DNA from: Escherichia phage HX01
Reading direction: 5' to 3' (one strand)
Sequence record: NC_018855.1
DNA length: 64,000 nucleotides
A model generated the notes under the pieces. That model did no database searches and was not told the origin of the DNA. It saw only the letters and a list, made by a program, of their open reading frames with translations. The position numbers and the translations under genes are program-made. Of the stretch, positions 1 through 64,000 are shown one piece after another (the first letter of the stretch is position 1; each line of letters opens with the position of its first letter).

Positions 1-69
1 GTAGCTCAATGGGAGAGCTGTCAGCTCATAACTGATAGGTAGCTGGATCGAAACCAGCCAGGGTCACCA
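1..69 (+). tRNA. tRNA with anticodon CAT (Met or lysidine-Ile type), 5' end cut by window edge
   Basis: D-arm AGCTCAATGGGAGAGC, anticodon stem GTCAG/CTGAT with loop CTCATAA, T-arm GCTGG-ATCGAAA-CCAGC, encoded CCA at 67-69. Confidence 0.7.
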
Positions 70-72
70 ATC

Positions 73-149
<77 letters not shown>

Positions 150-167
150 ACTTTAAGTGAGGAAAAT

Positions 168-512
168 ATGAAAGGCAATATTTATCTGGTAGTTCATGAC
201 TTAACGTTTTATTTTAACGAACGTGAAACAGTTATTTCCGATAGGTTAATTAATTCGCTGTATCAGCATGCTGATTATGTCTATTTTCAAAATGAATTCG
301 GACATTGGAAGTTTCTTAAAAACCGTTCCGGGTTAACTAGTTTTGAATACTTTGACCGTAAAGACCTTTTAAACGAAATTCCATTACAACATCGGTTCCA
401 GAAACGCGAATCACTATACTATTGTCGTCATATACCAAATGCTGAATGTGTTGATGAAGTAATTAATCTATGGCGTAGACGTAGAGAACAAATTGATGAT
501 ATGTCAAAATAA
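168..512 (+). CDS. hypothetical protein in tRNA region
   Basis: ORF track 120..512; start moved to ATG 168 after SD GAGG, since upstream part overlaps tRNA-Arg. Confidence 0.5.
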   Translation: MKGNIYLVVHDLTFYFNERETVISDRLINSLYQHADYVYFQNEFGHWKFLKNRSGLTSFEYFDRKDLLNEIPLQHRFQKRESLYYCRHIPNAECVDEVINLWRRRREQIDDMSK

Positions 513-680
513 GAAGCCGGGTCGCTACCGGCAAGTCGTCGGACTGATGTTCCCTGAGTAAGGACTGGTCTTAATAAATCTTTATGATTTGTTAATATCC
601 CCTTACATCACAGCAGAAACGGCGCAAAGAATTATCGATTCGAGGAAATATCTTTGCCGTAAGCCGAGTAGCGTTTTTGA

Positions 681-771
681 CGGAACGTTCGGATATGGTC
701 GAGATATGGCCTTTTAAAAATATTGAGTAGCGTCAACTGCTTAATAACCGGGTTCGAATCCCGGCGTTTCG
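681..771 (+). ncRNA. candidate tRNA-like small stable RNA
   Basis: Canonical T-arm CCGGG-TTCGAAT-CCCGG at 748-764 and possible acceptor pairing CGGAACG/CGTTTCG; D-arm not canonical; T4 encodes stable RNAs next to its tRNAs. Confidence 0.3.
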
Positions 772-815
772 TACAAACACTTGCCTTAGTAGGTGGAAAC
801 CCCGACAAGGTATAT

Positions 816-846
816 AGCCCCTTCCGAAAGGTTGGGGCTTTTTTGT
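816..846 (+). terminator. rho-independent terminator
   Basis: GC stem AGCCCC..GGGGCT followed by TTTTTT. Confidence 0.7.
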
Positions 847-888
847 ATAAATATAGTAAACAATAAACCTACTTTCTAAGGACCAGCA

Positions 889-1515
889 ATGTATACTTTT
901 AATGAATTTTTAGCCGAAACGGAAGTAATCACCGAAGCCGGTGTACGTATGACAAAAGAGAAATGGCAAGCTGCTTACGATGCTATTTCTGGTACAAAAA
1001 CTAGTACAGAGTTTTTCAAAAACGTTCAAGCCATGTATGGTATCGACACTTCCAGCCAAAAAGAATATTACAGAGCTTCTAAAGCATTCAAAGATATTGT
1101 TAGTGGCGGTGTTTCTGCTAAATCGGGTTCGCCTAAAGTAAAACCTGCTCCTACCGTTCCTAAACCTGCGACCCCTAAAGCAATAGCAAAACCTGAGCCT
1201 AAGCCGGAAGTAAAAGCAACTCCTAAAGCTCCTGCTCTTAAGTTTGATACTTCTAGCCTGGAAAAAAAATATAAACAACTATCTTCGCTTGTTCGTGATA
1301 TTGAATCCGATACATCTTCACTCGTTCGTGAATTCAACAGTCTTCGTAATGGCCAACATATCAACAACCTTGATACCCCAGACCTTTATCGTCTTTATTT
1401 GACTATCGAAGGTTTGAAGTATACTCAACCACTTCACGATGCGATTAAAGAAAAACTTCGTCAGGCAGGTCGTTTGGCTGCTGACGCTGCTCAGTATGCA
1501 AAAACTCGTAAGTAA
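889..1515 (+). CDS. internal head protein-like (N-terminal capsid-targeting-like sequence, K/P-rich)
   Basis: 208 aa; N-terminus MYTFNEFLAE resembles the MKTYQEFI capsid-targeting sequence of T4 internal proteins as I recall it. Confidence 0.5.
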   Translation: MYTFNEFLAETEVITEAGVRMTKEKWQAAYDAISGTKTSTEFFKNVQAMYGIDTSSQKEYYRASKAFKDIVSGGVSAKSGSPKVKPAPTVPKPATPKAIAKPEPKPEVKATPKAPALKFDTSSLEKKYKQLSSLVRDIESDTSSLVREFNSLRNGQHINNLDTPDLYRLYLTIEGLKYTQPLHDAIKEKLRQAGRLAADAAQYAKTRK

Positions 1516-1518
1516 AGA

Positions 1519-1538
1519 ATGGGGACTTCGGTCCCCAT
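1519..1538 (+). other. RNA hairpin with TTCG tetraloop, followed by TTAGGGGG
   Basis: ATGGGGAC-TTCG-GTCCCCAT; no T-run. Confidence 0.5.
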
Positions 1539-1567
1539 TAGGGGGTCTATAACTTACTGAAAAAGTT

Positions 1568-1600
1568 GTTTACTTCTTCCCTAGATGTGTTACTATAGAC
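1568..1600 (+). promoter_or_regulatory. T4-type early promoter (GTTTAC -35, TAnTAT -10)
   Basis: GTTTAC at 1568-1573, 17-nt spacer, TGTGTTACTATAGACC. Confidence 0.55.
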
Positions 1601-1624
1601 CTATAAAAACATGAGGAAAATGTT

Positions 1625-1930
1625 ATGAGTCTTTATACCGAACTGAATAAAAAATCTGAAGAATCTGCTGAAACTATTTTTAAAAACGTGCAAAAGCGTA
1701 TTTTAGAAAAGATGTATAACACTGCAGCTAAAGGTGAAAAATCTTGCCGGTTTCCGATGAGGTGTTCTTCAGATTTATGCGCAAATACTATTGAATGGCT
1801 GGAAAGTGAAGGTCTTACGGTAGAGAAAAACCCGGCGACTTCTATTGACAGTGAATCATATATTAGTATTTCTTGGGATAAACCACGTATGAATGAAGGA
1901 CACTACAAGTTGTTAAGTTGGAAAAAATAA
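1625..1930 (+). CDS. hypothetical protein
   Basis: 101-aa ORF after promoter, SD GAGGAAAA. Confidence 0.55.
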   Translation: MSLYTELNKKSEESAETIFKNVQKRILEKMYNTAAKGEKSCRFPMRCSSDLCANTIEWLESEGLTVEKNPATSIDSESYISISWDKPRMNEGHYKLLSWKK

Positions 1931-1997
1931 AATAATGATGTACAAGCACCAAGGATGGTGATACTATAGACTTATCAACTACAGTGGAGTAAACAAA

Positions 1998-2162
1998 ATG
2001 ACTACTTTAATTATTTGGTTTGACGAAAATGAAGAAACATACTGTGTGAACATTGGCGAAAGCCCAATGCCTGAATTTGAATCCTCAGATAAAAACTCTG
2101 TTGTATCTTGGGCTGAAGGTTATAAAGCCGCTAAAGGTGACGTTGAAATAATTTACATCTAA
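1998..2162 (+). CDS. hypothetical small protein (54 aa)
   Basis: ATG after SD GGAG; below 60-aa track cutoff; read manually. Confidence 0.4.
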   Translation: MTTLIIWFDENEETYCVNIGESPMPEFESSDKNSVVSWAEGYKAAKGDVEIIYI

Positions 2163-2208
2163 GTAAGTTTATGTTATAGTAATCACATCAAATCAAGAGG
2201 AAAACAAA

Positions 2209-2436
2209 ATGGCTAAAGTTAGTATTGATGTCGTTGATTATGAATACACCGAAGAAGTTATTCGCAACCGTCACCCTGAAGTTCGTATCGATTCAGTCCA
2301 AGATTCCAAGTTCTGGACAACTGAGCTTAATCTAAGTGGTCCTTATGAAGCTGTTAAGAAGTTCATGGTTGAAGAATACTGTGAAGGCATGCACCCAGAA
2401 GACGCCGAGTTTTATGTCAATTTGATTAAAAAATAA
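2209..2436 (+). CDS. hypothetical protein
   Basis: 75-aa ORF, SD AGAGGAAAA. Confidence 0.55.
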   Translation: MAKVSIDVVDYEYTEEVIRNRHPEVRIDSVQDSKFWTTELNLSGPYEAVKKFMVEEYCEGMHPEDAEFYVNLIKK

Positions 2437-2465
2437 TTTACAAACTCTTGAGAGCAGAGTATAAT
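2437..2465 (+). promoter_or_regulatory. early promoter (TTTACA -35, perfect TATAAT -10)
   Basis: TTTACA 2437-2442, 17-nt spacer, TATAAT 2460-2465; -10 flanked by inverted repeat GAGAGC/GCTCTC. Confidence 0.55.
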
Positions 2466-2506
2466 GCTCTCGTTGGATAACAAACCACCAATTGAAAGGT
2501 AATAAT

Positions 2507-3100
2507 ATGAACACACTGAAGAAACTTGTTGAATTCATCCGCACTAAACTGGGTACTGCTATGGCTAAAAATCTGACTGTAGAAGAACAGTATAACGCAG
2601 CTGCAGATAAGTTGATTACCCAAATCAAAGAACTAAAAACGGCTTCTGTTAAATCTATTAATGAAGAAAAACGTATTCGCGAACTTGTTAATGAAAAGAA
2701 CAAGCAAGCCGCTTCTAAGGAACGTGAAATTCGTAAGCTCCTGGCTGAAGGACAAGATGTTACCATGCATGCTAAGCTTGGTCTTCTGTATCGTCGAACG
2801 GCTGAACAACTTAATACAAAAGCTGACGGGTATGCCGCTATGCGAATTGAAATTGCTCGTAAGGTGGTTGAACTTGACGATGCTCGTCAGAACCTGGCAA
2901 TCAAACTCGAATACATTCGTGAAACTCGAGCAGCCAATGCCCTTGGTATCTCTACGGCTGATGATGTAATTGAAATCGCTGCACTAACTAAGGTTGATAT
3001 TGAAGACACTCTGACTCGTGTTGAAACGTTCAATGGCACTCCAACCGGTGTCGAAACCACTTCTGCTGATGTACAAGAATATATTAACTCTTTGAAATAA
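2507..3100 (+). CDS. hypothetical protein
   Basis: ORF track 2492..3100; first ATG at 2507. Confidence 0.6.
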
Positions 3101-3108
3101 AATAATAC

Positions 3109-3130
3109 GGAGGACTCCGGTCCTCCTTTT
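3109..3130 (+). terminator. rho-independent terminator
   Basis: GGAGGAC-TCCG-GTCCTCC then TTTT. Confidence 0.65.
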
Positions 3131-3149
3131 GGATAATAAAGGAGTTAAC

Positions 3150-3746
3150 ATGCGAAACCAAAATAATGATATTGACTCAATGTTCGAAGAGTTCCGAAAT
3201 AAGGTAAATCCACCTACGTCTTTAGTTGATTCATTACGATATGTTGCAACTGGACGTAAATGGTATTGGTCGTCTTCTTATGAGACAACTGAATATGCAA
3301 ATAACCGAAAATCTTTATTAGCCCCAGGTATTATGATTCATGATATCGGAGCTATTGCTAAACTAGTTGCAGACCATGATATTAGATTCACTGATTTCGT
3401 TGCTCCTACGTGGTCTGTTTGTTGTTTAAACACTGAATGGGACTATATCAGTGAACGTTCAGATGATTACATAGGCTTTAGAGACAAGCTTTTAAGGTCT
3501 AACATGTTTTATATTGATACAGAAGTTCTGGTCAATAATAAAAAATACTACTTCACTTTAATCGTCGATTCTGAAACTATGTATGAAGGCAAGCCTTTGC
3601 TTAAAAGAGTTGATGCTTTAAGTGCTATTGATGCGCTTTATGAAACCATGGTTGTTAGTCCTAATTTCACTAACAATTTAATCCTTGAGCAATTTATTAT
3701 GGAATGTAGAGAATATGTCAAAGCCAACCCTATACATGCCAAGTAA
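3150..3746 (+). CDS. hypothetical protein containing the EQFIMECR motif
   Basis: ORF track 3129..3746; ATG 3150 after SD AAAGGAG. Confidence 0.6.
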   Translation: MRNQNNDIDSMFEEFRNKVNPPTSLVDSLRYVATGRKWYWSSSYETTEYANNRKSLLAPGIMIHDIGAIAKLVADHDIRFTDFVAPTWSVCCLNTEWDYISERSDDYIGFRDKLLRSNMFYIDTEVLVNNKKYYFTLIVDSETMYEGKPLLKRVDALSAIDALYETMVVSPNFTNNLILEQFIMECREYVKANPIHAK

Positions 3747-4110
3747 GCCCTGGGCGTATGAATACAAGCGTAAATTAATCCCAAATGAAGTACTATTTGG
3801 CCCTATTTTAGCTTTAGCATTTTTAATCTTTATGATTATAGGAGCTGTTTTAGATTCCAATAAAGTTATATCGTCTGATGCAGCGTTTTCATTAATGTTC
3901 GTCGCACCACTTATTGTACCGTTTTTATTAATGCCTATTAATTGGGCAGGATATTGGCACCAAGGCCGTCATCACAGAGCCCGATTAAGAGAATGGAAAG
4001 TTCAGTGCGCAAAAGCCCAAGCTCAGTATGATGAAGCTGTTAAAAAGTATGAATATGAAGAAGCTATGGAATTCGTTAAGGAAATAAGATGCAAAAACCT
4101 CAACTCTTAA
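3715..4110 (+). CDS. small membrane protein, C-terminal EFVKEIRCKN tail
   Basis: ORF track 3685..4110; first ATG 3715; hydrophobic segments. Confidence 0.5.
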   Translation: MSKPTLYMPSKPWAYEYKRKLIPNEVLFGPILALAFLIFMIIGAVLDSNKVISSDAAFSLMFVAPLIVPFLLMPINWAGYWHQGRHHRARLREWKVQCAKAQAQYDEAVKKYEYEEAMEFVKEIRCKNLNS

Positions 4111-4451
4111 CCGTATGGCCTTCTCTTGGTGAGAACATTCTAATTTTTATTATGAGTATTGGCATGGGATTTGCCTTTGGATTAGTTGGATTTCTTATTG
4201 ACGGCGTTGTGTTAGGATTTATAGGGAACACTGGTGGATTCACAGACCAATGGCAGGACTTACGGTATACCCAAGCCTTTGCATCCATCGCATCATTTTG
4301 TACTGTAGTCTATTTTTACTACGATTTTATAAACCATAACAAGAAAAATAAAAAGGTTTACGCTTCTCAAATGATTAGTTATAATGAACTCCTAGCTAGA
4401 CGTGAAAATGAAACAATAGAAAACTTTATTAAGGAATGTAGAAATGAGTAA
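4089..4451 (+). CDS. small membrane protein, C-terminal ENFIKECRNE tail
   Basis: 120 aa, SD AAGGA, hydrophobic N-terminal half. Confidence 0.6.
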   Translation: MQKPQLLTVWPSLGENILIFIMSIGMGFAFGLVGFLIDGVVLGFIGNTGGFTDQWQDLRYTQAFASIASFCTVVYFYYDFINHNKKNKKVYASQMISYNELLARRENETIENFIKECRNE

Positions 4452-4749
4452 GATTATTGAAATTAAAGTACCAGAGTTTAATGATGCCAAATCCGCTTCA
4501 GATGCAATTTATAAACTTCTGAATCAAGCTGAACGTATCGAAGAAGAAGCAACAAAGATCGCAGACCAATATGCCGTATCATTTTCTGTAGGTGATTATG
4601 GTAGCGGTCGTACTTATTATCCTAAGGGTGAAATCGTATCCCAGTGGATGAAAGATGAAATTGAAAATAATGGTGGCGATGTTAAGCGTGAAGGTAATGG
4701 TTACGTTATTACTGAAGGTGCTTGGGTTTCGTCTTCTGCGTTGTGCTAA
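4444..4749 (+). CDS. hypothetical protein, paralog family ending W-V-SSSALC
   Basis: 101 aa; first of three tandem paralogs. Confidence 0.6.
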   Translation: MSKIIEIKVPEFNDAKSASDAIYKLLNQAERIEEEATKIADQYAVSFSVGDYGSGRTYYPKGEIVSQWMKDEIENNGGDVKREGNGYVITEGAWVSSSALC

Positions 4750-4758
4750 GGAATCATT

Positions 4759-5031
4759 ATGTCTAAAGAACAAACCGAACTGGCTGAAGCTGTAGCAAAA
4801 ATCTATGCAGCTATTGAGGCTGCCAAAGAAATTGCTGATAAACAAAACACAACATTCGACTTGTATCCAGCTTATGGTATGGGTGGAACATATCATTCAC
4901 CCGGACAGCTTAAAGCCGATCTTGAACGTTGTACAAAAAACGGCTATGCTGAATGGGCTGACGTTTACCAATACGACTACAACCTGAGCCTCGAAACTGG
5001 TGGTTGGATCGCATCTTCTCACACTTGCTAA
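4759..5031 (+). CDS. hypothetical protein, paralog family ending W-I-ASSHTC
   Basis: 90 aa. Confidence 0.6.
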   Translation: MSKEQTELAEAVAKIYAAIEAAKEIADKQNTTFDLYPAYGMGGTYHSPGQLKADLERCTKNGYAEWADVYQYDYNLSLETGGWIASSHTC

Positions 5032-5040
5032 GGAAACCAT

Positions 5041-5238
5041 ATGTCTCGTGAATTAGATTGTGCTGTACGTACGGCAGTAGCTGCCCTGGAAAACCTGTTC
5101 CAAATTGCAACAGAAGAACGCGAAGAAGTTACATTGTGGATTGAAGATAACGCAGGTCTGAATCTCCAGAACGCGATCTCATTATCCCACAATAGTATCA
5201 CTGTTCAAGGCTGGGTATCATCTAGTTATTCTTGCTAA
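5041..5238 (+). CDS. hypothetical protein, paralog family ending W-V-SSSYSC
   Basis: 65 aa. Confidence 0.55.
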   Translation: MSRELDCAVRTAVAALENLFQIATEEREEVTLWIEDNAGLNLQNAISLSHNSITVQGWVSSSYSC

Positions 5239-5242
5239 AACA

Positions 5243-5272
5243 GTTTACAACAAGATAGGGCTATGTTATAGT
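5243..5272 (+). promoter_or_regulatory. early promoter with inverted repeat around -10
   Basis: GTTTAC 5243-5248; GATAGGGCTA / TAGTCCTATC inverted repeat. Confidence 0.5.
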
Positions 5273-5300
5273 AGTCCTATCAAATTAAATGGAGTCCACA

Positions 5301-5540
5301 ATGATTTATTACGAAAGTATTGGAACCGAAGTGGTTGCTAAAACCATTACTCGTGAAAAGTTTGCAAAGATATTCGATATGCGTTATAAAAAATCTGAAC
5401 ACAAAGGCATCCGATTCGAAGATGCACACTGTACAATTTGCCCTTATAACGAAGACATAAATGGTACAATCGTTCCATTGGTAGAGGCTTCACACGATGA
5501 CCTCTGGGATGAATATGATATCGCATGTCGTGAAATTTAA
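5301..5540 (+). CDS. hypothetical protein
   Basis: ORF track 5289..5540; ATG 5301 after SD GGAG. Confidence 0.5.
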   Translation: MIYYESIGTEVVAKTITREKFAKIFDMRYKKSEHKGIRFEDAHCTICPYNEDINGTIVPLVEASHDDLWDEYDIACREI

Positions 5541-5568
5541 GTTAATGAATTAATCCGAGGAAAATATT

Positions 5569-6525
5569 ATGATGTTAGTTATTGGTTCTCGTGCACTTCA
5601 CTATCACGGTCTTATTGATTCTAACGCTATCAAAAATAGTGACTGGGACTTTATTGCAGACCAAGGTTCTTGGAATGCATTCAAAAATCAAATGATGGGT
5701 GTATATGTTCACCAAGATAACCCTGATGTCCAAGTTTTCAAATGCTTCCATAATGGACGCGAAACTCATTTTGAAGCATATATTGTTCCGGCAATCACTA
5801 ATGTCCGTGAATTAGTAGGTGAACTCACTCCTGAAGATTTCACGTCTTCTTATGACCTTTTAAAATACGCCAAGAAAAATTTGACTAAAGACCGTTTGAA
5901 CGGGTTTTACTGGGCAACTCCTGAGATATGTCTTGCAATTAAGATGTCTCATCGTTTCAAGAAAAATAATCCATTCTTTTTAAAGACTATGAACCATATT
6001 CAGTATCTTCGTGGTAAAGGTGTTACACTGAACGATGAACTTACTGAAATTATGCTAAAACGCCAGAAAGAAACCTTGAACTATGCTCACCCAGTTCTTG
6101 ACACTTCTAAAAGTGCGTTCTTTAAAGATGACATCTATACATATGACCATGATACTATTCATGAAGCCATTGCACTAACAGACCGTCCAGCGTATACATT
6201 TTATATGAAAGACGGTTCTGAAGTCATGACATCACGCGAGAAGTTCGAATCATTACCAGAAATGGTCAAATTGGCCGGTGTATACGAAGAATCATGTGTA
6301 CTAGCATTAGAACGTTCTCAAATTCCTAATGACTTTAAAATTAACCCTGAAGCCAGTTTTATGATGGCATTAGAAAAAGTATGTACAAGCATCACCTCCG
6401 GTTGGTTCCGTGAGTATGCCTGGGAAAACTACAGCAAAGTAGTAAGTATGTACCAAAGCTTAGGACATGATGATTACGTCAAACGTTTCAAACAAAATTT
6501 CCATATGGTAAAACCTTTCAAATAA
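5569..6525 (+). CDS. predicted nucleotidyltransferase-fold protein
   Basis: 318 aa; N-terminal IGSRALHYHGLIDSNAIKNSDWDF resembles the GS...DxD motif of Pol-beta-type NTases; unverified. Confidence 0.6.
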   Translation: MMLVIGSRALHYHGLIDSNAIKNSDWDFIADQGSWNAFKNQMMGVYVHQDNPDVQVFKCFHNGRETHFEAYIVPAITNVRELVGELTPEDFTSSYDLLKYAKKNLTKDRLNGFYWATPEICLAIKMSHRFKKNNPFFLKTMNHIQYLRGKGVTLNDELTEIMLKRQKETLNYAHPVLDTSKSAFFKDDIYTYDHDTIHEAIALTDRPAYTFYMKDGSEVMTSREKFESLPEMVKLAGVYEESCVLALERSQIPNDFKINPEASFMMALEKVCTSITSGWFREYAWENYSKVVSMYQSLGHDDYVKRFKQNFHMVKPFK

Positions 6526-6537
6526 CTTCACAAAACT

Positions 6538-6567
6538 GTTTACACAATTATAGGGCTATATTATAGT
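6538..6567 (+). promoter_or_regulatory. early promoter
   Basis: GTTTAC 6538-6543; near copy of the 5243 promoter. Confidence 0.5.
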
Positions 6568-6595
6568 AGTCCTATTAAAACATGAGGAGAATATT

Positions 6596-6901
6596 ATGAA
6601 ATTAACAGAAACCAACCGAATTGGTCTTTTAACAATATTTGCATCACCTTTTTACGCAGCCCTTTCTGTTGCAGTATTACAAAAGGCTTACGATATGGAT
6701 GGTGTTCCTGGTTTTGTATTCTTATCACCGTTTTTATTATTCGTCGGAGCATTGTTATTATATGCCACGACTAGTTTCGACCATAATGTCTGGGTCAATT
6801 ATAAATGTAAATTGTCTGAAGAAGAACACGCAGAAGCTCGTAAAAAAGCTATTGAATCTACCAATCTAGAAAATTTCATTAAAGAATGTCGAGGAAAATA
6901 A
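6596..6901 (+). CDS. small membrane protein, C-terminal ENFIKECRGK tail
   Basis: 101 aa, SD GAGGAG. Confidence 0.6.
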   Translation: MKLTETNRIGLLTIFASPFYAALSVAVLQKAYDMDGVPGFVFLSPFLLFVGALLLYATTSFDHNVWVNYKCKLSEEEHAEARKKAIESTNLENFIKECRGK

Positions 6902-6902
6902 T

Positions 6903-7589
6903 ATGAATAGTTCTAAAGTGTTTAATAGTCAAGCTCGTGCAGTAGGTGGTTTCGCTGGTAAAATTTCTAACGATAAAATCAAAAACGAACCTATGTTCTT
7001 CAACAGCTCGTTAGCCTTCGCTTTTGATAATGGTGGCCCTATTACTCGCAGCTTCATCATGAACCTACCAGATGATTGGAACACCGACCAGGTTGTATTT
7101 GATTCACGAGTCCACATGCTGATGCCTGGTTGGTATCCTGCTATTCCTGGATATCACCATGATGACGTACCACGCCCTGATATTCCAGTTGGTCAACACT
7201 TTATTACTGCAGGACAACCTGATTATGACAATCCTCGCTATTTGTCTGAACATATTCTTGGTCTTGTTAACGCTGATGTGTGTCCTACTCATTTTGCAAC
7301 AGGAACTGCAGAGTTCAGTCAGATTCCTGATGGCGAACTTATCTATCGTCAGTGGCACAAAGAAGTCCTCGAAAAAATTGAAAAAGGTGAACTAGAGAAA
7401 TGGGAAGCTCCAGATCGTACTCTTCTTCAGTTTGATTGGCAAACATGGCACACTGGTTCTCGTGCAATTAGTAACGGATGGCGTTGGTTCGGACGTGTAT
7501 CTCGTAATACAGACCGAGTTAAAAAGATTACCAATGAAATTCGTGTCAATGCTCAAGTTTATCTGGAATTCCCTATGGAAGGCTGGTAA
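6903..7589 (+). CDS. hypothetical protein
   Basis: 228-aa ORF, translationally coupled. Confidence 0.6.
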   Translation: MNSSKVFNSQARAVGGFAGKISNDKIKNEPMFFNSSLAFAFDNGGPITRSFIMNLPDDWNTDQVVFDSRVHMLMPGWYPAIPGYHHDDVPRPDIPVGQHFITAGQPDYDNPRYLSEHILGLVNADVCPTHFATGTAEFSQIPDGELIYRQWHKEVLEKIEKGELEKWEAPDRTLLQFDWQTWHTGSRAISNGWRWFGRVSRNTDRVKKITNEIRVNAQVYLEFPMEGW

Positions 7590-8080
7590 TGATTAACAAA
7601 ACATATTGGTCTAATATAGACGATAGCAATGAAGGTATTTCATACTATTCAGTAGATTGGACAGGATGTCCATCCTACTTAGTGAAAAATATTTGCCAAG
7701 AATTTAAAATCGACCAGCCAGCAGGTATTATCGTGAACAGATACATTAATGGATATCAACCTATCGATGAAGTAATACGAACAACTCAAGCTGAGCTTGA
7801 AAGGTTTTTCAATAAGTGCCAATGGATAACAGGATGGATTATATTTGTACCATCTATATGGTTTTTCAGTACTAAGGTGAGTTCTTTCGGTTTTGTTGAT
7901 ATTATTGCTATCTTATTAGCATCTAGTATCATAAGTGTTGTTGGTGGCATCATTGGCGGCGGTACCGCCGCCATCATTATTAATCTTGTTAAAAGTAGTT
8001 TACAAGAACATAAAGACAAGATAAAAGCCAAGAATAATGAAGTTGAACGTTTTATTACCGAATGCAGGAATTTGAGATGA
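7589..8080 (+). CDS. membrane protein with glycine-zipper TM segment, C-terminal ERFITECRNLR
   Basis: 163 aa; VVGGIIGGGTAAIII. Confidence 0.6.
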   Translation: MINKTYWSNIDDSNEGISYYSVDWTGCPSYLVKNICQEFKIDQPAGIIVNRYINGYQPIDEVIRTTQAELERFFNKCQWITGWIIFVPSIWFFSTKVSSFGFVDIIAILLASSIISVVGGIIGGGTAAIIINLVKSSLQEHKDKIKAKNNEVERFITECRNLR

Positions 8081-8313
8081 GTATAGCAATTTACATTAAA
8101 TCAGAATCATGTGATTCTTATCTGTATTCCTATGATACCGGAACGTCAGAAGAGAAAATCAAAGAAGATTTAGAAAGCGACTTGGATATGTTCCGACCTA
8201 TTTCTGATTATATGGTCCAAATATCTGATAGTGAAAGTCCGTCAACAGAAACATGTGTTGAAATTATTATACGAGATATCTTTAAACAATCATGGGACCG
8301 AGATGATGAGTAA
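8077..8313 (+). CDS. hypothetical acidic protein
   Basis: ORF track 8062..8313; ATGA overlap start at 8077. Confidence 0.5.
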   Translation: MSIAIYIKSESCDSYLYSYDTGTSEEKIKEDLESDLDMFRPISDYMVQISDSESPSTETCVEIIIRDIFKQSWDRDDE

Positions 8314-8761
8314 GAAAAATAAAGTGAAAGAACTATCAGCCGGTATTATTTTCCTTACCGAAGATAAAGAATTATTCATGGGGCGTGTAACTGGTTCTCG
8401 TCCTAAAGGTTCTTTAGCTCATCGGTGGGATATTCCTAAAGGTCGTGTCGAGCCCGGTGAATCTCCTATCGAAGCCGCTATTCGTGAATGCGAAGAAGAA
8501 ACTGGGTTTACACAATATGACCCTGCCTTCCTGAAAGACCTAGGTGAACATCATTACTCAGACAATAAGAATATTCACCTGTTCCTATATACCATCCCTG
8601 TAGAGCACGAGCAATTCAGAAATAGTGTTTGTAATTCCTATCATACATTCCCAGACGGACGTCAGATTCCTGAATTTGATGCATTCGCTTTAATTAAACC
8701 TTCTCAATGGGAATATGTAATGGGCAAATCATTATATAAGGTGCTCACTACCCTCCTATAA
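8303..8761 (+). CDS. nudE: Nudix hydrolase (T4 NudE / e.1-like)
   Basis: Nudix box GRVEPGESPIEAAIRECEEETG; lies just upstream of lysozyme as in T4; start trimmed to ATG 8303. Confidence 0.8.
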   Translation: MMSKKNKVKELSAGIIFLTEDKELFMGRVTGSRPKGSLAHRWDIPKGRVEPGESPIEAAIRECEEETGFTQYDPAFLKDLGEHHYSDNKNIHLFLYTIPVEHEQFRNSVCNSYHTFPDGRQIPEFDAFALIKPSQWEYVMGKSLYKVLTTLL

Positions 8762-8795
8762 GTAATAAATACCTCCTATAAACGTGGGAGGTATT
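8757..8795 (+). promoter_or_regulatory. late-promoter-like element plus hairpin covering the lysozyme ribosome-binding site
   Basis: AATAAATA 8764-8771 (one mismatch to TATAAATA); 9-bp inverted repeat AATACCTCC 8768-8776 / GGAGGTATT 8787-8795. Confidence 0.5.
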
Positions 8796-9284
8796 ATGAA
8801 TATATTTGAAATGCTTCGTAATGACGAAGGTCTTAGACTGACTTTATACAAAGACACTGAAGGCTTTTGGACGATTGGCATAGGCCATTTAGTAACAAAG
8901 AACCCATCTTTAGCCGTAGCTAAAGCTGAACTTGACAGAATGATCGGCCGTAAATGCAACGGTACAATTACCCTTGATGAGGCTGAAAAGCTATTTAATG
9001 AAGACGTTGATAAAGCCGTTCGCGGAATCTTGGGTAATGCTAAACTTAAACCGGTATACGATTCTTTAGATGCGGTTCGTCGTTGTGCATTGGTCAATAT
9101 GGTCTTCCAAATGGGTGTAGCAGGCGTCGCCGGTTTTACTAATTCTCTTCGTATGCTTCAACAGAAACGTTGGGACGAAGCGGCAGTAAATCTAGCCCAA
9201 TCTAAATGGTATCGTCAGACACCCAATCGCGCGAAACGCGTAATATCAACATTTAAAACAGGAACTTGGAAAGCGTATATATGA
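8796..9284 (+). CDS. e: lysozyme (endolysin), T4 e homolog
   Basis: MNIFEMLR...DEAEKLF...[41 protein letters not shown] matches T4 lysozyme from memory. Confidence 0.95.
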
Positions 9285-9549
9285 AAACATATAGTGAATT
9301 TTTATCAGAATCTATTCTTAACGAAGCTACTGACACATTTGCAACTAAGTTAGGTGCAGCTTTGGTTGAAGCCGAAAGTCTATTAGCACGTATTTTAAGA
9401 TAGATACTCGCAAATTTGAACGTACCAGTGATATCGTTAAGCTTGAAGCCTTGTTGCGTATGTGTGATAAACCGGAAGAAATCGCTAAGAACGGCTCGCT
9501 GATGAAACAACGTCTTGAAAAATATATTTCAGGCGCTTCAGAAAAATAG
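9281..9549 (+). pseudogene. frame-disrupted internal-protein-like gene
   Basis: ATG 9281 (ATGA overlap with e) encodes [10 protein letters not shown]... for 40 codons to TAG 9401-9403; coding-like sequence continues in the +2 frame to TAG 9547-9549. Confidence 0.45.
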
Positions 9550-9550
9550 T

Positions 9551-9605
9551 GTTTACTTCCTCCAAGGGTTTTGATACTATACATTCATCAACTACTTGGA
9601 GGAAA
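9551..9605 (+). promoter_or_regulatory. early promoter with inverted repeat covering the denV ribosome-binding site
   Basis: GTTTAC 9551-9556; perfect 10-bp inverted repeat TTCCTCCAAG 9557-9566 / CTTGGAGGAA 9595-9604. Confidence 0.55.
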
Positions 9606-9607
9606 TT

Positions 9608-10021
9608 ATGACTCGTATCAATTTAACACTTGTTTCTGAACTGACCGACCAACATCTTATGGCTGAGTATCGTGAATTACCACGCGTATTTGGTGCAGTC
9701 CGTAAACATGTTCAAAACGGTAAACGTGTAAAGGATTTTAAAATCTCCCCGACATTTATCTTAGGCACAGGTCATGTAACATTCTTTTACGACAAACTCG
9801 AATTTTTACGTTTACGTCAAATCGAGCTAATCGCTGAATGCTTGAAACGTGGTTTCAAAATCAAGGACACGACTGTCCAAGATATTTCCGACATCCCTGC
9901 CGAATTTCGTAATAATTATGTCCCGACCGAAGCGTCCATTGCGATAAGTCAAGCTCGTTTAGATGAAAAAATTGCTCAACGTCCTACTTGGTACAAATAC
10001 TATGGTAAATCAATTTACTAA
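9608..10021 (+). CDS. denV: endonuclease V, pyrimidine-dimer DNA glycosylase
   Basis: [34 protein letters not shown]... matches T4 DenV from memory; ORF track start trimmed. Confidence 0.93.
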
Positions 10022-10112
10022 GGAAAAAGGTTGCGATGGTAAAGCTTAAACAGTTTACGCTTAAGTATTAATATGGTATAATTACTCTATCAAAACAAAC
10101 AAGGAAACAAAA

Positions 10113-10415
10113 ATGAAAACATATCAAGAATTTATTACTGAAGCGCGAGTGAGTGCAGGTAAATTAGAAGCCGCTATAAATAAAAAGGCCCATTCATTTC
10201 ACGATTTGTCCGATAAAGACCGTAAGAAACTTGTAAGCCTTTATATTGACAAAGAGCGTATTCTCGCTCTTCCTGGCGCTAATGAAGGTAAACAGGCCAA
10301 GCCTTTGAATGCTGTTGAAAAGAAAATTGATAACTTTGCTTCTAAATTCGGTATGTCTATGGATGACCTTCAGCAAGCGGCTATCGAAGCAGCTAAAGTA
10401 ATTAAAGGTAAATAA
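10113..10415 (+). CDS. ipII: internal protein II-like
   Basis: 100 aa, N-terminus MKTYQEFITEARVSA (capsid-targeting-like). Confidence 0.65.
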   Translation: MKTYQEFITEARVSAGKLEAAINKKAHSFHDLSDKDRKKLVSLYIDKERILALPGANEGKQAKPLNAVEKKIDNFASKFGMSMDDLQQAAIEAAKVIKGK

Positions 10416-10417
10416 CA

Positions 10418-10450
10418 GTTTACTTTCTCCTAGAATTGTGATAGTATAAT
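10418..10450 (+). promoter_or_regulatory. early promoter
   Basis: GTTTAC 10418-10423, TATAAT 10445-10450. Confidence 0.45.
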
Positions 10451-10472
10451 CATAATTACTTGGAGAGGTAAA

Positions 10473-10546
10473 ATGACTCGATGAAAAAATTTTAATGAAG
10501 CCACACTGGTATAAGTATTAAGGCAAAAATATTTACATTCAAATAA
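10473..10546 (+). pseudogene. remnant of a denV-like gene (start fused to 3' end)
   Basis: ATG-ACT-CGA (MTR, as denV start) then TGA; following sequence reads DEKILMKPHWYKY*GKNIY, paralleling the denV C-terminus [19 protein letters not shown]. Confidence 0.4.
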
Positions 10547-10687
10547 CATGGGAACAAGCTGGACCTCATGATTCTATGAGGGATTCCCGCCAACCTGTAA
10601 TAAGGTCGAGTCCAAGTGCGGTAATGGGTAAATACAGAAATGGACAATTCATGTGCCATGGAATGGCCCAAACTTAGAGAGAACAAA

Positions 10688-11227
10688 ATGAAAACATTTT
10701 TAACTGGACCTTATCTATCCCTGATGAATGCTTTTACACACCATTCTGATGCTAGAGTAGAAGAAATTTGTAAGAACGGTTATGTCCCACCATTTGAAGA
10801 CATACTCAAGCAGTACTGTACACTTCGTTTAGACGGTGGCAGACAATCAGGTAAATCCACTGCAGTAACTAATTTTGCTGCTAATTGGCTGCACGACGAT
10901 GGAACAGTTATTGTTCTTTCTAATACTTCAGCTTATGCTAAAATTTCTGCTGGCAACATTAAAAAAGAATTTTCTCGTTATTCTAGCGACGATATTCGAT
11001 TCCGTTTATTTACTGATTCTGTCCGTAGTTTTATTGGCAATGAAGGTTCTAAATTCCGTGGATTAACGCTTTCTCGTATTCTGTATATAATTGACGAGCC
11101 TATTAAAGCTCCTGATATGGATAAGATTTACAACATACATATTAAAACAGTCCAACACTGTTGCAAAAGCAAATATTGCATCAGTGGTATTGCTCGTCCT
11201 CAATTTTTTGTGATTGGAATGCAATGA
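10688..11227 (+). CDS. P-loop protein (Walker A GGRQSGKST), function unknown
   Basis: ORF track 10640..11227; ATG 10688 after SD AGAGAGAA. Confidence 0.55.
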   Translation: MKTFLTGPYLSLMNAFTHHSDARVEEICKNGYVPPFEDILKQYCTLRLDGGRQSGKSTAVTNFAANWLHDDGTVIVLSNTSAYAKISAGNIKKEFSRYSSDDIRFRLFTDSVRSFIGNEGSKFRGLTLSRILYIIDEPIKAPDMDKIYNIHIKTVQHCCKSKYCISGIARPQFFVIGMQ

Positions 11228-11532
11228 TGACCACTATTGAAGTTTTTGAGTATTGTTATAACAGCCCAGTATGCAATAAAAGGGCTCTTGTAGAAAATTA
11301 TGAGATTTACCATTTTAAACCTAAACGATACCGTTTGACTAAAGGTCCGTTCGCAGGGCAGCAGGTTCTTTGTACTGCTCCTAATGCACGGTTGATGACT
11401 AGTATTCCGCATTTCAAAATGGAATTTATTGATGGGCCATTTAAAGGATTAATCACTCAAAGTTTAATGGCGTTTAATTCCGACCCATTTTTGATTAAAG
11501 AAAAAACTTGGATAAATTTATTTTCTAATTGA
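11224..11532 (+). CDS. hypothetical protein
   Basis: ORF track 11161..11532; ATGA-coupled start 11224. Confidence 0.5.
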   Translation: MMTTIEVFEYCYNSPVCNKRALVENYEIYHFKPKRYRLTKGPFAGQQVLCTAPNARLMTSIPHFKMEFIDGPFKGLITQSLMAFNSDPFLIKEKTWINLFSN

Positions 11533-11538
11533 GGTTAT

Positions 11539-11901
11539 ATGAAAGCATATCAAATTCTTGAAGGTGTACATAAAGGCACTATTTATTTTGAAGACGGTAC
11601 TCAAGCCCGGATTATCGTCTCTAAGACTTTTAAAGAAGACGCTATTGTAGACCCGGAAATTTTCTACGGTTTGAATGCCCGTGAAATTGAAATTGAACAT
11701 CAACCTAAAGTTAAAATTGAAGGTGGTCAACACCTGAACGTTAACGTTCTGCGTCGTGAAACTCTGGAAGATGCAGTTAAGCATCCGGAAAAATATCCGC
11801 AGCTGACCATCCGTGTATCCGGTTATGCAGTTCGCTTTAACTCTCTGACTCCGGAACAGCAGCGCGACGTTATCGCTCGGACATTTACCGAGAGTCTATA
11901 A
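11539..11901 (+). CDS. grcA: autonomous glycyl-radical cofactor (GrcA/YfiD-like)
   Basis: C-terminal [63 protein letters not shown] with glycyl-radical signature RVSGY; a T4 YfiD homolog (Y06I) is known. Confidence 0.85.
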
Positions 11902-12125
11902 TGGCTAAATTGATTATAGAAGGGTCTGAAGATGTTTTAAAATGTTTTGCCGCCTGGTTTAGTTGCTCAGGCGAGCAATCATTCATTGAAGCATTTAGAA
12001 CGGGTGATATTACTGGAAAATATCCGTCAACCGATATCACTGTACGCGGATATGGTATTAATGAGCCTATCCAATTGGTCGAATATGACCTTGCCACCGA
12101 TGAGGAAATTCCTTATGTCGATTGA
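11901..12125 (+). CDS. hypothetical protein
   Basis: 74-aa ORF, ATGA-coupled. Confidence 0.5.
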   Translation: MAKLIIEGSEDVLKCFAAWFSCSGEQSFIEAFRTGDITGKYPSTDITVRGYGINEPIQLVEYDLATDEEIPYVD

Positions 12126-12360
12126 AGACATCAAAGGCTACAAGCCGCATACCGATGATAAAATCGGTAAAGTGAACGCTATTAAAGATGCCGAAGTTCG
12201 TTTAGGACTTATTCTGGACGCCCTGGCAGAAGAAGCATTATCAGAAAATACTCCTGAAGCTCTGACGGCTTTGTCCCAACTTAACTGTGCTAAAGAGCGT
12301 CTAAAGGAAGCTAGTATGTGGGCGTGTCGTGCGGTATTTCGACCTGAGGAAAAATACTAA
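12115..12360 (+). CDS. hypothetical protein
   Basis: ORF track 11947..12360; start set to ATG 12115 after SD GAGG. Confidence 0.45.
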
Positions 12361-12659
12361 TGGCTCAAATCCTATCAGGCTTTGGAACTCATTATGAAGC
12401 ATCTCGACGCATAACTGAAAGCAATCCTTTTGGCCTTGTTCCGAAGCACAAGAAAATTCAAAGCCTTGATGACTTTGAGAATCGCCTATGGGCCCTCTTT
12501 AATGAGTACAAGGCATATCTGAAAGAAGACGCTGACGATTGTCTTGAAGAAGATGAGATTGCGTATTATGAACAACGCCTTGAACAGCTCAAGAACTTCC
12601 ACCAGGTTCGTGACGAAGTATCTAAAGCAGTTAAAAAGTTAATTCCTTTCAAAGAGTAG
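12360..12659 (+). CDS. hypothetical protein
   Basis: 99-aa ORF. Confidence 0.55.
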
Positions 12660-12708
12660 TTTACTTCTCCTCTAGTTGTGTTACTATAGACCTGTCAACT
12701 AGAGGAGA
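12659..12708 (+). promoter_or_regulatory. early promoter with inverted repeat covering the regB ribosome-binding site
   Basis: GTTTAC 12659-12664; perfect 13-bp inverted repeat TCTCCTCTAGTTG 12666-12678 / CAACTAGAGGAGA 12696-12708. Confidence 0.6.
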
Positions 12709-12715
12709 AATCAAA

Positions 12716-13174
12716 ATGACTATCAATTCAGACGTTTTTATCCGCCGTAATAAACTCCGTCGAATCTTTGAAACGGAGTTCCGCAAAATAAATGCCAGTA
12801 TAAAAGATGCTGCAAAGTCTCTTGGACTACCAGGCTTTCATATCAAGTATTCTCAACATCTCTTAGATCGTGCCATCCAGAGAGAAATAGATGAGAACTA
12901 CGTTTTTGAATTATTTCGTAAAGTAAAAAATCATGTTAAAGAAGTTGCAGAATTTTTATCAATGCCGGCACGTCCAGATGTTGATGAAGATTTTGTCGAA
13001 GGTGTTGAATATCGCCCAGGCCGTTTAGAAATAACTGACGGAAATCTTTGGTTAGGACTTACAGTTTGTCGCGAAAATCCTGCATTCAAAATGAAGACTC
13101 TTCAATGCAGAATGGCTATTATTAACAGTAAACGACTACCAGGAAAAGCTTCTAAAGCAGTGATTAAAATCTAG
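12716..13174 (+). CDS. regB: RegB site-specific endoribonuclease
   Basis: MTINSDVFIRRNKLRR...KYSQHLLDRAIQREIDE...CRMAIINSKRLPGKASKAVIK matches T4 RegB from memory. Confidence 0.9.
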   Translation: MTINSDVFIRRNKLRRIFETEFRKINASIKDAAKSLGLPGFHIKYSQHLLDRAIQREIDENYVFELFRKVKNHVKEVAEFLSMPARPDVDEDFVEGVEYRPGRLEITDGNLWLGLTVCRENPAFKMKTLQCRMAIINSKRLPGKASKAVIKI

Positions 13175-13182
13175 AGGTAAAC

Positions 13183-13725
13183 ATGAGAAAAGCACTACTC
13201 GCTGGTCTATTTGCTCTTTCATTATCAGCACATAGCTCCGAGCATACTTTTAGTAATGTCCAACTCGATAACTTGAATTATGCTTATCAGTTTGGGGAAC
13301 AGTTTTCTAAGGACGGAAAATTTAAAACGCATGAAAATATGCATAAGAAAGGACTTGGATACATAATGGCCGCAATACTATGGCAGGAATCATCTGCCGG
13401 TATTAATCTTAAAGATAAGAAAGGTCACCATGCGTATGGAATGTTCCAAAACTATCTACCAACAATGAGGGCAAGAGTTAACCAGCTTGGTTATAATATG
13501 ACTGATGCCCAAATTAAGAAAATGCTATCTAAGCGGTCTAATTCAGCAAGATGGGCTTATATCGAATTTTCTTATTGGTTAAATATACATAACGGGGATA
13601 TAAGGAAAGCCTTATCCTCATATAATGCGGGATGGAAGACAAGTGCTGGAAGTAAATATGCTTCTGAAGTCCTAGAAAAGGCCAATTACCTTAAATCAAA
13701 TAAACTACTGGAAATAAAAGAATGA
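13183..13725 (+). CDS. secreted lytic transglycosylase-like protein
   Basis: Signal peptide; WQESS and SYNAGW motifs resembling SLT domain. Confidence 0.6.
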   Translation: MRKALLAGLFALSLSAHSSEHTFSNVQLDNLNYAYQFGEQFSKDGKFKTHENMHKKGLGYIMAAILWQESSAGINLKDKKGHHAYGMFQNYLPTMRARVNQLGYNMTDAQIKKMLSKRSNSARWAYIEFSYWLNIHNGDIRKALSSYNAGWKTSAGSKYASEVLEKANYLKSNKLLEIKE

Positions 13726-14069
13726 CCAAAATGTTGGCTTTAATAGTTGGCTTGGTTTCATTTAACGCTCTTGCTAATACTACATATACTGATGTAACGG
13801 AGTATACAAACAGAACGGCGTCTGATTATTGTGGTAAAAGTCAAGAGTGTAAAGTAGATTTTTCACAAAAATTGTTATATGCGTATAAAGACGGAGAAAA
13901 AGATGGGGCGTCTAGTAGGTTCAAGGCGTCTACCTTAATTAAAAGATACTATAAAAAATGGCAAATATTAGAATGCTCGGTGGCGGAACCTAAAGATAAG
14001 GCAGCATGCAATTCTATGGTGGACCGTCTAGTTGACTCTTATAATAGAGGACTTGCAGCAAGTGATTAA
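13722..14069 (+). CDS. small secreted protein (T4 vs position, 115 aa)
   Basis: Signal-peptide-like N-terminus; assignment by position and length only. Confidence 0.5.
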   Translation: MTKMLALIVGLVSFNALANTTYTDVTEYTNRTASDYCGKSQECKVDFSQKLLYAYKDGEKDGASSRFKASTLIKRYYKKWQILECSVAEPKDKAACNSMVDRLVDSYNRGLAASD

Positions 14070-14529
14070 AAACTATATCAAGGGCGATATTGTCGCCCTG
14101 TTTTCTAAAGGTAATAATATTGCTCATGGGTGCAATTGTTTTCATACAATGGGCGCCGGTGTAGCAGGTCAATTAGCAAAGGCTTATCCAAAAATTTTAG
14201 AAGCCGATAAACTTCAAACCGAATTCGGAGACGAGTCTAAACTTGGGACTTATTCGGTTTATGAAAAATATTTTAAGACCCATAAAGCTTATTGCTTTAA
14301 TCTTTATACACAGTTTGAGCCGGGACCTAATTTTGAGTACTCTGCTTTAATGAATTGTATAATAGAATTAAATGAATTCGGAAAAAATAAGATAACAAAG
14401 CCTGTAATTTATATGCCAAGAATTGGTGCGGGTATTGGTGGCGGAAACTGGGATGTCATCGAAGAGATTTTAGATACGTATTCCACTAAACTAGAAATTG
14501 TGATTGTTGATTGGGAACCATTATTATGA
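14062..14529 (+). CDS. macro-domain protein (ADP-ribose binding/processing family)
   Basis: GDIVALFSKGNNIAHGCNCFHTMGAGVAGQLAKAYP resembles macro-domain N-terminal motifs; no in-frame ATG, GTG 14062 assumed. Confidence 0.55.
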   Translation: MIKNYIKGDIVALFSKGNNIAHGCNCFHTMGAGVAGQLAKAYPKILEADKLQTEFGDESKLGTYSVYEKYFKTHKAYCFNLYTQFEPGPNFEYSALMNCIIELNEFGKNKITKPVIYMPRIGAGIGGGNWDVIEEILDTYSTKLEIVIVDWEPLL

Positions 14530-14738
14530 ATATACATTATCCACATCCATATGACCCAAAGAATAAGGCAGTAATTATTCGTCAATGGGAACGCATTTGT
14601 CGTACCAAATGTCCAATTAATAGTCCACATGATGTAGATAAAGACTACATCGGAACATTCGTTGAATATACCTTTATTGATAAGAAAGGCCGTAAACAAC
14701 ATGTAGAAGAATATTGCTTAAAGGTGACATGGTTATGA
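14526..14738 (+). CDS. hypothetical protein
   Basis: ATGA-coupled start. Confidence 0.5.
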   Translation: MNIHYPHPYDPKNKAVIIRQWERICRTKCPINSPHDVDKDYIGTFVEYTFIDKKGRKQHVEEYCLKVTWL

Positions 14739-14920
14739 GTTTAAGTAAAGAACAAAAAGACAGACTCTTTTCTCTTATCCACGAAGTTATGGATAAAAAT
14801 AGCGAATTGGAAAAAGTTTGTAATGAATGCGGTCCTTTTAGCGCAAACGAGTACGAAGAACTTTCTAAAGAATTCGATAATAAAGAACAAGAACTCATTG
14901 ATTATATAAATTCCTTATGA
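14735..14920 (+). CDS. hypothetical protein
   Basis: ATGA-coupled start. Confidence 0.5.
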   Translation: MSLSKEQKDRLFSLIHEVMDKNSELEKVCNECGPFSANEYEELSKEFDNKEQELIDYINSL

Positions 14921-15114
14921 TTACTCGCGAACAAAAGAACGAAATATTATTTTTAGTTGGTGAAATTATTAGTTTAGAAAAGGATTTGTCTTTTGAATTA
15001 TCTTCTGATTATGGAGATGCCGAAACATATTACGAATTAGTAAAATCTATCGATAAAGCTGAAAATGATTTGGAAACATATTTAGAAAATTTAACTAAGG
15101 ACTCTTATGGCTAG
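14917..15114 (+). CDS. hypothetical protein
   Basis: ATGA-coupled start. Confidence 0.5.
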   Translation: MITREQKNEILFLVGEIISLEKDLSFELSSDYGDAETYYELVKSIDKAENDLETYLENLTKDSYG

Positions 15115-15688
15115 TTTAATTTTTACATATGCCGCTATGAACGCTGGTAAGTCTGCTTCATTACTTACTGCCGCACATAACTATAAAGAACGTGGCATGG
15201 GTGTATTAGTTCTTAAACCGGATATTGATACTCGCGATTCAAAAGGTGAAATAGTCTCTCGTATTGGTATTCGTCAGGACGCCAATATAATTACAAAAGA
15301 CATGGATATCTTTGAATTCTATAAATGGGCTGCAGCACAAAAGGATATTCATTGTGTATTTGTTGACGAAGCTCAGTTCTTAACTACTGAAAAGGTGTAT
15401 CAACTTAGTCGTATTGTTGACGTATACAATGTGCCGGTAATGGCATATGGACTACGAACAGATTTTAAAGGTAATCTATTTGAAGGTTCTCAAGCATTAA
15501 TGGCTATTGCCGATAAGCTTGTTGAACTTAAAGGTGTCTGTCATTGCGGTAAAAAAGCCACAATGGTAGCTAGAGTCACGGAAGATGGACTTCCAATTAC
15601 AGATGGCAGTCAAATTGAAATTGGTGATACCGATAGATATGTGTCATTATGCCGGAAGCATTGGAATGATTTGACAGGGTTGTTATAA
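15107..15688 (+). CDS. tk: thymidine kinase
   Basis: MASLIFTYAAMNAGKSASLL...VDEAQFL...CHCGKKA matches T4 Tk. Confidence 0.95.
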   Translation: MASLIFTYAAMNAGKSASLLTAAHNYKERGMGVLVLKPDIDTRDSKGEIVSRIGIRQDANIITKDMDIFEFYKWAAAQKDIHCVFVDEAQFLTTEKVYQLSRIVDVYNVPVMAYGLRTDFKGNLFEGSQALMAIADKLVELKGVCHCGKKATMVARVTEDGLPITDGSQIEIGDTDRYVSLCRKHWNDLTGLL

Positions 15689-15715
15689 ATACTAATATCT
15701 AACCAAGAGGTATAT

Positions 15716-15928
15716 ATGCAGCAATTAAACGAAAGACAACTTCGTAATCTTACTGTAACCCAATTGGACGAAATCCGAAGAGAAATAGGACATTCTATTT
15801 CTCATTTAAACGAGGATATCCGTCAAACTGGTTCTAAAGCTGATTATACACGCAAGCGCAAGCTGGAAAAATACCTCACAGATGTTAAGGCCGTCCAAAG
15901 GCGAAAAATAAATACTGGCCAAAATTAA
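15716..15928 (+). CDS. hypothetical protein
   Basis: 70-aa ORF, SD AGAGG. Confidence 0.5.
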
Positions 15929-15940
15929 CAGGAGGCCTAT

Positions 15941-16243
15941 ATGGCCTTAAGAGCGATAGCTGTCATGGCGATGCTGGGGTTTTTTGCAGCAACAACTCCT
16001 AACGTTGGTACTGCGTACACCGACCCATATTTTGATAACTTTATGGAATCAGGGATTAAAAACGTATATACTTTGTTTGAAATTCAAAATGTCGAGAATT
16101 CTGAAAAATTCTATAAGTATATGGCAAAGCATTACAAAAATAGCCCCTGTGATGATGCATTTGAATGCCATGAACAAGGCATAAAAACTGCCAGACAATT
16201 TGCCGAGTTCATGAAAATAAAATTAGAGCCTACATCTATCTAA
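15941..16243 (+). CDS. rI: lysis-inhibition regulator RI
   Basis: MALRAIAVMAMLGFF...DPYFDNFMESGI...KIKLE matches T4 RI from memory. Confidence 0.85.
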   Translation: MALRAIAVMAMLGFFAATTPNVGTAYTDPYFDNFMESGIKNVYTLFEIQNVENSEKFYKYMAKHYKNSPCDDAFECHEQGIKTARQFAEFMKIKLEPTSI

Positions 16244-16249
16244 TTTACT

Positions 16250-16278
16250 AGCCCCTTCCTTACGGTTGGGGCTTTTTT
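16250..16278 (+). terminator. rho-independent terminator
   Basis: AGCCCC..GGGGC then TTTTTT; near copy of the 816-846 terminator. Confidence 0.7.
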
Positions 16279-16288
16279 GCATTTAGCA

Positions 16289-16340
16289 GTTTACTTCTCC
16301 TCAGGTTGTGTTATAGTAGACCTTACTTACTAGAGGAGAA
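16289..16340 (+). promoter_or_regulatory. early promoter with inverted repeat covering the ribosome-binding site
   Basis: GTTTAC 16289-16294; TCTCCTC / GAGGAGA inverted repeat. Confidence 0.55.
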
Positions 16341-16344
16341 CGTT

Positions 16345-16524
16345 ATGTCACGTAAAGAAAAGATTTCTAAGTTGATGTTTTTGATTGAAGAGTATGCTAA
16401 TGCGGTATCTGATTGGGAAAATGCTCATGGTTGCGAAGATGGAGACATCGACATTAACAGAGCTATGAAAAAGATGGCCGAAGCCCACACCGAATTGCAA
16501 ATGTATGTTAACGAGATTATGTGA
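16345..16524 (+). CDS. hypothetical protein
   Basis: ORF track 16306..16524; ATG 16345 after SD GAGGAG. Confidence 0.5.
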   Translation: MSRKEKISKLMFLIEEYANAVSDWENAHGCEDGDIDINRAMKKMAEAHTELQMYVNEIM

Positions 16525-16531
16525 GGATATT

Positions 16532-16696
16532 ATGCTTTACGATTATACTGGAAAATCTGAAGACGGCGTACTTGAACTTTTACCTGAAAGCGCTGAAGAT
16601 GATATGGTGGTGATATATTGTGTTGGTTGTCAATCAATGCGTGATGAAATTTTTAAACGTGAACCAAGAAACTGTTGGCACAGGAGCATGAGATGA
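16532..16696 (+). CDS. hypothetical protein (MLYD paralog 1)
   Basis: ATG 16532 after SD GAGGA. Confidence 0.5.
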   Translation: MLYDYTGKSEDGVLELLPESAEDDMVVIYCVGCQSMRDEIFKREPRNCWHRSMR

Positions 16697-16788
16697 TTTA
16701 CTATCTTGAACCTTGGGCTTGGTTAACAATGGCTATAGGGCCTGTTTTAATTGGTTTATTCTTTTCATGGTTAGCGAGGAAACTGTAA
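16693..16788 (+). CDS. 31-aa hydrophobic peptide
   Basis: ATGA-coupled start and TAATG-coupled stop; one TM-like segment; read manually. Confidence 0.3.
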   Translation: MIYYLEPWAWLTMAIGPVLIGLFFSWLARKL

Positions 16789-17003
16789 TGCTGTATGACC
16801 CAAGTGGTAATTTTGAAAATGGTGTGATTGTTCTGGAACCTGAGCATCCAGTTGGTGACGTATACCGCCCAGTTGAAGTATGTGAATGTAATTTTGTTGC
16901 AGGTAATACTGGTGGGATTTCCATTGAGCAAGATGATGATGTTATTTACCTGGATGCAAGCCAAGTAGAAGCGCTTTATAGTATTTTAAAACACAATCGG
17001 TAG
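16788..17003 (+). CDS. hypothetical protein (MLYD paralog 2)
   Basis: ATG 16788 after SD GAGGA. Confidence 0.5.
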   Translation: MLYDPSGNFENGVIVLEPEHPVGDVYRPVEVCECNFVAGNTGGISIEQDDDVIYLDASQVEALYSILKHNR

Positions 17004-17045
17004 TTTACGTCTTGGTAGGACTATGATATAGTAATCCTACCAAGA
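17004..17045 (+). promoter_or_regulatory. early promoter with 12-bp inverted repeat
   Basis: GTTTAC 17004-17009; GTCTTGGTAGGA 17010-17021 / TCCTACCAAGAC 17034-17045. Confidence 0.55.
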
Positions 17046-17060
17046 CAAATGGAGAACAAA

Positions 17061-17171
17061 ATGAAACTTTTGCTTATCGCTTATGTTGTAGTACAATACA
17101 ATTATCCGATGTTTACTTATAACATGGTAAACGGCATAGTGAATCTTATTGAAACGAGTATGGTAAAATGA
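17061..17171 (+). CDS. 36-aa hydrophobic peptide
   Basis: First ATG after promoter with SD GGAG; read manually. Confidence 0.35.
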   Translation: MKLLLIAYVVVQYNYPMFTYNMVNGIVNLIETSMVK

Positions 17172-17347
17172 CCCGTGAACAAGCTAATAAATTGATGGAC
17201 CTTATCCATGACTTACGTGAAGCCGATTCAGATTTGAATGATGTAGCTTATCATGCGGTAAATGATAACGGAGACTTTTATGAAAATCAGGTTGATGCTT
17301 GCCAGAATGCTTTGGTGAATTTTGTTGAAACTTTAATTGGTGAATAA
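17168..17347 (+). CDS. hypothetical protein (59 aa)
   Basis: ATGA-coupled start; read manually. Confidence 0.4.
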   Translation: MTREQANKLMDLIHDLREADSDLNDVAYHAVNDNGDFYENQVDACQNALVNFVETLIGE

Positions 17348-17348
17348 T

Positions 17349-17879
17349 ATGAAAACTGTAATTGAAACAACCGAGTTGTTTGGTGATTTATGTATCGAAA
17401 AACGTGGTTATGTGTATGTTCTGACACAAGAAGATGATGCTGCTACTATTCTTCCTATGGAACTGGACAAGATTTTGAAACTCAATCCACCCGGCCATGC
17501 ATCTGTAATTAACATTGATGAAGACCTTCAAGTTCGTTTTTATCACGGACTTTATAGTGGGGTTAATATCGAAACTGAAGACGAATGTTTTTCTATTAAT
17601 AATTGGAAAACATTCGTCACTAAGGTGAAAGAATTCATGGAATCTGAAACAGTCAAAAAAGCCAAACTTCAATGGGCTAAATGCCGTAATGCTTTTATTA
17701 CAAATCAGGACCGCCCTGACTATACAACGATCCTAGGTGTTAATCCTTCTTATGAAGATGGCGATGTTGTAGTTATTCGTCAAATTGATGACCTTCGTCA
17801 GCATATCGTTACATTAGACAAAGATGAAGCAGTTGCTCTTAAAGCTTATCTCGATTCTATTATCCCAACTTTGAAATAA
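17349..17879 (+). CDS. hypothetical protein
   Basis: ORF track 17337..17879; ATG 17349. Confidence 0.6.
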   Translation: MKTVIETTELFGDLCIEKRGYVYVLTQEDDAATILPMELDKILKLNPPGHASVINIDEDLQVRFYHGLYSGVNIETEDECFSINNWKTFVTKVKEFMESETVKKAKLQWAKCRNAFITNQDRPDYTTILGVNPSYEDGDVVVIRQIDDLRQHIVTLDKDEAVALKAYLDSIIPTLK

Positions 17880-17888
17880 GGAATTATT

Positions 17889-18362
17889 ATGATTATCAAT
17901 GAAAACTCTTGGCACTTTAAAATTTACGCCGCGTTCAATAGTACATGGAATCGCCCGAAAACGTTGTGTGCTTATTTTTGGAAAACGTTTCTCCCGGTAT
18001 TGTTTGTTTCGATTATTGGATTTGCGATTTTAGCAGCGGCCACAATCGTTGGCCAGGAAATTTTAACTAAATTCTTTGTCTTTAGTAGTTTATGGACATT
18101 AGTTCCGGCCTCAATTGGTGTAGGTGTTTTATTCATTGCATTATGTGTTGGTATTTCTATAGTTTTAGTATTAGGCATACCGTGGCTAATCGACTTATAC
18201 AGAGAGCGGAAGTATTATAAAGAAGTTGAGCTCATTGCACAAAACCAAGAACGAATTAAAAATGGACTTGAGCCTATTGAACGTAAGAAATCATTAATAG
18301 GTGAATACCTTAAAGCTCGTAAAGAAAAAGTCTGTCCTACTCTTGAATATAAGGCTAAATGA
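17889..18362 (+). CDS. membrane protein
   Basis: 157 aa, multiple hydrophobic segments. Confidence 0.6.
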   Translation: MIINENSWHFKIYAAFNSTWNRPKTLCAYFWKTFLPVLFVSIIGFAILAAATIVGQEILTKFFVFSSLWTLVPASIGVGVLFIALCVGISIVLVLGIPWLIDLYRERKYYKEVELIAQNQERIKNGLEPIERKKSLIGEYLKARKEKVCPTLEYKAK

Positions 18363-19372
18363 TGAAAACAATTGTGAAAACTTATTTTGGTAGTCACCTT
18401 TATGGAACGTCTACTCCTGAATCTGACGTCGATTTTAAAGAAATTTACGTCCCTCATGCTCGTGATATCTTGACCGGTAACGTTAAAGAACATATGAGCA
18501 AGAACACGAATAACACGTCTTCTAAGAACACAAAAGACGACGTGGACCATGAGTTGTATAGTCTCAAATATTTCTTTAAACTAGCTGCAGATGGTGAAAC
18601 AGTCGCATTAGATATGCTTCACACTCCACCAAGTTTAGTAGTTAAATCTGATTTGCCTGACGTGTGGAAGTATATTCAAGACAACAGGTCTCGTTTCTAT
18701 ACTACTAACATGAAATCTTATTTAGGGTATGTCCGTAAGCAAGCTTCTAAATATGGCGTCAAGGGTTCTCGATTGGCCGCATTACGTGATGTATTGAAAG
18801 TAGTTAATCAAATCCCTGACCAGTGGGTTGATTACCAAGAGGGAATTCCAGATCGTTTACGCCGAACTAAGGTAGAAGATATCAAACACCGACTCCCTGA
18901 AAACGAGTTTTGTGAATGGGTATTCCATAATCATGAGAAAACCGGTCCACAAACGTTCTACACTGTGTTGGGTCGTAAATATCAGACAACACTTTCTCTT
19001 ATTGAGCTTAAGCAGTCTTTGAATAAACTTGATGCCGAATACGGTGAACGTGCTCGTAAGGCAGAAGCTAACGAAGGTATTGACTGGAAAGCATTGAGTC
19101 ATGCATGCCGTGGTGGACTTCAATTATTGGAAATTTACAAAACCGGCGACCTGGTTTACCCGCTTCAAGATGCTCCATTTATTCTCGATGTTAAGCTTGG
19201 TAAACATACGTTTAAAACTGTACAAGAATTCCTGGAAGATATTGTTGACCAGGTAGAACATGCGTCAGAACAAGCCGCTAAGAATGGTATGCAGCAAAAA
19301 GTAGATATGAGTTTCTGGGATGACTTCCTTGAACAAGTTTACTTAGAAAACCACAATTCGTACTATAAATGA
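18359..19372 (+). CDS. predicted nucleotidyltransferase-fold protein
   Basis: 337 aa; FGSHLYGTSTPESDVDF resembles the GS...DxD NTase motif; ATGA-coupled. Confidence 0.65.
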   Translation: MMKTIVKTYFGSHLYGTSTPESDVDFKEIYVPHARDILTGNVKEHMSKNTNNTSSKNTKDDVDHELYSLKYFFKLAADGETVALDMLHTPPSLVVKSDLPDVWKYIQDNRSRFYTTNMKSYLGYVRKQASKYGVKGSRLAALRDVLKVVNQIPDQWVDYQEGIPDRLRRTKVEDIKHRLPENEFCEWVFHNHEKTGPQTFYTVLGRKYQTTLSLIELKQSLNKLDAEYGERARKAEANEGIDWKALSHACRGGLQLLEIYKTGDLVYPLQDAPFILDVKLGKHTFKTVQEFLEDIVDQVEHASEQAAKNGMQQKVDMSFWDDFLEQVYLENHNSYYK

Positions 19373-19373
19373 T

Positions 19374-19391
19374 AAGGGCCTGAAGGCCCTT
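19374..19391 (+). other. RNA hairpin followed by TTAGGGGG
   Basis: AAGGGCC-TGAA-GGCCCTT. Confidence 0.45.
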
Positions 19392-19418
19392 TAGGGGGAT
19401 AAAATATTTTTAAAAAGT

Positions 19419-19448
19419 GGTGTACATGCTTTTAGGATATGTTATTAT
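19419..19448 (+). promoter_or_regulatory. early-type promoter (GTGTAC -35, TATTAT -10)
   Basis: 17-nt spacer, TGTTATTATAGACCT. Confidence 0.45.
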
Positions 19449-19486
19449 AGACCTATCGAAACGAAATGAGTAAATTGGAGAATAAA

Positions 19487-20467
19487 ATGTTCAACGTTCA
19501 AATCAAAAAAGGTATCTATCGTAATAACGAAATCTCCGGTTCTTATGTTGCCACAAAGACATGGTTCCCGGCAAAGCTTAATCCTGAATGTTCCCACTTA
19601 GGTGACGGTAAAATTTTCGTTATGATCGATGGTTCTGAACGTGGAGTATGGGTCTTCAAATCAGACATCGTAATGGAAGGAGTTGAGACGTCACCAGTTG
19701 CAGTTGTTGAAAGCACTGAAGATATGAAAACTCGTATCAACAAACGCTTTAAAGTAATGAACATGATGACGAATGGCATTATCGATGGCAAAATTCGTTC
19801 ACTCATTATTTCAGGTGCAGCTGGTATTGGTAAGACGTATTCTCTGGATAAAGCACTTAATAATGCTAATGATAACGGTTTCATCAAATACAAAAGCATT
19901 AATGGTAAAATCTCTGGTATTGGCCTTTACGAACAACTTTGGCTCAACCGTGATGCGGACAGCGTTCTCTTAATCGACGACGTTGACGTATTCTCAGATA
20001 TGGACATCTTGAACCTTCTTAAAGCAGCATTAGATACTGGAGATAAACGCAAAGTTTGCTGGAGCACTGCGTCATCTTATCTCGATGATAAGGGTATTGA
20101 TAAAGAATTTGAGTTTGAAGGTACTATCGTTTTCATTACAAACGTTGATATCGATAAAGAGTTAGAACGCGGTTCGAAACTTGCCCCACACCTTCAAGCT
20201 TTAGTATCTCGTTCAGTGTATCTCGACCTTGGAGTACACTCTAATGAAGAGATTATGGTTCGAGTTGAAGATGTAATATTATCTACTGACATGATGCAGA
20301 AACGTGGTCTGACGGATGCAGAAACGTATAAAGCATTGTCCTGGATGAAGGCCAACGTATCTCGTCTTCGCAATGTATCATTACGTACGGCTCTTTATGT
20401 AGCAGATTTTATTTCAACTGATAAAGATGGTTGGGAAGAAATCTCTGAAGTAACTTTACTGAAATAA
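19487..20467 (+). CDS. P-loop NTPase (Walker A GAAGIGKT, Walker B-like LLIDDVD)
   Basis: ORF track 19466..20467; ATG 19487 has SD GGAG. Confidence 0.65.
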   Translation: MFNVQIKKGIYRNNEISGSYVATKTWFPAKLNPECSHLGDGKIFVMIDGSERGVWVFKSDIVMEGVETSPVAVVESTEDMKTRINKRFKVMNMMTNGIIDGKIRSLIISGAAGIGKTYSLDKALNNANDNGFIKYKSINGKISGIGLYEQLWLNRDADSVLLIDDVDVFSDMDILNLLKAALDTGDKRKVCWSTASSYLDDKGIDKEFEFEGTIVFITNVDIDKELERGSKLAPHLQALVSRSVYLDLGVHSNEEIMVRVEDVILSTDMMQKRGLTDAETYKALSWMKANVSRLRNVSLRTALYVADFISTDKDGWEEISEVTLLK

Positions 20468-20605
20468 GCTTATAGGAAGTTCTGAGGTAACAAAAGCCAT
20501 AAAGATGAATAATCATATGGCTTACCTCAAAGAAGGACACCAGGAACCTACTGAGGGCATAGAAATATTTAAAAATAATGGTGTACAAATCAAAGAGGAT
20601 ATGTT

Positions 20606-20893
20606 ATGGATTTTATGCAAAAAATTAAAGCCGCAGTCGAACTGTATGCTCATCGTATGGTTAGTTCTACGATGCAATATAGCGAGGAGGTTCGCCAGGA
20701 CTCTTCCTTGAAAGGAAAAACTAAAGCCTTAATTACCTTAGACCGTCTACAAAAGAATGCCCTAGAGTTGTTCCAGTACGACAAGGATGCATATAAGAAA
20801 GAACAGGAAGAGAAACTTAAATCCGAAAAATTACAGAAAGTCCCGAAGTCTGTTTGGTTCAGTGGAAAAAATACCGAAAAAAGTTTCTTTTAG
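20606..20893 (+). CDS. hypothetical protein
   Basis: 95 aa, SD AGAGGA. Confidence 0.5.
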   Translation: MDFMQKIKAAVELYAHRMVSSTMQYSEEVRQDSSLKGKTKALITLDRLQKNALELFQYDKDAYKKEQEEKLKSEKLQKVPKSVWFSGKNTEKSFF

Positions 20894-20895
20894 TT

Positions 20896-20925
20896 GTTTA
20901 CAAGGTCTATGGTTATGTTATTATA
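20896..20925 (+). promoter_or_regulatory. early promoter
   Basis: GTTTAC 20896-20901, 17-nt spacer, TATTAT. Confidence 0.55.
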
Positions 20926-20951
20926 GACCTATCAACTACTGGAGGTAAAAC

Positions 20952-21479
20952 ATGAACGCTAAAGATATTTTCAACCTGGTAAATTATAACGACGGTAAAT
21001 TTAAATCTGAAGCACAAAGCAAGTTCTTTAATGACGTTGCTTATGGTAACGAGATTACCGTGGACGGAGGTCAGATTTTCAAATCTCGCTGGAATTGGAT
21101 TGCTATCATCGATTCAGTTGGAATTGTGGAAGTCTACAAAAACACTAACAAAAAACGTACATTATTCTGGTCTCGTGAAACTAACGAGCAGTACAAAAAG
21201 GATAAAGCATCTCGTTTATCCAAAGTAACCCAGGAAGATATCGAGTTTATCAAGAAAGATATCGAGATGTACGAAAATTTAATCGCTGAAGACCAGGCAG
21301 TACTCGATAAGTTTGATGAAATTAAAGCTTCTCGTGAAATCCCTGACTTCATGAAAGAAACAGTAAACGAACGATACGCTCTCACTTCAGAACGTATTGC
21401 AAACTATACAAAACAGAAAGCAGAACGTATTAGTACTCTTCGGAAATTTGAAGAACGTTTAAAGACGGTTCACGCATAA
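20952..21479 (+). CDS. hypothetical protein
   Basis: 175 aa, SD GGAGG. Confidence 0.6.
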   Translation: MNAKDIFNLVNYNDGKFKSEAQSKFFNDVAYGNEITVDGGQIFKSRWNWIAIIDSVGIVEVYKNTNKKRTLFWSRETNEQYKKDKASRLSKVTQEDIEFIKKDIEMYENLIAEDQAVLDKFDEIKASREIPDFMKETVNERYALTSERIANYTKQKAERISTLRKFEERLKTVHA

Positions 21480-21541
21480 ACGCTTTACCCAAGGACGGGT
21501 TATAATGGTTTTGAGTTCCAATTCAATCTGAGGAAATAGAT

Positions 21542-22537
21542 ATGAGCATTACATCTGATGCGGTAAAACATGAAATTAACGGTTTATGTGCTTCACAGAT
21601 TAAAGTATGGTTTAAAGACCATAATGATCGCAGAGCACTTAATTATGAGCAAATTGCTATCCAAGTTCATCAATTACTGACTAGTAAATTTGATTTTCAT
21701 ATGCCGTCTGAAATCTATACTAATCTACCGCGAGCGCTTATTAAAGCGTGTAAAGGTTACGGAAAATCAATGGCCGATGGAATCTTCAGCGCGCTGAATA
21801 AACTTAACGTTCTGTCGATGATTAACTCTAACAACATCCTGCGTAATCTAGGACGTACTGATTTGTTCGGTCGTGAACAGTGTAAAATGCCTTTGAAATG
21901 GATTGTTGCTCATCTTAACGAGAACCAAACACGTTTTATGGCCGTATCAGCACGCTTACAAATGGGCCTAGATCGTCAGATGAACTTTAAAACTCATCCA
22001 CGGTATTCAGGTTCAACAGACTTTTATAAATGTGAGCTTCAAAAGGTTGCAGGTAAAACTGTCTTAGTAGTTCGTGTAACGTTTGAAGGACGACGTCAAG
22101 GATATTTTGACCTAATCGGCTCTGGTCTTAAACATTGTGGATTTATTGACGAAGTTGATATTAAGCGAGACGGCATTGGATACCGTATTGGATATGTTTG
22201 TACTCTTAAAGAAGAGATTTCAGGACCAGCACCAGGACTAAAAGACGTTAGATATAAAGACGAGCTTGTTGAAGAAATAAAAGAAGTTGAATATGATATC
22301 AACCAAGAAGATGCTCTTAAAGACCTTATTGATGAACTAAACCAAGACATTATTCCGGTTCAGAAATTTGAATCAAAACATGTTGAGCAAATCAAATACT
22401 TTGAAGCTTTGATTAACGAACTTAATGTAACTATTCAACAGACTGATGATGAAATCTCACGATTAGCAGGCTTAAATGGTAAAAATAAAACGGAACGAGC
22501 TAATCTTATTCAAGTAGTAAAACTTCTTAAGGAATGA
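21542..22537 (+). CDS. hypothetical protein with C-terminal coiled coil
   Basis: 331 aa. Confidence 0.6.
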   Translation: MSITSDAVKHEINGLCASQIKVWFKDHNDRRALNYEQIAIQVHQLLTSKFDFHMPSEIYTNLPRALIKACKGYGKSMADGIFSALNKLNVLSMINSNNILRNLGRTDLFGREQCKMPLKWIVAHLNENQTRFMAVSARLQMGLDRQMNFKTHPRYSGSTDFYKCELQKVAGKTVLVVRVTFEGRRQGYFDLIGSGLKHCGFIDEVDIKRDGIGYRIGYVCTLKEEISGPAPGLKDVRYKDELVEEIKEVEYDINQEDALKDLIDELNQDIIPVQKFESKHVEQIKYFEALINELNVTIQQTDDEISRLAGLNGKNKTERANLIQVVKLLKE

Positions 22538-22566
22538 TGTACAACCAGGGATGGTTGGAGTATAAT
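22538..22566 (+). promoter_or_regulatory. early-type promoter (TGTACA -35, TATAAT -10)
   Basis: GGATGGTTGGAGTATAAT. Confidence 0.5.
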
Positions 22567-22592
22567 AAATTTTTCAACATGAGGAATATAAA

Positions 22593-23528
22593 ATGGCTTC
22601 TATTACACGTAGAGAACTTATCAAAGAATTTACCTCGAACGCATATACCCCAGGACCTAATCCTATCCGTATGCCTGTAAAGACTCCTGAAGAGATTGAG
22701 GAAATCTGTTCATATTATGGGATTAATTCTCGTAAGTTTACTCAATTTGAATGCGTTACTAACACACCCGTTAAAGAGTTCATTAAAAATGGTGAGTTCA
22801 GCCGTTTATTAGCCAAACAGAAACTTCGTAATTTTTGTATTGGCGGTGAAGGACAATATTTCGCTAAGCAGTTCAGGAATAACCTTAACAATCTGATGGC
22901 CATTGCTTCTCGTATTCGTCCTCAAGCAATTAACATGAAACATTTGAAATATACTTACGATAAGTTAGAAATCATGGTTATCAGTGAGAACGAGTTCACT
23001 CTTACGTATAAACCTAAGAATGATAACGTTGCTCGTGTATTCCACCAAGCGTTGGAAGTGTTAGGTGATAATATCCACCAGATTAAAGCAATTTATTCTC
23101 GTGAGCTTAATATTATCAACCCTATCAAGAATAAGGGCCATATCGCTATCCAGGCTCGTGTATCTATTGGTAAAAAGGTTCCTGCGCCATGGTGGCACAA
23201 AGACTCTGAATACTATCAAAATCTTAAAAAGGAAAATGCAACGTTCGAAGCGTCAATTACTACAACCCCAATTGGCAATGCTGAAGTTCAAGGTGCATAT
23301 TTTACTGCTCCATCTATATACACTTCACCGTCGACTAAACTGGAAATCTCTAACGGTCTTCTTCCTGCCGAAGATTACTATTATAATCAAATCAAAGCCA
23401 CTGTGGACCAACTGTCTGTTGAACTTGACAAAGCACAAGCTAAGCTTCGTGATGCTCAACAAGTAGTTACCAAGCTCCAGTTGCAGTACTCTAAACTTTT
23501 TAACGCAATGAATGCATTAAAATCATAA
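22593..23528 (+). CDS. hypothetical protein with C-terminal coiled coil
   Basis: 311 aa. Confidence 0.6.
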   Translation: MASITRRELIKEFTSNAYTPGPNPIRMPVKTPEEIEEICSYYGINSRKFTQFECVTNTPVKEFIKNGEFSRLLAKQKLRNFCIGGEGQYFAKQFRNNLNNLMAIASRIRPQAINMKHLKYTYDKLEIMVISENEFTLTYKPKNDNVARVFHQALEVLGDNIHQIKAIYSRELNIINPIKNKGHIAIQARVSIGKKVPAPWWHKDSEYYQNLKKENATFEASITTTPIGNAEVQGAYFTAPSIYTSPSTKLEISNGLLPAEDYYYNQIKATVDQLSVELDKAQAKLRDAQQVVTKLQLQYSKLFNAMNALKS

Positions 23529-23532
23529 ATCA

Positions 23533-23562
23533 GTTTACAACCAAGGATGGTTGGAGTATAAT
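23533..23562 (+). promoter_or_regulatory. early promoter
   Basis: GTTTAC 23533-23538; GGATGGTTGGAGTATAAT near-identical to the 22538 promoter. Confidence 0.55.
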
Positions 23563-23590
23563 CTTTCTATCTTAACGAGAGGAAAATATT

Positions 23591-24541
23591 ATGACACGTT
23601 CACATTACATTGATTATTTTGCAGGTCTTATCGCTAACGTTCATGCCCAACGTGCTTCTGGTTCATTAGGATTTGATGTTCCACACCGAGTTGTAGTAAG
23701 TGGTATTCTTCGCGATTTTGGTACATACACAGGCCAAGAAAATCATATCTGTAAAGATACTCAGAATGCATATTCTCATTCATTAGGGACACTGCTTCAA
23801 TGGTTCAAACGTTCTCGTTTATTATCTTCTACTGTAGCTCGCGATAACATTAAAAACTTTATGAAGCCGAGCTTTATTAAATCTGTGACATCTAAAACCG
23901 ATTTGGTTGAATTCACTATTGTTAATGATGTTAAAAAGACTCATTTGGCTGATTGGTTATCTACCATTCCTGAAACTAAATTTGCTGATAAATTTGCTTG
24001 TCAGTTCAATGACCAAGTGAATATGCTTTTTAAGCATGCTCGTAAACTATTTACTGCAGGTGATGACCGTACAAATACAGTTCATGTTAAGGATTGGGTT
24101 ATTGCTGATGAAGTAACACATAAGCCAGGTGGTTCATCAGTATTAATTAATATTCAGGTTCCTTATTATTACTCACGTAATCTCGGCACCATGAACTCTA
24201 AAGAAATTAATAAGCACAACAAAACTATTCGTTCGTTGTCTTATAAACTCCGCATGATGTTAAAAATTATGGACGTAGTGGAAATGTATGACGAAACCGA
24301 AGATAATGGTTCAATGTTATACAGTTCACGCATTCTAATTAAACTGAAGAACCCTAATACATATAAGCCAAATGTAAAAGAACCTAAAGTAGAAAAGGTT
24401 GATAACCTGAGCGAAGAACGTGAATATCTCAAATCTCGACTAGTTGAAGTTGAAGTCCAGATTGCCGAACACACCAAATTGTTAAAAGCTCTTAATGCAA
24501 AAGCAAATGGTTTACGTAATGCTATTGAGGTATTGAAATGA
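23591..24541 (+). CDS. hypothetical protein with C-terminal coiled coil
   Basis: 316 aa. Confidence 0.6.
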   Translation: MTRSHYIDYFAGLIANVHAQRASGSLGFDVPHRVVVSGILRDFGTYTGQENHICKDTQNAYSHSLGTLLQWFKRSRLLSSTVARDNIKNFMKPSFIKSVTSKTDLVEFTIVNDVKKTHLADWLSTIPETKFADKFACQFNDQVNMLFKHARKLFTAGDDRTNTVHVKDWVIADEVTHKPGGSSVLINIQVPYYYSRNLGTMNSKEINKHNKTIRSLSYKLRMMLKIMDVVEMYDETEDNGSMLYSSRILIKLKNPNTYKPNVKEPKVEKVDNLSEEREYLKSRLVEVEVQIAEHTKLLKALNAKANGLRNAIEVLK

Positions 24542-24855
24542 AAAAGCGTCTATTAGAAGATATTGCAGCTTCAAGTAATTCCAGTCTAATTAAAATTATT
24601 ATGGCTGGTGAAGAAGACGATTTAGAAATGCGCGGAAAGATTCATGGTTGTGACGATTTAGATTTTAAACCTCCGGCTTGGGATGCCATTATGGCTATGG
24701 TTAAACGTCGCGAAAGGGCTTCTAAAAACGTTCCTAATTGTCCTGAATGTGGTACTGAACAGGTTCAATTAGTTCATTGGCAGACTAGTAATCTTCGTTA
24801 TAAATGCCGTCATTGTAAACACCGATTTGACCGAGAAGAAAATGACAAAGCGTAA
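24538..24855 (+). CDS. zinc-ribbon protein
   Basis: CPECG...CRHCKH two CxxC pairs. Confidence 0.55.
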
Positions 24856-25084
24856 AGAATATATGGAGACTGCTGAAAAGGCAGTCCGTGAATTAGCAAT
24901 AGCGTATTATAATGAACACGGTAAATTTCCTGATAGATACAGCGTGCTTAAATCTGCTTTAACTCGTTCATATAAAAATATGCTATCAGAAGTAAGTGAT
25001 ATTATATACAAACATAAAGAACAAACAGGTCAAAGTCTTGATTACGACGAGACTTTTAAACAAGTACTAGGAATTAAGGAATAA
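24842..25084 (+). CDS. hypothetical protein
   Basis: ORF track 24827..25084; start uncertain. Confidence 0.45.
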
Positions 25085-25085
25085 T

Positions 25086-25349
25086 ATGTTTAAAGTATAT
25101 GGTTATGATAGCAGCATCCATAAATGTGTGTATTGCGATAATGCAAAACGTCTTTTGACCGTAAAGAAACAGCCGTTTGAATTTATCAACATTATGCCGA
25201 AAAAAGGTGTTTTTGATGATGAGAAAATTGCTGAGCTTCTGACTAAACTAGGTCGTGATACTCAAATTGGACTGACGATGCCACAAGTATTTGCTCCTGA
25301 TGGAAGTCATATTGGTGGATTTGACCAATTGCGGGAATACTTTAAATGA
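25086..25349 (+). CDS. nrdC: glutaredoxin/thioredoxin NrdC
   Basis: MFKVYGYDSSIHKCVYCDNAKRLL...MPQVFAPDGSHIGGFDQLREYFK matches T4 NrdC. Confidence 0.93.
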   Translation: MFKVYGYDSSIHKCVYCDNAKRLLTVKKQPFEFINIMPKKGVFDDEKIAELLTKLGRDTQIGLTMPQVFAPDGSHIGGFDQLREYFK

Positions 25350-25561
25350 TGCTTGAAGGAACTGATTATATCCATGACTACCGCGGAAGCGCGGTATATG
25401 TAGGTGATGAAGTCGCAGTTTATTATGGGTATGGAACTTTGATGACAGCAAAGGTTATTCAAATTAAAAATAATCATGCTAAACTCGAAGTTTATTATTC
25501 TAACGGTGAAAAGTCTATTTCTAAATGGAAATACGGCGATTGTATGGTCAAACTGGGGTAA
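25346..25561 (+). CDS. hypothetical protein
   Basis: ATGA-coupled. Confidence 0.5.
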   Translation: MMLEGTDYIHDYRGSAVYVGDEVAVYYGYGTLMTAKVIQIKNNHAKLEVYYSNGEKSISKWKYGDCMVKLG

Positions 25562-25563
25562 AT

Positions 25564-25734
25564 ATGATTTACGATATTAGTGTATCAAGAACTCCGTCAA
25601 TGGTTACTATTCCTGCTGAAGAATTAGATCGTCTTCAGAAAATTGAAGAGCTTCTTTGGGAAATTGAATCTGATTTGCCATCAGGATTAGAATCCTGGAT
25701 TGATTATGAAGAACTTAATAAATTGCGAAATTAA
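25564..25734 (+). CDS. hypothetical protein
   Basis: ORF track 25525..25734; ATG 25564. Confidence 0.45.
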   Translation: MIYDISVSRTPSMVTIPAEELDRLQKIEELLWEIESDLPSGLESWIDYEELNKLRN

Positions 25735-25744
25735 GTGGTGACAA

Positions 25745-26065
25745 ATGACTATTGAAAATAAATTAGATGTTGATGCAGTTCTGAGTGAAATCATCGAAGA
25801 CCATGACGCATTTTCAGAAAATTATGATTTCGATTTTTCGGATTATCTTAAACCTGTCGAAATAGAAGATTGGGTACAAGATGGCAAATGCCAATATCGG
25901 CAGTGCGTTTATTTTAGTCCAAAACATAACGTTCATGTGTCTGTAAATGAATCTCGCTCAGGTTCTTACCATTCTGACTGGTATTATGCAGTTCCGACTG
26001 TTGAACTAGTTGAGCCTCGTGAACGTGTAGTAACTCAGACAATACGAGAATGGATTACGCTATAA
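25745..26065 (+). CDS. hypothetical protein
   Basis: 106 aa. Confidence 0.55.
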   Translation: MTIENKLDVDAVLSEIIEDHDAFSENYDFDFSDYLKPVEIEDWVQDGKCQYRQCVYFSPKHNVHVSVNESRSGSYHSDWYYAVPTVELVEPRERVVTQTIREWITL

Positions 26066-26205
26066 AACCTTGGTGGGCGGCTAGATGGGAAACAGTAGAG
26101 CCAGAGCCGGAAGAACCGGTTTACACTGATGAAGAAACAGTATATAATGAACCAACGATAAATGACTTAATTGATATGGAGATGGGATATGATTGCAGTA
26201 GATAA
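26050..26205 (+). CDS. possible 51-aa acidic protein
   Basis: Manual read of ORF bridging two neighbours; weak. Confidence 0.25.
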   Translation: MDYAIKPWWAARWETVEPEPEEPVYTDEETVYNEPTINDLIDMEMGYDCSR

Positions 26206-26635
26206 GTGGTTTAGAATTAATCGTGCTGATAAAGGGCTGTGTAATTACTGGCCGGAACTTAGTGCAGGTACTGTCTTTAAAGTTCGTGAACTCGCAAAAG
26301 AATGCGAAGATGATATAGAACCTGATATTGGAATTATTGAAATTGAACTTTCTGATGGAAAGATTATTAACATCTATGATAAGCCAATTACGTATTGGTG
26401 CTTGTGGAATACTGAATCCGCAGAAAATGGCGAGATTGAAGAAGTTGTAGAACGAGTTGATCAAGCTATTCATAAACCTAAAGCTGGATTTCAGGGTGAA
26501 CGTATTTCATATGCATTATCTAAATCGGCGTTGAAAAAAGATATTGATGATTACGAAGGAAATTTGATGCAAGCTGCGGCAGAATATATTGAATGGCTTG
26601 AAACTCAAATTTCTTTTTCTGACCGAGCGTTTTAA
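26189..26635 (+). CDS. hypothetical protein
   Basis: ORF track 26171..26635; ATG 26189 after SD GGAG. Confidence 0.55.
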   Translation: MIAVDKWFRINRADKGLCNYWPELSAGTVFKVRELAKECEDDIEPDIGIIEIELSDGKIINIYDKPITYWCLWNTESAENGEIEEVVERVDQAIHKPKAGFQGERISYALSKSALKKDIDDYEGNLMQAAAEYIEWLETQISFSDRAF

Positions 26636-26684
26636 TACTTGAAAATAATAAATACCTTTATCTATTCAAGGTAAGGGTTTTATT

Positions 26685-27158
26685 ATGTTATTGACTGGCA
26701 AATTATATAAAGAAGAAAAACAGAAATTTTATAATGCACAAAACGGTAAATGCTTAATTTGCCAACGAGAACTAAATCCTGATGTTCAAGCTAATCACCT
26801 TGACCATGACCATGAATTAAATGGACCAAAAGCAGGAAAGGTGCGTGGATTGCTCTGTAATCTTTGCAATGCTGCGGAAGGTCAAATGAAGCACAAATTT
26901 AATCGTTCTGGCTTAAAGGGACAAGGTGTTGATTATCTTGAATGGTTGGAAAATTTACTTACTTATTTAAAATCCGATTACACCCAAAATAATATTCACC
27001 CTAACTTCGTTGGAGATAAATCAAAGGAATTTTCTCGTTTAGGAAAAGAGGAAATGATGGCTGAGATGCTTCAAAGAGGATTTGAATATAATGAATCTGA
27101 CACTAAAACACAATTAATAGCTTCATTTAAGAAGCAGCTTAGAAAGAGTTTAAAATGA
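26685..27158 (+). CDS. 49: endonuclease VII (Holliday junction resolvase)
   Basis: 157 aa; MLLTGKLYKEEKQKFY..CLICQREL..HLDHDHELNG..LLCNLCNAAEG matches T4 gp49. Confidence 0.95.
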   Translation: MLLTGKLYKEEKQKFYNAQNGKCLICQRELNPDVQANHLDHDHELNGPKAGKVRGLLCNLCNAAEGQMKHKFNRSGLKGQGVDYLEWLENLLTYLKSDYTQNNIHPNFVGDKSKEFSRLGKEEMMAEMLQRGFEYNESDTKTQLIASFKKQLRKSLK

Positions 27159-28972
27159 CAATTGAAAAAGAAATTGAAGGATTGATTCATAAAACTAATA
27201 AAGACCTTTTGAACGAGAATGCTAATAAAGATTCTCGTGTTTTTCCAACTCAACGGGACCTTATGGCTGGTATTGTGTCTAAGCACATTGCCAAAAATAT
27301 GGTCCCGTCTTTTATTATGAAAGCACATGAAAGCGGAATTATCCATTTCCATGATATTGATTATTCCCCTGCTCTTCCATTTACTAATTGCTGTTTAGTA
27401 GATTTAAAAGGAATGCTTGAAAACGGGTTTAAGCTAGGTAATGCTCAAATTGAAACGCCTAAATCGATTGGTGTTGCTACTGCAATTATGGCACAAATTA
27501 CCGCACAGGTTGCTTCACATCAGTACGGCGGAACGACTTTTGCTAATGTAGATAAAGTACTTTCTCCTTATGTTAAACGCACCTATGCAAAACATATTGA
27601 GGATGCAGAAAAATGGCAAATCGCTGATGCGTTGAATTATGCCCAATCTAAAACAGAAAAAGACGTATACGATGCATTTCAAGCTTATGAGTATGAAGTA
27701 AATACTCTTTTTAGCTCAAACGGTCAAACGCCTTTTGTAACAATTACATTTGGTACTGGAACTGACTGGACTGAACGAATTATTCAGAAAGCAATTCTTA
27801 AAAACCGCATTAAAGGCCTTGGTCGTGATGGAATAACTCCTATTTTCCCTAAACTTGTTATGTTCATTGAAGAGGGTGTCAATCTTTATAAAGACGACCC
27901 GAACTATGATATTAAGCAGCTTGCTCTAGAGTGTGCAAGCAAAAGAATGTATCCTGATATTATTTCAGTTAAGAACAATAAAGCTATCACTGGTTCATCT
28001 ATTCCTGTTTCTCCAATGGGTTGTCGTAGTTTCTTGAGTGTATGGAAAGATTCGACTGGAAATGAAATTCTTGATGGACGTAATAATCTTGGTGTTGTAA
28101 CACTGAATCTTCCTCGTATTGCGTTAGATTCTTATATTGGAACACAATTCAATGAACAGAAATTTGTTGAGCTATTTAATGAACGAATGGATCTGTGTTT
28201 TGAAGCCTTGATGTGTAGAATTAGTTCTTTAAAGGGTGTTAAAGCAACTGTTGCTCCTATTCTTTACCAAGAAGGTGCATTCGGGGTTCGTCTTAAACCT
28301 GATGACGATATAATTGAGTTATTTAAAAACGGTAGAAGTTCAGTGTCCCTAGGATACATTGGTATTCACGAATTGAATATTCTTGTCGGACGTGATATTG
28401 GACAGGAAATTTTGACTAAAATGAATGCTCGTCTTAAGCAGTGGACTGAAAGAACCGGTTTTGCTTTTAGCTTGTATTCTACTCCTGCTGAAAACCTGTG
28501 CTATCGCTTCTGTAAACTTGATACAGAAAAATATGGAAGTGTAAAGGATGTTACTGATAAAGGCTGGTACACTAACAGTTTCCATGTTTCAGTAGAAGAA
28601 AATATCACTCCGTTTGAAAAGATTTCTCGCGAAGCCCCATATCATTTCATTGCGACAGGTGGTCACATTTCTTATGTTGAACTTCCTGATATGAAAAATA
28701 ACCTAAAAGGTCTTGAGGCTGTATGGGATTATGCTGCACAGCATTTAGATTATTTTGGTGTTAATATGCCAGTAGATAAATGTTTTACATGTGGAAGTAC
28801 CCATGAAATGACTCCTACTGAAAACGGATTTGTTTGTTCTATTTGTGGAGAAACTGATCCTAAAAAGATGAACACCATAAGAAGAACATGCGGTTATCTT
28901 GGAAATCCGAACGAACGCGGATTTAATCTCGGCAAAAATAAAGAAATCATGCATAGGGTTAAACACCAATGA
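27155..28972 (+). CDS. nrdD: anaerobic ribonucleoside-triphosphate reductase
   Basis: 605 aa, C-terminal Cys cluster and glycyl-radical region; matches T4 NrdD size and position. Confidence 0.93.
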   Translation: MTIEKEIEGLIHKTNKDLLNENANKDSRVFPTQRDLMAGIVSKHIAKNMVPSFIMKAHESGIIHFHDIDYSPALPFTNCCLVDLKGMLENGFKLGNAQIETPKSIGVATAIMAQITAQVASHQYGGTTFANVDKVLSPYVKRTYAKHIEDAEKWQIADALNYAQSKTEKDVYDAFQAYEYEVNTLFSSNGQTPFVTITFGTGTDWTERIIQKAILKNRIKGLGRDGITPIFPKLVMFIEEGVNLYKDDPNYDIKQLALECASKRMYPDIISVKNNKAITGSSIPVSPMGCRSFLSVWKDSTGNEILDGRNNLGVVTLNLPRIALDSYIGTQFNEQKFVELFNERMDLCFEALMCRISSLKGVKATVAPILYQEGAFGVRLKPDDDIIELFKNGRSSVSLGYIGIHELNILVGRDIGQEILTKMNARLKQWTERTGFAFSLYSTPAENLCYRFCKLDTEKYGSVKDVTDKGWYTNSFHVSVEENITPFEKISREAPYHFIATGGHISYVELPDMKNNLKGLEAVWDYAAQHLDYFGVNMPVDKCFTCGSTHEMTPTENGFVCSICGETDPKKMNTIRRTCGYLGNPNERGFNLGKNKEIMHRVKHQ

Positions 28973-29439
28973 ATTATGATAGATTTTATCCTTGCGATTT
29001 TGTGAATGGCCCTGGTTGCAGGGTCGTTCTTTTCGTTACAGGTTGTTTGCATAAATGCGAAGGGTGTTATAATAAATCAACATGGAACGCTAGAAATGGT
29101 ATTCCATTCACGGGTGAAACACTGGAACAATTAATTGAATGTTTGAATAATGATTATATAGAAGGATTAACTATAACTGGAGGAGACCCTCTCTATCCTG
29201 ATAACCGAGATGTTGTTCATTGCATTGTTCAAACAGTAAAAAATCTTTATCAAAATAAAAGCATTTGGTTGTGGACAGGATATAAGTTTGAAGATATTAA
29301 ACAACTAGAAATGCTTAAATATGTTGATGTTATTATTGATGGGAAGTATGAGAAAAATCTTCCGACCAAAAAACTGTGGCGAGGATCAGATAATCAGCGA
29401 CTTTGGTCAAATACCGATGGGGTGTGGAAACATGATTAA
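28969..29439 (+). CDS. nrdG: anaerobic RNR activating enzyme (radical SAM)
   Basis: CDFVNGPGCRVVLFVTGCLHKCEGCYN; ATGA-coupled to nrdD. Confidence 0.92.
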   Translation: MNYDRFYPCDFVNGPGCRVVLFVTGCLHKCEGCYNKSTWNARNGIPFTGETLEQLIECLNNDYIEGLTITGGDPLYPDNRDVVHCIVQTVKNLYQNKSIWLWTGYKFEDIKQLEMLKYVDVIIDGKYEKNLPTKKLWRGSDNQRLWSNTDGVWKHD

Positions 29440-29545
29440 ATTGAATTATATTATGGATACTATAAATGATATGATTTTTCATTTTGGTCCAGAATTTTAT
29501 TCGCAGTATAGTTTGGTGTTTATCAATGTTTGGTTAATCAATTAA
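29432..29545 (+). CDS. possible 37-aa peptide
   Basis: ATG overlapping nrdG stop; weak. Confidence 0.25.
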   Translation: MIKLNYIMDTINDMIFHFGPEFYSQYSLVFINVWLIN

Positions 29546-29553
29546 GGGTAAAT

Positions 29554-29769
29554 ATGTATAAATTTCGTAAAGGTTTAGCTGATTTTCTTACAACTGTAAC
29601 GTTCTTTTTGTTTATGGCAGTTGGAGCTATTTTTCTTATTCCTTTTACTGTTGTATTTTTCTTGATTAGTTTAATTTCTCCGGAAAAGGGATTATCCTCC
29701 AGCGAATTCAATGAACGTTTGGACAAAATTACTAATAAACTGAATTCTGTTCTTGATAAAAAGGCTTAA
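29554..29769 (+). CDS. small membrane protein
   Basis: ORF track 29530..29769; ATG 29554; hydrophobic core. Confidence 0.5.
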   Translation: MYKFRKGLADFLTTVTFFLFMAVGAIFLIPFTVVFFLISLISPEKGLSSSEFNERLDKITNKLNSVLDKKA

Positions 29770-29771
29770 TT

Positions 29772-30089
29772 ATGATTAGTTTTGAGCGGTATGTGGTAGA
29801 GAGTTGGAAAGGTTTTGATATGTTCGGTAATGACTATTATTTCTATGAATGTAGTCTAAATCCTAGTTTTTGGGCTGGACGTGAACGAGAACTCGAAGAA
29901 ATTAATAACCGTGCCGAATTGTTAGGTGAATTACCTACGGTTTATTTTACCTTTGATGCATCTGGATTTGTTATCCAGGTTTATTTTCCTGAAGAAAACT
30001 CTGGTGATGATTCTGTTAATCCTCCTTATTGGGCTTACCAAGGAATTATTTCTCGTGGAACAAAACTCGAACTTAAAGAACAAGATTGA
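29772..30089 (+). CDS. hypothetical protein
   Basis: 105 aa. Confidence 0.55.
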   Translation: MISFERYVVESWKGFDMFGNDYYFYECSLNPSFWAGRERELEEINNRAELLGELPTVYFTFDASGFVIQVYFPEENSGDDSVNPPYWAYQGIISRGTKLELKEQD

Positions 30090-30378
30090 AATTTATGGCA
30101 TCCCTGAAGAAGTAGGACGTTGTCCAGGATGTTATACTGTTACAAAACTTTTAAAGGAGCTCAATGCTCCTTATACATTTTATAAAGTCCTCACTAATAA
30201 TGGTAAGATTGAATATGACCGTCCTTTAATCGTATCTCTTGCTAAACGTGCAGGATTCACTTCACTTAATATTCGTTATCCTGTCATATTTTTAAATGAT
30301 AAGAAACAAAAGAATATTGCAGAGTTTAAAAAGTCCTTGATTTCATTAGGATATGACTCTGATATCATAGAAGATTGA
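30085..30378 (+). CDS. nrdH: glutaredoxin-like protein (NrdH-like); start codon unresolved
   Basis: KIEIYGIPEEVGRCPGCYTVTKLL redoxin CxxC; no in-frame ATG near the conserved N-terminus (ATT at 30085, or ATG 30007 giving a hydrophobic extension). Confidence 0.55.
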   Translation: MEIYGIPEEVGRCPGCYTVTKLLKELNAPYTFYKVLTNNGKIEYDRPLIVSLAKRAGFTSLNIRYPVIFLNDKKQKNIAEFKKSLISLGYDSDIIED

Positions 30379-30400
30379 CCAGGTGCCGCCTGGTCTTCTT
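30377..30400 (+). terminator. putative terminator hairpin
   Basis: GACCAGG-TGCCG-CCTGGTC then TTCTTT. Confidence 0.45.
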
Positions 30401-30543
30401 TATCTCATTTCTAATATAATCCATTGGAATCTTCACTTCACTATCTCCTTGTGCCCCTCTCAAATCGAAAATATTTTCATAAAACAGTTTACATCCTCAA
30501 TAGATGTGTTAAGATTAAACCATCTACTATAGAGGAAAATAAA

Positions 30544-30726
30544 ATGACAATTGAAGATAAAGAAATTAAGGTCGACCAGTACTATTCTGTCAATGGTAAT
30601 GCAGTACAGATAACCAGAGTTTCAAGCCTGGATGTTTGGTACCATTCAATCAAATATCCAGAAATTGGTGAAATGCTTTGTGACCGTGGTATCTTCTGTT
30701 CAATTGCGAAGGAAATTAAGCCATGA
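30544..30726 (+). CDS. hypothetical protein
   Basis: ORF track 30424..30726; ATG 30544 after GTTTAC promoter (30486) and SD AGAGG. Confidence 0.5.
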   Translation: MTIEDKEIKVDQYYSVNGNAVQITRVSSLDVWYHSIKYPEIGEMLCDRGIFCSIAKEIKP

Positions 30727-30971
30727 TTAGTTTAGATTCAAAGAAAGTTGTTCTAACTCTTAATGTAAACAACGAACGTCCGATATTCATTACCATTTCC
30801 GATTTGCATGTTGAAATTGCTAATGGCGTCCGTACTTATCAAACGTCTAAAACACAATGGGACTATATCCCAATGTTGACGCTTACTCAGCGTTTAGAAT
30901 CAATCGGTCTTAAAGACCTTTCAGTAAGTGAAGTGAATTTTATCAAACGCATTGTATCAATCAACCTCTGA
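30723..30971 (+). CDS. hypothetical protein
   Basis: ATGA-coupled. Confidence 0.5.
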   Translation: MISLDSKKVVLTLNVNNERPIFITISDLHVEIANGVRTYQTSKTQWDYIPMLTLTQRLESIGLKDLSVSEVNFIKRIVSINL

Positions 30972-30978
30972 GGTACTT

Positions 30979-31272
30979 ATGGGTAAAACATATCGTCGTA
31001 AAGATTTGAAAGTTCGCGATTACGACTATTTTGGTAAACGTAAAGCTCCTGACGGTGTTAGCCACAAAGACATGGTTGAAAACATTTTCCGCTCAGATAA
31101 ATGGAAACGTATGAAAGGCGTTGATTCTGAAGTCAAGAACGAAATGAATCGACAACTTCGCAAAGAAGTTCGTAAGTTGAAAAAAGATGTTTACAGTAAA
31201 GAAGAGTATGATTATAATACTTCTCATACTGAAGCCAAACGTAAAGCTAACGAATGTTATCGTTACAGTTGA
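30979..31272 (+). CDS. hypothetical basic protein
   Basis: ATG 30979 after SD GAGGT. Confidence 0.5.
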   Translation: MGKTYRRKDLKVRDYDYFGKRKAPDGVSHKDMVENIFRSDKWKRMKGVDSEVKNEMNRQLRKEVRKLKKDVYSKEEYDYNTSHTEAKRKANECYRYS

Positions 31273-31279
31273 GGAAATT

Positions 31280-31414
31280 ATGAATATCAAACGAATGCTT
31301 TTTAAGCAGGGATTATATACTTTAAATGTTAATCCAAAGGGTGATACAACTAAATGGTCTGTAAATGACTGGATTAAGTTCATCGATGAAAATGGGGCGT
31401 GGAACACAAAATGA
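31280..31414 (+). CDS. possible 44-aa protein
   Basis: ATG after SD GAGGAAA. Confidence 0.35.
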   Translation: MNIKRMLFKQGLYTLNVNPKGDTTKWSVNDWIKFIDENGAWNTK

Positions 31415-31611
31415 ATCCTGAAAATATTGTGTCATGGCAACTTCGTGAAGAACGTGCCGAATTCTTTGCCAATATGAAACTCAACGGCGTTGAGGACGAA
31501 GACTTCTTACGCTGGTTCTGGATTTACAAATACAAAGAATGTCAACATGCTGTGCTATTGACTTGCGCAGCTATGTACGAAGGCTGGAAAGGCGCTAAAA
31601 AGTTCGGTTAA
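31411..31611 (+). CDS. hypothetical protein
   Basis: ATGA-coupled. Confidence 0.5.
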   Translation: MNPENIVSWQLREERAEFFANMKLNGVEDEDFLRWFWIYKYKECQHAVLLTCAAMYEGWKGAKKFG

Positions 31612-31674
31612 TAATGTACAACGATAGGAAGACATGTTATTATCTTCCTATCGTCTTAAAATGAGGAAAATATC

Positions 31675-31914
31675 ATGGCCCAAGAATTAGATTTTATCAA
31701 ATTCAAAAAACACCTCGACGTTAAAATTGGGGATTCAATTGTTAGGATTGAGTATGACATTTTAACAGATGCTATTACTGTTAGTTGTGATGGAAATAGT
31801 TTCAGCTTCGATACAACAGAAAACAAATACCCAATATATAAAGGTATCTTTGATATGGGTGTCGATATCAGCCCACGCGATACAAATTACTTGCTTTTCA
31901 TGCTTAAAAAATAG
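31675..31914 (+). CDS. hypothetical protein
   Basis: 79 aa; upstream inverted repeat CGATAGGAAGA/TCTTCCTATCG around TGTTATTAT. Confidence 0.55.
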   Translation: MAQELDFIKFKKHLDVKIGDSIVRIEYDILTDAITVSCDGNSFSFDTTENKYPIYKGIFDMGVDISPRDTNYLLFMLKK

Positions 31915-31950
31915 TGTACAGACTCTTGAGAGCAGAGTATAATGCTCTCA
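31915..31950 (+). promoter_or_regulatory. early-type promoter; copy of the 2437 cassette
   Basis: 28-nt identity ACTCTTGAGAGCAGAGTATAATGCTCTC with 2444-2471. Confidence 0.5.
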
Positions 31951-31980
31951 TTGGATAATAAAATAACCGAGGAAAATAAT

Positions 31981-32313
31981 ATGTCTACTAAAATCAAAAA
32001 CGTAGTTAATTCTTTCGCTTTCGATAAAGTTGTTGCTCTTCTGGAATCCGGCAATATTGTTACTCCTCAAGTCCTTGACGCGTGGGAATTCCGTCTTTAT
32101 GAAATCATGCAAAAACACGACCAGAAAATTGGACGTAATTCTATTCGTGAAATTCTAGTACAATATATTCTTTCTGAATTTGACGTTGCTGCATTTGGTG
32201 TTGAATCTAAAGCTTATCAGAAACATGAAATCTCTGAAAAGACTATCCGTCGTATGAAAAATCAACGTAAGAAAAAATTCGTTGACCTGAAAATTGTTAA
32301 GGCGGTAAAATGA
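31981..32313 (+). CDS. hypothetical protein
   Basis: ORF track 31942..32313; ATG 31981. Confidence 0.55.
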   Translation: MSTKIKNVVNSFAFDKVVALLESGNIVTPQVLDAWEFRLYEIMQKHDQKIGRNSIREILVQYILSEFDVAAFGVESKAYQKHEISEKTIRRMKNQRKKKFVDLKIVKAVK

Positions 32314-32537
32314 GCGTATTAACAGAAACTTTGATTAATGACCTGCGTCTAGCTGGTTACGAAGTTGGTACAAATAGTCTAGGTCTTCCTCAGATTGAAG
32401 GGCTTGGATTTATCCTAGAATATGAATTCAAACAATGGTGGTTATATGCTACGGTTGACGATGCGTTGAATATTGATTTCGTTGACCAATTTGATTCGCT
32501 GGATGCTGCTCTTGAAGCAGCAAAGGAACTAGAATGA
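32310..32537 (+). CDS. hypothetical protein
   Basis: ATGA-coupled. Confidence 0.5.
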   Translation: MSVLTETLINDLRLAGYEVGTNSLGLPQIEGLGFILEYEFKQWWLYATVDDALNIDFVDQFDSLDAALEAAKELE

Positions 32538-32803
32538 AATTAACTCGAATCAGTATAACTGAAGAAAAGCTGGGCGAATTCTATGTTGACGAATACATGA
32601 AAGTCACGTATTTTCCATTCGTTAAAGGTGTTGGTTTTTGGGAAACTCATGTATCTCAATTAAACGAAGGCGACTATAACGAAACACATGAGAACTTTTT
32701 AGATTTTCTTTATAATGCCGGTCTTACTGAGCTTTATATCGATATCCATGAGTTCAAACGTTTAATGGAAAAAGTGTTTCAGGCTTATTGTTTGCTCCGA
32801 TAG
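32534..32803 (+). CDS. hypothetical protein
   Basis: ATGA-coupled. Confidence 0.5.
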   Translation: MKLTRISITEEKLGEFYVDEYMKVTYFPFVKGVGFWETHVSQLNEGDYNETHENFLDFLYNAGLTELYIDIHEFKRLMEKVFQAYCLLR

Positions 32804-32875
32804 TATCTCGTGCTTTAAGATAGGTCTCTAAATATTATGATATAATAGACCTATGAATTGAGCTAAGAGGTACTT

Positions 32876-33433
32876 ATGACTGAACAAAAACCTAAAAATA
32901 ACTATGTGAATAATAAAGAGCTTCTCGCCGCTATAATCGAGTGGAAAAAGGAGCTCTTAAATAATAAAGACCCAAACAAAATTATTCGTCAGAATGATAC
33001 CATCGGTTTAGCAATTATGCTTATCGCCGAAGGCCTGTCTAAACGTTTCAACTTTTCAGGATATACCCAGTCTTGGAAGCAGGAGATGATTGCAGATGGG
33101 ATTGAAGCCTCTATTAAGGGACTTCATAATTTCGACGAAACTAAGTACAATAACCCACATGCATACATAACTCGAGCTTGTTTTAATGCTTTTGTCCAAC
33201 GTATCAAAAAAGAGCGTAAGGAAGTTGCAAAGAAATATAGTTACTTCGTTCATAATGTCTACGACAGTCATGACGATGATATGGTAGCGTTGGTAGATGA
33301 AACGTTTATTCAAGACATCTACGATAAAATGACGCATTATGAAGAATCCGCTTATAAAGCTCCTGGGGCTGAAAAGAAGGAAGTTGTTAGCGATTCGCCT
33401 AGTTTGGATTTTTTATATGAGGATGACAATTGA
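32876..33433 (+). CDS. 55: late-transcription sigma factor gp55
   Basis: 185 aa; NYVNNKELL...[39 protein letters not shown] matches T4 gp55. Confidence 0.95.
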
Positions 33434-33632
33434 CATCTCTAACTACTTAGAAGAACCTTTTGACGAAGCAATCCCTTATTTGGTAAAACTGTTGGGTCGT
33501 GAATTTAAAATTAATTTTGACATCGACCCTTTGAACCCACATGACGTGTCATTTTCGATAAATGGGACTCCGGTTGAGTATGAGTTCTGTATTGAAGAGG
33601 ATGGACGTTTTTATTTTAATTTAATGAGATAA
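33417..33632 (+). CDS. hypothetical protein
   Basis: ORF track 33339..33632 overlaps gene 55; start uncertain. Confidence 0.4.
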
Positions 33633-33633
33633 T

Positions 33634-33957
33634 ATGACTACCGAGATTATTGAAAATAAAGAAGCAGAAGATGCAGTAGCTAAAATGCTACAAGAAATCC
33701 AAAAGAAAAATGAAGCTGAAGCACGTAAAAAATCCGAAAAGATTCTTAAAAAGAATCGTTTTGAACTAAACCGTCTTTATGCTCATGCTCAAGAAGCAGC
33801 AATTCAAAACAACTTCGAAGCTTACGAATATGCTATTAAGAAATCTCGGGATATTCTACGACAACCATATAATGACAAGTTAATTAAAATCCAGTGGATT
33901 ACTACTCGTCAGGCTATTGAGGACATCATTAATGGCGCTAGTTCAAACAAAGTTTAA
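33634..33957 (+). CDS. hypothetical protein
   Basis: 107 aa. Confidence 0.55.
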   Translation: MTTEIIENKEAEDAVAKMLQEIQKKNEAEARKKSEKILKKNRFELNRLYAHAQEAAIQNNFEAYEYAIKKSRDILRQPYNDKLIKIQWITTRQAIEDIINGASSNKV

Positions 33958-34138
33958 ACGTCTTAATCTGAACGCAGGGTTCACCCTTAAATTGGGAGGT
34001 CCTCTTTGTGTTAAAATTTCTGAAAAGGAATATCACGACGGTTCTATTACAGAAATTTGTCCGCCTATTGTAAAGGCAGACCCAAAACAACTCGTGTGGG
34101 TTGATTCATTTCAAGTTAAGAAATGGTGGAAACGATGA
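33932..34138 (+). CDS. hypothetical protein
   Basis: ATG 33932 after SD GAGGA. Confidence 0.45.
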   Translation: MALVQTKFKRLNLNAGFTLKLGGPLCVKISEKEYHDGSITEICPPIVKADPKQLVWVDSFQVKKWWKR

Positions 34139-34177
34139 TAGAAATCGATTTAGGTATTTTCTGAGAGGTGATTATGT

Positions 34178-34354
34178 ATGACGAACACCCAGACTTCTGA
34201 AATAGATTATAATAAAATTCGTTCCTCTAAAGTAGAAATGATGAGACGCTTTAAAGAGTCTCATGATAAAGCTAAAGCAGAAGGAACTATAACATATAAG
34301 CCCATTCGATTTAAAAGTTCAAATGAGCCTCTGTACGGTGTACTATGTGGATAG
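34178..34354 (+). CDS. hypothetical protein (58 aa)
   Basis: ATG after SD GAGAGG; read manually; followed by terminator. Confidence 0.45.
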   Translation: MTNTQTSEIDYNKIRSSKVEMMRRFKESHDKAKAEGTITYKPIRFKSSNEPLYGVLCG

Positions 34355-34378
34355 GAACTCTTCGGAGTTCCTTTTTTG
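34353..34378 (+). terminator. rho-independent terminator
   Basis: AGGAACTC-TTCG-GAGTTCCT then TTTTTT. Confidence 0.75.
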
Positions 34379-34423
34379 CTTTATAAACGGATGATAGAAT
34401 GAATTAACTAATGAGGAAATAAT

Positions 34424-35443
34424 ATGAAAATTTTGCACTTAGGCGACTTCCATATCGGAGTCAAACAAGACGACCCATGGGTTCAAGATATTCAACGTGA
34501 TGGTATTCGTCAAGCAATTGAATACTCTAAGAAACATGGGATTAAAACTTGGATTCAGTACGGTGATTGGTTTGACGTCCGTAAAGCAATAACACATCGT
34601 ACAATGGAATTCAATCGTGAAATTGTTGATATGATTTCTAAAGCAGGCATTCACGTTCATGTCACGATAGGAAACCATGACATGGCGTTTAAGAATACAA
34701 TAACACCTAACACTGTTTCTGAATTGTTAACTCAATTTGAAAACTTTACTATTTACGAGCATCCAACTACTGTTGATTTTGACGGATGTCTGATTGATAT
34801 CGTTCCATGGATGTGCGAAGAAAATACAGGTGAAATCTTAGAGCACATCAAGACTTCTTCTGCCGCGTATTGTGTTGGGCACTGGGAACTGAACGGCTTT
34901 TATTTCTATAAAGGAATGAAGTCTCATGGGCTTGAACCTGATTTCTTAAAGACCTACAAACAAGTCTGGTCCGGCCACTTCCACACAATCTCTGAAGCTG
35001 CTAACGTCAAATATATTGGGACACCATGGACCCTTACTGCAGGTGATGAGAACGACCCACGCGGATTCTGGGTATTTGACACTGATGTTGAACGTATGGA
35101 ATTTATTCCTAATGAAACAACATGGCATCGACGAATCACTTATCCGTTTAAAGGCAAAATCAATTATTCTGATTATACTAATCTAGCCGTACGTGTTATA
35201 GTATCAGAAATTGATTCAGAGTTGACTAAGTTTGAATCTGAACTTGAAAAAGTAGTTCACTCTCTTCGTATGGTTTCTAAAGTTGATAACAGTGTTGAAT
35301 CTGATGACGACCAGGAAATCGAGATTAAATCACTTCAAGATATCATTAAAGAATATATTGACGCGATTCCAGATATCTCAGACGAAGACAGAGAAGCGCT
35401 GGTCAAATATTCCAACGAACTTTATATTGAGGCAACACAATGA
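34424..35443 (+). CDS. 47: recombination nuclease subunit gp47 (Mre11-like)
   Basis: MKILHLGDFHIG...GNHD phosphoesterase motifs. Confidence 0.93.
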   Translation: MKILHLGDFHIGVKQDDPWVQDIQRDGIRQAIEYSKKHGIKTWIQYGDWFDVRKAITHRTMEFNREIVDMISKAGIHVHVTIGNHDMAFKNTITPNTVSELLTQFENFTIYEHPTTVDFDGCLIDIVPWMCEENTGEILEHIKTSSAAYCVGHWELNGFYFYKGMKSHGLEPDFLKTYKQVWSGHFHTISEAANVKYIGTPWTLTAGDENDPRGFWVFDTDVERMEFIPNETTWHRRITYPFKGKINYSDYTNLAVRVIVSEIDSELTKFESELEKVVHSLRMVSKVDNSVESDDDQEIEIKSLQDIIKEYIDAIPDISDEDREALVKYSNELYIEATQ

Positions 35444-35697
35444 CTTTAGATGAATTTAACAATGCTGGTCTCAGGCTTGAAGTCGAAATGGGCGTTAAAG
35501 ATGATGATGGATTCGAGAACACTATCAAGTATTGGATTGAGCCATTACGCGTTGAAGGTAATGAAGTTAAAGCAGTTCATGTCTGCACCGACTGGGCTAT
35601 TGAATTTAGCTTTAATATAATGGACAACGATACTCCTGGCTCTATTCTTAAAATGGCTGAAGCGTGTATTGAGGATGCGTATAATGACGAAGACTGA
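35440..35697 (+). CDS. hypothetical protein
   Basis: ATGA-coupled. Confidence 0.5.
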   Translation: MTLDEFNNAGLRLEVEMGVKDDDGFENTIKYWIEPLRVEGNEVKAVHVCTDWAIEFSFNIMDNDTPGSILKMAEACIEDAYNDED

Positions 35698-35923
35698 TTA
35701 TGAAATCCATCGTCATGAATTTAGTATTGGTGACGGTTATATTGGTATCGTTGAATGGACTGAGAATTACGAGGAATCAACTCCTCGTTTCTTTGGAACA
35801 ATGTATGTTACCTGTGAGTACGCACCGGGTGTTGTTATGTATGCAGAACTAGATGAATATTTTGCTGATAGAGATGACATGTTAAAATATGTAGAGGACT
35901 TCATTCGAAGAGAATACATATGA
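35684..35923 (+). CDS. hypothetical protein
   Basis: ORF track 35669..35923; ATG 35684. Confidence 0.45.
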   Translation: MTKTDYEIHRHEFSIGDGYIGIVEWTENYEESTPRFFGTMYVTCEYAPGVVMYAELDEYFADRDDMLKYVEDFIRREYI

Positions 35924-37608
35924 AATCATTTAAATTAAATCGTGTTCGTTATCAAAACATCATGTCGGTAGGTGGGAATCCTATTGACATCCAATTAGAT
36001 AAAGTCCAAAAGACATTAATCACTGGTAAAAATGGTGGTGGTAAATCTACGATGTTAGAAGCCATTACTTTCGGACTTTTCGGTAAACCATTTCGTGATG
36101 TTAAGAAAGGGCAAATCATTAATAGCACGAACAAGAAAGAACTCTTAGTTGAGCTTTGGATGGAATTCGATGGTAAAAAATACTTCATTAAACGTGGCCA
36201 AAAGCCCAATATTTTCGAAATCTCCGTTGACGGTGTTCGTCTTGATGAATCTGCCAGCAGTCGTGACTTCCAAGAAGAATTTGAACGTAGCATCGGAATG
36301 TCATACGCGTCTTTTAAACAAATCGTTGTGCTTGGGACGGCAGGGTATACCCCTTTCATGGCTCTTAGCACCCCTGCTCGTAGAAAACTTGTCGAAGACC
36401 TTTTAGAAGTCGGCACACTCGCTGAAATGGATAAAATCAATAAGTCTCAAGTTCGAGAACTTAATTCCCAGGGACAAGTTCTCGATGCCAAGAAAGACGG
36501 TGTTATCCAACAAATTAAGATTTATAACGAGAATATCGAACGTCAAAAGAAATTATCTGGTGATAATGTAGCGCGTCTACAGAATATGTATGACGACCTA
36601 GCCAAAGAAGCTCGTTCATTAAAAGCAGAAATCGAAGAAGCTAATGAGCGACTACTTAATATCGTTCTTGATGAAGACCCTACTGAGGCATTCAACAAGA
36701 TAGGACAAGAAGCATTCTTGATTAAATCTAAAATTGACTCATATAACAAAGTTATTAAGATGTATCATGATGGTGGTACATGTCCTACTTGTGCATCACA
36801 GTTGCACCAGGGTGATCCTATTGTCTCTAAGATTACCGATAAGCTTCATGAATGTAATCACTCATTCGAGCAACTTACATGTCACAGAGATAATCTGAGT
36901 GTCCTAGTGGACGAATATAGAGCTAATGTTAAGACTAAACAGGACCTTGCATCTGATATTCGTACCAAGAAACAAGCAATGATTGCCACTATTGATAAAG
37001 CTAAGAAAGTTAAAGCTGCAATAGAACAAGCCTCGGCGGAATTTATCGACCATGCTGATGAGATAGCTTTGCTTCAAAAAGAACTTGATAAAATCATTAA
37101 AACAAAATCAGATATCGTTCTTGAAAAATATCATCGTGGTATTATCACAGATATGTTAAAAGATTCTGGTATTAAAGGTGCTATCATTAAAAAATATGTG
37201 CCTCTGTTCAACAAGCAGATTAACCATTATCTTAAAATCATGGAAGCTGATTACGTGTTTTCTATTGACGAAGAATTCAATGAATCTATAAAATCACGTG
37301 GTCGTGAAGATTTTAGTTATGCTTCATTTAGTCAAGGTGAAAAGGCACGTATCGATATCGCATTGTTGTTTACATGGCGAGATATTGCTGAAAAGGTCTC
37401 TGGTGTTAGAATCAATACGTTAATTATGGACGAAGTCATGGATTCCGCGACTGATTCTGAAGGTATTAAAGCTATTTCAACAATTCTTAACTCTCTAACC
37501 GATGCAAACGTGTTTATAATTAGTCACAGAGACCATGACCCACAAGCTTATGGACAGCATCTTCAAATGAGCAAAGTTGGACGATTTACGGTAATGACTG
37601 TTTCATAA
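35920..37608 (+). CDS. 46: recombination nuclease subunit gp46 (Rad50/SbcC-like ATPase)
   Basis: Walker A GKNGGGKST, coiled-coil middle, CPTC zinc hook, C-terminal ABC signature. Confidence 0.93.
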   Translation: MKSFKLNRVRYQNIMSVGGNPIDIQLDKVQKTLITGKNGGGKSTMLEAITFGLFGKPFRDVKKGQIINSTNKKELLVELWMEFDGKKYFIKRGQKPNIFEISVDGVRLDESASSRDFQEEFERSIGMSYASFKQIVVLGTAGYTPFMALSTPARRKLVEDLLEVGTLAEMDKINKSQVRELNSQGQVLDAKKDGVIQQIKIYNENIERQKKLSGDNVARLQNMYDDLAKEARSLKAEIEEANERLLNIVLDEDPTEAFNKIGQEAFLIKSKIDSYNKVIKMYHDGGTCPTCASQLHQGDPIVSKITDKLHECNHSFEQLTCHRDNLSVLVDEYRANVKTKQDLASDIRTKKQAMIATIDKAKKVKAAIEQASAEFIDHADEIALLQKELDKIIKTKSDIVLEKYHRGIITDMLKDSGIKGAIIKKYVPLFNKQINHYLKIMEADYVFSIDEEFNESIKSRGREDFSYASFSQGEKARIDIALLFTWRDIAEKVSGVRINTLIMDEVMDSATDSEGIKAISTILNSLTDANVFIISHRDHDPQAYGQHLQMSKVGRFTVMTVS

Positions 37609-37662
37609 ACGCTTTAACACGATGTGGTTATAATGACCACATCAAATTAAATGGAGAACAAC

Positions 37663-37851
37663 ATGGAGTATTCAACCGGTCAACATCTTCTCGTTGTCCC
37701 TGAAATTAAAAAATATGTTTTGACCAATACGTTTTCAGGTGAAGAACATATTGTTACTGAACAAATGCTCAAATCTGCTTTTAAAGATGAGTATAATAAA
37801 ATAATGTCTAATCGCAATTCCGCATGGACAGTTACCGACTTCTACGAATAA
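37663..37851 (+). CDS. hypothetical protein
   Basis: ATG 37663 after SD GGAG. Confidence 0.5.
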   Translation: MEYSTGQHLLVVPEIKKYVLTNTFSGEEHIVTEQMLKSAFKDEYNKIMSNRNSAWTVTDFYE

Positions 37852-37863
37852 GAGAGAAATAAT

Positions 37864-38280
37864 ATGTTTACTACTGCTAAAGGTTTCACTGCTGCTGATC
37901 TGAAAGTTACTTCTATCCGTACTGACGCTAACCCACATAACCATAATCGTGTTCGTAAAGCATGGGTCCTGCATTGTGATGACGCAAGTGCTAAAAAACT
38001 CCAATCTTTGCCACAAGAAACTCGTTTTATGATTTATGGTTTTATTGATAACGATGTATCTGATATGTGGATTCATCTGATGCGTAAGCACTATAAAGAT
38101 TCTATTGAAGCCGGCGGAAAAATCGTTCTTGATAAAGATGGTTCTGAGCGTCTGGAAGATCTCTACTGTGTTGATGCCGACGAACAACTAATTGCAGCTG
38201 GCGAAATTGTTGCTTCTAAAATTCCAGAATATATTGAATCACTGCCTGAAGCTATTAAAAAGCAGATGGTTGCTGCATAA
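37864..38280 (+). CDS. rpbA: RNA polymerase-binding protein RpbA-like (by position)
   Basis: 138 aa between genes 46 and 45 as in T4; sequence not verified. Confidence 0.6.
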   Translation: MFTTAKGFTAADLKVTSIRTDANPHNHNRVRKAWVLHCDDASAKKLQSLPQETRFMIYGFIDNDVSDMWIHLMRKHYKDSIEAGGKIVLDKDGSERLEDLYCVDADEQLIAAGEIVASKIPEYIESLPEAIKKQMVAA

Positions 38281-38322
38281 TAAATTTGTTATAAACTTTG
38301 AATTGTCTTGAAAGGAAATAAA

Positions 38323-39009
38323 ATGAAACTGTCTAAAGATACTATCGCTATTCTGAAAAACTTTGCCTCTATTAACTCCGGCATTCTGCTGAGTCAAGGT
38401 AAATTTATTATGACTCGTGCAGTTAATGGCACAACTTATGCGGAAGCAAATATCTCTGATGAAATTGATTTTGACGTAGCACTTTATGATTTGAATAGCT
38501 TCTTAAGCATTTTGAGTCTAGTGTCTGACGATGCTGAAATTTCAATGCACACCGATGGCAATATTAAAATTGCAGATACACGTTCCACAGTTTATTGGCC
38601 TGCTGCTGACAAGAGCACCATTGTTTTTCCTAATAAGCCAATTCAATTCCCAGTGGCTTCTGTGATTACTGAAATTAAAGCTGAAGACCTTCAACAATTG
38701 CTTCGAGTTTCACGTGGTCTTCAGATTGATACAATTGCTATTACAAATAAAGATGGTAAAATTGTTATCAATGGTTATAATAAAGTTGAAGATTCTGGAC
38801 TAACTCGTCCTAAGTATTCTTTGACTCTTACCGATTATGATGGTTCTAACAATTTTAACTTCGTAATCAATATGGCTAATATGAAAATCCAGCCAGGTAA
38901 CTATAAAGTAATGTTGTGGGGAGCTGGTGATAAAGTTGCAGCCAAGTTTGAAAGCTCTCAAGTAAGTTATGTTATTGCGATGGAAGCCGATTCTACTCAC
39001 GACTTCTAA
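38323..39009 (+). CDS. 45: sliding clamp gp45
   Basis: 228 aa MKLSKDTIAILKNFASINSGI; position upstream of 44/62. Confidence 0.93.
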   Translation: MKLSKDTIAILKNFASINSGILLSQGKFIMTRAVNGTTYAEANISDEIDFDVALYDLNSFLSILSLVSDDAEISMHTDGNIKIADTRSTVYWPAADKSTIVFPNKPIQFPVASVITEIKAEDLQQLLRVSRGLQIDTIAITNKDGKIVINGYNKVEDSGLTRPKYSLTLTDYDGSNNFNFVINMANMKIQPGNYKVMLWGAGDKVAAKFESSQVSYVIAMEADSTHDF

Positions 39010-39084
39010 GTCAAAGCTTTACGTTTAATGTAGTACTATTATGGAGGAGAAATCCTCCAGTTTAATGATAATGAGGAAAATTAC

Positions 39085-40047
39085 ATGATTACTATCAATT
39101 CCAAAGAACACATTCTAGAACAGAAATATCGTCCTTCTTCCATTGACGAATGTATTCTGCCTGCGTATGACCATGAAACATTCAAGTCTTTAGTATCTAA
39201 AGGAAAACTTCCTCATATTATTTTGCACTCTCCTTCTCCTGGTACAGGTAAAACAACCGTAGCAAAAGCATTATGTAATGATATCAATGCCGAAATGATG
39301 TTCGTCAACGGTTCTGATTGTAAGATTGATTTTGTGCGTGGTCCGTTAACTGCATTCGCTCGTTCAGTCTCAATGGAAGGCAAGCCGAAAGTTATCGTTA
39401 TCGATGAATTTGACCGTAGCGGCCTCGCCGAATCACAACGTCACCTTCGTACGTTTATGGAAGAATTCTCTAGTAACTGTTCTATTATTATTACTGCTAA
39501 CAACATCGATGGAATTATTGAACCATTACGTAGTCGTTGTCGAGTTATCGAATTCGGACGTCCAACCGAAGAAGATAAAATCTCGATGATGAAGAAAATG
39601 ATTCATCGTATGGTTGAAATCTGTAAGAATGAAAATATCGAAATCGCTGATATGAAAGTTGTTGCAGCTCTGGTTAAAAAGAACTTCCCGGACTTTCGTC
39701 GTACAATTGGTCAATTAGACCAGTACTCGTCTAAAGGTGTTCTTGATGCAGGTATTCTGTCTATCGTAACTAATGACCGTGGCACAGTCTCTGATGTTAT
39801 CGAAGCAATGAAGAACAAAGATATCAAACAACTTCGTGCATTAGCTCCAAAATATGCCGCAGATTATTCATGGTTCATCGATAAATTAGTTTCAGAATGT
39901 TATGACCAAGTTGCACCTGGTAAAAGTATTATTTCGCTTTATGAAATTGCAGGCGAAAACAATAAGTTTCATGGATTAGCAAGTAATATTGAATTACATG
40001 TTATGTATATGCTTCTTCAATTGACTTGTGAACTGACTTGGAAATAA
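39085..40047 (+). CDS. 44: clamp loader large subunit gp44
   Basis: Walker [15 protein letters not shown] box, SRC motif. Confidence 0.93.
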
Positions 40048-40048
40048 T

Positions 40049-40612
40049 ATGAACTTATTCGATGATGACGTCCAGCTTAACGAGCACCAAATTGCATGGA
40101 AGTCTAATGACGCTGATGCGATTCAAAAATGTGCTGATATGTTTAAAGAAAAACCTGAGAATGAATTCTTTAAAATCATTAATGCTATTAATGAAAAGAA
40201 ATCTATGTCAATTGCTCAGGTCGACTACTCAAAATTTATGGTTGAGAACTCATTATCCCAGTTCCCAGAATGTATGCCAGCTGTTTACATGATGAACTTA
40301 GTCGGTTCTGAATTAAGTGATGAAGCGCACTTCAACTATATGATGGCGGCAATTCCGCGTGGTCGTCGATTCTCTAAATGGGCTAAACTAGTCGAAGACA
40401 CTTCAGAGTTACTAGTTATCAAACTGTTGATGAAACATTACACAATCAACATGAATGATGCTACTGAGTATAAGCGGCTCCTTGAAAAAAATAACAAGTT
40501 GCCAATAGTCCTTAAAGAACTGAAGGCCATGGTCACTGATGAGTTTCTCAAAGAAGTTACAAAAAATGTGAAAGAACAAAAACAATTTAAAAAATTAGCA
40601 TTGGAATGGTAA
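40049..40612 (+). CDS. 62: clamp loader small subunit gp62
   Basis: 187 aa immediately after gene 44. Confidence 0.9.
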
Positions 40613-40614
40613 AA

Positions 40615-40983
40615 ATGATTGAAATTAAATTGAAGAACCCTGAAGATTTTCTGAAAGTCAAAGAGACTTTGACCCGTATGGGCATCGCTAATAACAAGGA
40701 TAAAGTCCTTTACCAGTCTTGTCATATCCTCCAAAAGCAAGGTAAGTACTATATCGTCCACTTTAAAGAAATGCTGCGTATGGACGGACGTCAGGTTGAT
40801 ATTGATGGTGAAGACTATCAGCGACGTGATTCGATTGCTCAGTTGCTTGAAGACTGGGGATTGATTGTTATTGAAGACTCTGCCCGTGAAGATCTGTTTG
40901 GTCTGACTAATAACTTTCGTGTTATCTCTTTTAAACAGAAAGATGACTGGACTTTGAAAGCAAAATATACAATTGGTAATTAA
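40615..40983 (+). CDS. regA: translational repressor RegA
   Basis: 122 aa MIEIKLKNPEDFLKVKETLTRMGIANNKDKVLYQSCHILQK matches T4 RegA. Confidence 0.93.
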   Translation: MIEIKLKNPEDFLKVKETLTRMGIANNKDKVLYQSCHILQKQGKYYIVHFKEMLRMDGRQVDIDGEDYQRRDSIAQLLEDWGLIVIEDSAREDLFGLTNNFRVISFKQKDDWTLKAKYTIGN

Positions 40984-40987
40984 AGCA

Positions 40988-41017
40988 ATGGGACTTCGGT
41001 CCCATTTGGAGTATAAT
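40988..41017 (+). other. TTCG-loop hairpin followed by TATAAT, upstream of gene 43
   Basis: ATGGGAC-TTCG-GTCCCAT; TTGGAGTATAAT at 41006-41017. Confidence 0.5.
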
Positions 41018-41064
41018 AAGTTCATCAACAAACAAAAGACAATAACTCGTCTAAAGGAAATTAA

Positions 41065-43776
41065 ATGAAAGAATTTTACTTAACGGTTGAACAGATTGGT
41101 GATTCAATTTTTGAACGTTACATCGATTCTAACGGCCGTGAACGTACTCGTGAAGTAGAATATAAACCATCACTGTTTGCTCATTGCCCGGAAAGTCAGG
41201 CTACGAAATATTTCGATATCTACGGTAAGCCGTGTACTCGTAAGTTGTTCGCCAATATGCGTGATGCCTCCCAATGGATTAAACGCATGGAAGATATCGG
41301 ACTTGAAGCACTTGGCATGGACGATTTCAAATTGGCGTATTTGTCTGACACTTATAACTATGAAATCAAATACGACCATACAAAAATTCGTGTGGCTAAC
41401 TTCGACATCGAAGTAACATCTCCAGACGGGTTCCCTGAGCCGTCACAAGCAAAACATCCGATTGATGCTATCACTCATTATGACTCAATTGACGACAGGT
41501 TCTACGTATTTGATCTATTGAATTCTCCATACGGTAATGTAGAAGAATGGTCTATTGAAATCGCTGCTAAGCTTCAAGAACAAGGCGGTGATGAAGTTCC
41601 ATCCGAAATTATCGATAAAATCATTTATATGCCGTTCGATAACGAAAAAGAATTGTTGATGGAATATCTCAACTTCTGGCAACAGAAAACTCCTGTCATT
41701 TTGACTGGATGGAACGTTGAGTCATTTGATATTCCGTATGTGTATAACCGAATCAAGAATATTTTTGGCGAATCCACAGCAAAACGGTTGTCACCACATC
41801 GTAAAACTCGTGTTAAAGTTATCGAAAACATGTATGGTTCTCGTGAAATCATTACATTGTTCGGTATCTCTGTTCTTGATTACATTGACCTTTACAAAAA
41901 ATTCTCTTTTACCAATCAACCGTCATATTCTCTGGATTACATTTCAGAATTTGAATTGAACGTTGGTAAACTGAAATATGACGGCCCTATTTCTAAGCTT
42001 CGTGAAAGCAATCACCAACGATATATTTCTTATAACATTATCGACGTGTATCGTGTATTGCAAATTGATGCTAAACGTCAGTTCATTAACTTGAGCTTGG
42101 ACATGGGTTATTATGCTAAGATACAGATTCAATCTGTGTTTAGCCCAATTAAAACATGGGATGCTATTATTTTTAATAGCCTTAAAGAGCAGAACAAGGT
42201 GATTCCACAAGGTCGTTCTCACCCGGTTCAACCTTATCCCGGCGCTTTTGTTAAGGAACCTATTCCAAATCGATACAAATATGTAATGAGTTTCGACCTT
42301 ACATCTCTGTATCCAAGTATTATTCGCCAAGTGAATATTAGCCCAGAAACAATAGCAGGAACGTTTAAAGTAGCTCCATTGCATGATTATATTAACGCTG
42401 TTGCTGAACGTCCTTCTGATGTGTACAGTTGTTCTCCTAACGGCATGATGTATTATAAAGATCGTGATGGTGTAGTTCCAACTGAAATCACTAAGGTCTT
42501 TAATCAACGTAAAGAACATAAAGGTTACATGCTTGCAGCTCAACGTAATGGTGAAATAATTAAAGAGGCATTGCATAATCCTAATCTTTCTGTTGACGAA
42601 CCATTAGATGTTGATTATCGTTTCGACTTCAGTGATGAGATTAAAGAAAAGATTAAAAAGTTGTCTGCTAAATCTCTTAATGAAATGTTGTTTAGAGCTC
42701 AACGTACTGAAGTTGCAGGTATGACTGCCCAAATTAACCGTAAATTGCTTATCAACTCACTTTATGGTGCACTTGGCAACGTTTGGTTCCGTTATTATGA
42801 TTTGCGTAATGCTACTGCAATCACAACATTCGGGCAAATGGCTTTACAGTGGATTGAACGTAAAGTTAATGAATATCTGAATGAAGTTTGTGGCACAGAA
42901 GGTGAAGCTTTCGTTCTTTATGGTGATACAGACTCTATTTACGTATCTGCTGATAAAATTATCGATAAGGTTGGTGAATCTAAATTCCGTGATACCAACC
43001 ATTGGGTAGACTTCTTAGATAAGTTTGCACGTGAACGTATGGAACCAGCTATTGATAGAGGTTTCCGTGAAATGTGTGAATACATGAACAATAAACAACA
43101 CTTAATGTTCATGGACCGAGAAGCTATCGCTGGGCCTCCACTCGGTTCTAAAGGTATTGGTGGATTCTGGACTGGTAAGAAACGTTATGCATTAAACGTG
43201 TGGGATATGGAAGGAACCAGATACGCCGAACCTAAGCTTAAAATCATGGGTCTAGAGACTCAGAAATCTTCGACTCCTAAAGCAGTACAGAAAGCTCTTA
43301 AAGAATGTATTCGTCGTATGCTTCAGGAAGGCGAAGAATCATTACAAGAATATTTTAAAGAGTTTGAAAAAGAATTCCGTCAATTGAATTATATTAGCAT
43401 CGCGTCGGTATCTTCTGCGAATAACATTGCTAAATATGATGTAGGTGGATTCCCTGGTCCTAAATGCCCGTTCCATATTCGTGGAATTCTGACGTATAAC
43501 CGGGCTATCAAAGGTAATATCGATGCACCGCAAGTTGTAGAAGGTGAAAAAGTATATGTTCTGCCTTTACGTGAAGGAAACCCATTCGGTGATAAATGTA
43601 TCGCATGGCCTTCTGGTACTGAAATCACAGATTTAATTAAAGACGACGTACTTCATTGGATGGACTACACTGTTCTCCTTGAGAAGACATTTATTAAACC
43701 ACTTGAAGGATTCACATCAGCAGCGAAACTCGATTACGAGAAGAAAGCATCTCTGTTCGATATGTTCGATTTTTGA
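41065..43776 (+). CDS. 43: DNA polymerase gp43 (family B)
   Basis: 903 aa; exonuclease and polymerase motifs (YGDTDS); N-terminus matches my recollection of RB69 gp43. Confidence 0.97.
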   Translation: MKEFYLTVEQIGDSIFERYIDSNGRERTREVEYKPSLFAHCPESQATKYFDIYGKPCTRKLFANMRDASQWIKRMEDIGLEALGMDDFKLAYLSDTYNYEIKYDHTKIRVANFDIEVTSPDGFPEPSQAKHPIDAITHYDSIDDRFYVFDLLNSPYGNVEEWSIEIAAKLQEQGGDEVPSEIIDKIIYMPFDNEKELLMEYLNFWQQKTPVILTGWNVESFDIPYVYNRIKNIFGESTAKRLSPHRKTRVKVIENMYGSREIITLFGISVLDYIDLYKKFSFTNQPSYSLDYISEFELNVGKLKYDGPISKLRESNHQRYISYNIIDVYRVLQIDAKRQFINLSLDMGYYAKIQIQSVFSPIKTWDAIIFNSLKEQNKVIPQGRSHPVQPYPGAFVKEPIPNRYKYVMSFDLTSLYPSIIRQVNISPETIAGTFKVAPLHDYINAVAERPSDVYSCSPNGMMYYKDRDGVVPTEITKVFNQRKEHKGYMLAAQRNGEIIKEALHNPNLSVDEPLDVDYRFDFSDEIKEKIKKLSAKSLNEMLFRAQRTEVAGMTAQINRKLLINSLYGALGNVWFRYYDLRNATAITTFGQMALQWIERKVNEYLNEVCGTEGEAFVLYGDTDSIYVSADKIIDKVGESKFRDTNHWVDFLDKFARERMEPAIDRGFREMCEYMNNKQHLMFMDREAIAGPPLGSKGIGGFWTGKKRYALNVWDMEGTRYAEPKLKIMGLETQKSSTPKAVQKALKECIRRMLQEGEESLQEYFKEFEKEFRQLNYISIASVSSANNIAKYDVGGFPGPKCPFHIRGILTYNRAIKGNIDAPQVVEGEKVYVLPLREGNPFGDKCIAWPSGTEITDLIKDDVLHWMDYTVLLEKTFIKPLEGFTSAAKLDYEKKASLFDMFDF

Positions 43777-43816
43777 TATAATGACATGGACGGTAAACTA
43801 ATTAAATGAGAGAAAT

Positions 43817-44452
43817 ATGAAAACTACTCCTATTACTATCGCTATTGACGCAATCATAAAACAAGCTTCTTCTTTGGTCGCTATGGCCAAAGTAATTAGT
43901 CAAAACCCTGCTCGTTATAATGCTATTCTAGAAACTCTTCGACGCCCAGGACTTAGTAATTATGAAAGCCGAGTAATTATTACAGGTGTTGGTAAGAATG
44001 CTAATATTGCAACTAAAGCTTCTGAGACATTTGCTTCACTCGGTATCCCGAGTATGTACTTGAACACTGGACATTATTCTCACGGTGATGCAGGATTCAT
44101 TGCGCCTAATGATGTGTTGATTCATATTAGTCGTTCTGGTAAAACTGAAGAAATGATAGGCGTGGCTAAGCATCTTAAAATGATTCGTCCGAACGTCAAA
44201 CAGATTCTGTTGCATTGTAACCCGGACATTCCACAAGAATACGAAGCTCTTTTTGATTATACGTTCTGTACAGGCATCGCAGTAGAGGTTGATGAGAATT
44301 CTCTGGCTCCGACCATGTCCACTACATTGTTGTTAGCGCTTATCGATACGTTTGCTATCAACCTTTCGTCTGAACGTGGATTTACCTCTAATGACTTCCT
44401 TAAGTTCCACCCTGGCGGTGCACTAGGTGCCATGTTACGAGGCGAACAATGA
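43817..44452 (+). CDS. SIS-domain sugar-phosphate isomerase (arabinose-5-phosphate isomerase / phosphoheptose isomerase-like)
   Basis: ITGVGKNANIATKASETF and HISRSGKTEE match SIS-domain signatures. Confidence 0.75.
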   Translation: MKTTPITIAIDAIIKQASSLVAMAKVISQNPARYNAILETLRRPGLSNYESRVIITGVGKNANIATKASETFASLGIPSMYLNTGHYSHGDAGFIAPNDVLIHISRSGKTEEMIGVAKHLKMIRPNVKQILLHCNPDIPQEYEALFDYTFCTGIAVEVDENSLAPTMSTTLLLALIDTFAINLSSERGFTSNDFLKFHPGGALGAMLRGEQ

Positions 44453-44592
44453 AAGCAATAACAATAGGACTTTTACTATTGATGCTTGTCATGACTATCT
44501 ACTGGAGCTTAACGACTCCAGTAATGATTCCGACTCTTATAATCGGATGGATTATGATTGGACTACAAGCAAAGTATGAATGCTTTAACTAG
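44449..44592 (+). CDS. 47-aa membrane peptide
   Basis: ATGA-coupled to SIS gene; two hydrophobic stretches; read manually. Confidence 0.4.
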   Translation: MKAITIGLLLLMLVMTIYWSLTTPVMIPTLIIGWIMIGLQAKYECFN

Positions 44593-44633
44593 AATAGTGT
44601 ACAATACTCCTACTTACCAATGAGGACCACAAC

Positions 44634-46319
44634 ATGAAAAAAGCTGTTATTCTTGGTGCTGGACTGGCAACTCGTTTGTATCCAATAACGCATCATATTC
44701 CTAAGGTGCTTGTTAACTATAAACAAGACACTATTCTGAGCAATTTGTATACAATTTATTCTGACCTTGGCGCAGATGAAATTATTGTAGTAGTTCATTC
44801 AAAATTTGCTGAAACTGTTCGAGCTTATTGTGAGCAAGAAGGGTTCAATGTGACTATTCGTACAGTTGATGAAGCGTATGGTTCTGCTTATGCTCTTGCT
44901 AAATTGCACAAAGATTTAGACGGCCATAATGTAATTGTTAACTGGTGTGATATTATTCCTGATTTTGGTTCATGGTCTTGGAATGTTAACGCAATCTATG
45001 TTAAAGGTGACGAATGTCGATATAATTTCGACGGTGAAAATATCACTAACGTAGGTTCAACAGGTGGTAATGTTGTAGGAATTTATCAGTTCAAAGACTG
45101 GGAATTCTATATGGGTTCTACCGATGAGGAAATTCATGAATACTGCAAAGGACGTGATTTCGTAGAATTCCTTTACGGCAGTGCATTCAATAAATCAGAG
45201 CTTATGAATCTAATTGATTTAGGTGATATGCCTAAACTTGAAAAGGCTCATGAAGTTCGTGAACTTAATCGTAGTTTTAATGCCGTTGAAATTGGTGAAG
45301 AAACTGTAACTAAATTCGCATTAACCGAACAAGGCCGAGCTCTTCAGAAAGATGAGATTTCATGGTATCTTAAAGTGAAATCAGATTCAGTTCCTCAGTT
45401 AGTTTCTGTTAATGAAAATAACTTTGAAATGGAACGCATTAAAGGTAAGCCGGCATTTGAATATATTAAATCCAAATCGAGTCTTGCTCGTCCACAAATT
45501 GTTGATGCAATTTTAGATGCACTGAAATTCAGCACAGACACTTATTTTGTAAGTCCTGAAACTGTTCGTCGTGATTTCACTAAAGAATTCTATACTAAAG
45601 TTATTGATCGTTGTGAAAGTATTCAACCATTGATTGATTCATTTGGTAAAATCACACATGTGAACTACACTAAGATTGGGCGTCTGAAGCCAATGTTGAA
45701 ACAAGCTTTAGAACACCTTATTCGTTATCATAACCGTTCTCAGGGACAGTACTCTGTTATTCATGGTGACCCGAACTTCAGTAATACTATGATTACTGAT
45801 AATGGTGAAGTCAAGTTTATCGACCCTCGTGGATATTTTGGTGAAACCAAGATTTATGGACCAAAATTGTACGACGAAGCTAAAGTGCTTTATGCTGTTT
45901 CAGGTTATGATGAATTCAACGCTAATCCGACCTGGGGACAGTTTACTATTGACGAAACAACTTGTAATGTGTCTATTAACATCAATCCATTAGTTTACAA
46001 ATATGGAAAGATGAGTTCGTTTAACGAGTATCATCATTTGGCAGTGGCAATTATCTGGATTGCATTAGGTGGTTATTTCAAGAATAATCCACTTAAAGCG
46101 GTAGCCGCATATTATAAAGGTATGGAACTTCTGACTAAGCAATTACGTAACATGGGCCGTGTACTTCAGGACGGCTCTATTAGTTATGACGTAGCAGAAC
46201 CTGTAACGGCTACTCTGATTACAAAAAATCCTGGTAAATGGGTACTAACTGATAAAGAAACTGGTGTTTCCTATCGTCCAATCGGTGGCGATATCACTCA
46301 TCAATGGGAACGAATCTAA
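44634..46319 (+). CDS. bifunctional sugar-1-phosphate nucleotidyltransferase / sugar kinase
   Basis: N-terminal GAGLATRLYPITHHIPKVL (G-x-G-T-R-x-x-P motif); C-terminal HGDPNFSNTMI and FIDPRGYFG (APH/ChoK-like kinase motifs). Confidence 0.75.
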   Translation: MKKAVILGAGLATRLYPITHHIPKVLVNYKQDTILSNLYTIYSDLGADEIIVVVHSKFAETVRAYCEQEGFNVTIRTVDEAYGSAYALAKLHKDLDGHNVIVNWCDIIPDFGSWSWNVNAIYVKGDECRYNFDGENITNVGSTGGNVVGIYQFKDWEFYMGSTDEEIHEYCKGRDFVEFLYGSAFNKSELMNLIDLGDMPKLEKAHEVRELNRSFNAVEIGEETVTKFALTEQGRALQKDEISWYLKVKSDSVPQLVSVNENNFEMERIKGKPAFEYIKSKSSLARPQIVDAILDALKFSTDTYFVSPETVRRDFTKEFYTKVIDRCESIQPLIDSFGKITHVNYTKIGRLKPMLKQALEHLIRYHNRSQGQYSVIHGDPNFSNTMITDNGEVKFIDPRGYFGETKIYGPKLYDEAKVLYAVSGYDEFNANPTWGQFTIDETTCNVSININPLVYKYGKMSSFNEYHHLAVAIIWIALGGYFKNNPLKAVAAYYKGMELLTKQLRNMGRVLQDGSISYDVAEPVTATLITKNPGKWVLTDKETGVSYRPIGGDITHQWERI

Positions 46320-46705
46320 TGCACCGTGTAGAAAACATGCTTAATCTTTGTTTTGATGTCGATGATTGTATAACAGAGTGGAATAACAACCGTGATTACG
46401 TGAACTTCAAACCAGACGTCGAAATGGTGACTGCCATTAATGCCCTGTACGATGCAGGGCATACCATAACGCTTTACACTGCTCGCGGTATGAAGTCAGT
46501 CGGTCCTGGTCGTATAGCAATTGACATTCTCCCAAGTCTGATTCAGAACTTGGCAAACATTGGATTGAAGTACCATAATTTGCTAACACATAAACCAGTA
46601 TATGATTGGATTATCGACGACAAAGCTATGCGTCCTGACGAATTCAAAGCTCTTATGAATAAAGGCGAATTCGAAACATTTAAATCATATAAACCGAATC
46701 TATAA
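46319..46705 (+). CDS. HAD-superfamily phosphatase
   Basis: Motif I FDVDDCIT; TAATG-coupled start at 46319. Confidence 0.65.
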   Translation: MHRVENMLNLCFDVDDCITEWNNNRDYVNFKPDVEMVTAINALYDAGHTITLYTARGMKSVGPGRIAIDILPSLIQNLANIGLKYHNLLTHKPVYDWIIDDKAMRPDEFKALMNKGEFETFKSYKPNL

Positions 46706-46762
46706 TAATTTAAGTAAGACCTGCAAAAACCATCGCGTCAATTAACGTGAGATGCAAAAAAA

Positions 46763-47923
46763 ATGAATACTTTTAAAATCGGAACGAATTTTGATTTAGC
46801 TCTTCTTGATAAAATCGTAGAGCTCAATAAAACTTATCCTAATAGCTTGATAAACGAAGTATACGGCTCTACAAGAGAAATGGCTTTTGTAGCAGCCAGA
46901 CCTGATTTTAGGCTTCCTGACGTTGACAAAAAGATGTTAGAAGATTATGTTAAACGTTGTAACGAATTAGGTATTTGCTTTAACTATACACTCAACACGA
47001 TAAATCCTGGTTCAAAAAGAGAACTAGTTGAGTGGAAGAAGAAAGCTATTCAGGATTATGTTCAGTATCTTTGGTCAATAGGCGTATGGCGTATTACTAT
47101 CGCTAACCCTGTTGTTATGGAAATTGTTCGTGAAGTCAATAAAGACATTGAGATTGAAGTTTCAACAATTCTACATGTCGATGCTGTAACTCAAATCAAA
47201 TACTTGCATGACCAATATAATATCAAAAAGGTCTGCTGTGGAATTCATAAGAACCGTTCAGTTTCTTTCCTGAAACGTGCAGCAGAGTTTTGTAATAAGA
47301 ACAATATAATATTTGAAGTTCTTGTAAATGAGTTCTGTTCTAATGCTGGTAAAGGGTACACAACACATTGTAGCTATCGTGACTCTTGCTATATTTTCCA
47401 TAGCACCGATGTTACAGTAGATGATGCCAAATCCTTAAATGGATATCCAATGCAACACTGTATTAAAGCTCGTGATACAGATCCATTTAACTGGTTGAGA
47501 ACTCGTTTTGTTCGTCCTCAAGATTTGAAACTTTATAATGATATTGGTATCACTCAATTTAAAGTTTCGGGACGTACAGGTAGCACAGACTACATTTTGA
47601 AAGTTCTTGAAGCTTATGCTTCTGAAAAGTTTGAAGGCAATTTGTTGGAATTGTGGAAGCCTTTAGAGACCATTTTCACTCTTGAAAATGAGACCGAGTT
47701 TTCACATACAGTAAATATTGAAACCTCTTTGTTAGACGGCTTTTTAGAAAAAAGGTGGTTCAAACATCCAGATTTCGATTGTGCTAATGAAATCTGCGGG
47801 ACGACGTGTACATATTGTGAAAGATATTATAAACGTCAGTTATCTAAAAATGGGTTATCAGAAAACTCTATATCTATTATTGATATAACTAACTCTGATG
47901 ACGCTTTGAGGTACCCAGAATGA
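46763..47923 (+). CDS. peptidase-U32-family-like protein with Cys cluster
   Basis: FKVSGRTGS resembles the U32 LKIEGRTKS motif; EFCSNAGKGYTTHCSYRDSC and C-terminal CANEICGTTCTYC. Confidence 0.5.
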   Translation: MNTFKIGTNFDLALLDKIVELNKTYPNSLINEVYGSTREMAFVAARPDFRLPDVDKKMLEDYVKRCNELGICFNYTLNTINPGSKRELVEWKKKAIQDYVQYLWSIGVWRITIANPVVMEIVREVNKDIEIEVSTILHVDAVTQIKYLHDQYNIKKVCCGIHKNRSVSFLKRAAEFCNKNNIIFEVLVNEFCSNAGKGYTTHCSYRDSCYIFHSTDVTVDDAKSLNGYPMQHCIKARDTDPFNWLRTRFVRPQDLKLYNDIGITQFKVSGRTGSTDYILKVLEAYASEKFEGNLLELWKPLETIFTLENETEFSHTVNIETSLLDGFLEKRWFKHPDFDCANEICGTTCTYCERYYKRQLSKNGLSENSISIIDITNSDDALRYPE

Positions 47924-48000
47924 TTTCTAGAAAAACTTTTAACCACCAACTTAACGAAGAGATTTTGACTATTAAAATTAACAGCAACGAACAAATTCTT

Positions 48001-48025
48001 AAAAAGGCCCATAAGGGCCTTTTTG
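48001..48025 (+). terminator. possible terminator
   Basis: AAAAAGGCCC-ATAA-GGGCCTTTTT; lies inside a possible 51-aa ORF. Confidence 0.4.
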
Positions 48026-48161
48026 AAACTAAAGCGGCTAAAGTGATTAAAGAACCTGTTCAACTAGAATACTAAGCCGAAGCTCTACGTTATATCAACA
48101 TCGCTAAGAAATTCAAATAAGCTTTATGAATTGAGTATATAATAACTGTATTGAGGTAAAC

Positions 48162-48878
48162 ATGGGAAAACATAACACAATGAAATATATTAAAGCCGCA
48201 GATTTTCAATCCGCATTTAAAGCTGTCAATCGTGAAATTTTAGAAAATCCACAGTTCATTACTGATTCTCGTATTGGACGTTGTAATGAAATTGGGTCTA
48301 TGACAGTAGTTGTTGATACCCCTTCATCATTCAAAATGACCGACCCACGTATTAATCGCATCTCTTATGAATATGCTGAAGATTTCTGGAAATTTATGAT
48401 TTCTGGTGGTACTGATGCAAAAGAAGCATTTAAGGCATATCCTAACGTCGCTAAATTTATTTCTAAACCTAAATCAGACGCTTTGCCTGCAAACTTCAAC
48501 ACTTTCTATGGTCCACGAATTGCGGCCCAGTTACCAACTCTTCTAAAAGAACTTAAAGAAAAACCTAACTCTCGAAGAGTTGTGTTCCAAATTCTAGAAA
48601 GTTCTGATCAGGCTTTGCTTGATTCAGACGAAACACTTGAATATCCATGTACTGACTCAGTGACTTATTATATTCGTGATGGTAAGCTTTATACCCACTG
48701 TCATATGCGTTCTCAGAACTGTGCTGTTGTTATGCAGTTGGATTTTTATCTCCAAGGAAAATTACTTCATTATATCGCTAACGAATGTGGTGTAGAAGTT
48801 GGTGATTATACTCATACCATGGTAAGTGCCCATGTGTTTGAACGTGATTTTGATTATGTTAAAGGATTCCTTGACTAA
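48162..48878 (+). CDS. 42: thymidylate-synthase-fold pyrimidine hydroxymethylase (gene 42-like, divergent)
   Basis: RRVVFQI, PCTDSVTYYIRDGKLYTHCHMRSQN, QLDF align to TS / dCMP-hydroxymethylase core motifs, with Asp at the cytosine-specificity position. Confidence 0.65.
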   Translation: MGKHNTMKYIKAADFQSAFKAVNREILENPQFITDSRIGRCNEIGSMTVVVDTPSSFKMTDPRINRISYEYAEDFWKFMISGGTDAKEAFKAYPNVAKFISKPKSDALPANFNTFYGPRIAAQLPTLLKELKEKPNSRRVVFQILESSDQALLDSDETLEYPCTDSVTYYIRDGKLYTHCHMRSQNCAVVMQLDFYLQGKLLHYIANECGVEVGDYTHTMVSAHVFERDFDYVKGFLD

Positions 48879-49777
48879 TGGCTATTTTCCGCGTACCTAT
48901 TTTGAGTATGCGGTCTTATGAAACTGGACAGTATGCTATCCTTAAGGATGGCAACTTCCAACTTCATTTGCACCGTGCTAATCCGGGTGATGTGATTACA
49001 TATCCACGTAATGCATCTGATATTAAAGAATGTGAACGTCTTTTCCCAGAATTTAAGTTTGTTCCATTATGGTATAAAGATAACGCATATAACACTCGTA
49101 AATATTTCTGGTCTGAAAATGAATTTGTGGTTGATTCATTAATTGATTATTATGATTGTGATTTTCTAATCACAGATATCACTGGATATGACGGCACTTT
49201 TGACGTAGAATTCAATTTCAATATCACTGCAGACCCTAATAAACCACGTTTTTATATTGACGAATTCTTAAAAACCGACATGTTGTCTGTTAATCGTTCA
49301 CTTCAAACTACTGTGTTGAATGAACGTCAAAAAGAAGTGCTGGTTAACGCAGGTGCAGATGGTAATAAGATTATCGTAACGCAGAAAGTTATACGTCCTT
49401 CCATCATGCAGCGTCTTGTAGGTGATTTGGCCCCTATTCATCTAGATGGTATTTTTCATCCATTTCGAATTAGTGACCCGTGTTATCGTTTTGAACAAGT
49501 GGTTGAATGCGCAATTCAATTAGGTCAACCGCTTTATATAACCGATCCAAATAATAGCTTCGACAGAAATAAGTATCCTGAAGAAGCACTGATTCGAATT
49601 TTTAAACCAACTAAAACTGAGTACTATCAAATTCTTAAAGGAAGACCGAAGATTCAATATTTCGAAAATCCTGAAGAAGTATTCCATCCAGGTCTTGGCG
49701 AGTTCATCTACTTTAACGCTTTAATTTCTTCACCGTATAATATACCTAAATATGAAGATGTCGTAATCGAGGAATAA
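48878..49777 (+). CDS. hypothetical protein; candidate DNA glycosyltransferase by position
   Basis: 299 aa in the slot where T4 has beta-gt; no diagnostic motif recognised. Confidence 0.35.
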   Translation: MAIFRVPILSMRSYETGQYAILKDGNFQLHLHRANPGDVITYPRNASDIKECERLFPEFKFVPLWYKDNAYNTRKYFWSENEFVVDSLIDYYDCDFLITDITGYDGTFDVEFNFNITADPNKPRFYIDEFLKTDMLSVNRSLQTTVLNERQKEVLVNAGADGNKIIVTQKVIRPSIMQRLVGDLAPIHLDGIFHPFRISDPCYRFEQVVECAIQLGQPLYITDPNNSFDRNKYPEEALIRIFKPTKTEYYQILKGRPKIQYFENPEEVFHPGLGEFIYFNALISSPYNIPKYEDVVIEE

Positions 49778-49778
49778 A

Positions 49779-50327
49779 ATGGCTAAAATTATTTTAGTAG
49801 ATGGCCCAGATAATGCTGGTAAAACAACTTTCATTAATGACATAATGGAAATTAGTGAAAGATATGTAAAGATTGATTTCCCTAAACGAACAGTTGATGG
49901 ACGTTTCGATGTTAAGTCTCGAAATGAAGTTGGCTGTTTCGAAACGATGTTGAATTATTTAGACCCTACTAAGATTTATCTGTTAGACCGTGGATATATT
50001 AGTAACTGGGTTTATGGACGTATTCGACAAGATGCGGACTCGGTTCTTGACGTTTATGAACAGGATTATGTTCGTCTTTGCCAAAACCATGATGTGTTCA
50101 CAATTATTTTAACACGTAACGAAATGACTGAAAGTTTTGAAGACGACCTTATTACTTTGTCTTCATTCGGTTTTAATACAGTCATTTCATATTTTGAAGA
50201 GTTTGCAATTCATAACGAAATCCAAACGTATCAATTACTTAATCATGATGGTGCTAACAAAGTTATAGGATTTAATGCAAGCGAACGTAATGGTTTGATT
50301 ACAGAAATTATCAAATGGGCTCGTTAA
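49779..50327 (+). CDS. P-loop kinase (nucleoside/nucleotide or small-molecule kinase-like)
   Basis: Walker A VDGPDNAGKTT, LLDRGY motif. Confidence 0.6.
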   Translation: MAKIILVDGPDNAGKTTFINDIMEISERYVKIDFPKRTVDGRFDVKSRNEVGCFETMLNYLDPTKIYLLDRGYISNWVYGRIRQDADSVLDVYEQDYVRLCQNHDVFTIILTRNEMTESFEDDLITLSSFGFNTVISYFEEFAIHNEIQTYQLLNHDGANKVIGFNASERNGLITEIIKWAR

Positions 50328-50426
50328 GAGCCTGTTTAAAGTTTTAAATGCTGTATAACCCTTAGTATATAATCATTTTATCTTTTAAACATGAGTAAAA
50401 TATAATGATGCCTATGGAAAAATACA

Positions 50427-51599
50427 ATGTCTGATTTAAAATCTCGTCTGATTAAAGCTTCTACTTCTAAAATGACTGCAGACTTGACTAAGTCTAAGCT
50501 GTTTAATAATCGTGATGAAGTCCCTACTCGTATTCCGATGTTGAATATTGCATTAGGTGGTGCACTGAATGCCGGGTTGCAATCAGGCTTAACTATTTTT
50601 GCTGCTCCTTCTAAACACTTTAAAACGTTGTTTGGACTGACCATGGTTGCAGCGTATATGAAGAAATATAAAGATGCAATCTGTTTGTTTTATGACTCAG
50701 AATTCGGTGCTTCGGAATCTTATTTTCGTTCAATGGGTGTTGATTTAGACCGTGTAGTTCATACACCAATTCAGTCAGTCGAACAACTTAAAGTTGATAT
50801 GACTAATCAGCTTGACGCGATTGAACGCGGTGATAAAGTTATTATCTTTATCGATTCAATCGGTAATACTGCATCTAAGAAAGAAACTGAAGATGCATTG
50901 AACGAGAAAGTTGTAGGTGATATGTCTCGTGCTAAGGCACTTAAATCTCTTTTCCGTATTGTGACCCCGTATCTGACTATTAAAGATATTCCGTGTGTTG
51001 CAATTAACCATACCGCAATGGAAATTGGCGGATTGTATCCTAAAGAGATTATGGGCGGTGGTACAGGTATTCTTTATTCTGCTAACACTGTATTCTTTAT
51101 CTCTAAACGTCAGGTTAAAGAAGGTACAGAATTGACCGGTTACGACTTCACGTTGAAAGCAGAAAAATCTCGTACAGTTAAAGAGAAATCTACTTTCCCG
51201 ATCACGGTTAATTTCGATGGTGGTATCGACCCATTCAGTGGCTTGCTAGAAATGGCAACTGAAATCGGTTTTGTGGTTAAGCCTAAAGCTGGTTGGTATG
51301 CTCGTGAATTCCTTGACGAAGAAACAGGTGAAATGATTCGTGAAGAAAAATCATGGCGTGCTAAAGCTACTGATTGTGTAGAATTCTGGGGACCTTTGTT
51401 TAAACACAAACCTTTCCGAGATGCAATTGAAACTAAATATAAACTAGGTGCTATCTCTTCTATTAAAGAAGTTGATGACGCTGTTAACGACCTTATTAAT
51501 TGCAAAGCAACAACTAAAGTTCCGGTTAAAACTTCTGATGCTCCGTCTGCAGCAGATATAGAAAACGACCTTGACGAAATGGAAGATTTCGATGAATAA
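50427..51599 (+). CDS. uvsX: recombinase UvsX (RecA-like)
   Basis: MSDLKSRLIKASTSK...AREFLDEETGEMIREEKSWRAK matches T4 UvsX. Confidence 0.96.
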   Translation: MSDLKSRLIKASTSKMTADLTKSKLFNNRDEVPTRIPMLNIALGGALNAGLQSGLTIFAAPSKHFKTLFGLTMVAAYMKKYKDAICLFYDSEFGASESYFRSMGVDLDRVVHTPIQSVEQLKVDMTNQLDAIERGDKVIIFIDSIGNTASKKETEDALNEKVVGDMSRAKALKSLFRIVTPYLTIKDIPCVAINHTAMEIGGLYPKEIMGGGTGILYSANTVFFISKRQVKEGTELTGYDFTLKAEKSRTVKEKSTFPITVNFDGGIDPFSGLLEMATEIGFVVKPKAGWYAREFLDEETGEMIREEKSWRAKATDCVEFWGPLFKHKPFRDAIETKYKLGAISSIKEVDDAVNDLINCKATTKVPVKTSDAPSAADIENDLDEMEDFDE

Positions 51600-51933
51600 T
51601 CTCGATGATTTAAATCTAGAAATCGTTGATGAATCCCCTTCTTTGGAAGGGGAGGACATTCGCAAAGAACGAGTGTTTAATGAATCTCTTAAAATTGTCC
51701 GTTCAGCAATGGAAAATGTCATTCAAGAGATTCTGATTACACTTGAAGACGGTTCCCATCATATAGTCTATATTACAAAACTAGACTGGGTTGATGGTAA
51801 AATCGTAATGGACTTTGCAGTTCTTGACCAGGACAGAAAAGCAGAACTTGCACCACATGTTGAAAAATGTGTTACAATGCAAGTACAACAAGCTTTTAAT
51901 GAACGGACCAAGAAAAAATTTAAATTCTTTTAA
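51592..51933 (+). CDS. 40: gene 40-like protein (by position)
   Basis: 113 aa between uvsX and 41. Confidence 0.6.
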   Translation: MNNLDDLNLEIVDESPSLEGEDIRKERVFNESLKIVRSAMENVIQEILITLEDGSHHIVYITKLDWVDGKIVMDFAVLDQDRKAELAPHVEKCVTMQVQQAFNERTKKKFKFF

Positions 51934-51942
51934 GGAGTTATC

Positions 51943-53385
51943 GTGGTAGAAATTATTTTGTCTCATCTAGTATATGACCAGGCTTATTTTTCTAAGGTCT
52001 GGCCTTATATGGATTCTGAGTACTTTGAGCGTGGACCGGCAAAAAATGTCTTTAAAATTATAAAGAGCCACGTTAACGAATATAATGCAATGCCGTCTAT
52101 CAATGCATTAAAGGTGGCTTTAGATAACAGTTCTTTAACTGAAGCCGAATATAAAGGAACTTCAGACCTAATTGAAAAATTGGCTGATACTCCTGAAGAC
52201 CATGAATGGTTGGTTAAAGAAACTGAGAAATATGTCCAGCAAAAAGCGATGTATAATGCTACGTCCAAAATCATTGAGATTCAGTCTAATGCTGAACTAC
52301 CTCCAGAACAACGTAACAAGAAAATGCCTGATGTAGGAGCTATTCCTGATATTATGCGTCAAGCACTTTCAATTTCGTTTGATAGTTATGTTGGACACGA
52401 CTGGATGGAAGACTATGAAGCACGCTGGCTTTCTTATCTAAACAAAGCACGTAAGGTCCCGTTCAAATTAAACATTCTGAATAAAATCACTAAAGGTGGT
52501 GCTGAAACCGGTACACTGAATGTTTTAATGGCCGGTGTTAACGTTGGTAAATCTTTAGGCCTTTGTTCACTTGCTGCAGATTATCTTCAAACAGGTCATA
52601 ATGTTCTTTATATTTCTATGGAAATGGCTGAAGAAGTTTGTGCTAAGCGTATAGATGCAAACATGCTTGACGTATCACTCGATGATATTGATGATGGTAA
52701 CGTATCTTATGCTGAATATAAAGCCAAGATGGAAAAATGGCGTTCAAAATCCACATTAGGACGTTTAGTAGTTAAACAGTATCCTACTGGCGGAGCTAAT
52801 GCTAATACATTCCGTGCATTGCTTAATGAATTGAAACTCAAGAAGAACTTTGTGCCATCTGTAATCATGGTTGATTACTTAGGTATTTGTGGGTCTTGTC
52901 GTATCAGAGTTTACACTGAAAATAGTTACACATTAGTTAAAGCTATCGCAGAAGAACTTCGTGCATTAGCAGTAGAATCTGAAACAGTTCTATGGACTGC
53001 AGCTCAAGTAGGACGTGCAGCATGGGATGCTTCGGATATGAACATGAGCGATATTGCAGAATCAGCAGGTTTACCAGCAACGGCAGATTTCATGTTGGCC
53101 GTAATTGAAACCGAAGAACTTGCACAAGCTGAACAACAACTTATCAAACAAATCAAATCACGTTATGGTGATAAGAATAAGTGGAATAAATTCCTGATGG
53201 GTGTACGTAAAGGCAACCAGAAATGGATTGAGATTGAGCAAGAAGGCATGAACACACCTAACACAGTAAATGAAAACGCAGGTGCTCAGATGCGTCAGGC
53301 AGAGGTGAATCGTACGGAACGCGTAGGTAAAGCCAAAGCAACACGTGCTGACCTAGATAGCTTAGCCAATGAGTTAAAATTTTAA
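51943..53385 (+). CDS. 41: replicative DNA helicase gp41 (DnaB-like); GTG start
   Basis: MVEIILSHLVYDQAYFSKVWPYMDSEYFE; Walker A GVNVGKS; GTG 51943 after SD AAGGAG. Confidence 0.95.
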   Translation: MVEIILSHLVYDQAYFSKVWPYMDSEYFERGPAKNVFKIIKSHVNEYNAMPSINALKVALDNSSLTEAEYKGTSDLIEKLADTPEDHEWLVKETEKYVQQKAMYNATSKIIEIQSNAELPPEQRNKKMPDVGAIPDIMRQALSISFDSYVGHDWMEDYEARWLSYLNKARKVPFKLNILNKITKGGAETGTLNVLMAGVNVGKSLGLCSLAADYLQTGHNVLYISMEMAEEVCAKRIDANMLDVSLDDIDDGNVSYAEYKAKMEKWRSKSTLGRLVVKQYPTGGANANTFRALLNELKLKKNFVPSVIMVDYLGICGSCRIRVYTENSYTLVKAIAEELRALAVESETVLWTAAQVGRAAWDASDMNMSDIAESAGLPATADFMLAVIETEELAQAEQQLIKQIKSRYGDKNKWNKFLMGVRKGNQKWIEIEQEGMNTPNTVNENAGAQMRQAEVNRTERVGKAKATRADLDSLANELKF

Positions 53386-53390
53386 TAAAA

Positions 53391-53408
53391 AGGAGACTTC
53401 GGTCTCCT
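53391..53408 (+). other. TTCG-loop hairpin after gene 41
   Basis: AGGAGAC-TTCG-GTCTCCT. Confidence 0.5.
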
Positions 53409-53414
53409 TTCGGG

Positions 53415-53444
53415 GTTTACATCTTCCTCTAGGCGTGATATGAT
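53415..53444 (+). promoter_or_regulatory. early promoter
   Basis: GTTTAC 53415-53420. Confidence 0.45.
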
Positions 53445-53473
53445 GTACTTACACAAACCAAGAGGAAAACATT

Positions 53474-53848
53474 ATGAATATGTCTCAAGCAATTTTTACT
53501 GCAATCACCGAAAACACAACTGTTGAAGTAGTTTCTCCGCTGGCAACCTACGTTATTCTTGCACCTAAAACTATTGTATCTCGTATGGAAAACATGGGCA
53601 AACGTATCGTACAAATTGTTGGAGCCGGAAATCAAAAACTTGATTATCTACGAACCATCAAAGCTTATGAACATTTCCAACTCGAAAAAGGTTCTCCTAT
53701 CCAGGTAGAACTCGTAAATGGTGATATCGTTCGAGCAATGTTCCATCATTTCTATGCATTGAATGACCCGTCTAAAGCGGTTCGTTTAATTGCATACGAC
53801 GCAAACCAAAACGAAATCAACGCAGATGTATCTAAATTACGTTTTTAA
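53474..53848 (+). CDS. hypothetical protein
   Basis: 124 aa, SD AGAGGAAAA. Confidence 0.6.
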   Translation: MNMSQAIFTAITENTTVEVVSPLATYVILAPKTIVSRMENMGKRIVQIVGAGNQKLDYLRTIKAYEHFQLEKGSPIQVELVNGDIVRAMFHHFYALNDPSKAVRLIAYDANQNEINADVSKLRF

Positions 53849-53899
53849 GTTTACTTCTCCGGTAGTTGTGTTATTATAGACCTATCAACTACTGGAGAA
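53849..53899 (+). promoter_or_regulatory. early promoter with inverted repeat covering the ribosome-binding site
   Basis: GTTTAC 53849-53854; 14-bp inverted repeat TTCTCCGGTAGTTG 53855-53868 / CAACTACTGGAGAA 53886-53899 (one G-T pair). Confidence 0.55.
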
Positions 53900-53903
53900 C
53901 AAA

Positions 53904-54221
53904 ATGAAAACCATCGATTGTAAAGCAGAATTTAAGATTTTTTATCACGGTTCAAGTAGTTCAGCTAACATCGAAAACATGCTTTGTCCTCCTGAGGAAA
54001 CAGGAGTTCTGTCTGAAACTGGACGTAAGAAAAACTTGGATCGTGTATTCTTTACTGAAGATATCGGTTTAGCAAAGATTTATGCAGGACGAGCAGCACG
54101 CTCTTATGGAGGTGAACCACGTCTCTATCGAGTAATTTCTCCGGTAGACGTAGTTCAAATGAATAATACTAAAGGTGCTACAGTTTATCACGCTGAATGG
54201 GCATTTTGCGAGGAAATATGA
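53904..54221 (+). CDS. hypothetical protein
   Basis: 105 aa. Confidence 0.55.
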   Translation: MKTIDCKAEFKIFYHGSSSSANIENMLCPPEETGVLSETGRKKNLDRVFFTEDIGLAKIYAGRAARSYGGEPRLYRVISPVDVVQMNNTKGATVYHAEWAFCEEI

Positions 54222-54409
54222 GCAAATTAACTAAAGTTACTTTTACCGGTTGGTTTAAAAGCGGTGAGATGTTCACTAAAGATATCATGTTATCAGGTGA
54301 TCGCGAAGAAATCGAGTGGGTTGCGGTACAACTTGCTGAAGTGAACAAAGCATTAGTTAAAGCATTTGTTAATGACGAGAAAGTTTTTGAAGCTGATTTC
54401 AGAGGATAA
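54218..54409 (+). CDS. dmd: Dmd (antitoxin against host RnlA/LsoA)
   Basis: MSKLTKVTFTGWFKSGEMFTKDIMLSGD...EVNKALVKAFVNDEKVFEADFRG matches T4 Dmd from memory; ATGA-coupled. Confidence 0.85.
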   Translation: MSKLTKVTFTGWFKSGEMFTKDIMLSGDREEIEWVAVQLAEVNKALVKAFVNDEKVFEADFRG

Positions 54410-54410
54410 T

Positions 54411-54623
54411 ATGTATTCAACCGTGTTTAAACCATCAACATACGAATTTGCATCAACTACACAATGGAAAGCTCTTATTCTGGAAGGATGGGAACTAATG
54501 ATGGACTGTGAAGCATCTGAAAAGTTTCCACACGGCAAAGTGGACTTCGTTAAATTTGCTGTACGTCCGACTAAACGACAGATTCGTCAAGAAAAACGCA
54601 AATTTCGCAAAAGTTTAAAATAG
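54411..54623 (+). CDS. hypothetical protein
   Basis: ATG 54411 after SD AGAGGA. Confidence 0.5.
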   Translation: MYSTVFKPSTYEFASTTQWKALILEGWELMMDCEASEKFPHGKVDFVKFAVRPTKRQIRQEKRKFRKSLK

Positions 54624-54625
54624 CT

Positions 54626-54655
54626 GTTTACAAGCATCGCATACTGTGTTACTAT
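54626..54655 (+). promoter_or_regulatory. early promoter
   Basis: GTTTAC 54626-54631, TGTGTTACTAT. Confidence 0.5.
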
Positions 54656-54683
54656 CTTTCTATCAACTACAGAGGAAATTGAA

Positions 54684-55052
54684 ATGAAAAAATTAATCGC
54701 TTTAGCAATGGTATTTGGATTAACCGGATGTGGTGCCAACGGCTTTATCCCTAATAATGTTGGGCAACTGATTTACAATCCGAATGTTAAACAGTATGAC
54801 CAACCTAAAGTTGAAGTGGAAGACCCGGTTACTGTAGGTAATCGAATGATTCAAGCTGATGCCCATGCTCAACATTATCGTGACTCTGATACTGTAGCAT
54901 TGCCAAAAGAACAACGCGTTAAAGAACATTGTCTACAGGCTACTGAAATCGCATTCATTCGCTATGTTGAAACAACTGGTAAAGAGCCTACCCAGAAACA
55001 AATCGCAAATAACTACGTCCAGTGTATTGAACGTTTAAACAAATTTAATTAA
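54684..55052 (+). CDS. predicted lipoprotein
   Basis: Signal peptide with lipobox LTGC. Confidence 0.6.
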   Translation: MKKLIALAMVFGLTGCGANGFIPNNVGQLIYNPNVKQYDQPKVEVEDPVTVGNRMIQADAHAQHYRDSDTVALPKEQRVKEHCLQATEIAFIRYVETTGKEPTQKQIANNYVQCIERLNKFN

Positions 55053-55113
55053 TTGGTTTACGCCAAAGTTAAAACAAGATATTATAAACATAACAAATCA
55101 AGAGGAAATTAAC

Positions 55114-55362
55114 ATGGAATTATTCGTAGCTAGTTCAGTAGCGGTTTTAATCGCAGGTATTGGTTCAATCATCATTTACATGTTGCCTTGGGTAATCGCA
55201 CTTATTCGTGGCACAAAAAGCACAACAGCAATCTTTTTTGTATCTTTACTCTTTAACTGGACGATGATTGGTTGGATTGGAACTTTAATTTGGTCTATCG
55301 TTGCCGAAAAGAAATCTGCCCAGCAGCCTCAACAAGTAATTATTATTCGCGAAAAAGAATAA
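55114..55362 (+). CDS. small two-TM membrane protein
   Basis: 82 aa, two hydrophobic helices. Confidence 0.6.
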   Translation: MELFVASSVAVLIAGIGSIIIYMLPWVIALIRGTKSTTAIFFVSLLFNWTMIGWIGTLIWSIVAEKKSAQQPQQVIIIREKE

Positions 55363-55366
55363 ACTT

Positions 55367-55400
55367 GTTTACATTATAGATGGACTATAGTATAGTAGTC
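55367..55400 (+). promoter_or_regulatory. early promoter
   Basis: GTTTAC 55367-55372; GGACTA/TAGTCC inverted repeat. Confidence 0.5.
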
Positions 55401-55425
55401 CTATCAAATCAACTAAGGAGTTAAA

Positions 55426-55719
55426 ATGAAAAAGTTATCATTGGCAGCAATCTTACTTGCAGTATCATGTGCACCAGCTCCAGTTACGGCAGGTTATGAT
55501 AAAGACCTCTGTGAGTGGTCAATGACTGCAAATCAAGAAGATGTTGAACAACAAATCTTCTCTGATATCATGAACATCACTAAACGAGACCGTCCTAATA
55601 TGGTTAATAAAGTTGTTGAACAACTTAAGTCTGGCGGTATCATGCAGTACAACTATGTTTTGTATTGTGACCCTAATTTCGATAACAAAGATATCGTAAC
55701 CGAAATCACAGGTGAATAA
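55426..55719 (+). CDS. sp: Spackle periplasmic protein
   Basis: 97 aa, signal peptide, GYDKDLCEWSMTA...SGGIMQYNYVLYCD matches T4 Sp from memory. Confidence 0.8.
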   Translation: MKKLSLAAILLAVSCAPAPVTAGYDKDLCEWSMTANQEDVEQQIFSDIMNITKRDRPNMVNKVVEQLKSGGIMQYNYVLYCDPNFDNKDIVTEITGE

Positions 55720-55720
55720 T

Positions 55721-56371
55721 ATGATTTATTATATGCACAAAAATGCGCCATTTAAATATGGTAAATTTCCTAATGCACAATGTTATAATATAACGCCGAA
55801 CGAAAATAATAACGGATATCATATTGGTGTAATTTTTGTAATTGTTAAAGATAACGAAATCGTTGCCTGGGCAGATTTTAAAGGTACAACATATGATGTT
55901 AATCCTGTGCCTTTCACATATTACAATATAATGGATTTGGCATATGATTATAATTGGTTTAATCATGACACGTTGGCTCATATTGAAGGTGTAGGATTTG
56001 ACATCTCTTATTCTAGCTATTCATTATGTCCTATGAGCCGAGCTCACGGTAAAGATGCCTCATATTTTTCATTTCGGAAACGTGTAAACTTCAAACGTAG
56101 TACAGAGTATGTTGGTGGACTCTTTGTTAAAGATAATAAAATAACCCGTATTAGTTATCCTCTAAGTGTAGGTCAAAAAGATGTTGATGTTGATTTAGAC
56201 TTAACCGAAAATAACATTAATCATATTGCTTCTGTATATTTTGATATCGATGAAAAAATTGTAGTGTGTGGATACGAATTACCACCTGAAGAAAAGGCTG
56301 AAGCAATTGAAGTCGAATTAGAAATTTCTGTTGACGACCAAATATTTAATGCATTTATGAATCGAGGTTAA
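55721..56371 (+). CDS. hypothetical protein
   Basis: ORF track 55712..56371; ATG 55721. Confidence 0.55.
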   Translation: MIYYMHKNAPFKYGKFPNAQCYNITPNENNNGYHIGVIFVIVKDNEIVAWADFKGTTYDVNPVPFTYYNIMDLAYDYNWFNHDTLAHIEGVGFDISYSSYSLCPMSRAHGKDASYFSFRKRVNFKRSTEYVGGLFVKDNKITRISYPLSVGQKDVDVDLDLTENNINHIASVYFDIDEKIVVCGYELPPEEKAEAIEVELEISVDDQIFNAFMNRG

Positions 56372-56372
56372 A

Positions 56373-56570
56373 ATGACTACTGCAATTTGCACTGGTTCTA
56401 AAATTAGTGTTTTTACAAGTTTTGAAGATTATGAAGTTGTTTCAAAACACCAATACCATATTAGCGTAAAAGCTAATGATGGTGTAATTTGGAATATTCC
56501 ACAGTATGAAGGCACTACATATGAAGTCACAGATATAAATGGTGACAAAGCAATCTTTGTAATTGATTAA
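56373..56570 (+). CDS. hypothetical protein
   Basis: 65 aa. Confidence 0.5.
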   Translation: MTTAICTGSKISVFTSFEDYEVVSKHQYHISVKANDGVIWNIPQYEGTTYEVTDINGDKAIFVID

Positions 56571-56589
56571 ATATACTCAGGAGGTACCT

Positions 56590-57057
56590 ATGGGTATTAT
56601 TAACACTGCAATAGATTCTGTTTATGCATATAAGTTTATTCGACTAATGCAAAAACCTTTTACCGAATGGAAAGCGTACGAAGCCAAAATCATCGATGAA
56701 CGTGGAAGTGTTCTTAAACGTCCTTCTACTCCTGAAGAGAAAGCGGCTTATACACCTTTTCATGCTTCAGTTCGTTCAATGAAGCGAATGATGAGCACTG
56801 TTCCCGGTCTTAATGGAATGGCCTCAATGATGTCTGCCTGGAGTGCTGTAGCTTCACGCTATAACATTACGGAAGAACAACAGAAAGAAATATTTAAAGA
56901 ACTCCCTTTATTTGAGGATATGGTTGCTGGTGATTCAGGCGGCAGTCCTCAAGCTATTGCATCAGGAACAACTACAGGTGCAGTCGTAAATAAAGGTCCA
57001 GAACAAATTCCTTCCAAGAAAAGAAAGCGAATTAAAGTAAATATTAATAAGTTGTGA
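56590..57057 (+). CDS. hypothetical protein
   Basis: ATG 56590 after SD AGGAGG. Confidence 0.55.
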   Translation: MGIINTAIDSVYAYKFIRLMQKPFTEWKAYEAKIIDERGSVLKRPSTPEEKAAYTPFHASVRSMKRMMSTVPGLNGMASMMSAWSAVASRYNITEEQQKEIFKELPLFEDMVAGDSGGSPQAIASGTTTGAVVNKGPEQIPSKKRKRIKVNINKL

Positions 57058-57096
57058 TATGATGGCCTTATTAATTTAAGGCCTCTGGAGAATACT

Positions 57097-58119
57097 ATGG
57101 CTGAATGGATAGATAATGAATTTGCTTATCGTGCGTTTTCTCACCTCCCTCGTTTTAGACAAATCAATAATTCAAGCACATTTAAATTAACATTTCGTTG
57201 TCCAGTTTGTGGCGACTCCCAGACAGATGCAATGAAAGCTCGCGGATGGTATTATGGCGGTACTCCTGGTAATGTACATTGCTATAACTGCCAATACCAC
57301 AATACAATTTCCGGATACTTAAAAGAGTATGATGAAGAGCTTTACCGCGAATATCTAATGGAAGTTCGTAAAGAAAAAGCTAGAATGGAACCAAAGATTG
57401 AAAAGGTTCCTGAACATAAACCAGAACCGGAGAAAAAGACTATAAATTCTTTGCCGTCTTGTTCTCGTCTGGACAAGCTGCCTGAAGAGCATCCTATTGT
57501 GAAATATGTTAAGTCTCGATGCATTCCTAAAGAATCATGGAACAGATTATGGTTCACATTAGAATGGCCCAAATTGGTCAACAAGATTCAACCCGGTACG
57601 TATAAGAAAGAGATTCCGGAACCACGTTTAGTGATTCCTATTTTTAATAAAGACGGGAAGGCTGAATCATTCCAAGGGCGTGCACTTCGTAAAGATGCTC
57701 CTCAGAAATATATCACTATTAAAGCGTTTGAGTCTGCAACAAAAATTTATGGTGTTGAACGTGTTAAGGAAGGAGACGTCTGGGTAATGGAAGGCCCTAT
57801 TGATAGTTTATTCATACCCAACGCAATCGCTATTACAGGCGGCTCAATAGATTTAGATGTGGTACCATTTAAAGAACGTCGGGTATGGGTAATGGATAAT
57901 GAACCTAGGCATCCGGATACTATAGCTCGCATGAAGCGATTAGTTGATGCAGGCGAACGTGTCATGTTCTGGGACCGAGCTCCGTGGAGATCAAAGGATG
58001 TGAATGATATGGTAATGAAAGAAAATGCAACACCACAAGAAATTTTAGAATATATGAAACAGAATATTTCAAGTGGGTTGCATGCTAAAATGAGATTATC
58101 TCGTTATTCGAAGATTTAA
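57097..58119 (+). CDS. 61: DNA primase gp61
   Basis: Zinc ribbon CPVCGDS...CYNCQYH and TOPRIM region; 340 aa. Confidence 0.93.
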   Translation: MAEWIDNEFAYRAFSHLPRFRQINNSSTFKLTFRCPVCGDSQTDAMKARGWYYGGTPGNVHCYNCQYHNTISGYLKEYDEELYREYLMEVRKEKARMEPKIEKVPEHKPEPEKKTINSLPSCSRLDKLPEEHPIVKYVKSRCIPKESWNRLWFTLEWPKLVNKIQPGTYKKEIPEPRLVIPIFNKDGKAESFQGRALRKDAPQKYITIKAFESATKIYGVERVKEGDVWVMEGPIDSLFIPNAIAITGGSIDLDVVPFKERRVWVMDNEPRHPDTIARMKRLVDAGERVMFWDRAPWRSKDVNDMVMKENATPQEILEYMKQNISSGLHAKMRLSRYSKI

Positions 58120-58313
58120 ACAAGCCCTATAATAGCAAAGGCCAAATCAACTACAGTATCCAATGGAACAGAAGGAACTATAATACCATGGGCAACTAAC
58201 AATGGTGCAATCCCGAAGTTCCATGAAATAATGCCACCTACAACTATTGCAGCGATAGCAGTTTTCTTTTTATTGCCTTTAATAGCGTTGATTAACGATG
58301 GAAGTTTAAACAT
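58116..58313 (-). CDS. small two-TM membrane peptide on the opposite strand
   Basis: Minus-strand ATG at 58313 preceded by SD AAGGAG with 6-nt spacer; hydrophobic with GG motif; overlaps primase stop by 4 nt. Confidence 0.6.
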   Translation of the reverse strand: MFKLPSLINAIKGNKKKTAIAAIVVGGIISWNFGIAPLLVAHGIIVPSVPLDTVVDLAFAIIGLV

Positions 58314-58403
58314 AATATCTCCTTAGTTACCTTATTATTTATTACGCTTTATAAAATTAATGTTAGAATTAACTTCTCTTATACTGAATTGAAAGGAAAA
58401 ATA

Positions 58404-58925
58404 ATGGCACACTTTAACGAATGTTCACAACTTATTTCTGGTGTTGATAAAGCAGAAGAAGCTTATTTTAATGCTCTGATTCACGAAGATAAAGACCCAC
58501 TGCAGGTAATGCTTGATATGCAGAAATCTTTACAGGTTCGTCTGGCAAATGACAAGCCTGAACATAACAAACATCCTGATGAATTAGCCACTGCTGGCGA
58601 TGTTGTTGATTGGCTGCGTAATCAGAAAGATTATATTGATGATGAATTCCGTGAACTGCTGACTTCACTTGGTGGTATGAGCAATGGTGAAAAAGCCGCT
58701 AGCTCTGTATGGAAGCCGTGGAAGGCACAACATGCTGAATATCGAAATCGTCGTATCGATGAACTGTCTCCTGAAGACCAGCTTGAAATTAAATTCGAGA
58801 TGATTGATATCCTCCACTTTGTTCTGAATATGTTCCAAGGTCTGGGTCTTTCCGCTGAAGAAATCTTTAAACTGTATTACCTGAAAAACCAACACAACTT
58901 TGAACGCCAGGATAATGGTTACTGA
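58404..58925 (+). CDS. 56: dCTPase/dUTPase gp56 (MazG-like)
   Basis: MAHFNECSQLISGVDKAEEAYFNAL...; position after primase as in T4. Confidence 0.85.
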   Translation: MAHFNECSQLISGVDKAEEAYFNALIHEDKDPLQVMLDMQKSLQVRLANDKPEHNKHPDELATAGDVVDWLRNQKDYIDDEFRELLTSLGGMSNGEKAASSVWKPWKAQHAEYRNRRIDELSPEDQLEIKFEMIDILHFVLNMFQGLGLSAEEIFKLYYLKNQHNFERQDNGY

Positions 58926-58970
58926 TTAAGTTATAAATACACCTGTAATTAAACAACAAAGGAGTTAATT

Positions 58971-59207
58971 ATGGGTGGTTACGTTAATATTAAAACCTTT
59001 ACACGTCCGGCTGGTGAAGGCAAAGAAGTTAAAGGTATGGAAGTTTCTGTACCGTTTGAGATTTATTCAAACGAACATCGGATTGCGGATTCTCATTACC
59101 AAATCTTTCCATCAGAAAAGGCAGCATATTCTACTGTAGTTTCTGATGCAGCTGATTGGAAAACTAAGAACGCTGCAATGTTTACCCCTACACCAGTAAG
59201 CGGTTAA
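58971..59207 (+). CDS. soc: small outer capsid protein Soc
   Basis: GYVNIKTF...YQIFPSEKAAYSTV matches T4 Soc. Confidence 0.9.
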   Translation: MGGYVNIKTFTRPAGEGKEVKGMEVSVPFEIYSNEHRIADSHYQIFPSEKAAYSTVVSDAADWKTKNAAMFTPTPVSG

Positions 59208-59215
59208 ATAATTTA

Positions 59216-59242
59216 AGGAATCCTTCGGGATTCCTTTTTTTG
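59216..59242 (+). terminator. rho-independent terminator
   Basis: AGGAATCC-TTCG-GGATTCCT then TTTTTTT. Confidence 0.8.
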
Positions 59243-59250
59243 TTTCTACA

Positions 59251-59285
59251 GTTTACATCCACTAAAAACTGTGTTAAGATATTCT
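59251..59285 (+). promoter_or_regulatory. early promoter
   Basis: GTTTAC 59251-59256. Confidence 0.5.
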
Positions 59286-59308
59286 TACTTACTCAAGAGG
59301 AGAACAAT

Positions 59309-59536
59309 ATGTTAAATCGCTGGATTAAACCTAATAACACATTAGGTGCTTTGATTGCTCAAGAAGTTTCGTTGAAATATGGTCTTGGATATTATGATGA
59401 TGTAGTCGTACACTCATTCATGATGGATGGTGAAGACATCAAATTTAATGCCGAAATTCGTTGGGACGATGGTGGTGTTCGTTTTGTTCGAGGAACAATT
59501 AATGCTTACAATGCTGAAGAAGTTGTTTGCTGTTAA
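59309..59536 (+). CDS. hypothetical protein
   Basis: ATG 59309 after SD GAGGAG. Confidence 0.55.
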   Translation: MLNRWIKPNNTLGALIAQEVSLKYGLGYYDDVVVHSFMMDGEDIKFNAEIRWDDGGVRFVRGTINAYNAEEVVCC

Positions 59537-59549
59537 ACCAGGCGAAGGT

Positions 59550-59750
59550 ATGATGCCTATTCCTGATACACACGAAAAAAGTTGGGAATATATCGGCGAC
59601 GGAATGATGGAAGAAGTTGTTCGTCCAAAAACAAAACAGGTTAATGCTTCAAGCTCTTCAAGTTATAATCATTCATACGTATCGTCTTGGCCTGGCGATT
59701 CTGGGTCAAGTTATTCTGATTGTGGTTCAAGCTCAGGGAGCTGTGAATGA
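59550..59750 (+). CDS. hypothetical Ser-rich protein
   Basis: ORF track 59427..59750; ATG 59550 after SD GAAGG. Confidence 0.45.
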   Translation: MMPIPDTHEKSWEYIGDGMMEEVVRPKTKQVNASSSSSYNHSYVSSWPGDSGSSYSDCGSSSGSCE

Positions 59751-59926
59751 ACAAAATAGTAAAATGGTTTAAAAGCTGGAATGATGGAGTCGAACCAGAA
59801 GATTGGTTGGATGTTCTTGAAGAGAATATGGCTAAAGAATTCCAGAAACACGAAGAGAAGCTCGTCGAAGATGAAGGCGAACGTATCGTAAAACTTTATA
59901 TGGGTGAACCATCGAGGAAATTATAA
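59747..59926 (+). CDS. hypothetical protein (59 aa)
   Basis: ATGA-coupled start, TAATG-coupled stop; read manually. Confidence 0.4.
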   Translation: MNKIVKWFKSWNDGVEPEDWLDVLEENMAKEFQKHEEKLVEDEGERIVKLYMGEPSRKL

Positions 59927-60390
59927 TGGATGCTATGTTATTTAAAATGTATTTGCTTGAAGCCAAGTCGTTTAAACATATACCAGTAGAAGATAAGACT
60001 CCACTAGAAATAGCTATTCTCATTAACAAAAGTCTAAATAATCCGCAATATATCGTAGAAGAATTCTGCAAATTGCAGATTCCTAAAGGTTACAAAATTC
60101 GTGTAGAGCGAGTTGGAGCTATTACTCGTTCTAAAAATTCTCCGTTTAGTCTTGAAGAAGGCATAAAGGATTTAGGTTATGAATCTACTGAAAATGCAGT
60201 TTATGTGAATCCTGAAAAGCGTTTAGACCTGTTTGAAAAGCGAGACCATAAGTACTTTGCCAAAAAATACTTTATTACATCATTAGCAGATTTAATCCAT
60301 TTGCAGCGAGCTATTTGGAAATTTTTTAAGACAAAAGGTGTAGCACTAGAAACATTCTCTGAACCGGCTAGTTTTTATCTTGGTGAATAA
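59926..60390 (+). CDS. hypothetical protein (T4 mrh position)
   Basis: 154 aa. Confidence 0.55.
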   Translation: MDAMLFKMYLLEAKSFKHIPVEDKTPLEIAILINKSLNNPQYIVEEFCKLQIPKGYKIRVERVGAITRSKNSPFSLEEGIKDLGYESTENAVYVNPEKRLDLFEKRDHKYFAKKYFITSLADLIHLQRAIWKFFKTKGVALETFSEPASFYLGE

Positions 60391-60391
60391 T

Positions 60392-60571
60392 ATGGACCTT
60401 ATGAGTATGTTTGACGAGCCTGAAGTTGAGGCTCCTAAAGTGCATCGTAGTGAACTTGTTGATGAACTAGATAGTATTATACAACGACACGGCTTTAGTT
60501 TACCTGTTGAAGCCCTGAAAGACCTTGCATCTTATTATGACGACCCTCCACCATGGAGTCCTTGGAAATGA
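60392..60571 (+). CDS. hypothetical protein
   Basis: ATG 60392. Confidence 0.45.
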   Translation: MDLMSMFDEPEVEAPKVHRSELVDELDSIIQRHGFSLPVEALKDLASYYDDPPPWSPWK

Positions 60572-60732
60572 AAGAGAAATTGAAAGAGAAATTCTTACTA
60601 GAAATCAAGGAAAAAGACTTTGAGACATGGTATCGAATGGTGAAAGGGTTGACATTGCTTTTTAAAGCATCCTTATTCATGTTAGAACAACCTGGTCCTG
60701 ATGGACCTTTAGTAGGAAAGCTTAAAAAATAG
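60568..60732 (+). CDS. hypothetical protein (54 aa)
   Basis: ATGA-coupled; read manually. Confidence 0.4.
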   Translation: MKEKLKEKFLLEIKEKDFETWYRMVKGLTLLFKASLFMLEQPGPDGPLVGKLKK

Positions 60733-60760
60733 TTTACATTCCCTCCTCTCGTGTTATGAT
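60732..60760 (+). promoter_or_regulatory. early promoter
   Basis: GTTTAC 60732-60737, TATGAT -10. Confidence 0.5.
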
Positions 60761-60787
60761 AGGCTTATCTTTAAATGGAGGTCTATC

Positions 60788-61369
60788 ATGACATGTCAAT
60801 CTGAACTTCAAGAACGTGAATACCTAACAAATCTGATTGATAGCAAATTCACCCACCAAGAACAAAACATTCTCTGGGCTTGCACCGATTCTAAGGAAGA
60901 CCCGGATTTCCACTATGAATTAGACCATCTTGTTCGTAAGCATATGACTTCTACAGTACCAGTAGAACTCTACCGTGGTGTAACTCCAGAAGAAGTAGAA
61001 CGTCTTTCCCTTCTTTCTGTTGGATGCCATTGGTCTCCTGGACGAGTAACATCGTTCACAACTGATTTCAGTACAGCTCGTCAATTCTCTGGGAGATGGG
61101 AATATCAGACGTACACTATTCTTAGTCTCAGGAATGCTCCATTCATTTTTGATTACTACCAAAACATGGTTAATATTGTACTCGCCGGAAAGAACCCTAA
61201 GCATGTTATGGAAGAAACACGTGTTGATGTCCTAGATATGATTGAATCTGAACAAGAGTACATGGTTTCAAGTATCTCTAGATTTGAGATTGTGGAAATC
61301 GAAGAGTTAGAGTATGACCCTTTGTCTCGAGTATACAAAATCATTCACTTAAAGATGTTGAATTTTTAG
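60788..61369 (+). CDS. modA: ADP-ribosyltransferase (ModA/ModB family), copy 1
   Basis: R-S-E type motifs: LYRG, SFTTDFSTA, ESEQEY; position before srd/dda. Confidence 0.7.
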   Translation: MTCQSELQEREYLTNLIDSKFTHQEQNILWACTDSKEDPDFHYELDHLVRKHMTSTVPVELYRGVTPEEVERLSLLSVGCHWSPGRVTSFTTDFSTARQFSGRWEYQTYTILSLRNAPFIFDYYQNMVNIVLAGKNPKHVMEETRVDVLDMIESEQEYMVSSISRFEIVEIEELEYDPLSRVYKIIHLKMLNF

Positions 61370-61400
61370 TTTACAACCACCACAGACGGTGTTATGATTA
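61369..61400 (+). promoter_or_regulatory. early promoter
   Basis: GTTTAC 61369-61374. Confidence 0.5.
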
Positions 61401-61428
61401 CTTTATCGAAACGTGAGGAGAAACCTAA

Positions 61429-62037
61429 ATGTTTATGCCGTATAACGAGTGTGAAATTGAAGAAATGGTTCGTCGTGCTCAAAACCCCGAATATCAAGAT
61501 GTATTGCAGTACGAAATTGATAGTCAATTCAGCGACATTGAACAAAGTGTACTGTGGCAGTGTATGGAAAACAAGCCAGACTGTATTCAACAGGAGTTAA
61601 GTTCAATCGTTCGTAGAAATTGGACGTCTTCTGTTCCTGAGACAATGTATCGTGGAATCTCTAAGAAAACTATGGCCACACTCGATGATAAAGGTATTGG
61701 TAGTATTATTAAATTTGACAGAGTAATGAGCTTCAGCCCAGTGTTCGGTGTAGCACGTAACTTTGCTTCGTATAATTTTTACGGAACATTTAATATGTTC
61801 TGCATCAAAGATGCACCATTTGCTTTCAACTTCCGTGAACATATGCTTAACATGATTCTGGCTGCGCCATCTTGTGAGTTCAATGGAGCTTTCCCTGAAG
61901 CGACAAGACGGTCTAATGCTAGACTTATATCTGACGAATGTGAATTTATGCTCCCTATAGGGACTACACTGCGTGTAGATTCTATTATTCAGGATGGACG
62001 TTATACAATCTGGAATCTGTCTATTGTCAGTTACTGA
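61429..62037 (+). CDS. modB: ADP-ribosyltransferase (ModA/ModB family), copy 2
   Basis: MYRG, SFSPVFGVA, SDECEF; paralog of the preceding gene. Confidence 0.7.
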   Translation: MFMPYNECEIEEMVRRAQNPEYQDVLQYEIDSQFSDIEQSVLWQCMENKPDCIQQELSSIVRRNWTSSVPETMYRGISKKTMATLDDKGIGSIIKFDRVMSFSPVFGVARNFASYNFYGTFNMFCIKDAPFAFNFREHMLNMILAAPSCEFNGAFPEATRRSNARLISDECEFMLPIGTTLRVDSIIQDGRYTIWNLSIVSY

Positions 62038-62190
62038 CTGAATTGGAATAACCGGATGGAACTCAGAACCATTATAACACATAAAAAATTAAAGCATTTT
62101 ATGAAAAAAGAGTGTACACTACCTGAGGGCATGATATTATAAGCTTATCAGCTAAATGACCTTAACGTCCGTAAGACAGAGGAAAATATT

Positions 62191-62937
62191 ATGTTATCAA
62201 ATAATAAAATTAACAAAATTAATCGTCGTCTTGACCACACCAGAGCTTCTGCGAAGAGACGCTCTAAGGATTTTAACTTAGACTTTAATTACCTTAAAAA
62301 CATTCTTGATCAAAAGGTCTGCGCTTACTCAGGTGAATCTTTCAATAACTCTGTTGAAGGTGAGAAATTATCCTTAGAACGTTTTAATAATGATATCGGC
62401 TACATTAAAGGTAATGTTATCCCAGTTAAGAAAAAATATAACACGGCTCGTTCTGATTTAACATTAGAAGAACTTATTGAGAAACGTGATGCCATTGCAA
62501 GACGTATCGCTAATCCTTCTGTTCGTAAAGTAGAGAAACTTAATCTCGACGAGAAGAAATGGGCCCAAATTAAAAAGGTTTATGGTACTATTTTAAAAAT
62601 CCGAGCAAAACGTGAAAATCGTGTTAAGCATATGGCGAACATGATGAAAAATCAACCTTTATCTAACGAATCTAAACTTAGAATTGTTGCTTTGAAAGCA
62701 CGCATTAACGGCTCACATCAAGCAGAAGGCCATGAACTTACTAAACTCAACGTTCTTCTTAAAGGCTCTGACTGGAAAACTAAAACTAAATTAACTGACG
62801 CTGAATCGCTTTTCGATACATATGATAAAGTTATCCAAGGTCTGCAACGTTTTGAAAAGATTGGTTTCATTGGTAAATTAAAATTGAAACGTGGCTTACC
62901 ACTTAGCGCATCATTATTCCAACTGGTTAAAGGTTAA
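62191..62937 (+). CDS. srd: Srd-like protein (by position and size)
   Basis: 248 aa upstream of dda; contains LSLERFNNDIGYIKGNV, possibly HNH-like; unverified. Confidence 0.5.
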   Translation: MLSNNKINKINRRLDHTRASAKRRSKDFNLDFNYLKNILDQKVCAYSGESFNNSVEGEKLSLERFNNDIGYIKGNVIPVKKKYNTARSDLTLEELIEKRDAIARRIANPSVRKVEKLNLDEKKWAQIKKVYGTILKIRAKRENRVKHMANMMKNQPLSNESKLRIVALKARINGSHQAEGHELTKLNVLLKGSDWKTKTKLTDAESLFDTYDKVIQGLQRFEKIGFIGKLKLKRGLPLSASLFQLVKG

Positions 62938-62939
62938 TT

Positions 62940-63251
62940 ATGGTTTATGTATATGCAATAGTTTATCGAGATATGGAAGGATTTACTGTCCCGGTTCCAC
63001 TTGATGAGCATCGTCCTGCGGTATTTTTTAGAAAGGATATTGCAGATAAAGTTTTCGATACTTTGAAAACACAGTATAAAACAGATTTAAAAATGGGAGT
63101 TCTAAGAATGGTCGAAACTCCGCGTAAGTTCTGGTTTAATAAGCTTGAAATGAAACACGTTAAACTAGATGCGGAGACGCAAAGATTGTATCAACGAATC
63201 CTGGACACAGGCCGTATTGTTAGTATTCCAATTGCAGGGACTTTACGATGA
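62940..63251 (+). CDS. hypothetical protein
   Basis: 103 aa. Confidence 0.55.
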   Translation: MVYVYAIVYRDMEGFTVPVPLDEHRPAVFFRKDIADKVFDTLKTQYKTDLKMGVLRMVETPRKFWFNKLEMKHVKLDAETQRLYQRILDTGRIVSIPIAGTLR

Positions 63252-64000
63252 CATTTGATGATTTGACTGAAGGCCAGAAAAACGCCTTCAACGTTGTTAT
63301 GGAAGCTATTAAAGAAAAGAAACATCATGTAACTATTAATGGACCTGCTGGTACAGGTAAAACAACCCTTACTAGATTCATCGTTGAAGCCCTTATTTCT
63401 TCTGGAGAATCAGGTATTATTTTAGCAGCCCCTACACATGCTGCTAAAAAGGTTCTAAGCAAACTTGCAGGTCAAGAAGCATCGACTATTCATAGCATTC
63501 TTAAAATCAACCCAACTACATACGAAGAAAACGTATTGTTTGAACAGAAAAAGGTTCCCGACTTAGCCTTGTGTCGTGTACTGTTATTTGATGAAGCGTC
63601 AATGTGCGACCGTTCTCTGTTTAAAATAATGTTAGCTAGTATCCCTAAATGGTGCACAGTAATTGGAATCGGCGACCGATGTCAAATTCGACCGGTAGAC
63701 CCAGGCGAATCAACTGCGTATCTAAGTCCTTTCTTCACTCACAAAGACTTCGTGCAATGCAACCTTACAGAAGTTAAACGTAGTAATGCACCAATTATTG
63801 ATGTTGCGACTGATATTCGTAATGGCAAATGGATTTACGATAAAGTAGTTGATGGACACGGTGTTCATGGATATACAGACCTTAAATCGTATATGATGAA
63901 CTATTTTAACGTCGTTAAAACTCCTGAAGACCTTTTCGAAAATCGAATGATGGCATTCACAAATAAGTCGGTGGACAAGTTAAATTCAATTATTCGCCGA
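63248..64000 (+). CDS. dda: Dda DNA helicase (SF1), 3' end beyond window
   Basis: MTFDDLTEGQKNAFNVVMEAIKEKKHHVTINGPAGTGKTT matches T4 Dda; no stop before window end. Confidence 0.93.
   Translation, partial: MTFDDLTEGQKNAFNVVMEAIKEKKHHVTINGPAGTGKTTLTRFIVEALISSGESGIILAAPTHAAKKVLSKLAGQEASTIHSILKINPTTYEENVLFEQKKVPDLALCRVLLFDEASMCDRSLFKIMLASIPKWCTVIGIGDRCQIRPVDPGESTAYLSPFFTHKDFVQCNLTEVKRSNAPIIDVATDIRNGKWIYDKVVDGHGVHGYTDLKSYMMNYFNVVKTPEDLFENRMMAFTNKSVDKLNSIIRR

Follow-up and report, generated by a model that had tools for sequence, protein, structure and literature searches.

The three successive genes w1, w2 and w3 of Escherichia phage HX01, an RB69/JS09-like Mosigvirus, are on balance best read as anciently duplicated, fast-diverging paralogues of a single superfamily of T4-like phages, for which a role in counter-defence is suggested. 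Based on the sequence comparisons, we propose that this superfamily unites NrdC.6, NrdC.5, NrdC.4 and NrdC.3, which Pfam splits into PF26899, DUF7235 and PF26897; the databases hold NrdC.6, NrdC.4 and NrdC.3, uncharacterised early/middle ORFs of T4, as unrelated families, whereas here they are joined into one. In the 64,000-nt stretch of NC_018855.1 that was analysed (the window), the open reading frame listing gave three successive frames, all on the plus strand, exactly where an earlier note had placed three consecutive genes for proteins of 311-331 aa (Table 1). Each of the three belongs to an already known gene family, and the finding is real: judged by synteny and similarity, w1, w2 and w3 are the orthologues of T4 nrdC.6, nrdC.5 and nrdC.3, respectively. 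We refer to the corresponding protein families as F6 (w1, NrdC.6), F5 (w2, NrdC.5), F4 (NrdC.4) and F3 (w3, NrdC.3).

Table 1. Features of the array and its borders in the window
Feature	Position	Strand	Basis
nrdC.8 homologue, upstream neighbour, 175 aa	20952..21479	+	83% identity to T4 NrdC.8
w1 promoter, middle type: MotA-box-like AAACGCTTTA (21478-21487), 13-nt spacer, TATAAT (21501-21506)	21478..21506	+	
Stem-loop variant TACCCA-AGGA-CGGGTT in w1 promoter spacer	21486..21501	+	
w1, 331 aa, NrdC.6 type, F6, probable PF26899 (Phage_T4_Y05B)	21542..22537	+	ORF, T4 similarity, array position
w1 conserved core motif WIVAHLNENQTRFMAVSARLQMG, residues 122-143	21905..21970	+	aligned hhalign columns
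w1 long C-terminal helix, residues 277-330 (predicted)	22370..22531	+	AF2 pLDDT 71-79; heptad-like, one break
w2 promoter, early type: TGTACA-N17-TATAAT, spacer stem-loop CAACCA-GGGA-TGGTTG (22542-22557)	22538..22566	+	PeSL consensus fit
w2, 311 aa, NrdC.5 type, F5, DUF7235 (PF23882)	22593..23528	+	Pfam match, T4 similarity, array position
w2 core-motif equivalent, residues 90-108	22860-22916	+	aligned hhalign columns
w2 long C-terminal helix, residues 259-310 (predicted)	23367..23522	+	AF2 pLDDT 75-88; strong heptads
w3 promoter, early type: TTTACA-N17-TATAAT, spacer stem-loop CAACCA-AGGA-TGGTTG (23538-23553)	23534..23562	+	sequence read
w3, 316 aa, NrdC.3 type, F3, probable PF26897	23591..24541	+	T4 similarity, array position
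w3 core-motif equivalent, residues 136-157	23996-24061	+	aligned hhalign columns
w3 heptad-patterned C-terminal 49 residues, ending LRNAIEVLK	24392..24538	+	12/14 heptad count
nrdC.2 homologue, downstream neighbour, 105 aa	24538..24855	+	89% identity to T4 NrdC.2

The protein w1, at the first array position after nrdC.8, showed 38% identity to T4 NrdC.6 over 127 aa (E=4e-18) and 32% over ~340 aa to the full-length, 295-aa NrdC.6 of other Tequatroviruses (E~1e-32). A homologue search with w1 only gave just four close relatives; precomputed hits to PF26899 were present in w1 homologues of 99%, 91%, 86% and 68% identity, and a profile built around w1 pulled out PF26899 proteins exclusively. Compared with the NrdC.6 of Tequatrovirus and Dhakavirus, the linker of w1 contains an extra acidic insertion of ~35 residues; in the core motif, N128, Q129, R131, A134, A137 and R138 are invariant in F6. 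For w2, the match to DUF7235 was strong (E=1.2e-112; 376.8 bits, cut-off 30), and model positions 1-307 of 307 aligned to residues 15-310. The same domain, running end to end, is shared with T4 NrdC.5 (NCBI name 'DUF7235 family protein'), as are the second array position, which NrdC.5 occupies in all T-even loci compared, the conserved motifs and a C-terminal ending QxSKLxNAxNALK. In contrast, overall identity to T4 NrdC.5 is only 23-27% (23% over 307 aa, E=3e-7), and the N-terminal ~60 residues and the linker differ. Orthology of the two is thus assigned from the domain, the array position and an alignment over the full length; among its conserved columns, F90, R95, A105 and R107 are invariant in F5. 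The RB69 protein annotated as NrdC.5 is 96% identical to w2. The third protein, w3, takes the last array position and is 55% identical to T4 NrdC.3 (E=6e-119), compared with 27% over 204 aa to T4 NrdC.4 (E=1.6e-8), and PF26897 was precomputed in all retrieved NrdC.3-type relatives, i.e., those with w3 or T4 NrdC.3 as best BLASTP match. NCBIfam gave no match, and Pfam searches with w1 and w3 themselves returned only weak coiled-coil or sub-threshold matches.

The array lies within a hyperplastic early/middle region. The nrdC.2 homologue, whose start overlaps the stop codon of w3, is the conserved right border of the slot, since it comes directly after a family member in every phage looked at. 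In more distant T4-like phages (L013-L016, IME523 and PM2) one copy lies directly upstream of nrdC.2, T-even phages have three to four copies in this slot, array content varies between genera and alleles have been swapped between them. Compared with T4, NrdC.4 is missing from the HX01 window, and nrdC.7 is missing at the array position. The array proteins are 23-55% identical to their T4 counterparts, against 78-100% for most flanking proteins (nrdC.9, at 30%, is the exception). The nrdC.8 homologue was considered as a truncated member of the array family and rejected (hhalign against the families, P=0.07-0.37). Genes with published anti-defence activity lie close to the array: nrdC.8, whose orthologue in Bas37, bas37_0203, is reported to inhibit Druantia III, and nrdC.1, which inhibits Septu (both bioRxiv 10.1101/2025.11.20.689424), as well as 49.2, whose product gp49.2 inhibits OLD (PMC13096335). 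Genes of the array type occur in hundreds of sequenced T-even phages, where the usual label is 'hypothetical protein' or, erroneously, 'thioredoxin'.

In T4, nrdC.5 restores plating on cells carrying Dsr1, a SIR2 defence of E. coli ECOR17 (Srikant et al. 2022, PMC9391042), and evolved T4 lost nrdC.5 without cost on K-12 (PMC9391042). Taken with the analysis of the locus, the array probably encodes a small set of proteins directed against host defences: w1, w2 and w3 would be counter-defence factors produced early in infection, w2, being orthologous to NrdC.5, would most likely neutralise a SIR2 defence protein of the Dsr1 type or one of its variants (a function transferred from T4 NrdC.5, which is only 23% identical and the sole member with a reported phenotype), and w1 and w3 would probably hit other host defences. 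The family might also be real and serve some other early role, in host take-over, nucleic-acid or nucleotide metabolism, or regulation; a metabolic role could be tied to nrdC.10/nrdC.11, the ATPase and nucleotidyltransferase genes nearby, and in that case NrdC.5 would act on Dsr1 indirectly or be alone among the members in doing so. We regard this as unlikely, though it retains some weight: a phenotype is reported for one member only, the Arg, Asn and Lys residues of the core motif could form a ligand- or nucleic-acid-binding site, and the retention of at least three copies in nearly every T-even phage also fits a housekeeping accessory role. However, the array genes are dispensable in the laboratory, as the loss from evolved T4 indicates, their divergence is extreme relative to most flanking genes, their copy number varies and alleles are exchanged between genera, three nearby genes are published defence inhibitors, and no enzyme family or solved fold was matched: sequence and profile searches of the PDB gave no usable match, and the best hits of the PDB fold search (designed proteins, DesK, H-NOX) reached E=2.5e-3 with TM <= 0.3, nothing usable.

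The promoters before the second and third genes, described earlier as near-identical, share a 27-nt core, TACAACCA[G/A]GGATGGTTGGAGTATAAT, at 22540-22566 and 23536-23562, with one base differing; the core occurs nowhere else in the window with three mismatches allowed (chance expectation 0.00), and the w3 promoter matches the sigma-70 hexamers at 11/12 positions. Between -35 and -10 each of them contains a stem-loop with a 6-bp stem and a 4-nt loop. Among 10 distinct N6-AGGA-N6 variants, one of them that in the w1 promoter spacer, 90% of the cells pair and 4/6 pairs are compensatory, a score reached by 0/500 shuffles. Promoter-early stem-loop (PeSL) cassettes have been defined for T4-type phages (Arbiol et al. 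2010, PMC2839356; Comeau et al. 2014, PMC4122927), with the T4/PST-type promoter consensus TTTACW-N17-TAYWAT (PMC4122927). The w2 and w3 sites can be classed as early promoters of the PeSL type, their stem-loop being conserved and covarying: like PeSLs, they front accessory ORFs in a hyperplastic region and show the order of upstream stop codon, TTTACW-N17-TAYWAT with the stem-loop between -35 and -10, Shine-Dalgarno sequence and ATG, but unlike them they have a constant AGGA loop and arms of 4-6 bp, at about -7 to -8 kcal/mol. It is this covariation that supports a structural role of the hairpin; an intrinsic terminator was rejected, the fold energy being no better than that of shuffles (z -0.7 to -1.6), and a terminator scan of the plus strand gave nothing at the w2 and w3 promoter hairpins.

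That the two promoters are alike merely through a shared T4 early-promoter consensus, and say nothing about the genes behind them, is very unlikely. The type is common here, the window holding 18 TTTACA-N17-TATAAT-like sites where 1.55 would be expected, yet the identity runs through the 17-nt spacer, outside the consensus, and recurs at no other site of the 64 kb; between phages, the stem-loop arms of the array promoters covary; and the w3 promoter and leader resemble the promoter before NrdC.4 in Dhakavirus-like loci, which is consistent with PeSL cassettes moving or recombining separately from the genes behind them. Since identity between the coding sequences lies below about 20%, the w2 and w3 promoters cannot be left over from the ancient duplication; as PeSL-type cassettes, they have been kept similar either by constraint or through recombination in recent times. 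All three array genes have promoters of their own, that of the first gene differing in kind from this pair. Its MotA box matches 9/10 positions of the consensus (a/t)(a/t)(a/t)TGCTTtA, located 12+/-1 bp from TAtaaT (PMC2988021), and the site corresponds by homology to the region before T4 nrdC.7, where PnrdC.7, one of the identified middle promoters, lies; we infer that w1 is transcribed from a MotA-type middle promoter, the homologue of T4 PnrdC.7.

Kinship among the three proteins is not visible by direct comparison, as the earlier note had anticipated for the primary sequences (BLASTP E >= 0.2 in 3/3 pairs). Direct profile comparisons were within the noise (F6-F5 P=0.026, F6-F3 0.26, F5-F3 0.0018), and hhalign of F6 against F5, F4, F3 or a merged F3+F4+F5 profile gave P=0.026-0.26, inside the control range. 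In these controls, unrelated and reversed profiles mostly scored P=0.05-0.7 (0.07-0.7 for unrelated families alone), the lowest values coming from families against their own reverse (0.011, and 6e-4 for F3); the alignments held few effective sequences, and profiles were used without predicted secondary structure. The families are linked through intermediates. F3 matched F4 with P=1.7e-12, and F4 matched F5 with P=1.4e-6 over the full length (270 columns). With the F6 profile as query, HMMER was run exhaustively over 1.84 billion proteins and found single-copy relatives from other T4-like genera (FX; E=1.5e-8 to 1.4e-4), which in turn matched F6 (P=2.8e-19), F5 (P=1.2e-13) and F4 (P=5e-5). A joint search with F3, F4 and F5 missed T4-type NrdC.5 and NrdC.4, which were recovered by exact cluster look-up. 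The case for kinship of w1, w2 and w3 is transitive, because the direct family comparisons are not significant. A conserved gene (256 aa) that precedes the single-copy FX genes was rejected as an extra member (P=0.14-0.9).

It is most improbable that the three proteins are unrelated ORFans that are alike in size and in a convergent coiled coil, with profile links that are coiled-coil artefacts: the empty BLASTP and direct hhalign comparisons, the assignment to three separate families by PHROGs and Pfam, and the known tendency of coiled coils to spurious profile matches, evident in F3 against its own reverse, would favour it, but the links survive removal of the last 60 residues (FX-F6 2.7e-11, FX-F5 4.5e-6, FX-F4 4.2e-5, F4-F3 3e-13), the alignments span 200-270 columns and take in the core motifs, two independently built models agree in element order with a cross-family Foldseek match in addition, and the genes share one syntenic slot that holds a single copy in outgroup phages. 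Thus the diversified tandem family suggested earlier is supported, but only through intermediates and structure, the direct w1-w2, w1-w3 and w2-w3 scores being not significant.

Structure prediction is consistent with common descent of w1 and w2. The AF2 model of w1 reached pLDDT 72; that of w2, built without any F6 sequence, was poor (pLDDT 54, pTM 0.38), its terminal helix being the best-scored part. The secondary-structure elements follow in identical order in the two models. In the predicted layout shared by w1 and w2, an N-terminal helical domain is followed by a small beta-beta-alpha-beta-beta unit, then by a disordered linker and finally by an amphipathic C-terminal helix of ~50 residues. 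In Foldseek, the w2 model retrieved JS10 NrdC.6 (E=2.2e-5, probability 1.0) with low TM-scores of about 0.3, which are still weak, though expected because the models are flexible and multi-domain. Foldseek also matched FX proteins (that of IME523 for w1, that of PM2 for both w1 and w2) and so converged with the F6-profile HMMER search on the same proteins. The C-terminal coiled coils claimed for all three proteins were assessed on the last 49 residues in the best register against 5000 shuffles of the same residues; this replaced a cruder whole-protein heptad scan that was underpowered for w1 and w3. All a/d positions were hydrophobic in w2 (14/14; contrast reached by 0/5000 shuffles), 12/14 in w3 (7/5000) and 10/14 in w1 (267/5000, borderline), the signal of w1 being weaker because GLNGKNK breaks the pattern. 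A heptad-patterned end is therefore present in all three, less clearly in w1, and it is modelled as a single long helix in w1 and w2.

A wider reading, which we offer tentatively and consider possible rather than probable, is that NrdC.3-6 represent a modular anti-defence scaffold, in which a conserved helical core and coiled coil carry fast-evolving surfaces, each paralogue disables a different immune protein (Dsr1 being the first known), and one copy became three to four through PeSL recombination, giving an arms-race array in a lytic phage. In this reading the coiled coil might permit homo-oligomers or even mixed oligomers of paralogues. Already under the main reading, w1 and w3 would probably recognise their targets through the variable globular part and oligomerise through the C-terminal coiled coil, and the PeSL cassettes between the genes would supply short stretches of homology by which copies can be gained, lost or exchanged. 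If w1, w2 and w3 are paralogues of NrdC.5, there is a testable hypothesis for three to four dark-matter genes per phage, and tandem duplication with divergence at promoter cassettes could be one way for anti-defence repertoires to expand. A single clan for the three Pfam families would likewise be justified by the linkage, which gives a common scaffold on which determinants of target specificity can be mapped.

T-even phages possess anti-defence islands, e.g., the dmd-tifA-adfA anti-TA island. The NrdC.3-6 array resembles such islands in its neighbourhood, the logic of its early expression, its dispensability on laboratory hosts and its high variability. However, the inhibitors encoded in the islands are small, unrelated and single-copy, whereas the array would consist of multi-copy paralogues of ~300 aa built on a shared scaffold.

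The earlier note's three consecutive ORFs of 311-331 aa are present in the window (Table), and each corresponds to a different T4 protein: w1 to NrdC.6 (E=4e-18, and a full-length match to the 295-aa NrdC.6 of other Tequatroviruses, E ~1e-32), w2 to NrdC.5 (23% over 307 aa, E=3e-7), and w3 to NrdC.3 (55%, E=6e-119), with NrdC.4 as second match (27% over 204 aa, E=1.6e-8). Over its full length w2 is a DUF7235 protein (E=1e-112). Primary similarity among the three is not obvious, as the note had said: BLASTP between pairs gives E values of at least 0.2. Pfam and PHROGs place the NrdC.6, NrdC.5, NrdC.4 and NrdC.3 types in separate families of unknown function, and we found no paper joining the four. 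The genes have long been known and occur in more than 600 phage records. Many GenBank/UniProt records of NrdC.3-NrdC.8 homologues carry the label 'thioredoxin', which has apparently propagated from gene names of the form nrdC.N; no thioredoxin or glutaredoxin domain was found in the homologues so named.

The C-terminal heptads are also real. With the best register on the last 49 residues, hydrophobic residues occupy 10 (w1), 14 (w2) and 12 (w3) of 14 a/d positions; among 5000 shufflings of each segment's own residues, 267, 0 and 7, respectively, reached this heptad contrast. AlphaFold2 predicts one long terminal helix in w1 (277-330) and in w2 (259-310). The reference nrdC.6 of T4 encodes a protein 20 aa shorter than that of other Tequatroviruses (Table), with a different, shorter C-terminus (...IFLFNNMMMKFSDYLD) and no terminal coiled-coil helix, apparently because the laboratory strain has undergone a frameshift or truncation.

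To compare the families, alignments of 117 (F6, NrdC.6-type), 77 (F5, NrdC.5-type), 32 (F4, NrdC.4-type) and 37 (F3, NrdC.3-type) distinct sequences were run in hhalign. F4 and F3 are clearly related (P=1.7e-12, probability 98%, 214 columns), and F5 aligns with F4 end to end (P=1.4e-6, probability 90%, 270 columns). Direct comparison of F6 with F5, F4 and F3 gave P=0.026-0.26, no better than controls (nrdC.8, nrdC.10, nrdC.11 and reversed alignments; P 0.05-0.7, with single outliers of 0.011 and 6e-4). An exhaustive HMMER search of the F6 profile against 1.84 billion representative proteins returned four proteins beyond F6 (288-345 aa, E=1.5e-8 to 1.4e-4), which, together with homologues from Enterobacter phage IME523 and Pectobacterium phage PM2, form a set of intermediates (FX). 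FX matches F6 (P=2.8e-19), F5 (P=1.2e-13) and F4 (P=5e-5), against P=0.2-0.6 for controls. Since coiled coils can yield false profile matches, the last 60 residues were cut from every alignment; the links persist (FX-F6 2.7e-11, FX-F5 4.5e-6, FX-F4 4.2e-5, F5-F4 1.8e-4, F4-F3 3e-13). The aligned columns include a helix with the motif 'FS..A...L..F' (w1 91-105, w2 69-82, w3 76-89), a helix pair with 'F...FR.N......A.R(L/I)' (w1 122-143, w2 90-108, w3 136-157) and the common ending L..A...LK. The profile links and common motifs therefore yield a chain w1 - FX - w2 - NrdC.4 - w3. Thus the diversified tandem family proposed earlier stands by way of FX and NrdC.4, but not by direct comparison of the three genes' own families, and we consider it well supported and very probable that w1, w2 and w3 are paralogues.

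Structure prediction, made for w1 and w2, points the same way. The w1 model was built from a 107-sequence F6 alignment (mean pLDDT 72; 83-94 over residues 1-140), and the w2 model, a weak one (mean pLDDT 54; below 50 over 194-262), from a 49-sequence alignment of F5 only, with no F6 sequence. Both show the same order of elements: N-terminal helices (seven in w1, residues 3-141; residues 6-106 in w2), a beta-beta-alpha-beta-beta unit (162-221; 125-192), a linker (disordered at 225-276 in w1; in w2 a helix at 206-223, then low confidence to ~258) and the terminal helix. In Foldseek against BFVD, w1 retrieved F6 members and then uncharacterised proteins of ~290-335 aa from other Straboviridae (IME523, PM2, Acj9, fHyAci03, Mineola, Acj61, phage 133 and TG1; E=3e-9 to 1e-4, 13-17% identity), and w2 retrieved RB69 NrdC.5, PM2 (1.4e-5), JS10 NrdC.6 (2.2e-5, probability 1.0) and Mineola (5.7e-5). 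The two lists overlap, and the JS10 match crosses families. Because TM-scores are low (~0.3), as expected of flexible multi-domain models, the comparison is support rather than proof of one family. Searches of solved structures by fold (best E=2.5e-3) and by sequence returned nothing similar.

The slot between nrdC.8 and nrdC.2 was compared in ten related loci, and the order of NrdC types is constant in all ten. T4 and other Tequatroviruses carry NrdC.6, NrdC.5, NrdC.4 and NrdC.3, with nrdC.7 in front; the window and other Mosigviruses carry NrdC.6, NrdC.5 and NrdC.3; Dhakavirus-like loci carry NrdC.6, NrdC.5 and NrdC.4. A single FX gene lies directly 5' of the nrdC.2 homologue in four metagenomic T4-like contigs (L013-L016), in IME523 (Kanagawavirus) and in PM2 (Mosugukvirus). 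The simplest reading is that T-even phages multiplied a single ancestral copy into three or four and that particular lineages later lost some of these. Identity to T4 counterparts is ~33-38% for w1, 23% for w2 and 55% for w3; flanking proteins are mostly 78-100% identical, except nrdC.9 (30%). The array is fast-evolving, and its alleles move between genera: w3-like NrdC.3 alleles (85-87% identical) adjoin T4-like NrdC.4 in Tequatroviruses. In a vB_EcoM_G8-like Tequatrovirus (L004), nrdC.4 is split into two ORFs and is probably a pseudogene, which fits dispensable, decaying array members. T4-like phages outside the T-even group encode a well conserved ~256-aa protein directly 5' of their single FX gene (Table); it was ruled out as a family member (hhalign P 0.14-0.9), and the window has no counterpart of it in the interval from nrdC.9 to the array. 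The consecutive BFVD accessions E5EYP0 (318 aa) and E5EYP1 (348 aa), matched by the w1 and w2 models respectively, presumably come from neighbouring genes in a single phage sequenced along with the Acinetobacter/Aeromonas T4-like set, which hints at tandem family pairs also outside the T-even group.

Positions of features in the window and in comparison loci
Locus	Feature	Position	Strand	Remarks
Window	Stem-loop in promoter	1946-1961		N6-AGGA-N6
Window	Early-type promoter	2437-2465		spacer ACTCTTGAGAGCAGAG
Window	nrdC.11	from 18359		
Window	nrdC.10	from 19466		
Window	nrdC.9	from 20606		
Window	nrdC.8	20952-21479	+	directly 5' of w1
Window	w1	21542-22537	+	331 aa
Window	Promoter core, w2	22540-22566		
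Window	w2	22593-23528	+	311 aa
Window	Promoter core, w3	23536-23562		
Window	w3	23591-24541	+	316 aa
Window	nrdC.2	from 24538	+	directly after w3
Window	w3/nrdC.2 junction	24538-24570		likely recombination joint
Window	nrdC.1	24842-25084		100% identical to T4; anti-Septu homologue
Window	49.2	25745-26065		95% identical to T4; anti-OLD homologue
Window	Early-type promoter	31915-31943		spacer ACTCTTGAGAGCAGAG
L001 (T4)	nrdC.6	52066-52893		275 aa
L004/L005/L008	nrdC.6	8999-9886		295 aa
L004	nrdC.4	10948-11980		two ORFs, 193 + 158 aa
L013	~256-aa protein	5994-6773		
L014	~256-aa protein	6301-7071		
L015	~256-aa protein	490-1260		
L017	~256-aa protein	4250-5020		
L018	~256-aa protein	4593-5378		

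Around the array the window has a T-even-type ORF pattern, with NrdC thioredoxin, endonuclease VII and NrdD, and its plus strand is equivalent to the T4 map's minus strand; 3' of nrdC.2 follow nrdC.1, nrdC, 49.2, pin, 49 and nrdD. RB69/JS09-like Mosigviruses are nearest (~96% identity, megablast). Among the best matches, Mosigvirus DNA similarity ends at ~24565, at the end of w3. Beyond the w3/nrdC.2 junction, nrdC.2 shares 89% protein identity with T4 and nrdC.1 is identical; in the nearest Mosigvirus, 308Ecol101PP, nrdC.2 is 53% identical and is followed by a nrdC.7-like gene. The junction is likely a recombination joint, because the final ~40 nt of w3 are nearly identical in the window and T4.

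No enzyme signature was found in w1, w2 or w3. When T4 nrdC.5 is supplied from a plasmid, a deletion mutant can again plate on cells that carry dsr1, a SIR2-domain defence gene of ECOR17 (PMC9391042). The neighbouring nrdC.8 is an orthologue of bas37_0203, reported to inhibit Druantia III, and nrdC.1 is reported to inhibit Septu (both bioRxiv 10.1101/2025.11.20.689424); OLD is inhibited by the T6 protein gp49.2 (PMC13096335). Published defence inhibitors with homologues in the window thus number three: nrdC.8, nrdC.1 and 49.2. These neighbours and the nrdC.5 phenotype place the array in an anti-defence island, and the array shows the pattern expected of an arms race: its genes are dispensable on laboratory hosts, have diverged extremely, differ in copy number and have passed between genera. 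We infer, with moderate support, that w2 probably has an anti-defence role, as a Dsr1-type antagonist whose specificity has possibly shifted; more tentatively, w1 and w3 might antagonise other defences. The conserved C-terminal helix would serve oligomerisation, and the variable globular part target binding.

Near-identical promoters before the second and third genes were confirmed: the core TACAACCA(G/A)GGATGGTTGGAGTATAAT precedes w2 and w3 with one base different in 27, and was found nowhere else in the 64 kb, even allowing three mismatches (chance expectation 0.00). The coding sequences of array genes are less than ~20% identical, so the promoter identity cannot date to the original duplication; its source is either constraint or exchange among cassettes in recent times. 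The promoter and leader of w3 resemble those before NrdC.4 in Dhakavirus-like loci. The w1 promoter differs (AAACGCTTTA, 13 nt, TATAAT) and fits the MotA-box rule (PMC2988021). Its sequence is homologous to the region 5' of T4 nrdC.7; the promoter there, PnrdC.7, figures among the identified middle promoters. A second early-type promoter pair with identical spacer lies elsewhere in the window (Table), so the array is not the only place where promoter cassettes with a private spacer are repeated.

The spacers of the w2 and w3 promoters contain a stem-loop, CAACCA-(A/G)GGA-TGGTTG (-7 to -8 kcal/mol), and the N6-AGGA-N6 element recurs with different arms in array-gene promoters of other phages. 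Among ten distinct variants, 90% of cells pair (slid controls, 18-43%), compensatory double changes occur in 4 of 6 stem pairs, and the observed score was reached by none of 500 shuffles. Well away from the array is a fourth such promoter-embedded element, GCACCA-AGGA-TGGTGA, with TACTAT after it. The w2 (TGTACA-N17-TATAAT) and w3 (TTTACA-N17-TATAAT) sites fit the T4/PST-type consensus TTTACW-N17-TAYWAT (PMC4122927) of promoter-early stem-loop (PeSL) cassettes. Such cassettes combine a promoter with a stem-loop and lie after one gene's stop codon and ahead of the following gene's Shine-Dalgarno sequence; their proposed roles are to attenuate read-through and mediate modular shuffling (PMC2839356); the promoter stem-loops of w2 and w3 fit this published type.

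Follow-up and report, generated by a model that had tools for sequence, protein, structure and literature searches.

The 64,000-nucleotide stretch of Escherichia phage HX01 that we analysed (NC_018855.1; hereafter the window) very probably belongs to a Mosigvirus in which the glucosyl-hmC system of T4 is replaced by an arabinosyl-5-hydroxycytosine system. An empty alpha-gt slot together with an alternative modification is already known for the RB69-like (Mosigvirus) phages. Arabinosylation and the missing glucosyltransferases of RB69 were reported by Thomas et al. 2018 (PMC6024577), and arabinosyl-5-hydroxycytosine and most of its enzymes by Lee et al. 2026 (PMC13326640) and, as cited in other papers, by Mahler et al. 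2025 and He et al. 2026. The practical value of the present analysis is the correct annotation of Mosigvirus genomes. The modification governs how well restriction, CRISPR, and type IV systems act on such phages, and is relevant to choosing them for therapy.

The + strand of the window corresponds to the direction of T4 early transcription. A DNA search with the segment spanning genes 55 to 47 matched 133 phage records at 95-99% identity, and the best DNA matches were Mosigvirus PhAPEC2 (98.2%) and phage HY126 (98.1%). Over the window, the PhAPEC2 annotation reads nrdD, nrdG, nrdH, 55.x, 55, a-gt.x, 47, 46, 45, 44, 62, regA, 43, an RB69-specific block, uvsX, 40, and 41. This T4-like order, combined with the RB69-specific block, identifies the window as part of an RB69-like T-even phage. 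The features of the slot and its two borders are as follows.

32876-33433, + strand: gene 55 for the late sigma factor, bordering the slot on the left (phrog_234, E 3.7e-68; 91% identity to T4 gp55).
33423-33632, + strand: a-gt.5 ortholog, 69 aa, with an alternative ATG at 33417 (Pfam DUF5491, E 5e-13; 47% identity to T4 a-gt.5).
33634-33957, + strand: a-gt.4 ortholog, 107 aa (Pfam DUF2654, E 1.6e-27; 58% identity to T4 a-gt.4).
33932-34138, + strand: a-gt.3 ortholog, 68 aa (phrog_1648, E 1.3e-33, matched from residue 7; 68% identity to T4 a-gt.3).
34178-34354, + strand: a-gt.2 ortholog, 58 aa (Pfam DUF5486, E 4e-38; 91% identity to T4 a-gt.2).
34353-34378, + strand: terminator-like UUCG-tetraloop hairpin and T run directly 3' of a-gt.2 (terminator scan; like the hairpins 3' of T4 a-gt.2 and T4 a-gt).
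34377-34400, + strand: putative MotA-box type middle promoter 5' of gene 47 (TGCTTTA, 11 nt, TAGAAT; pattern search; homologous modules flank T4 mobB/a-gt).
34424-35443, + strand: gene 47 for an SbcD-like nuclease subunit, bordering the slot on the right (phrog_100, E 1.6e-135; Pfam Metallophos; 76% identity to T4 gp47).

The interval from gene 55 to gene 47 (33434-34423) thus measures 990 bp and contains four + strand ORFs of 69, 107, 68, and 58 aa, the length of the a-gt.3 ortholog being counted from an ATG inside the TTG-started ORF at 33917-34138. Since every base is taken either by coding sequence or by a 69-bp regulatory spacer, there is no room for an alpha-gt remnant. The hairpin at 34353-34378 is formed by AGGAACTC-TTCG-GAGTTCCT and followed by the T run, with its arms given as GGAACTC-TTCG-GAGTTCC. 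The putative promoter at 34377-34400 is one of 14 sites in the window that match the MotA-type pattern, against 3.4 by chance. An Rfam scan of the interval gave one sub-threshold match to a fungal snoRNA, which we discarded. A preliminary description of this DNA, made from its letters and open reading frames, had held that the alpha-gt slot was empty. This is borne out by the four ORFs of under 110 aa, the terminator, and the lack of any alpha-gt homolog by tblastn. That account of the slot is accurate, except that the small ORFs it left anonymous are conserved genes that lie beside a-gt in T4 too.

T4 has the order 55, a-gt.5, a-gt.4, a-gt.3, a-gt.2, mobB, a-gt, 47.1, and 47, with an interval of 3152 bp. 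Comparing synteny with T4, as the preliminary description had suggested, revealed that exactly three genes (mobB, a-gt, and 47.1) are absent from the slot of the window, and that orthology and gene order are kept on either side of it (62-91% protein identity). At the first T4 junction, a-gt.2 is followed by the hairpin GGAGC-TTCG-GCTCC, a MotA box (TTGCTTTA), a -10 element, and mobB. At the second, a-gt is followed by another hairpin, AGGGC-TTCG-GCCCT, and then by AGCTTTA, TATAAT, and 47.1. Hairpin-promoter modules are therefore present in two copies around the T4 mobB/a-gt cassette and in a single copy, leading into gene 47, in the window. Such an arrangement fits a gain or loss of the mobB/a-gt cassette via recombination between the modules. 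Promoter/stem-loop cassettes of T4-type phages, said to have been described by Arbiol et al. 2010, reportedly flank shuffled accessory genes. The likeness to these lies in a hairpin followed by a promoter, both at the ends of the T4 cassette and at the junction in the window. However, the promoter in the window is of the MotA-box middle type, not the early type, and its part in the gain or loss of a-gt is a putative one.

Recombination between the two similar hairpin and MotA-promoter modules that flank the T4 cassette could also have excised it from this one isolate, leaving behind one copy as in the window, and the interval would then be the scar of a recent deletion rather than a lineage trait. 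We give this reading practically no credence. The same a-gt-less layout recurs in more than 130 Mosigvirus records (95-99% identity), and the interval holds no a-gt remnant. Moreover, Dhakavirus JS10 has the order 55, a-gt.5,.4,.3,.2, 47.1, and 47, again with a-gt absent. Because JS10 belongs to a separate genus, the a-gt-less layout is best regarded as a trait of the lineage and not as a recent scar.

When the window was searched with the T4 glucosyltransferases by tblastn, alpha-gt gave only noise (best E 0.011), and beta-gt (best E 4.5) had no homolog after the gene 42 homolog or elsewhere in the window. The best alpha-gt match, at 19613-19852, falls within an NrdC.10-like ORF that weakly matches AAA-ATPases, and was treated as chance. 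As the window is only part of its own genome (about 38% of about 168 kb, with about 100 kb lying outside), we also searched the PhAPEC2 genome in full (98% identity over the query). The preliminary description had taken canonical glucosylation to be lacking, and had stated that an ortholog of alpha-gt or beta-gt at another place in the genome would overturn this view. In PhAPEC2, neither alpha-gt (best E 0.076) nor beta-gt (best E 4.6) had a homolog, and so the view stands for the window and for the complete genome of this relative. By comparison, alpha-gt homologs occur in 657 other phage records, mainly those of T4-like Escherichia, Shigella, and Klebsiella phages. That canonical alpha-gt or beta-gt has moved into the sequence outside the window is very improbable. 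The window does leave most of the genome uncovered, and T4-like genomes do shuffle accessory genes, as with imm, which together with imm.1 lies in the 43-42 interval of T4 and is found at 55114-55359 in the window. Against such a move, nothing better than the E values above was recovered from PhAPEC2, its annotation lists no glucosyltransferase, and RB69 is without homologs of both enzymes (PMC13326640).

In place of the glucosyltransferases, the genes expected for arabinosyl-5-hydroxycytosine are located mainly between gene 43 and uvsX, as listed here.

43817-44452, + strand: arabinose-5-phosphate isomerase, homolog of RB69 gp55 (Pfam SIS; NCBIfam KpsF/GutQ, E 2e-32, and KdsD, E 1e-30; 210/211 identical to HY126).
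44634-46319, + strand: bifunctional sugar nucleotidyltransferase and kinase in one 561-aa ORF, HY126 AfhE or RB69 gp52:53 (546/561 identical to HY126; function from PMC13326640).
46319-46705, + strand: HAD-type sugar phosphatase, HY126 AfhF or RB69 gp51 (NCBIfam TIGR01689 capsule biosynthesis phosphatase, E 4.6e-13; 127/128 identical to HY126).
46763-47923, + strand: U32-family protein, RB69 gp50 (Pfam Peptidase_U32, E 6e-11; 384/386 identical to HY126).
48162-48878, + strand: thymidylate-synthase homolog in the gene 42 position, expected to be a 5-hydroxy-dCMP synthase like RB69 gp48 and the HY126 enzyme (236/238 identical to PDB 9iqc; activity from PMC13326640).
48878-49777, + strand: GT-B fold glycosyltransferase in the beta-gt position, 299 aa, putative arabinosyltransferase 1, RB69 gp46:47 (predicted fold).
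49779-50327, + strand: thymidylate-kinase-like nucleotide kinase, RB69 gp45 (phrog_761, E 1.3e-44; 181/182 identical to HY126).
58389-58925, + strand: gp56-type dCTPase with an uncertain start codon (Pfam dUTPase_2; position matching gp56 of PhAPEC2; putative role, from T4 biology).

An isomerase, a kinase/nucleotidyltransferase, a phosphatase, a thymidylate-synthase homolog, and a glycosyltransferase are therefore co-located between gene 43 and uvsX, the combination that defines the arabinosyl-5hoC cluster of Straboviridae. All seven cluster proteins share 97-99.6% identity with their HY126 counterparts, and the order of the cluster genes is the same in PhAPEC2, HY126, and LC53. In the ORF at 44634-46319, an N-terminal NTP_transferase domain is followed by weak kinase-family matches in the middle and C-terminal parts. 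With respect to the HY126 and RB69 system (He et al. 2026 Nat Chem Biol; Lee et al. 2026 NAR, PMC13326640; Mahler et al. 2025 Cell Host Microbe), the gene order from 43 to uvsX is the same, and the alpha-gt slot of HY126 is equally empty. The cluster in the window departs from that of HY126 by point substitutions and by a small ORF 3' of the U32 gene that is shortened to 51 aa (a 39-nt deletion and a stop). In the window, unlike in the RB69 reference record, one intact ORF encodes the glycosyltransferase and another the nucleotidyltransferase-kinase. Mono- and di-arabinosyl-5-hydroxycytosine are found in RB69 and HY126 DNA (PMC13326640), and Mosigvirus NP has the same arabinosyl-5-hydroxycytosine modification (PMC13390438). 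Because the cluster is nearly identical to that of HY126, including the 5-hydroxy-dCMP synthase and the GT-B enzyme, the DNA to which the window belongs can be expected to carry arabinosyl-5-hydroxycytosine.

The protein in the gene 42 position aligns with T4 gp42 at 24% identity over 218 aa (E 6e-10). This is far below the 62-91% identity that its core neighbours (gp43, 44, 45, 46, 47, 55, and 41) share with their T4 counterparts, and so a close gp42-type relationship was not seen. Instead, it matches PDB entries 9iqc and 9ir2 at 236 of 238 residues, the differences being I33V and T126A. As these same two substitutions separate it from the protein encoded by the HY126 genome, the crystal structure in 9iqc and 9ir2 is that of the HY126 enzyme. 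RB69 gp48 carries FMN and converts dCMP to 5-hydroxy-dCMP, with the oxygen atom coming from O2 as traced by 18O label (PMC13326640). For HY126, He et al. 2026 are quoted in the same paper for the flavin in the crystal structure and for a reconstituted reaction. Moreover, NMR and MS of RB69 DNA place an ether link directly on C5 (PMC13326640). From its sequence, the ORF at 48162-48878 is thus expected to be a flavin- and O2-dependent 5-hydroxy-dCMP synthase and not a hydroxymethylase.

The preliminary description had instead supposed that a hydroxymethylase is kept and that hmC bears a different decoration. In essence, this is the model of 2018, by which a gp42-type hydroxymethylase makes hydroxymethyl-dCMP and arabinose or some other non-glucose sugar is put on hmC. 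The enzyme in the gene 42 position is indeed a member of the thymidylate-synthase superfamily, arabinosyl-hmC was what Thomas et al. 2018 reported for RB69 (PMC6024577), and RB69 gp48 shares the two active-site substitutions by which dCMP-using hydroxymethylases are typified (PMC13326640). Still, we consider this model unlikely in the extreme, given the low identity to T4 gp42 beside the well-conserved core proteins, the 99% identity to an HY126 enzyme crystallised with flavin, and the 5-hydroxy-dC product (18O from O2) and C5 ether link found for RB69 (PMC13326640). In fact, it has already been refuted for RB69 and HY126, and the hmC assignment is superseded (PMC13390438). The retained hydroxymethylase must therefore be given up for an FMN/O2-dependent 5-hydroxy-dCMP synthase. 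Since the HY126 enzyme and RB69 gp48 are both 5-hydroxy-dCMP synthases, the decorated base should be 5-hydroxycytosine, not hmC, and what survives of the earlier proposal is that the decoration differs from that of T4. For the gene 42 homolog in Mosigvirus genomes, the names dCMP hydroxymethylase and thymidylate synthase should be avoided.

Directly 3' of this gene, the 299-aa protein occupies the beta-gt position. It had been described as unrelated, and was recognised by fold comparison only. Its predicted structure has two Rossmann-like domains that superpose on known GT-B enzymes, with high model confidence in the model built with a 54-sequence alignment (a single-sequence AlphaFold model, with a pLDDT of 37.9, was unusable). 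By sequence and profile comparison, the 299-aa family has no similarity to T4 alpha-gt, T4 beta-gt, or the gp3-like second glycosyltransferase (hhalign probability of 0.1 for beta-gt), and the protein has no match in a PDB sequence search, Pfam, or NCBIfam. Its position and its lack of sequence similarity to beta-gt are consequently as first described. Unrelated, however, is not a fitting word for a GT-B fold glycosyltransferase that is published as putative arabinosyltransferase 1. Likewise, a search for GT-B glucosyltransferase homologs, as proposed earlier, leads to this fold and to no sequence homolog of alpha-gt or beta-gt. The arabinosyltransferase 1 role of RB69 gp46:47 is itself a prediction, the individual DLP3 glycosyltransferases are inactive on 5hoC-containing DNA, and the authors could not tell if the first arabinose goes onto the nucleotide or onto DNA (PMC13326640). 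The prediction for the 299-aa GT-B enzyme is that it links the first arabinose to the 5-hydroxyl. For annotation purposes, this hypothetical protein is a candidate DNA-modifying glycosyltransferase. A second arabinosyltransferase, the homolog of RB69 gp3, is represented in PhAPEC2 by LD34_gp003, at a site between rIIA and gene 39 that lies about 6.6 kb past the end of the window.

The alpha-gt cassette is simply missing, the four a-gt.x genes running into one hairpin and middle-promoter module and then gene 47. Taken together, the modification in this phage very probably proceeds as follows. The gene 42-position homolog would hydroxylate dCMP at C5, an activity shown for the RB69 enzyme and for that of HY126 (99% identical). 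The gp56 dCTPase would remove dCTP, with the result that only the modified nucleotide is incorporated, and the dNMP kinase would presumably channel that nucleotide into DNA. UDP-arabinofuranose would be supplied by the isomerase, the kinase/nucleotidyltransferase, and the HAD phosphatase, as shown for HY126 according to the literature. The sugar-activation enzymes AfhE and AfhF of HY126 were characterised by He et al. (as quoted in PMC13326640). The first arabinose would then be placed on the 5-hydroxyl by the 299-aa enzyme, and the second, by prediction, would come from the second GT-B enzyme adjoining rIIA, outside the window. For this second glycosyltransferase, as for the dNMP kinase and for the lack of alpha-gt and beta-gt beyond the window, we rely on the relatives.

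This scheme shares a common logic with T4, in that C5-modified dCMP is made before replication by a thymidylate-synthase homolog, dCTP is excluded by gp56, and sugar is transferred by GT-B enzymes. In addition, the synthase and one transferase have the same chromosomal positions (the gene 42 and beta-gt slots). Unlike T4, the window is without alpha-gt, beta-gt, mobB, and 47.1 in the sites searched. The synthase, 24% identical to gp42, would use flavin/O2 hydroxylation instead of folate-dependent hydroxymethylation. Moreover, the sugar would be arabinofuranose from phage-encoded enzymes, not host UDP-glucose, and the 299-aa enzyme resembles neither of the T4 transferases in sequence or profile.

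Within the same cluster, the U32-family protein (46763-47923) is labelled in RB69, as gp50, only as a 'sugar or heterocycle reductase' (PMC13326640). Its alignment of 30 sequences has ten invariant cysteines (158, 177, 192, 203, 209, 233, 340, 345, 349, and 352), and its score of 19 bits against the UbiU equivalog is far under the cut-off of 440. Among cellular U32 proteins, which are O2-independent hydroxylases with prephenate as the oxygen donor, RlhA and TrhP are responsible for 5-hydroxycytidine in rRNA and 5-hydroxyuridine in tRNA, respectively, and UbiU/V carry out anaerobic hydroxylation of ubiquinone precursors (PMC5727448, PMC6599085, PMC10990095). By analogy with these, we tentatively put forward, as a possibility that we hold to be less probable than its negation, that the U32 protein may act as an O2-independent, prephenate-dependent C5 hydroxylase of dCMP or DNA cytosine, an anaerobic counterpart of the neighbouring flavin 5hodCMP synthase. 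Between the U32 and hydroxylase genes of Serratia phage LC53, and overlapping the U32 stop, lies the gene for a true chorismate mutase (PF01817, 44.6 bits), an enzyme whose product is prephenate. PhAPEC2, for its part, has a gene for a genuine DAHP synthase (TIGR00034, 428 bits, cut-off 173).

Phage records with the U32 gene number 220. The ten genera listed for them are all Enterobacterales, hosts able to live without oxygen, and the matches further include a Shewanella phage. The glycosyltransferase is found in 57 Acinetobacter phages, and Acinetobacter is not among the ten genera listed for the U32 gene. On large phage-like metagenomic contigs, U32 homologs of about 55% identity adjoin genes for dCMP deaminase, a thymidylate-kinase-like protein, UDG, and a DnaE-type polymerase. 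An anaerobic route to 5-hydroxycytosine would fit the chorismate mutase of LC53, the DAHP synthase of PhAPEC2, the host range, the metagenomic neighbours, and the invariant cysteines. Counting against an anaerobic hydroxylase, Dhakavirus JS10, an E. coli phage, has the cluster without the U32 gene. Also against it, the small Mosigvirus ORF 3' of the U32 gene, in the position of the LC53 enzyme, is not a chorismate mutase, as its PhAPEC2 counterpart of 79 aa neither matches CM_2 nor resembles the LC53 protein. No paper linking U32 proteins to phage DNA modification was found in a literature search whose coverage stopped short of He 2026 and Mahler 2025, which may address the point. Were the U32 protein such a hydroxylase, gut phages could make 5-hydroxycytosine without oxygen, which would explain how a modification pathway that depends on O2 is able to work in the anoxic gut, and prephenate-dependent hydroxylation would be extended to DNA precursors.

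Three features of the cytosine-modification cluster, which lies between gene 43 and uvsX, are considered here:

44581-44605, a second promoter pattern of the MotA type, a short way upstream of the gene (44634) for the nucleotidyltransferase-kinase
46763-47923, a U32-family protein
47920-48075, a small ORF downstream of the U32 gene, homologous to RB69ORF049c

The U32-family protein has 10 invariant cysteines, and we consider that it may be an oxygen-independent hydroxylase. In phage LC53, a Serratia phage, a chorismate mutase adjoins the U32 homolog, and homologs on large metagenomic phage contigs have dCMP deaminase and polymerase genes as neighbors. A module comprising a thymidylate-kinase-like protein, UDG, a DnaE-type polymerase, dCMP deaminase, a U32 protein, and SSB occurs on L009 (a 466-kb JGI contig) and L010/L011, all of them large, phage-like, and metagenomic. 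This module is a hint that other groups of phages may have a pyrimidine modification not yet described. As for the shikimate pathway, which leads to prephenate and whose first enzyme is DAHP synthase, the Mosigvirus relative PhAPEC2 carries a bona fide gene for this enzyme, flanked by cd and cd.2 and situated outside the window:

L005 (PhAPEC2) 21943-22935, DAHP synthase of the AroFGH type (TIGR00034, 428 bits)

The RB69ORF049c homolog seems to be decaying in the window's lineage. In the window, a 39-nt deletion with a stop codon at its end leaves 51 aa, versus 79 aa in PhAPEC2. The version in HY126, a relative with a characterised modification cluster, is likewise short (40 aa).

The second MotA-type pattern suggests that the sugar-activation genes are expressed in the middle mode. 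The arabinose-activation genes occupy the position that imm holds in T4; there, imm is found between genes 43 and 42, whereas in the window it is downstream of gene 41:

55114-55359, imm, superinfection immunity gene

Moreover, the glycosyltransferase (48878-49777, 299 aa) and the nucleotidyltransferase-kinase (44634-46319, 561 aa) are each encoded by one unbroken ORF in the window. This supports PMC13326640, which states that sequencing errors account for the splitting of ORFs 46/47 and 52/53 in the reference record of RB69.

At the junction between genes 55 and 47, the following ortholog is found:

34178-34354, a-gt.2 ortholog (58 aa, DUF5486)

In a single comparison with T4 (L002), this protein is 91% identical and so better conserved than gp47 (76%) or DNA polymerase (62%). 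The window has a single UUCG hairpin with a MotA-box middle promoter after it (34353-34400). T4 has two such modules, one after a-gt.2 and one after a-gt. Together the T4 copies bracket the mobB/a-gt cassette, and such hairpin-promoter modules may mark the breakpoints for a-gt gain or loss.

Follow-up and report, generated by a model that had tools for sequence, protein, structure and literature searches.

The window, a 64,000-nucleotide stretch of Escherichia phage HX01 (NC_018855.1), belongs to a Mosigvirus with 97–98.6% DNA identity to phages RB69 and HY126. Between the gp43 DNA polymerase gene (41065–43776), which forms the left flank, and uvsX (50427–51599), which forms the right flank, an ORF check confirmed the seven ORFs on the + strand that a preliminary description had listed. 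Their order is the gp55–gp45 order of RB69, and the interval is kept at the same 97–98.6% nucleotide identity in approximately 150 Mosigvirus genomes. The GC content is flat through the region, which is therefore not a compositional island. The GVGKN, SRSGKTEE, and DVDDC motifs quoted in the preliminary description were all found in the translations, and its family calls were upheld by profile HMM searches. An eighth small ORF (47920–48075, + strand, 51 aa) was absent from its list.

Three ORFs encode the sugar-supply enzymes. The product of 43817–44452 (211 aa) matched TIGR00393 KpsF/GutQ (112.8 bits) and KdsD (106.8 bits) in profile searches, and its relatives in the PDB were 3etn, 5uqi, and 2xhz (E = 5e-25 to 7e-19). 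This protein consists of the SIS domain only, without CBS domains, is 99% identical to its RB69 counterpart, gp55, and is assigned as arabinose-5-phosphate isomerase, a computational prediction here as in PMC13326640. The ORF at 44634–46319 (561 aa) is the bifunctional kinase/sugar-1-phosphate nucleotidyltransferase, the counterpart of RB69 ORF53_52 and HY126 AfhE. It gave a Pfam NTP_transferase match at residues 3–99 (39.1 bits) and weak APH/fructosamine-kinase-like matches in the C-terminal part (residues 308–409), with 1jyk as a PDB relative. The ORF is single and intact here and split in the RB69 reference record, where the split is a sequencing error (PMC6024577). AfhE, as cited in PMC13326640, converts arabinose-5-phosphate to arabinose-1,5-bisphosphate and Araf-1-phosphate to UDP-Araf. 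The third ORF (46304–46705, 133 aa) is the HAD-family phosphatase corresponding to RB69 gp51 and HY126 AfhF, which takes the 5-phosphate off arabinose-1,5-bisphosphate; it contains the DVDDC motif and matched TIGR01689 EcbF-BcbF (49.2 bits) and PDB 9IQW (E = 2e-87). The start annotated in RB69 is the ATG at 46319 here.

The thymidylate synthase (TS) homolog (48162–48878, 238 aa) matched Pfam Thymidylat_synt with 57.1 bits and was 99% identical to PDB 9IQC, 9IR2, and 9IQU. On alignment to thymidylate synthase, Cys146 was retained and the substitutions L143E, D169N, and N177D were present. With the diagnostic D169N, the protein is identified by its sequence as the flavin/O2-dependent 5-hydroxy-dCMP synthase corresponding to RB69 gp48, for which this activity has been demonstrated; the enzyme holds its flavin only loosely (PMC13326640). 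The 299-aa protein (48878–49777), left unassigned in the preliminary description, had no sequence match in Pfam or the PDB. Its AlphaFold2 model (pLDDT 94.8) matched 9v0w, 3c4q (MshA), 7qsg, and 5ze7 in Foldseek (E = 1e-6 to 2e-5), and on this model it is a GT-B fold glycosyltransferase (GT1), the counterpart of RB69 gp47:46, with one intact frame here and a split one in the RB69 record. We propose that it is the first, base-proximal arabinosyltransferase. The P-loop protein (49779–50327, 182 aa) carries a GPDNAGKTT P-loop and a DRGY motif and matched phrog_761 "thymidylate kinase" (E = 1.3e-44) and, weakly, TIGR00041. We infer a thymidylate-kinase-like (d)NMP kinase, the counterpart of RB69 gp45, that may phosphorylate modified dCMP. 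Outside the island, a likely gp56-type dCTPase (58389–58925, + strand) matched PF08761 dUTPase_2 (E = 1.2e-6) in its C-terminal part only, and its true start codon is uncertain. The gene is placed 3′ of that for the primase, an arrangement also seen in phage CHI14, and its map position suggests the counterpart of RB69 gp28; this putative enzyme would likely exclude unmodified dCTP from the phage DNA.

The U32-like protein (46763–47923, 386 aa) scored 42.4 bits with Peptidase_U32 (PF01136; cut-off 22.4), and its AlphaFold2 model (pLDDT 92) had the U32 protein 5d88 as the best PDB match. Ten invariant Cys residues and His213 are retained in the subfamily down to 46% identity. E185, C192, and C209 align with E161, C169, and C192 of RlhA; the canonical CX6CX15CX3C motif is broken, with Gly198 in place of the essential RlhA C176 and His213 in place of C196. 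Local conservation was highest for this protein, which is 80% identical to that of Shewanella phage Thanatos-2, whereas the polymerase reaches 65% and the TS homolog 71% in the same comparison.

In the majority of other genera an AroQ chorismate mutase gene comes directly after U32; this arrangement was counted in 51 genomes from approximately 12 phage genera. The phage enzyme was validated with Pfam and keeps the full set of catalytic residues; the product of chorismate mutase is prephenate. In Thanatos-2 both genes are found at a different position, and the pair moves as a unit. In distant phages, DAHP synthase or a DAHP synthase-chorismate mutase fusion adjoins U32. In the window, the slot of the chorismate mutase in other genera is occupied by the eighth ORF, a homolog of RB69 ORF049c with 51 aa versus 79 aa in RB69. 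A 39-bp deletion, common only to phage AV117, leads to a TAA stop, and the ORF is probably inactivated. It gave no CM_2 match, and hhalign against the phage chorismate mutases returned a probability of 0.14%.

We examined U32 homologs in 18 independent, de-replicated non-Straboviridae metagenomic lineages. GT1 accompanied U32 in 12 of the 18, the P-loop kinase in 9, and the nucleotidyltransferase-kinase in 6, and at least one such link was present in 15. The P-loop kinase adjoined GT1 in 9 of the 18, and compact kinase-GT1-U32 operons recurred among distant lineages. The distant homologs lie among genes for dCMP deaminase, dUTPase/dCTPase, thymidylate kinase, dNK, and NT5C, beside DNA glycosyltransferases, and are paired with differing sugar pathways, either arabinose genes or UDP-galactopyranose mutase (lineage L017). 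No TS-type hydroxylase was found within 10 kb of U32 (0/18), and none of these contigs appeared in a whole-contig IMG/VR scan for the TS-type enzyme with motifs specific to this subtype. U32 was present in 220 records, whose hosts among those listed were Enterobacterales or Shewanella (seven minor genus names fall outside the list). Phages that infect Acinetobacter (57 records carrying the TS enzyme), Rhizobium (22), Sphingomonas, Tenacibaculum, and Pseudomonas yielded no detectable U32 homolog. U32 is missing from phages of strict aerobes, a correlation with host lifestyle that involves few, non-independent clades. The Dhakaviruses, with E. coli hosts, have the TS enzyme and no U32, which indicates that U32 is not needed in every facultative host.

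The interval is very probably the arabinosyl-5-hydroxycytosine (ara-5hoC) DNA hypermodification island of RB69-like phages, a cluster whose pathway is already published (Thomas 2018; Lee et al. NAR 2026; He et al. 2026; Mahler et al. 2025, the latter two as given in a citing paper). As shown for near-identical proteins in the literature, the bifunctional kinase/nucleotidyltransferase, together with the HAD phosphatase, would convert arabinose-5-phosphate to arabinose-1,5-bisphosphate, Araf-1-phosphate, and UDP-arabinofuranose, and the TS-fold enzyme would hydroxylate C5 of dCMP with flavin and O2. The 5-hydroxy product would then be phosphorylated by the dNMP kinase of the phage, whose gene lies elsewhere in the genome, and incorporated into DNA. 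Computational predictions, ours and those in the literature, have the SIS isomerase form arabinose-5-phosphate from ribulose-5-phosphate, the 299-aa GT-B enzyme put the first arabinose on the 5-hydroxyl, and the P-loop protein phosphorylate a modified nucleotide. The second transferase would be the RB69 gp3 homolog, located outside the window. The preliminary description was correct in expecting a phage-made NDP-pentose starting from ribulose-5-phosphate/arabinose-5-phosphate and a sugar other than glucose, and in recalling arabinose for RB69.

For the U32-like protein, the counterpart of RB69 gp50, we see a slightly better than even chance that it is an O2-independent, prephenate-dependent pyrimidine C5 hydroxylase. 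All characterised U32 proteins are linked to C-H hydroxylation that proceeds without O2 and depends on prephenate and Fe-S, and the product of RlhA is 5-hydroxycytidine, the same base modified at the same carbon (PMC5727448, PMC6599085, PMC10990095); in vitro reconstitution is reported for no U32 protein of any kind (PMC10990095). With Fe-S clusters, the phage enzyme would take the hydroxyl from prephenate and form the same 5-hydroxypyrimidine nucleotide, and DNA modification would be possible in an anaerobic host, where the TS-type enzyme would lack the O2 it needs. In favour of this proposal count the residues aligned with RlhA and the invariant Cys and His213, the linkage to chorismate mutase and DAHP synthase, the metagenomic lineages in which U32 had no TS-type enzyme nearby, the host distribution, and the high local conservation. 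In its favour, too, the window encodes, outside the island on the + strand, the anaerobic ribonucleotide reductase NrdD (27155–28972; PF13597 NRDD, 570.6 bits) and its activase NrdG (28969–29439; Fer4_12, 163 bits, plus Radical_SAM), which show a phage equipped for replication without O2. Against it count the broken Cys motif, the Dhakaviruses without U32, the reductase label given to gp50 by Lee et al., and the lack of chorismate mutase in this lineage, where the ORF in the slot is unrelated and truncated; the phage would rely on host PheA/TyrA for prephenate. Plausible roles exist for both the U32-like and the P-loop protein, for which the preliminary description saw no obvious one. We found no publication that proposes U32 as an O2-independent hydroxylase; He et al. 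2026 and Mahler et al. 2025 were not covered and may assign gp50 otherwise or report the same idea.

The preliminary description took the TS-fold protein for a divergent dCMP hydroxymethylase in a T4-like pathway, with hydroxymethylcytosine (hmC) decorated with a pentose via free pentose and pentose-1-phosphate. N177D and L143E on the TS fold, as in T4 gp42, are consistent with that pathway, as are the 2018 mass spectrometry of RB69, read as ara-hmC (PMC6024577), and the wording "Ara5P to Ara to Ara1P" retained in Table 1 of PMC13326640. The D169N signature and the 99% identity to the crystallised hydroxylase argue otherwise. In RB69 DNA, NMR and MS showed the sugar ether-linked directly at C5, and 18O2 labelling showed that the synthase incorporates oxygen from O2 (PMC13326640); linkage via 5-hydroxycytosine rather than hmC was confirmed elsewhere, and the hydroxymethyl assignment was called erroneous (PMC13390438). 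Moreover, in its running text PMC13326640 follows the 1,5-bisphosphate route, which, in its summary of He et al. 2026, runs from arabinose-5-phosphate to arabinose-1,5-bisphosphate (kinase domain), Araf-1-phosphate (HAD phosphatase), and UDP-Araf with no free pentose. We therefore regard the hmC pathway as extremely improbable here; for RB69, published results from NMR and 18O2 labelling have already refuted it.

Alternatively, U32 may be a reductase or electron-transfer partner that provides the TS-type hydroxylase with reduced flavin or reduces a sugar or heterocycle. Lee et al. label gp50 a "sugar or heterocycle reductase" (Table 1 of PMC13326640), and a TIM barrel with many invariant Cys residues could hold Fe-S clusters for electron transfer; the loose flavin binding of the TS-type enzyme also fits. 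This role is nevertheless unlikely, because U32 accompanies GT1 and the kinase in the 18 lineages without a TS-type partner nearby, is not tied to one sugar, and is absent from Acinetobacter and Pseudomonas phages that have the TS enzyme, and because the recurrent linkage to chorismate mutase or DAHP synthase would be left unexplained. An RNA target, with U32 and chorismate mutase as a phage analogue of TrhP/RlhA that hydroxylates tRNA U34 or rRNA and tunes translation during infection, is less likely still. T4-like phages encode their own tRNAs, and, apart from ubiquinone precursors, tRNA and rRNA are the only known U32 substrates; however, the phage protein has no C-terminal extension like those in TrhP and RlhA (386 aa versus 453 and 653 aa), always lies inside the DNA-modification cluster, and has distant homologs amid nucleotide-metabolism genes and DNA glycosyltransferases. 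A genuine collagenase-like peptidase, as in most database records, is scarcely credible: the historic family name and the "peptidase" entries in RefSeq and PHROGs stand against a gene context wholly of nucleotide and sugar metabolism, the invariant metal-binding Cys/His pattern, and a family with no known proteolytic mechanism (PMC5727448).

The RB69 gp45–gp55 and HY126 Afh clusters have the same genes in the same order from gp43 to uvsX at the identity given above, and the TS homolog and HAD phosphatase here are essentially identical to the crystallised 9IQC and 9IQW. The island differs from that of RB69 at strain level only, in the deletion in the ORF049c homolog and the two intact ORFs that are split in the old RB69 record. 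The clusters of Acinetobacter phage DLP3 and Rhizobium phage RL38J1 (PMC13326640) likewise combine a TS-type synthase, GT1, a thymidylate-kinase-like kinase, and NDP-sugar genes, but have no U32 or chorismate mutase, carry extra glycosyltransferases or use different sugars, and belong to phages of strict aerobes. T4 carries gene 42 and the α- and β-glucosyltransferases (glucosyl-hmC) in the same genomic slot. The two systems also follow the same logic: dCMP is altered by an enzyme of the TS fold ahead of replication, dCTP is kept out by a dCTPase (a likely one here), and the new hydroxyl receives its sugar from a glycosyltransferase. The T4 enzyme adds a hydroxymethyl with folate and water and the sugar is host UDP-glucose, whereas the island adds a hydroxyl with D169N, flavin, and O2, uses phage-made arabinofuranose and an unrelated GT-B enzyme, and has additional U32 and kinase genes. 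RlhA (23S rRNA C2501) and UbiU/UbiV share with the phage protein the U32 TIM barrel, the conserved Glu, and two of the motif's four Cys residues, and RlhA, which acts at C5 of cytosine, also shares a C-terminal Cys cluster. The phage protein is only 16–21% identical to these proteins, has C-x10-C-x5-C-x3-H in place of C-x6-C-x15-C-x3-C, and lacks the DUF3656 domain and a UbiT-like partner. In E. coli, TrhP (U32, prephenate) and TrhO (O2) are two unrelated enzymes that form the same 5-hydroxypyrimidine, 5-hydroxyuridine in tRNA, and their reported distribution tracks the oxygen lifestyle of the organism. The phage pair would act on a deoxynucleotide instead of tRNA, and its O2-dependent member is a TS-fold flavoenzyme, whereas TrhO is a rhodanese.

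Translation of the region between the gp43 DNA polymerase gene and uvsX bore out the seven ORFs, all on the + strand, that the preliminary description had placed there, together with the motifs GVGKN, SRSGKTEE, and DVDDC, and each of its protein-family calls was confirmed in profile searches. The ORFs encode a KpsF/GutQ-type SIS isomerase (43817–44452; 112.8 bits), a 561-aa protein with a sugar-1-phosphate nucleotidyltransferase N-terminus (NTP_transferase, 39.1 bits) and a weak kinase-fold C-terminus (NTase-kinase; 44634–46319), an EcbF/BcbF-type HAD phosphatase (46304–46705; 49.2 bits), a 386-aa protein matching Peptidase_U32 (PF01136) at 42.4 bits against a curated threshold of 22.4 (U32; 46763–47923), a protein of thymidylate-synthase fold (TS homolog; 48162–48878; 57.1 bits), a 299-aa protein (GT1; 48878–49777), and a 182-aa, thymidylate-kinase-like P-loop protein (49779–50327). 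An eighth ORF of 51 aa (47920–48075) sits between the U32 and TS genes. GC content and base composition were uniform over the island region. The 6.7-kb interval shared 97–98.6% identity with approximately 150 Mosigvirus genomes, RB69 and HY126 among them, and the gene order is that of RB69 gp55 to gp45. The island is the published arabinosyl-5-hydroxycytosine (ara-5hoC) system, the core of which is already explained in the literature.

Two candidate starts were found for the HAD phosphatase. With ATG 46304, the gene shares 16 nt with the one upstream, and ATG 46319 is the start annotated in RB69; the alignment of PDB chain 9IQW begins at residue 5 of the longer form. The RB69 reference (NC_004928.1, contig L001 of our comparison) splits two of the genes, as ORF053c/052c and ORF047c/046c. 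The window ORFs at 44634–46319 and 48878–49777 are single and intact (561 and 299 aa), in line with the published attribution of the RB69 splits to errors in Sanger sequencing. A sigma-70 promoter and terminator scan of the island returned 26 sites against 26.0 expected, i.e., chance level. Upstream of the TS-type gene, 48117–48150 reads AAGCTTTA, 11 nt, and then TATAAT, an arrangement that we take to resemble a T4 MotA-box middle promoter.

The modified base had been described as hydroxymethylcytosine. The TS homolog was identical to PDB 9IQC at 236 of 238 residues, and its alignment to thymidylate synthase 4dq1 (...RSQNCAVVMQLD...) gave D169N and N177D in E. coli ThyA numbering; in the YPC motif, Cys146 is kept and L143E is found. 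Asn at ThyA position 169 marks the hydroxylase branch (PMC13326640), and a T4-type dCMP hydroxymethylase was ruled out by this residue, as the gp42-type enzymes keep Asp there. Arabinose was detected in RB69 DNA by Thomas et al. 2018, who pointed to this gene module (PMC6024577), and the sugar is ether-linked straight to C5 via 5-hydroxycytosine (Lee et al. 2026, PMC13326640). RB69 gp48, the counterpart of the TS homolog, carries a flavin and produces 5-hydroxy-dCMP with oxygen from 18O2 (PMC13326640). Arabinosylated 5-hydroxy-dC has been shown in the DNA of RB69 and Mosigvirus NP (PMC13326640, PMC13390438), and the earlier hydroxymethyl assignment has been called erroneous (PMC13390438). On this residue and literature evidence, the base is 5-hydroxycytosine instead of hydroxymethylcytosine. 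From the 97–98.6% identity, we infer that arabinosylated 5-hydroxy-dC would replace dC in the virion DNA of HX01.

In regards to the sugar, the set for UDP-arabinofuranose supply is complete, comprising the arabinose-5-phosphate isomerase, the bifunctional kinase/nucleotidyltransferase, and the HAD phosphatase, which matched PDB 9IQW at E=2e-87. The HY126 route was reconstituted by He et al. 2026, as cited in PMC13326640; in that account, AfhE (the NTase-kinase) converts arabinose-5-phosphate to the 1,5-bisphosphate, AfhF (the HAD phosphatase) takes off the 5-phosphate, and AfhE then forms UDP-Araf. The general logic of a route from a pentulose phosphate to an NDP-pentose thus stands, and the proposed order of steps, through free pentose and pentose-1-phosphate, gives way to the 1,5-bisphosphate route as cited. 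No SIS arabinose-5-phosphate isomerase was detectable in the clusters of Thanatos-2 (L013) and VR5 (L011), and these phages presumably draw arabinose-5-phosphate from host KdsD/GutQ.

The 299-aa protein, previously left unassigned, has no family at the sequence level, and its gene adjoins the hydroxylase gene. Its AlphaFold2 model (pLDDT 94.8) matched the folds of MshA (3c4q) and the UDP-Glc:tetrahydrobiopterin glucosyltransferases 9v0w and 5ze7 in Foldseek, and by this model it is a predicted GT-B glycosyltransferase. Sequence searches of the PDB with the U32, 299-aa, and P-loop proteins gave nothing useful. The P-loop protein reached only 15.3 bits with TIGR00041 (cut-off 83) and matched phrog_761 'thymidylate kinase' at E=1.3e-44; its gene nearly always adjoins GT1. 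Since the T4 gp1-type kinase RB69 gp159 already phosphorylates 5-hydroxy-dCMP, and since Lee et al. do not tell nucleotide from DNA as the acceptor of the first arabinose (PMC13326640), it is a reasonable idea that the P-loop protein may serve specifically to phosphorylate a modified nucleotide, possibly one that is already glycosylated. Taken together, the families and general logic of the preliminary description held, and the base, the order of the sugar steps, and the status of the 299-aa protein had to be revised.

We then compared U32, the counterpart of RB69 gp50, with characterized members of its family. Its AlphaFold2 model had a pLDDT of 92, and the best solved-structure match was the U32 protein 5d88. 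RlhA residues E161, C169, and C192 align to phage E185, C192, and C209, and the Glu of the U32 motif (E185) is invariant in six aligned proteins and nearly so across the subfamily. The canonical Fe-S motif CX6CX15CX3C is not intact in the phage protein: two of the four Cys align (C192 and C209), the essential RlhA C176 corresponds to Gly198, and RlhA C196 corresponds to His213. Another set of residues, C158, C177, C192, C203, C209, C233, C340, C345, C349, C352, and H213, was invariant in 56 U32 homologs down to 46% identity, giving a subfamily pattern of C192-x10-C203-x5-C209-x3-H213, plus C233 and the C-terminal C340/C345/C349/C352 group. Because the canonical four-Cys motif is broken and this other Cys/His set is invariant, we class phage U32 as a U32 subfamily of its own, with a variant candidate metal site. 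U32 was also the most conserved protein of the neighbourhood, with identities of 87, 84, and 80% to its counterparts in Entb_45, CHI14, and Thanatos-2, respectively, versus 80, 74, and 65% for DNA polymerase, 82, 80, and 71% for the TS homolog, and 68, 60, and 48% for GT1.

With tblastn, U32 was located in 220 phage records, none of them below 80% identity. The hosts in the displayed rows and genus summary were all Enterobacterales or Shewanella, and seven further genus names, of at most 3 records each, stand outside that display. The TS-type hydroxylase was found in 376 records, including 57 Acinetobacter and 22 Rhizobium phages as well as Sphingomonas and Tenacibaculum phages; no U32 match was obtained by tblastn in the phages of these four genera that carry it. 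This host pattern of U32 versus TS represents few, non-independent clades, and no statistic is claimed for it.

A mini AroQ chorismate mutase gene lies directly 3′ of U32 in 51 phage genomes of about 12 genera, which include Klebsiella, Serratia, Yersinia, Enterobacter, Edwardsiella, Erwinia, Pectobacterium, Providencia, Morganella, and Shewanella. The proteins in this slot in Entb_45, CHI14, and Thanatos-2 matched Pfam CM_2 at 40.9, 44.6, and 32.8 bits, respectively (cut-off 27), and their catalytic residues R8/R25/K36/E49/S71/Q75 are invariant. The U32-chorismate mutase pair has moved within the cluster of Thanatos-2, still joined, and is jointly missing from Dhakavirus VR5, Acinetobacter phage Apostate, and Pseudomonas phage PspYZU05. 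Homing insertions were seen in PspYZU05 (L015, 10493–13127), where a NUMOD3 endonuclease gene interrupts uvsX, and in CHI14 (L014, 8352–8990), where a segB-like endonuclease gene lies between the HAD and U32 genes. The ORF049c-type protein of RB69 and the window was considered as a degenerate chorismate mutase and rejected, as it has no CM_2 match, gave an hhalign probability of 0.14%, and belongs to a different PHROG family. Within 47920–48120, the window lacks 39 bp that are present in RB69, and the TAA stop that results cuts the ORF049c homolog down to 51 aa, against 79 aa in RB69; the deletion is shared only with phage AV117, which gave the sole one-piece alignment over the site among 147 matching phage records.

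More distant U32 homologs (44–58% identity) form a large metagenomic subfamily in phage-like contigs amid genes of deoxynucleotide metabolism, namely dCMP deaminase, dUTPase/dCTPase, thymidylate kinase, dNK, and NT5C. At 47 loci, each ORF lying no more than 10 kb from U32 was scored against profiles built from the island proteins, and the 32 non-Straboviridae loci were reduced to 18 lineages by clustering U32 at 70% identity. The TS enzyme was present in 15 of 15 Straboviridae loci, and no TS-type hydroxylase was found within 10 kb of U32 in any of the 18 other lineages. An independent IMG/VR scan with motifs specific to this TS subtype recovered the enzyme in 15/15 Straboviridae contigs and in 0/26 other U32 contigs. 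Homologs of GT1 (12/18 lineages), the P-loop kinase (9/18), the NTase-kinase (6/18), and the SIS isomerase (5/18), and chorismate mutase and/or DAHP synthase (4/18), were encoded within 10 kb of U32, with at least one of these links in 15 of the 18 lineages. Compact operons of kinase, GT1, and U32, in which stop and start codons overlap, recurred (e.g., contigs L035, L057, and L018), and arabinose-type operons of GT1, SIS, NTase-kinase, (DAHPS-CM), and U32 were found in contigs L043, L045, L050, and L016.

DAHP synthase and chorismate mutase are shikimate-pathway enzymes and unusual in phages. Two U32 neighbours are fusions of the two enzymes above Pfam thresholds; the fusions, in phage contigs of 85–150 kb (L054, 11079–12197; L043, 8411–9433), lie next to U32 and carry the chorismate mutase domain C-terminally. 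In related contigs of jumbo phages, as long as 294 kb (e.g., L049 and L047), a stand-alone chorismate mutase takes the place of the fusion. The neighbour in L016, at 237 bits, is a DAHP synthase of the Bacillus type; its assignment as a KDO-8-P synthase, which would tie it to arabinose-5-phosphate, was rejected at 63 bits. The U32-flanking proteins of about 250 aa in L006, L009, and L007 were likewise discarded as a conserved partner, as they have no family matches and are mutually unrelated across contexts. L007 (7001–14428) is a cellular-looking contig with a dockerin/GH43 neighbour and two U32 paralogs near NT5C, a PnuC-like transporter, a deoxynucleoside kinase, a radical-SAM/SPASM enzyme, and a nucleoside 2-deoxyribosyltransferase; this locus may be a different nucleoside-modification cluster. 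In L017 (4777–13179), U32 overlaps a TAGT-like DNA glycosyltransferase gene, near a second related glycosyltransferase, a dUTPase/dCTP-deaminase-like gene, and a UDP-galactopyranose mutase, which suggests galactofuranosyl-5-hydroxypyrimidine DNA formed without a TS-type enzyme.

Next to GT1 and the kinase there is a slot with three kinds of occupancy: phages of aerobes have just the TS-type enzyme in it, many uncultured phages just U32, and phages of facultative anaerobes, HX01 included, both. Members of the U32 family are linked to prephenate: 5-hydroxycytidine at 23S rRNA position 2501 needs RlhA, prephenate, and Fe-S cluster biogenesis (PMC5727448), tRNA 5-hydroxyuridine is formed by the prephenate-dependent, O2-independent TrhP and its O2-dependent counterpart TrhO (PMC6599085), and prephenate is the oxygen donor for UbiU/UbiV in anaerobic ubiquinone synthesis (PMC10990095). 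The three-way filling of the slot, this family chemistry, and the repeated linkage to prephenate supply make a hydroxylase the most economical reading of U32. Judging from this context, we give even or slightly better chances that U32 is a pyrimidine 5-hydroxylase that depends on prephenate, needs no O2, acts on a nucleotide, and backs up the O2-dependent enzyme. The linkage to genes for chorismate mutase, DAHP synthase, or their fusion and the host distribution lend indirect support to prephenate dependence and O2 independence. Prephenate would be supplied by the adjoining chorismate mutase or DAHP synthase, where encoded, and two routes would lead to 5-hydroxypyrimidine DNA, one by the TS-type enzyme, the sole route in phages of strict aerobes, and one by U32. 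The broader proposal, that U32 is the founding member of a phage-borne hydroxylase subfamily that depends on prephenate, not on O2, and acts on a pyrimidine deoxynucleotide, is an evenly balanced one. The window also encodes NrdD (605 aa) and NrdG (156 aa), an anaerobic ribonucleotide reductase and its radical-SAM activase (27155–29439), and the phage is thus equipped for O2-free replication.

Several observations speak against a hydroxylase, however. The Cys motif is a variant one, E. coli Dhakaviruses get by without U32, the lineage of the window lacks the chorismate mutase and has an unrelated ORF in its slot, and in vitro reconstitution has yet to be achieved for any U32 hydroxylase (PMC10990095). 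A use of prephenate for carboxymethylation of the CmoA/CmoX type (PMC12783734) was rejected, as the island has no SAM-dependent enzyme.

If U32 is such a hydroxylase, gut phages whose cytosine hydroxylase needs O2 could still attain full DNA modification when the host is anoxic, and this modification shields their DNA from restriction enzymes and CRISPR. Many uncultured phages, having kinase-GT1-U32 operons but lacking a TS-type enzyme, would be likely carriers of glycosylated 5-hydroxypyrimidine DNA. The U32 hydroxylase family would moreover gain a small soluble substrate, dCMP, and since its members lack in vitro reconstitution (PMC10990095), the proposed oxygen-donor chemistry of prephenate would become directly testable.

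In the literature on the ara-5hoC system, gp50 is absent from the running text of Lee et al. and carries only the Table 1 label "sugar or heterocycle reductase"; its U32 family membership passes without remark (PMC13326640). In the searchable literature, beyond whose reach two key papers lie, no link between 5hoC and the U32 or chorismate mutase genes of phages was found, nor any statement of the two-route proposal. As described at the outset, the island adds one more Mosigvirus with the published system; that system keeps one extremely conserved component, U32, for which the comparative evidence gives a specific hypothesis.
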